From assembly GCA_054661495.1 (NCBI GenBank), contig BAAFSQ010000224.1:1-16293 (forward strand): 16,293 bases of DNA, given 5' to 3'. Below the pieces are notes generated by a model. It saw only the letters and a program-made list of their open reading frames with translations. It was not told where the DNA came from and did not search any database. Shown piece by piece: positions 1 through 16,293 of the stretch (within the stretch, counting starts at the first letter, position 1; every line of letters begins with the position of its first letter). A program made the position numbers and the translations under genes. This DNA comes from Zygophlyctis sp. KS116. Its lineage: Eukaryota; Fungi; Chytridiomycota.

Positions 1-105
1 ATGAGAATTTAGTGTTTCAGATGGCACTGATAATAAATCAGAATAACTATTGACTTAATTGACTATTGAGTGCAACACAATCACAGGAATTTTAAAAAGA
101 CAATA

Positions 106-285
106 TGATAATATCAAAGGTTCTCTAATCAAAACAGGACTCAGAGAACAATAACAAAGAACAAGGCAAAAAGAACTTTGTTGAAAAGACAAAAATAAGC
201 TACGCCACTGCTTCAACTTAAATGATCAATCCAGCATCCAAGCAATCCAGCATCCCAACTATGTGAAGCACGAGAGAGTGCAACA
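106..285 (-). repeat. Solo LTR (LTR1), related to solo LTR E; left boundary uncertain
   Basis: Ends in TGCAACA at 285. Carries CTTTGTTGAAAAGACAAAAA (176-195), identical over 20 bp to 9381-9400, plus the GGTTCT and CTACGCCAC motifs seen in other LTRs here. The left TG at 106 is a best guess. Confidence 0.55.
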
Positions 286-289
286 GTGA

Positions 290-542
290 TGTTACGAGAC
301 AAAAGCTGGATAACAATACCTGACTGGGAAATATAAGAGTTCAACAAGAATTAGAACTCAGTACACAAGATTAACAAGGAACAAGATAGATATGAACTTT
401 GTTAATTAGACAACTAAATCCTAGCCACTTTAGATCAGATATGCATCCCAAACACGTGTCCAAGCACAAAAGCAAATCAGCAGTGAGAAGCCGCTGAGGT
501 CCATTTTCAGATATTGTGTAGTATGTGGAGTGGAGTGTAACA
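290..542 (-). repeat. Solo LTR (LTR2)
   Basis: TGTTAC...GTAACA termini and the shared LTR motif CTTTGTTAATTAGACAA at 397-413. No PBS, PPT or coding sequence belongs to it. An alternative right end is 554. Confidence 0.62.
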
Positions 543-557
543 TGTGTCGTAACAATT

Positions 558-854
558 TTAAAATGGTAGACAGCGAAGATAACGCTGGATTTTTCCGGAA
601 AACTCTTTTACTTTATTTTTCTTTCGATCTCCATCATACTTTTCAGGGCGAGGAATAATCTTTGCATGAGACATTCCTCCAATTGCTTCCATGGCGTGTT
701 GATTCTGCACGATCGGTGTGGGAACTCTTGAGGCCTCCACACGCAAACGATCATTTTCCATCTCTAAACTTTGTAGCCTAGCAATCAACTCTCTAGCCTG
801 ATCAGGGCTTAAATTTGTAATATCAATATCCATCCTTATTAGTTTTTCTTTCAC
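558..854 (-). pseudogene. gag: Truncated Gag N-terminus of element A
   Basis: Starts just downstream of the PBS. A coiled-coil-like segment is followed by PRPEKYDG, the P-x-x-F/Y-x-G motif at the start of Ty3/Gypsy capsid domains. It stops at the deletion junction. Confidence 0.7.
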
Positions 855-888
855 TTTCTTCCTCTTTCTTCCAATAGTCGTAGTATTT

Positions 889-899
889 CCAAGCTACCA
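889..899 (-). promoter_or_regulatory. tRNA-type primer binding site TGGTAGCTTGG (probably initiator tRNA-Met)
   Basis: TGG lies 1 nt after the LTR-terminal CA on the minus strand. TGGTAGC matches the 3' end (GCUACCA) typical of fungal and animal initiator Met tRNAs. Confidence 0.7.
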
Positions 900-900
900 A

Positions 901-1201
901 TGAAACAATTTTAAAATCCGGGTTCTTAATAAACAATTGTTTCTTATTTTTAGCTCTCTTATTCACTCCAAAACTAATTAGGACTCAGATACAGACAAAA
1001 CACTTGGTTCTTAGTAACAATTGAGATTTATTACCTTGGTTTAGTAACAATTGAGATTTATTACAGAGAACCAAGCGTCCCTACTGATCATTTCAAGCCT
1101 CTAAAAGCACCAAGCTGCTGAGCTATGTATTATCATTCCTAGAGCTGATTCAAACCTAAAAAGAAACTCAGACCCTAAACTAAGACCTAGTTAACCTAAC
1201 A
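901..1201 (-). repeat. 5' LTR of element A
   Basis: TG...TAACA termini, adjacent PBS, CCGGGTTCTT motif shared with LTR E, and an internal ~30-bp tandem duplication. Confidence 0.72.
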
Positions 1202-1202
1202 G

Positions 1203-1412
1203 TGTTAAAGGCAGAGAAACAAGAGAGAAATTGAGATTATATAAGTGAGTTCCTTTTTGGATTAATGAACTCAGGAAACAAACAAAGAACACAAACAAGG
1301 AACTTTGTTAACAAGACAAAAGAAAACTACGCCACCTCTGTTCCATATTAGTCCAGCGATAATCCCAGCCTGTAAGCACCAAGCACCAATAATATGTGAG
1401 CAAAGCATAATA
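1203..1412 (-). repeat. 3' LTR of element B
   Basis: 210-bp copy of 4660-4870 with the PPT adjacent. Confidence 0.95.
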
Positions 1413-1415
1413 TCA

Positions 1416-1425
1416 CCCCCTCTCT
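1416..1425 (-). promoter_or_regulatory. Polypurine tract of B (AGAGAGGGGG)
   Basis: Purine run 3 nt (TGA) before the 3' LTR on the minus strand. Confidence 0.9.
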
Positions 1426-1444
1426 ATGAATAACTCTCATCAAT

Positions 1445-2035
1445 TCATACATCCTGCATAGTTTTCCCAGAGTAATAATATTCACCATCAAATTCATGAA
1501 ATCGGAACAAGTGTTCAGCATTTATAGGCAAATACTGTCCTGACATATCAGTATAACGACGTTCATCAGGTTTTTGGAGAGTATATGTTCCATTCTTCCC
1601 TTTAGCAACAATATAGAAAGGCCCAATAAATTTAAATTGAAATTTTGTTTTTGTGATTTTTTAACTTGACTACATCAACAACTTCAAAGGTTGGTTCTTT
1701 AACTCCCATTTTAACATCATATTCCATTTTCATTTTATGCGCCTTAGTAACCCTAACCCTTGGCTTTCAATCTTTGCAAGGCAGCTGCCCTGTTTTGTCC
1801 CAAAATTGCTAATTCTTTCGCGGTATAATTTGCAACATCATGAATATCATTAAAATCATAAACACTACCAGGAGGATTAATAGGTATTTCATCCCCTGGA
1901 ATTCTTGGATTTAGGCCATGAGCCAAGTAGAAAGGAGAGAAACCAGTAGCATCACTTTTGCGCGTATTCAATATCAATTCTGCCTGCGGTATAAAATGAT
2001 CCCATTTATCAACTTCGCCAGCACACAATTTAGAT
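1445..2035 (-). pseudogene. pol: Integrase C-terminal half of B (end of core + GPF module), frameshifted
   Basis: WDHFIPQAELILNTR...TGFSPFYL, then FKFIGPFYIV. Colinear with the C integrase. Confidence 0.88.
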
Positions 2036-3487
2036 TTAATTCTTCAAAACATTCTTGTGCAAACTCTGTCTTTTGATACTCCATTTTTGATTTAGTCAAT
2101 TCGAAGAGCGGTCCAGCGATACTCGAAAATCCAGGGATAAAGTCTCGGTAATAATTAGCTAGTCCAAGGAAAGATCTCATTTGTTTAACAGTTCTAGGAA
2201 ACGGCCATTTCTCTATAACCTCCAATTTAGTATCATCCATCTCGATTACATTTTTTGATAGAGAATGGCCAAGAAAGACTAGTTTGTCTACCATAAACAA
2301 GCACTTCTTTTGATTTACAATAAGCTCATATTTCTGTATCCTGGAGAAAACCTCTTTCAACAAGACCTGGTGTTCTTCCATCGTTTTAGTGTATATGAGT
2401 AAATCATCAATATAAACCAGTAAGCCTCGATCAAGCAAGTCCCCAAAGATATAATTCATGAAGGCCTGAAAAGTACCAAGTGCATTTTTCAGGCCGAACG
2501 GCATCATATTATATTGAAAATGACCATATTTGGTACGGAAAGCTGTCAAGTATTCTTTTCCTTCATGAATGCGGACTTTTGAGATCTATTTTAGAAAAAC
2601 AACATGATCCCATAGTCAGCTGTAGCATATCTTTGATTATAGGCAAAGCTGTTCGGTCTGTCTTCAATACTGAATTCAATGCACGATAGTCCACACAGAG
2701 TCTAAGTGATCCATCGATCTTCTTTACAAACATAACTGGAGAACCAGCTGGAGAGGTAGACTTACTGATCATTCCGGCCTCTAAAGCAGTTTCCAAATAC
2801 TTTCGTAAGACTTCCTCTTCTTCTTTGCTTAAGGAATAAATGGGCCCAAAAGGTGGAGATTTTCCTTCAAGTAGCTCCAAGTTTATGTCTATTCCTTCTC
2901 TATGAGGGGCTAAACCAGGGAATTCATTAACAGTGAAAACTTTGGTGAATTCTTTAATAAGATTCTTTAGGAAACATTCTCTTTTGAGTTCTAAAGAACT
3001 ATGTTCACTATCAATTAGATCTATAAAAACTTGCCTTTGGGGAACACCATCTTGAGCATCCGGTGTTCCCTTACAAAAACTTAACGTCTCATGGTATAGG
3101 TTGAATAATCAACTTGTTCAAATTCCAATTTATCATTGGGTTGACTTTTACCAGCCAGTCAAAACCGAGAATGACCGGGTGATTGGGAGACTGTACGACC
3201 AAGAAAACTAGGTTGGATTTATAATTGGAGAACTCGAGCGCACCATTTATTTTGTGAGTAATCTGTCCTGTTCCACAAGGGGTCCCATCAATAGATGTAA
3301 CTAACCAACTGCGTTCTAAGCGTTCTAGAGGCAAGTTTAACTCTTTAACAAATCCTTCATCAATAAAAGCCATCCCCATAGCACCCGAATCGATCATGAC
3401 TACGGTTTGAAAATCCATCCCTTCGTGAGAAAAACTACAGGGAAATTCTAGTAACCGTTTTCCAGACTTCTGTAGTACGTTGAGATG
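2036..3487 (-). pseudogene. pol: Protease + reverse transcriptase of B, frameshifted
   Basis: MIDSGA aspartic protease motif and ILGFDWL. RT motifs LRLCVDYRALN, MPFGLKNA, YIDD, FLGLANYYR. Confidence 0.93.
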
Positions 3488-4605
3488 TTAAGTCTTATTC
3501 TCTTCAAAATCTACAGGAATTTCCTTTGAAATATTAGTTAACTTTTCTTGCCTTATAGGGATCTCTTCTTTGATGCAATCCGAGATCCCCTTCCAAGGCG
3601 AAACCTCGGGTATAACACAAACGTACTTAGACATCTTTATATTAGATTTAAAAGGGCAGTTTGAAGACACATGAGATGGTGGAGATTCTACTACTCGTTT
3701 GCAATAGTGGCAACGCTGCTCTTCAAAACACACCTTCCGGCGTTGTTCTACATCCATTTCACGGATCTCTTGCAGTCTTTCTTGAGAATTTGAAACCATA
3801 ACTCCATTGATTGTGACTTGATCAGGAAAATCCGAAATAGATACTTTACCTATTTCCATAGGGACAACCTGAGATCTAGACTGTAAAAAGTTTGGCGAAA
3901 CATCTCTTGACATATGATTTCGAGATTGACTAAGAGTATCACGAGAACTTGTAGAGAAATTGGAACTTCTTCGATCCTGTCTGAGTCTAAACAACCGATT
4001 ATCCAAATCAACAACAGCCATAACATAAGAATCAAGATCATCAGGTAAGTCCTTATCCACCAACCGGTCTCTGATTTCATATTTCAGACCTTTTTCAAAC
4101 AAAGGTCTAGCAGAATCTGGGGATATGTCAGAACGGTACAAGAGTTCTGAGAACTTAGTCCAGTAAGACAATACAAACTGAGATTTGCCTTGTGAGAGAG
4201 ATAGAAGAGCGTCCGTAGCATTTCTTTTGGAAAAGGGGTCTGAGAATTTAGAGAAAGCTTGAGAAAACACATTCCAATCGTTCAATATTTCTGGATTTTT
4301 TCCTTGTGTGGGATTTTCAATCAATGTGACTGCCCAATCTGCAGCCCCTAACCCAATTTTCTTAGCATCTGAATCAAAAGTAGTTGGTTGCAAAGAAAAG
4401 AAATTCTGTAATCTAGCCAAAAAGACTCCATACTGATTCTTATTGCCATTAAAAGTCTGCACATAGTAGGATCACGAGTAACAGGTGCAGGCCGCTGATT
4501 AGCTTGCACTTGCAACTGTGCTAGTGCAACTAGGACCTGTTGCAGCAATCCAGGATCTATAGCTTGAGAGGCTACAGGGGTAGTAGATCTGGGGAATTCT
4601 TCCAT
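3488..4605 (-). pseudogene. gag: Gag of B (capsid + atypical zinc knuckle), frameshift near 4460
   Basis: ATG 43 nt after the PBS. Retrotransposon-gag-like LSQG...YWTKF...FEKGLK, PMEIG, and CHYC-X9-H-X4-C. Confidence 0.88.
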
Positions 4606-4647
4606 TTTTTTCTAATAAATTTCCAGGCTAGACAAGAGTATTTTAAG

Positions 4648-4657
4648 GTCTTGTTAA
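4648..4657 (-). promoter_or_regulatory. Self-priming PBS of B (TTAACAAGAC on - strand)
   Basis: Lies 2 nt from the LTR end and is a perfect 10-bp inverted repeat of LTR 4766-4775. No TGG. Confidence 0.85.
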
Positions 4658-4659
4658 AC

Positions 4660-4870
4660 TGTTACAAGGCAGAGAAACAAGAGAGAAATTGAGATTATAT
4701 AAGTGAGTTCCTTTTTGGATTAATGAACTTAGGAAACAAACAATGAACACAAACAAGGAACTTTGTTAACAAGACAAAAGAAAACTACGCCACCTCTGTT
4801 CCATATTAGTCCAGCGATAATCCCAGCCTTTAAGCACCGAGCACCAATAATATGTGAGCAAAGCATAACA
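4660..4870 (-). repeat. 5' LTR of element B
   Basis: TGTTA...TAACA, 211 bp, direct repeat of 1203-1412. Confidence 0.95.
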
Positions 4871-4873
4871 GTT

Positions 4874-5066
4874 TGTAAAATGACCGCAAAGTTCAGGTTC
4901 TTTATAAAGATAGAACAAAGTAATTAGAGAGGAGAAATCAAGGATTTCTCAGATAGTTTAACAAGTAGAAACAAACAACTTTGTTAAACAGACAAAAAAC
5001 TATTCCTAAACCACCATCCGTAAAAAGGCTGTAGGTCAAGCACATCATGTGCAGCAAAGTGTAACA
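4874..5066 (-). repeat. 3' LTR of element C
   Basis: TGTAA...GTAACA. 4959-5066 repeats at 9163-9270. PPT adjacent. The left boundary is inferred from the TG. Confidence 0.85.
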
Positions 5067-5069
5067 TCA

Positions 5070-5079
5070 CCCCCCTCCC
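5070..5079 (-). promoter_or_regulatory. Polypurine tract of C (GGGAGGGGGG)
   Basis: Purine run 3 nt (TGA) before the 3' LTR. Confidence 0.9.
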
Positions 5080-5209
5080 ATCAGACCAGAACTGCGATAA
5101 AAACCTCTGGGCAAAAATTGATTAAAAACCAGAGGAAACCGAATGTCCAGCTAAAGATCATTGGCGGTAAATAGCATATTGAATTTTGAATTGGTATTTT
5201 GAGATTTGA

Positions 5210-6608
5210 CTAATTGTCATCTTGTAAGTCATGAATCTGTCCTCCTGTGTAATAGTATTCCTCGTCGAAATCAATGAATTTATGCAAGTGGTCTGCATTC
5301 ACTGGTATATCATCTCCTGACGGGCCCGTCCATCTCCTGCCATCAGGCTTCTGTAAGAAGTATGTACCATTGCGTCCTTTTGCCACTATATAGAATGGAC
5401 CTATAAATTTAAATTGAAATTTAGTCTTAGCGTGATTTTTAAGTTTGACGTCATCTTCAACTTCAAATGATGGTTCTACTACACCCATTTTAATATCATA
5501 ATTCATTTTCATACGTTCCGCTTGAGCCTTTAGGCAGTAGAGTGCTGCTGCCCGATTCTGTCATATTTAGCCAACTCTTGAGCTGTTAAACTTGCAACAT
5601 CATCACTATTAGAGAAATCATAGAAGCCCGGGGGATTAGAGGGAATTTCATCGCCGGGAATTCTAGGCTCTATTCCGTGGGATGGATAAAACGGTGAGAA
5701 ACCGGTTTAGTCTAGTATTCAGGATAAATTCAGCTTGTGAAATATAACGTTCCCAATTGCCAACATCTCCAAAACACAGCTTAGTGAGGATTGAGTTTAA
5801 GTCTCGATGCATTCTTTCCAGATTGCCGTTTGTTCTTGGGGTATATGGGCCAGAGGGCAAATGCCGAATTTCCAAAATTTTTAGGTACTCCTGTAATACT
5901 GAATCCAAGAAAAATAAAGCTCTATCTGAGACAATTTCCAGCGGTGTCCCGAATTTACAGATGATATTTTTAAAGATACATTCTGCTACTGTTTGCGCTG
6001 ATCGGTCCTTGGTAGGTACTAGAATTACAAGTTTGGTAGCATAACACTTCGCGGTGAATAGATTTTTGAACCCATTTTTAGATTTCGGTAGGTCTTGCAA
6101 GAAGTCAATACCCCATTTAGAGAATGGCAACCCCACAGGATCATGAGTATGCAGCGGTCGATGATCAGGTCTTTCTGAACCATGAAGCTGACATATGTTG
6201 CAATTCGACTGAAACTGAATAGTATCGTTTTTCATATTAGGCCAATAGTACCTAACCTGGAGAAGAGGCAGGAGAGTGTTCGAGGCCATATGTCCCAAGG
6301 TAACATGGTATTTTTGAATTAACTCTGCCCTTTCAGAGAATGTGATATACGGTACTTCATAAACATGATAGGGTTTTACTTTCCCTGTTTATTATTCGGA
6401 ATAAGCGGTCATTTTTAAATATAAAAAACCTTGCTTCTTGATTAATCTTTCTGAGAACCTTAGGTGCCAAGACAAAGGATAACTCGCCTGTCCAAAGGAA
6501 TTGTATGAGGTTCTGAAACCAAAAAGGATCCGTACCATTGTTGCACCCCTCGAATTCCATGAATTGTTCTAAATCACCAACCACCTCATCATCTGAGGTA
6601 TCCTCCCT
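5210..6608 (-). pseudogene. pol: Integrase of C (HHCC, DDE core, GPF module, no chromodomain), several frameshifts
   Basis: GHM...YYWP...CNICQ, WGIDF, IVSDRA, TNGNLERMH, FIGPFYIV. Confidence 0.92.
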
Positions 6609-8390
6609 TCAATCCAGAGAACTTTGGTAATATGTCGCATCAAAATCCGAGTTTGCATCTACATTTTCGGAATCTGAATTTTCCACTGGGGAAACCAGGG
6701 GACCGGTACTCGTTGCAAATATATCCAATTTATCCTTACATAAGATTACTTGTTGGTTGTGAGAATTGTCGTCGCTGCATGGTCCAACTAAAGGGTGCCG
6801 ACTTAAAGAATCAGAAACAATCTGTTTAGATCCAGGGCGATAGAAGATTTTGAAATCGAAATCACTAAGAAAGAGAGACCACCTGGCTTGGCGCCTATTG
6901 AGGCTCCTAGGGTTAGAAAAGTATAATAGATTTTTGTGATCACTGTAAATTGAGAAAGGCTTTTCAGTCCCGATTAATAAATATCTCCATTCTTTCAAGG
7001 CATCTACAATAGCCAGCAGTTCTTTGTCATGAATTTCATAGTTCTGCTCTGCTGGCTGAAGTTTCTCAACTGGCTTTAAAAGTCCTGATTTCTCATCAAT
7101 TTGGCTTAGAACACCTCCAATCCTGTAATCAGACGCATCTACTTCCAAGAAAAACTCCTTGTTCTGGTCTGGATACATAAGTATTACCTCCTGTCTGAAA
7201 GCAACCTCTAATTTATTGAAGCTATCCAATGTCAATTCATCCATTTTCCATGACACATTTTCTTTCGTCAGATCTGTTAATGGTTTAGATATCGTCGAGA
7301 AATTAGAAATGAAATCACGATAATAATTCGCCAGGCCCAGAAAGGACCTCATTTCCTTACGATTTCGTGGGAAAGTCCACTCATCCAGTGCCTTCAACTT
7401 ACTTGGGTCCATTCCAATTCCTGCAGAACTTAGCGAGTGACCAAGGAAAGTTACCGACGATTTAAAGAACTCACACTTCTCTTTTTTCACCACTAGACCA
7501 TAATTTTGAACTCTTCGAAATATTTCGTTTAAGAGTTCGGAATGTCGTTCAAAATCAGAAGTATAGATTAGAATGTCATCGATATAAACTAAGACACCCC
7601 TATCAATTAAGTCACCAAAAATCTGGTTCATGAATGCTTGAAAGGTTCCAGGAGCGTTTTTCAATCCAAAAGGCATCACTAGATACTCGTAGTGACCATA
7701 TTTTGTACGAAATGCGGTCAGATACTCATTCCCTGCCTTAATTCTAACCAAGTGAAATGCGGACTTAAGATAAATTTTGCTGAAGTATTTAGAGCCACCC
7801 ACTCTCCTGAGCAAGTCCTTGATAATAGGTAAAGCTGTCCTATTTGACTGTGTAACACCATTTAGGGCCCGATAATCAACACAAAGACGTAGACTGCCAT
7901 CGTTCTTCTTAACAAACATAACGGGCGACCCTGCTGGCGATTTAGATTCCCGGATGATTCCCGCCTGACTGGCTTTATCAATGTATTTCCGTAATACAAC
8001 CTCTTCATCCTTAGATAGGGAATATAAATGCCCAAAAGGTGGAAATTTGTCCTCCAAGAGCTCTATATCCAGATCTATTCCAGGCCTGGAACTGGGCAGG
8101 TCCGGAAACTCTTTATCTTCGAACACTTCAGAATATTTTTCTAAGACCTTGCCTTTGCACGATTCGATTAAATCAATACTAGATACTTGCCTTCGAGGGC
8201 TCCTGTCTTCGATTTCAATCGAGGATCCCTTTAGTAACATATTAAAGTGAAGTCTTCCAGTCTCCCAATCTATAATCGGATTATAAAGCTTCAACCATCC
8301 CAAGCCCAAAATAATTGGTGTGTTTGGACAATCAATCACGAGGAGTTCCACAGCCTTTTCAAAATCCTCGAAGCTAAGTTCAATACGCAC
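6609..8390 (-). pseudogene. pol: Protease C-terminus, RT and RNase H of C (593-aa open segment of a broken polyprotein)
   Basis: ILGLGWL, LRLCVDYRALN, YLVMPFGLKNAPGTFQ, YIDD, VDASD, NYEIHDKELLAIV, SDHKNL, RQARW. Confidence 0.95.
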
Positions 8391-9162
8391 TTTTTCAGTT
8401 ATTATCCACTACCACATGCAGTACCATCCACGGATGTGACCCTGATAGAAGTATCTAATTTCACACAACGAAATCCCTCCTTCTCTACATAGCCGCGATC
8501 AATATAACCCATTCCCATAGCTCCGGAATCTATCATAGCGTTCGTAAATATAGTTTTATCATTAACTTTAATATCAACCTTCACGAAAAACAACAAGTTA
8601 TTTCTATCATTAACAAAGTTTATATATAGTTCTTGCCTTTGGGGGACCCCTTCTATGATTTCATCTGGGATCCCCTTCCGAGGATGGACCTCAGGATAAC
8701 GAGCCGAGTAGTCAGACTTTGTTTTATTCACTTTAAATGGGCAAGTCTGAGCAATATGAGACGGAGGAACTCCAACCACCCTTTTACAATAATGACAGCG
8801 GTGTTCCTCAAAACACACTTTTCTACGCTGTTCGGGATCCATTTTTCTTATTTCATTTAACCGCTCCAAAGAGTTAGACAGGGAGACACCATTGATCATC
8901 ACATTTTCCACCAGTCTTAACATTACCAATCTCCATAGGCTGAGGCAGATTACTAGAGTGAGATACCGAGGGGGGATTTCCATAGTACTTTGCGAAAGAA
9001 TTAGAGTTCAACGGTCCTCTTCTGTCTTGTCGCAACCGGAACAGGCAATTATCCAAATCGACAACTGCCATAACAAATCTATCCAAGTTGGCTGGCAGGT
9101 CCTTTCAACCAACCGATCTCTTATTTCATACTTAAGACCTCTTTCAAATAATGGGCGAGCAG
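8391..9162 (-). pseudogene. gag: Gag C-terminal half + protease N-terminus of C, frameshifted
   Basis: Highly similar to B gag (VMAVVDLDN, PMEIG, CHYCKRVV). MIDSGA is in the same frame as the zinc knuckle. Confidence 0.88.
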
Positions 9163-9270
9163 TAACAAGTAGAAACAAACAACTTTGTTAAACAGACAAA
9201 AAACTATTCCTTAACCACCATCCGTAAAAATGCTTAAGGTCAAGCACATCATGTGCAGCAAAGCGTAACA
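9163..9270 (-). repeat. Truncated 5' LTR of element C
   Basis: 108-bp match to 4959-5066, fused directly to mid-gag. Confidence 0.9.
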
Positions 9271-9465
9271 AAGGACTGAAAAACCGGGTTCTTTATATAG
9301 TCTTAAATCAAAAGCAATTAATTAATTCTGTACTTTCTCACTTAGAAACTCAAGCAAGAAGTCAAAGAACAAAATATAATCTTTGTTGAAAAGACAAAAA
9401 GATCCTCCTAATCCATCAACACGTTTTCTGATCAATCCAAGCCTACCAAGCATCAAAGCATAACA
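9271..9465 (-). repeat. Solo LTR E (left terminus missing or merged with the end of C's LTR)
   Basis: Ends CAAAGCATAACA, like B's LTR. Has CCGGGTTCTT and CTTTGTTGAAAAGACAAAAA motifs. Confidence 0.75.
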
Positions 9466-9470
9466 TGTTT

Positions 9471-9702
9471 TGTTGCGTCCTAGGTACTCAACTAATTGGA
9501 GGTCTTGATACCTGGTTCATGGTTAGATTTACCACAAGGTTATGGAGTTTAAGAGTAGGGGCTTTGATAGCTTGGACGCTTATGCACAAGGCTGAGTAGC
9601 TAAATCACTGATCGCTGATGCTTAGATCTTTGTACTTTTTAATACAAAGTATTTTGATTGTTACATTCTTCTTTACAGTCTGAGCTAATCCAGACCGTAA
9701 CA
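9471..9702 (+). repeat. 5' LTR of element D
   Basis: TGTT...AACA, 232 bp, repeated at 14065. Confidence 0.96.
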
Positions 9703-9704
9703 TT

Positions 9705-9715
9705 TTAAAAAGTAC
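9705..9715 (+). promoter_or_regulatory. Self-priming PBS of D (TTAAAAAGTAC)
   Basis: Lies 2 nt after the LTR and is the perfect 11-bp reverse complement of LTR 9632-9642. Confidence 0.88.
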
Positions 9716-12700
9716 CTCCAAATATTTTTGAAGTAAAATATCTACAAGTTTTAAAAAGAAAATACTAATGTCTCATTCGGATCCATCTTATACTCCGACG
9801 AGAACTTTCCAATCTGACTCGGTTGAAGTTCCGAATCAATTTGGAATGCTTCTCAATATGGTGCAATCTTTGCAGGACCAAGTTTCCGTACTATCTCAGA
9901 AAACGTACGGATCACCTGATAGATCTCCTAAGTTAGTGGTACCAGCCCCCTATGATGGCTCTGCTGAAGATTTTGACGTTTTCTGGGGTGATATACATGA
10001 TTACCTAAAGGTTAAGTCTGATTCATTTCGGACTGATTTTGCTAAAATAACTTTTGTATCTAGACTCCTGACAGGTAGTGCTAAAATTTGGTTTCAGGCC
10101 GTACGGGAACGTTCTCATTAGTTTGAAGTTCCCGAGCTGAAGGATTTCATTTTATTTTCAAATAGCTTCAAGGAGCATTTTATGAATCGGGAATCTCGAT
10201 CCCAAGCCAAGGCTAAATTGGACAAACTTAAACAGGGAAGCACTAAGATGCACAATCTCTTGGCAAATGTGGAATCTTTGGTTATACAAGCAGGATTAGA
10301 TCTTTATTCTGATTATGGTATCGAGTCTGTCATAAAAACTTTAAATCCTTACTAGATCTAAGGGACGCTTTCTTATATAATCCAACCTGGAGAACTGATT
10401 ATACACTGATGAAGAAATATCTTAAGGCAAAGGAAATGAACCGTCTGGTCTCCTTGGAAATTAATGAATTGTCTGTTAAGATCCCTGGTGATGATCCAAT
10501 GGATATAAGCAGCATCAATTCTGCTTTGTCTGTCCAATTGCCAACTAAGTGGAGCAAGCTCAATGCTGAAAATTGGAAGATACTGAAAGATGCTCTATTA
10601 AAGGTGAAGTGTTGTCTTTCTTGCAGAGATTATGTGGAATTTGGACACACACAAAACTCCACCTGCAAATTTAAATCAAAGAAATTTGAGAAAATTTTCC
10701 AAAATATACCAAATTCTGAATCGTCTTGTTTTATGAACACTTTGAAAATTCCTAATAGTAGGCCATTCTTGGTTCCGATTGAAGTTTCGGGATCATTGGG
10801 GGACGGTTTAGTGGATACAGGTGCTTTGGGAAATTTATTTATAAATGAAAAACATTTGGACAAATTCGGGGTACTTGACACTAAATTTATACCACCATTA
10901 AAGCTCATATCATTTGCAGGAAATGTAGGACAAATAGTCAATCGGAAGGTCAAATTAGAATTCAAAATTCAAAAATCTACTTTTCAAGACTATTTTATGG
11001 TATTAAATAGCTGTTCAAATGATATTATTCTTGGATTAGAGTTGCTTCAAAAACATGATACAGTAATAAATTGTCAGTCAAAATCAATCGCATTTGGTAT
11101 GAAAACATCTGTCAGTCTATCGAAACGCACTCTAGCAACCTGTATATCGCTATCTGCCATACAGTCTTTGTCGAGTTCCGAGGAGTTACCTATATATTCT
11201 TATATAGTCCGTTTACCGGATTCAAAAAACGTTTCTTCTGTTCACGCGACTCCTGGTAAAATAAACTCACTACCACTGTTCTTGAAAAGTTACGCAGATG
11301 TGTTTAATTTGGAAAAACTAAAAGTCCTGCCTACTTATAATGATGCACATGCTATGCCAAAAGAACTTATTCCCGGATCCGTTACTCCTACGTCTGCACC
11401 CTACAAAATTTCAGATAAGGAGGAGACAGCTCTCAGAACTGCACTCCTAGAAGGACTTAAATCTGGAATAATATCTATTTCACAGGCTCCAGGAGGTTGC
11501 CCGATTCTTTTTGTTAAAAAACCTGATGGTACCTTGAGGCTTTGTGTTGACTATAGATCCTTAAACAAGTTAACAAGGGATACACAGGCCATCCTTCCAA
11601 ATAAAGAAGCTATTCTAAGCAATCTTTCACCATCTAAAGATCCAATTTATTCAAAAATTGATTTAAAAGGAGCTTTTCACCAGTTGAGAATAAAAATAGG
11701 AGATGAAGAAAAAACCACATTTGTTACCAAATTTGGAAAATACCAGTATAATGTGATTCCTTTTGGGTGCAAAAATGCTCCGGGTCATTTCCAGAAAGTG
11801 ATGGATAGGATATTTTCTGATTTGATTGGGAAAGGAATTTTTGTTTACCTTGATGATATCTTGATATATAAACCTGACAAGGAAATAGAAATATTTTGAA
11901 AAAAGTGCTTGAACTTCTACAAAAAAATAATTTAGTGGCCAACTTGGAGAAATGCTTGTTTGAAGTTTCTGAGGTGGAATTTCTCGGATTCCAACTTTCA
12001 AAAAAAGGATTAAGTATGCAAAATGGCAAAGTAGATTCGATTTTACAGTTTAAAGAGCCCAAAAACGTCAAATCTCTCCAACGTTTTTTAGGCCTTTGTA
12101 ACTTTTATAGATCATTCATCAAACAGTATTCTGATAAAGCGAGGCCCCTCTTTGATCTGATAAAAAAAGAAAATGAATTTATTTGGTGCAAGAAGGCTGA
12201 AGTGGCATTTAAGCAACTAAAGGAAAGCTTTAACGCAAAAAACTTCTTATTGATACCTAACAGAAGAAAACAATTTATATTATATACTGATTGTTCCAAG
12301 AAAGCTTTGGCTGGGGCTCTACATCAGATTGATCATACAGGAATGGAACGGCCTGTCTCCTTTTTTAGCAGGACTCTATCAGCCGCGGAACAAAATTATG
12401 CAATGTATGATAAAGAAATGCTTTGGATCAAATCTTCTTTACAACATTGAAGTCATCTACTTATCCAAACTGAAGTCCCTGTTAAGATTTTTTGCGACCA
12501 TCGTAATCTTACGTATTTCAAAAAACCCCAGTTACTAAATGAAAGACAAGCTCGATGGCAGGAATTTCTCGCAGACTATAACTTTGAAGTCAATTAAATA
12601 CCGGGTGAAAGGATTGTGGTTGCAGATTGTTTGTCTAGACCAGAGGGTCCGAAATTGATACAAAAAAAGTTTTTTATTTCTCGCTCACTCTGCTCAATAC

Positions 12701-12991
12701 AAAATGAATTAGAAACTCTTCAATCTGTTTCTGCAGATTCTCTATTCGATCTCTCAATAATCAGAACAAACATGCCAGAATCTTCCTCAGAGCTGAACGC
12801 AATCGAAGACCCTTCAAAGGCTACGTTAAAAAATTGGCCAGTATTCATGTATTATGTGCTGCGAGGAAAAGAGCTACCGATATCTCTTAACAAAAAATTT
12901 AAAAGTCTTGTTAAGATGAATAAAAAACACATGATAATTAAAGATGGCAAACTATTGCGTAGAATATCCTATTTGAATCAAGCTTATTATG

Positions 12992-13053
12992 TCTGTTCCA
13001 GAAGAACTTCGTGAAACAAAAATCTGTTCCAGAAGAACTTCGTGAAACAAAAA
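12992..13053 (+). repeat. Perfect 31-bp tandem duplication within D integrase
   Basis: TCTGTTCCAGAAGAACTTCGTGAAACAAAAA x2. Confidence 0.95.
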
Positions 13054-14051
13054 TTAATGAACTACATCTGACACTAGGTCATCTAGTATCAGACTCGGTT
13101 TTCGATTCTTTAAGGACCCGCTGTTGGTGGCCCTAACAACTAAAAGATTTGAAAGATTTCATCGAAAAATGTTCTATATGCCAAAGAAACCAAATAAATA
13201 AGACAAGTGGACAACCTGAAGTTCCTACACCTCCAGTGGGCATCCCGTTCTATCGTTGGAGTCTGGATTTCATCCAAGATTTGCCAACTACTGATGGTTG
13301 CAGAGGCAGTGAGAAATAGGAACGCAAAAACAGTCGCTGCTTTTTTATTTCGATTAATGTTGAAGTTTGGGGCTCCTCAAGAAATTATAACTGACCGTGC
13401 AAGCTGTTTTATGGGATATGTTATGAAAGAATACTTGGCAATTCAGCATTTTCCTACAACTTCTTATCACCCAAGATATTAGGAATGGTTGAGAGAGTAA
13501 ATGGAGTCTTAGGAGCAATACTGACTAAAATGACTTTAGGAACTGGTAAAAAATGGGATCAATTTGTCGAGCCAGCTGTTTTTGTTTTAAATGCTAGAAC
13601 ACATTCTGTTACAGGATACTCTCATTTCTATTTAGTTTATGGAATAAATCCTCGTTTGCCAGGAGATATCTTCCCTCCATGTATATTTTCAAGAAAATCC
13701 GATAATGATCTCTCACTACAGACTTATCGTTAATTAACCAGGTTGGGACAGCATAGAGCTCTTGCACTCAAAAACTCTCAGGAAAATGCTAAGAAATATG
13801 CAGCTATAGATTCTGATTTTAAACAATTTCAAGTTGGGGAATTCGTTAAGTTAAGGAATTTTACAAAGCTAAAACTGCAGTTCAGGTGGATTGGGCCGTT
13901 TATCATCGAAGCCATAGGCCCTCACAATACTTACTATCTAAAAAAGGCTGATGGATCTGTTGTCAAAAACGCTTATAATGGTGTGCATTTAGGGCCATGG
14001 AAAAGCTTGTTTGAATTAAAACGCTCAAATGCATCTTTAGAATCTACAGCC

Positions 14052-14061
14052 GGAGAGGGGG
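14052..14061 (+). promoter_or_regulatory. Polypurine tract of D (GGAGAGGGGG)
   Basis: Purine run 3 nt (TAC) before the 3' LTR. Confidence 0.9.
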
Positions 14062-14064
14062 TAC

Positions 14065-14285
14065 TGTTGCGTCCTGGGTACTCAACTAATTGGAGGTCTT
14101 GATACCTGGTTCATGGTTAGATTTACCACAAGGTTATGGAGTTTAAGAGTAGGGGCTTTGATAGCTTGGACGCTTATGCACAAGGCTGAGAAGCTAAATC
14201 ACTGATCGCTGATGCTTAGATCTTTGTACTTTTTAATACAAAGTATTTTGGTTGTTACATTCTTCTTTACATCCAGACCGTAACA
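14065..14285 (+). repeat. 3' LTR of element D
   Basis: 221-bp copy of 9471-9702. Confidence 0.96.
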
Positions 14286-14289
14286 GTTT

Positions 14290-14503
14290 TGTTAAGCGGT
14301 AATCGCTTATTACAATATTATACAGTTATTATTAGGATATTATTACTATATAAGAGTTAGCAAGTTATAACGTTCCTAATCTCGGAATATTCCTTTGTAG
14401 TAAATATCATAAAGATATTTATTATTAAGGTAAAATACATAAAGATATTTATTATTAAGATACTTGAGTATTCTCAGTTTACATATCCAGTCTACGACTG
14501 ACA
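14290..14503 (+). repeat. 5' LTR of element F
   Basis: TGTTA...TGACA with TATATAA at 14347-14353, followed by the PBS and gag ATG. The partner LTR is outside the window. Confidence 0.8.
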
Positions 14504-14505
14504 GA

Positions 14506-14516
14506 ATATTTACTAC
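14506..14516 (+). promoter_or_regulatory. Self-priming PBS of F (ATATTTACTAC)
   Basis: Lies 2 nt after the LTR and is the perfect 11-bp reverse complement of LTR 14397-14407. Confidence 0.87.
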
Positions 14517-14518
14517 CT

Positions 14519-16293
14519 ATGTATAACAACGAAGCTAATATGCGTGCTCAATCTCCTAGAGAGGAACCTACAATAAACTCACTAGCCTCAAGAACTGATT
14601 TGATGGAGAGAATGATGCATGACATGGTTCAGATGATGCGTGAACTTAAAACAAACCATACAATTGTAGAGGTGAAGAATTCAAAAATGCCGGATGTTTC
14701 AATGTACTGTGGTAATTCTGACGATTTCTCCTCCTTTGAAGTCCTAGTTGGTGCCTTTTTCCGTAACCAGCCTAAAAGATTCTCAACAGAATGCACAAAA
14801 ACCCTACATTGGTACGCGTTTGTCTGGTAGTGCTTTAAAATGGTTTACTTCTTTTCAGATTCAGGAGAGTAAAATGCAGTCTTCTAAATCTTTTGAAAGC
14901 TTTGGCCTTTCGCAATCCTAATGAAAATGATTTGGCAGAAAACAAATGACAAAAACTAAAACAAGGGAACAAAGCCATTGCAACCTTTATTACAGAATTT
15001 GAAACTGTTCGCGCTTTAACTACTTCTGTAGATGACCGGATTGACATCTTTCTAAGAGCACTTAGCCCAAATGTGCGTAAAAATGTGTTTGATGATGCTC
15101 GTCACAAACCTGCCCTTAAGACAGATTATCTTCTGCTCCAATCTTGTCTTTTGCAGGGTGTGGAAAATGAAGAGGTTTGCTCAAACTCACTGAAAGATAA
15201 TGTTATTCCAATGGATTTGTCAATGAATGTAATGCAAGGAAAACCTCAGTTTAAAAAGATGCCGATGGGAAAATGGTTAAAGTTCAAAGAATTCTGTCTG
15301 GAGTTAGGAGTTTGTCCTTACTGCATGGAATATGAGTACAGTTCTAGTTGCCCAAAAAATAAACCGTCTAAAGAATATATGCTTTCTGTTATCGCTGAGT
15401 CCGAACTCACTGTGGCTATTTCAATTGAAAACAGGAGTTTAAAGGCGTTAATTGATACAGGTGCTCAAGGAAGCGCATTTATTCGAGCTGATTTGGCCAA
15501 CCTTTTAAAATTACGTACTCGAACAAGAACACCTATTAAACTACGTGCATTTAATGGCTTAGAAGTCGAAACTATCACAACAGAAACAGAACCTATTGAT
15601 TGCATAATTGATAAATTTCATTATTCGATGGTATTTCTTATTGCAAATCACATGGTCGCTGACGTAATTTTGGGTTTTGATTGGCTCGGTAAGCAAGGAT
15701 TGTTGATTGATTGCCGCCAAAAAAGACTGATCAAATCATCTACATCTAAAAATTCAAATTGGACACCAAAATTACCATCTGATACTTTCATGTTGTGCGT
15801 TATTGAACAATCCGAAGAATTAATTCAAGAACTTCCAGAATTTATGAAGTCGTATGAAACTGTTTTCGATCTGAAACAGGCGGACAAGTTACCCCCCTAT
15901 ACCTCTGAACATGCATTTCCTATCGATATTGAGGAGGGGAAGACAGTTCCACAGAGTTTTCCTTACAAACTTTCACTTAAGGAGGAGCAAGCGCTTCGAA
16001 AAGAAATTGAAAAAGGATTGGAGAGTGGGAAAATCTCACCATCCACTGCATTGGGGTCTTGTCCTGTTATGTTCGTCAAGAAGCCTGATAAGTCTTTAAG
16101 GATGTGTATAGACTACAGAAAATTAAATGAAATTACAAAATCTTACCAGGCAATACTTCCGAATATAGAGGATATTCTGGCTTCTTTGGGATCGGATAAT
16201 GATCTCCCTCCTTTGTATTCGAAATTGGATTTGAAGGGTGCCTTTAATCTTTTAAGAATAAAAAGGGGATGTGAGCCTCTGACTTCTTTCATA
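14519..16293 (+). pseudogene. pol: Gag-Pol of F: broken gag, then an open frame 14950-16293 (gag C-term, PR, RT start) missing from the ORF track because it runs off the window
   Basis: Manual translation of frame 1: LKQGNK...FITEF, PMDLS, LIDTGA (DTG 15454-15462), ILGFDWL, LRMCIDYRKLN, SKLDLKGAF. In-frame TGA at 14947-14949 and a frameshift near 14805. Confidence 0.9.

Follow-up and report, generated by a model that had tools for sequence, protein, structure and literature searches.

What directs successive retrotransposons to the very end of a resident copy, several times over, at a single place in a fungal genome? The window analyzed here, a complete contig of 16,293 nucleotides (16.3 kb) from Zygophlyctis sp. 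KS116, raises this question because the whole of it consists of Ty3/Gypsy elements without chromodomains, with at least nine retrotransposon copies arranged end to end and separated by gaps of 0 to 5 bases. We consider it probable that this array documents successive position-specific integrations at a single Pol III-transcribed gene, which would most likely be a tRNA gene located just past the left end of the contig.

An earlier note, based on the letters of the window, had described seven junctions, each bringing one LTR end to within 0 to 5 nt of another, and all seven were recovered (Table 1). An additional, eighth junction was found at 77/78, where the first 77 nt form the start of a further minus-strand LTR. 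LTR termini together with a few adjacent nucleotides represent ~1% of the array, which excludes random insertion as the source of seven or eight such hits. The internal sequence (~13 kb) is colinear with gag-pol and contains no nested element, in agreement with the initial reading. The proposed division into eight LTR units was valid for the stacking at the junctions but not for the equivalence of the units, since the array actually comprises three two-LTR elements, all of them damaged (B, C, and D), a remnant (A), solo LTRs (the first 77 nt, unit 0, unit 1, and E), and element F at the contig end.

Table 1. Units and junctions of the array, from left to right. Hyphens within a junction separate the two LTR ends from the spacer; other contigs of the assembly are designated by C and a number.
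Feature	Position	Strand	Basis or remark
LTR start, first 77 nt (U3 start, TGTTGCAC...), continues past left contig end	1..77	-	family of tRNA-Lys-upstream LTRs on C43, C819
Solo LTR, unit 0	78..285	-	outer ~5 nt missing at 77/78, judged from relatives
Spacer GTGA; junction ACA-GTGA-TGT	286..289	.	sequence
Solo LTR, unit 1, TGTTACG...GTGTAACA	290..542	-	sequence
Spacer TGTGT; junction ACA-TGTGT-cGT	543..547	.	sequence; last four nt GTGT = left copy of A's duplication
Element A, remnant with internal deletion	548..1201	-	sequence; match to C328 element 1
Junction ACA-G-TGT	1202		sequence
Element B	1203..4870	-	LTRs 1203-1412 / 4661-4870; PPT 1413-1424
Spacer GTT; junction ACA-GTT-TGT	4871..4873	.	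sequence
Element C	4874..9270	-	3' LTR 4874-5066; PPT 5067-5079; 5' LTR remnant 9163-9270
Junction ACA-AAGG	9270/9271		sequence
Solo LTR E (195 nt)	9271..9465	-	own outer 4 nt, TGTT, missing
Spacer TGTTT; junction ACA-TGTTT-TGT	9466..9470	.	sequence; last four nt GTTT = left copy of D's duplication
Element D	9471..14285	+	LTRs 9471-9703 / 14065-14285; PBS region from 9704; PPT 14052-14064
Spacer GTTT; junction ACA-GTTT-TGT	14286..14289	.	sequence; right copy of D's duplication
Element F	14290..16293	+	5' LTR about 14290-14504, then gag, protease, RT start; ends at contig end

The first 77 nt of the window displayed 77.6% identity with the start of the solo LTR of C43 (223 nt), and a search of the same genome revealed no further copy in the assembly. 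Unit 0 (over 94-285) was 83-84% identical to both LTRs of a small element of C733, the 5' LTR of which begins by TGTTGCAAGG, unit 0 itself beginning by CAATCACAGG. The motif AACTTTGTTAA..GACAA is common to unit 0, unit 1, and the LTRs of B, C, and E. Remnant A retains ~19 nt of the start of its 3' LTR, the 5' part of gag, a PBS (885-898) complementary to the 3' end of tRNA-Met, and its 5' LTR (about 899-1201); comparison with the LTR of C328 element 1, which has the same PBS, revealed 96% identity over 133 nt. Element B, the LTRs of which differ by 5 mismatches in 209 (2.4%), contains gag and RT, RNase H and most of the integrase having been deleted. In element C, RT, RNase H, and integrase are present, and a deletion that took the PBS, the beginning of gag, and the inner 85 nt of the 5' LTR has reduced this LTR to its outer 108 nt (5 mismatches in 108 [4.6%] between 4959-5066 and 9163-9270). 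Element D is colinear with gag-PR-RT-RH-IN, with many frame breaks and an integrase region distributed among at least five ORF pieces, and its LTR pair shows 3 mismatches in 221 (1.4%) and an 11-nt indel.

The Pfam domains occur in the window in the order Retrotrans_gag, RVP_2, RVT_1, RT_RNaseH, Integrase_H2C2, and rve, which is also that of six intact polyproteins (724 to 1451 aa) from sister contigs. Elements B, C, and D have LTR pairs that are 95-99% identical, TGT...ACA ends, and a GAGAGGGGGTGA-like PPT beside the 3' LTR. The domain order, the direct LTRs, the PPT, and the 4-nt duplications found at A, D, and seven insertions elsewhere assign the elements to Ty3/Gypsy (Metaviridae). The C-terminal integrase chromodomain that defines chromoviruses is absent, as PF00385 gave no match at an E value ≤0.001 in the six polyproteins of stacked elements and none in the ORFs of the window. 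The dozens of Gypsy families of this genome are divergent, with RT identities of only 35-70%.

The target site duplication GTTT that had been attributed to D was indeed present on each side of this element. Remnant A is flanked by GTGT (544-547 and 1202-1205), the second copy taking in the first TGT of the LTR of B. With seven insertions on other contigs, perfect 4-nt duplications amount to nine, and these insertions are therefore integrase events. The duplications support the proposal that one target of a few bp was used again and again by several divergent families, the array growing one unit at a time. Comparison of the flanks revealed no matching duplication at B (ACAG on one side and GTTT on the other), C, E, or unit 1 (GTGA and TGTG). 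The spacers do resemble one another, as first thought, but the resemblance is array-specific and does not extend to a universal GT-rich motif, the spacer being CATA on C328, TGAT on C344 and C167, and AAAT on C369. Array-specific spacers would be expected if every array arose from a single target site.

Inspection of the tRNA genes revealed an LTR terminus (...TAACA or ...GACA) 4 to 11 nt upstream of the mature 5' end in 16 of 64 genes. This census was read from pieces of 80 to 140 nt per tRNA gene, and the 64 genes correspond to 62 places identified by Rfam (two of them also by ARAGORN) and two places identified by ARAGORN only, which were counted separately. Many of the contigs with a tRNA-adjacent LTR end ~77 nt into the LTR, which is therefore marked as a repeat, and several of the tRNA-adjacent LTRs match LTRs located elsewhere in the genome. 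In native tRNA genes, an apparent TATA-like box precedes the mature 5' end by ~30 nt, and insertions are located 21 to 28 nt downstream of this box.

Both flanks and the duplication were visible at three tRNA loci. On C328, a stack adjoins the tRNA gene in the order tRNA-Met, CATA, element 1, CATA, element 2, CATA, and third LTR. LTR identity is 100% for element 1 and 99.5% for element 2, the youngest copy being the closest to the gene. On C167, tRNA-Asn is followed by 6 nt plus TGAT, a D-like element, and a second TGAT, formed by the initial 4 nt of an older LTR. On C43, the 223-nt solo LTR bordered by two AACA copies is inserted between tRNA-Lys and its native promoter, the gene thus being split from its own promoter. 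At a further locus, on C309, a 3' LTR is separated by 9 nt from the tRNA gene downstream of it. New copies often cut within the last 1 to 9 nt of a resident LTR; both the shortness of the spacers and the absence of TGTT from E are explained in this way. The same truncation was found in at least four other copies of E in the genome, wherever another element adjoins that end. The split-off ends of E were recovered on the far side of the newcomer in two cases, as AACA, the last nucleotides of E, next to element 1 of C330 (duplication CCTT; CCTT+AACA) and as TGTTA+AGGA next to a D-like element of C397 (duplication AGGA). The split-off piece expected on the left of C, TGTT+AAGG, was not found in the window. 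On 12 other contigs, nearly all of the resolvable element ends adjoin an LTR end, a tRNA gene, or a tRNA-type promoter.

The earlier note had considered two targets, namely a resident LTR end and a fixed host landmark, without deciding between them. The genome-wide data favor the landmark, which would be the region of the Pol III start, close upstream of tRNA genes (the 16 genes of the census and the C328, C167, and C43 loci), and an LTR end is not needed as a target. A scan of the array ends for such a landmark revealed an LTR at the left end and no tRNA gene or Rfam family in the window. The contig ends could not be extended by searches of the same genome with both ends or by exact-word scans of metagenome contigs, and a lookup of contigs encoding the RT of C returned nothing longer than this contig. 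The absence of a tRNA or Rfam match from the window and the ends that were not extendable weigh against a landmark at this locus, and the adjacency of the array to a tRNA gene is therefore inferred. The tip of C819 complements the left end of the window by its position and its orientation, the two being ~51 nt apart without overlap; judging from these sequences, C819, which carries tRNA-Lys, may join that end.

Targeting upstream of tRNA genes, 4-nt duplications, stacks beside a tRNA gene on other contigs, and cuts within the ends of resident LTRs are thus all shown in this genome. According to the explanation that we favor, many divergent Ty3/Gypsy families without chromodomains insert with a 4-nt duplication about 2 to 11 nt upstream of the mature tRNA 5' end, in a zone of a few nucleotides that surrounds the Pol III start site, as do Ty3 of yeast and Tj1 of Schizosaccharomyces japonicus. 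Each newcomer would settle between the gene and the previous copy, thereby displacing the latter outward, and the spacer left would be limited to the duplicated 4 nt, with a wobble of a few nucleotides. A cut made a few nucleotides further out would strike the very end of the resident LTR, leaving a spacer of 0 to 3 nt or else transferring the last 4 to 5 nt of this LTR to the opposite flank of the newcomer. The presumed tether would be TFIIIB or some other component of the Pol III machinery.

Four observations have to be set beside this scheme. The units devoid of matching duplications (B, C, E, and unit 1) count against a landmark, as does the absence of TGTT+AAGG from the window. A gene on the left predicts that D, located between E and F, is older than B and C, yet the LTRs of D are the most similar (1.4%). 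Four separate copies of E are cut at positions 5 to 9 from their end; if distance were counted from the tRNA gene only, this would require an offset at the limit of the 4- to 11-nt range. No single succession of duplications explained the full array, whether the gene was placed on the left or on the right: F, D, E, and the insertion of A on B conformed to such a succession, but the C-E and B-C junctions and unit 1 did not, which leaves the insertion history incomplete. The LTR divergences of B, C, and D are statistically indistinguishable, and the ordering of insertions by LTR divergence was abandoned for this reason.

An alternative that we regard as unlikely is that recognition is directed at the LTR terminus or at the LTR-LTR junction, in which case arrays could grow far from tRNA genes. 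Integrases might favor the sequence ...ACA-N(0-5)-TGT..., or a TATA or upstream-promoter mimic located ~25 to 33 nt from the terminus might position TBP/TFIIIB, the next cut occurring at or inside the LTR end. Such a target would account for the location of D and of C328 element 2 exactly within a 4- to 5-nt spacer between two LTRs, for the repeated cutting of E at positions 5 to 9 by different families in four copies, and for the young appearance of D in mid-array. The cut positions of E are also 24 to 25 nt downstream of its TATATAAAG, a distance comparable to the 21 to 28 nt that separate insertions at tRNA genes from the native TATA-like box, and several of the tRNA-adjacent LTR ends are similar to the native upstream motif. 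However, lone insertions at tRNA genes (C43 and the older element of C167) needed no LTR and have flanks other than ACA/TGT, the TATA spacing fails elsewhere (it is 38 nt where A entered B and 33 nt on C167, and the third LTR of C328 is devoid of a TATA), and the landmark yields stacking without any added assumption. It is doubtful, and in our estimation distinctly improbable, that LTR ends are promoter mimics in which a TATA-like box and, in one family, GTGnnATTT at the native distance would replace the displaced upstream promoter of the tRNA gene and re-create the Pol III start-site target at or inside their own terminus. The test of this idea was weak, with mean scores of -3.1 for occupied, +1.5 for native, and -6 for control sequences obtained with a weight matrix of fixed register and little information, for which the upstream regions of 39 empty tRNA genes were used. 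We rejected mimicry of promoters as a feature common to these LTRs, only one LTR family scoring native-like. If true, mimicry would make the LTR end a self-renewing landing pad, stacks could also grow away from the gene, and targeting of LTR termini would be literally correct.

It is highly improbable that the array is an assembly artefact, that is, a chimeric join of repeat pieces with unreal junctions or an unreal order. The short-read assembly is fragmented (1175 contigs), with breaks ~77 nt into repeats, and looks like a k=77 assembly. A path through repeats longer than 77 nt could be chimeric, and both E (195 nt, at least four copies) and the LTR of F exceed this word length. Among the Logan k=31 contigs listed for the region 8500-14450 in four public runs, none bridges a junction, and the junctions rest on the assembly for this reason. 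The missing TGTTAAGG on the left of C would also be explained if the C-E and E-D junctions belonged to different loci. On the other hand, the families have only 5 to 7 terminal nucleotides in common, far short of what a false join requires, and misassembly cannot generate the two-sided duplications of D and A or the split-off LTR ends of C330 and C397. The same architecture was found on at least eight other contigs. The repeat boundaries of the independent Logan assemblies coincide with LTR ends, since Logan contigs break precisely at 9271, 9466, 9471, and 14290 and begin precisely at 14290, the start of the LTR of F. A chimera could alter the neighbors of a unit but not the end-to-end nature of every junction. 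Untargeted insertion into a TE-rich safe haven, combined with the removal by selection of insertions elsewhere and with later trimming by recombination or deletion into end-to-end order, is barely credible: the compact genome (12.7 Mb) implies strong selection against genic insertions, and the units without duplications or with internal deletions indicate that recombination and deletion acted here, but nested internal insertions would be equally harmless and yet none is present in about 13 kb, trimming could not produce base pair-exact junctions with intact duplications (D, A, and seven others), and the distance between LTR ends and tRNA genes is fixed at 4 to 11 nt.

Retrotransposons of budding yeast, fission yeast, and social amoebae target Pol III genes, which is a textbook safe-haven strategy. 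The array is likeliest to be a new example of this targeting, as known for Ty3 and Tj1, in a freshwater chytrid fungus; our literature search retrieved no report of Pol III-gene targeting in chytrids. Ty3 from Saccharomyces cerevisiae integrates at Pol III start sites, within a few bp (PMC5911963), and the Ty3 intasome has been visualized with TFIIIB by cryo-EM (bioRxiv 10.1101/2021.07.27.453949). Ty3 and the chytrid elements are both Gypsy elements without a chromodomain, both leave solo LTRs beside tRNA genes, and the chytrid A-like family is apparently primed by tRNA-iMet, as is Ty3. The duplication is 4 nt in the nine chytrid cases, whereas that of Ty3 is 5 bp. Ty3 also differs by its insertion in both orientations and by its occurrence as one family with few copies and no long multi-family stacks, in contrast to the multi-family stacks of the chytrid. 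The TFIIIB tether is proven for Ty3 and putative in the chytrid.

For Tj1, a Ty3/Gypsy element from S. japonicus, integration occurs 5 to 11 bp ahead of the mature 5' ends of tRNAs (Guo, Singh and Levin 2015, PMC4600332), which is similar to the 4 to 11 nt observed here, and the clustering of many Gypsy families in a single genome is a further likeness. Targeting was established by de novo integration for Tj1, whereas it is deduced from resident copies in the chytrid. Base pair-exact stacks are present in the chytrid, and none is described for Tj1 in the accessible part of its report (PMC4600332). The PBS is of the initiator-tRNA type in some chytrid families, in contrast to the self-priming type of Tj1. 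The Tj1 report raises the problem of tRNA genes with upstream TATA boxes that are severed from their promoter (PMC4600332). Unlike in the Tj1 case, the tRNA genes of this chytrid are apparently preceded by a TATA-like box, which insertions separate from the gene (C43). Since this apparent box is cut off, the question arises of how tRNA expression survives insertion. DGLT-A, an LTR retrotransposon from the compact genome of Dictyostelium, is found upstream of tRNA genes, the targeting of which arose convergently in several lineages (PMC5006619, PMC6101501). The insertion range of DGLT-A is broader (about 13 to 33 bp upstream, in either orientation), whereas the chytrid elements are located at 4 to 11 nt and are stacked to the base pair.

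Dozens of Gypsy families appear to use one few-bp target in this 12.7-Mb genome, and the resulting base pair-exact stacks record insertion order. Given a long-read assembly, such stacks would document TE invasions at individual tRNA genes as a natural time series, and the many integrase variants for one targeting problem would be useful for comparing tethering mechanisms. With respect to the gene, members of the A-like lineage are co-oriented on C328 and C309, and those of the D-like lineage are divergent on C167 and C328. A general orientation rule is contradicted by the element of C349, which has an A-type PBS and yet is divergent, so that any such rule is at most family-specific.

The window is the complete contig C224 (16,293 bp) of a 12.7-Mb genome assembled into 1,175 contigs, the others being designated likewise. 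The public runs containing this stretch are freshwater metagenomes and one organism-labelled run. Inspection of the sequence located all seven junctions at which the earlier note had reported that an LTR end meets an LTR start and revealed an eighth at 77/78, where positions 1 to 77, read on the minus strand, are the start (77 nt) of an LTR whose relatives include the 223-nt solo LTR of C43.

Left-to-right order of the units in the window, with intervening spacers and LTR pairs
Unit	Positions	Spacer to next unit	LTR pair	Strand	LTR mismatches
LTR(-1), partial LTR	1-77				
Unit 0, solo LTR	78-285	GTGA			
Unit 1, solo LTR	290-542	TGTGT			
A, Ty3/Gypsy	548-1201	G			
B, Ty3/Gypsy	1203-4870	GTT	1203-1412 and 4661-4870	-	5 in 209 (2.4%)
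C, Ty3/Gypsy	4874-9270	zero (9270/9271)	4959-5066 and 9163-9270	-	5 in 108 (4.6%)
E, solo LTR	9271-9465	TGTTT			
D, Ty3/Gypsy	9471-14285	GTTT	9471-9703 and 14065-14285	+	3 in 221 (1.4%) plus 11-nt indel
F, Ty3/Gypsy	14290-16293				

Self-comparison identified three LTR pairs (B, C, and D), and Pfam searches detected gag, protease, RT, RNase H, and integrase; the hits are on the minus strand for B and C, and on the plus strand for D and F. The internal regions are colinear with intact relatives from sister contigs, indicating that they contain no nested insertion, as had been claimed. Alignment to these relatives also revealed that B lacks RNase H and most of the integrase and that C lacks the start of gag, the PBS, and 85 nt of the 5′ LTR. 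The integrase of D (positions 12450 to 14064) is split into at least five ORF pieces despite LTRs only 1.4% divergent; D may be either a defective copy mobilized in trans or a copy with LTRs homogenized by gene conversion. An 11-nt stretch of its 5′ LTR (gtctgagctaa, 9678 to 9688) is missing from its 3′ LTR and was probably lost from the latter, since related versions of it occur in the D-like LTRs of C397 and C576. A chromodomain was absent from all six intact polyproteins examined.

The tRNA genes of the assembly were listed with Rfam (62 places) and completed with two ARAGORN genes, and the 80 to 140 nt upstream of each were fetched. An LTR terminus was found 4 to 11 nt upstream of the mature 5′ end in 16 of these 64 genes. 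The adjoining LTRs are repeats, many contigs ending about 77 nt into them and several of them matching each other or LTRs on other contigs. In unoccupied genes, a TATA-like box lies near -30, and a GTGCAATTT-like motif often comes after it. C43 offers a clean single insertion, in which this native promoter is followed by AACA, the 223-nt solo LTR, AACA, and the tRNA-Lys(UUU) gene. On C309, an A-like element has its 3′ LTR 9 nt upstream of a tRNA gene. One LTR family, ending TTTAT..GAAAGTGGAATTTAACA, is located upstream of tRNA genes at C339:9882, C1162:892, C365:8709, C550:4188, and C309:10858 (pieces L033, L049, L039, L045, and L067). With the 5- to 9-nt spacer counted in, its end sets a TATA-like box and a GTGnnATTT motif as far from the tRNA gene as they are in unoccupied genes, and may replace the promoter displaced by the insertion.

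Searching with the RT of C returned at least 74 scored copies among 225 candidates (32 to 71% identity), most of them alone on contigs of about 5 kb. Twelve larger contigs were fetched, and end-to-end stacking recurred on several of them. Two elements are separated by TGAT on C344, AAAT flanks both sides of an element inserted between an LTR end and an LTR on C369, and three units are spaced by AAA and CAA on C308. On C167, 6 nt and then TGAT separate a tRNA-Asn gene from a D-like element whose LTRs are identical; the second TGAT, beyond the element, is formed by the first four nucleotides of an older minus-strand LTR. On C328, a tRNA-Met gene is followed by 8 nt, the last four of them CATA, then by an A-like element with 100% identical LTRs, a second CATA, a D-like element with 99.5% identical LTRs, a further CATA, and a third LTR; one 4-nt target was used three times, and the copy adjoining the gene is the youngest. 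C328 (136 to 216 and about 5080 to 5094) encodes a tRNA-Met whose 3′ end is complementary to the PBS of the A-like family (TGGTAGCTTGG, element strand; window positions 885 to 898), and an A-like element lies directly upstream of that tRNA gene. On C733 (2,493 bp), two unit-0-family LTRs are only about 1.8 kb apart, the element being probably small and non-autonomous or heavily deleted, and here too the outer LTR end is joined to a further LTR (...GTGTAACA|C|TTATGCAAGG).

In the window, D is flanked by GTTT and A by GTGT on both sides, the right copy of the latter taking in the first TGT of the LTR of B. Short and zero spacers remain where the 4-nt staggered cut overlaps the terminal nucleotides of an older LTR. 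The first element of C330 (target-site duplication CCTT) has E ending in ...CAGTCCTT on one side and CCTT plus AACA on the other, indicating that the last four nucleotides of E were split off. A D-like element on C397 (duplication AGGA) has TGTTA plus AGGA on the far side and AGGACTG... on the near side; C576 shows the same arrangement, with E abutted by a second D-like variant. The true end of E is thus TGTTAAGGACTG..., and element C of the window sits where a cut after TGTT would fall; E accounts for the zero spacer at 9270/9271. Likewise, unit 0 lacks about 5 nt at 77/78 in comparison to its relatives on C733.

Pol III targeting by retrotransposons is well known: Ty3 uses TFIIIB to integrate at the start site (PMC5911963), and Tj1 integrates 5 to 11 bp upstream of mature tRNA 5′ ends in one orientation (PMC4600332). 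The stacks are best read as the product of position-specific integration of the Ty3/Tj1 type at the Pol III start region, many families having probably hit the same gene repeatedly. The proposal that several divergent families share a target of a few base pairs was supported by targeting at tRNA genes elsewhere in the genome, and the genome-wide data point to a host landmark rather than a resident LTR end as that target. The main alternative is that the LTR end itself is recognized. We consider it rather unlikely, even though four copies of E are cut at the same positions, 24 to 25 nt downstream of their TATATAAAG, which matches the spacing between TATA-like box and insertion site at native tRNA genes, and one LTR family terminates in a near copy of the upstream motif of native genes. 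However, this geometry is not kept at other hits, and a weight-matrix test of promoter resemblance was weak. In the chytrid, the A-like lineage is co-oriented with the gene (C328 and C309) and the D-like lineage divergent from it (C167 and C328). A general orientation rule relative to the tRNA gene is broken by the element on C349.

False joins between families are implausible because only 5 to 7 terminal nucleotides are common to them, and an assembler cannot generate matching duplications or split-off LTR ends. Contigs entering an LTR upstream of a tRNA gene stop 81 to 87 nt from the gene, roughly 77 nt inside the repeat, as in a k=77 de Bruijn assembly. In four public runs, Logan contigs start or stop exactly at 9271, 9466, 9471, and 14290, indicating that independent assemblies see repeat boundaries at LTR ends; no junction-bridging piece was present among those listed from these runs. 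Because E (195 nt, at least four copies) and the LTR of F both exceed 77 nt, the unit order across these repeats could be chimeric, with each junction still real at the word level.

No tRNA gene was found in the window. Members of the family of the left-most LTR immediately precede the tRNA-Lys(UUU) genes of C43 and C819. C819 (1,981 bp) breaks off within such an LTR, located 8 nt upstream of the gene, after 107 nt of its 3′ part, and C224 starts with the first 77 nt of a same-family LTR in a compatible orientation, leaving a gap of about 51 nt as measured on the C43 copy. A search of the assembly found no overlap of either tip with any other contig. Our guess is that the C819 gene joins the left end of the array. 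The tRNA-Lys(UUU) genes of C43 (1085 to 1400) and C819 (1794 to 1981) are preceded, at 5 and 8 nt, by related LTRs (73% identical), which may reflect parallel insertions by related families or, alternatively, an old duplication of the gene together with its LTR.

With the gene on the left, a single duplication chain fits insertion of F, then D, then E, and of A after B; extended to the whole array, it fails at C/E and B/C. Matching flanks are missing at B, C, E, and unit 1, which could result from a chimeric path through E or from recombination between copies, the 5′ end of C being rearranged. The TGTT plus AAGG piece expected on the far side of C is absent from the window. The LTR divergences of B, C, and D do not differ significantly and therefore neither support nor refute an insertion order.

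No chytrid case of Pol III targeting was found in the literature searched. Base-pair-exact, multi-family stacks of at least nine units are a striking consequence of such targeting rather than a new mechanism. At about 1290 to 1325 of C349 (L086), CCTAACCTAACCCTA, a telomere-repeat-like stitch, connects a truncated D-like LTR with the gag region of another element. On C92 (32244 to 32330; L080), TAAACA follows a 58-nt fragment from the start of an F-like LTR and leads into GTTGAAATGGCCGAG, which resembles the 5′ end of a class II tRNA gene missing from the Rfam list.
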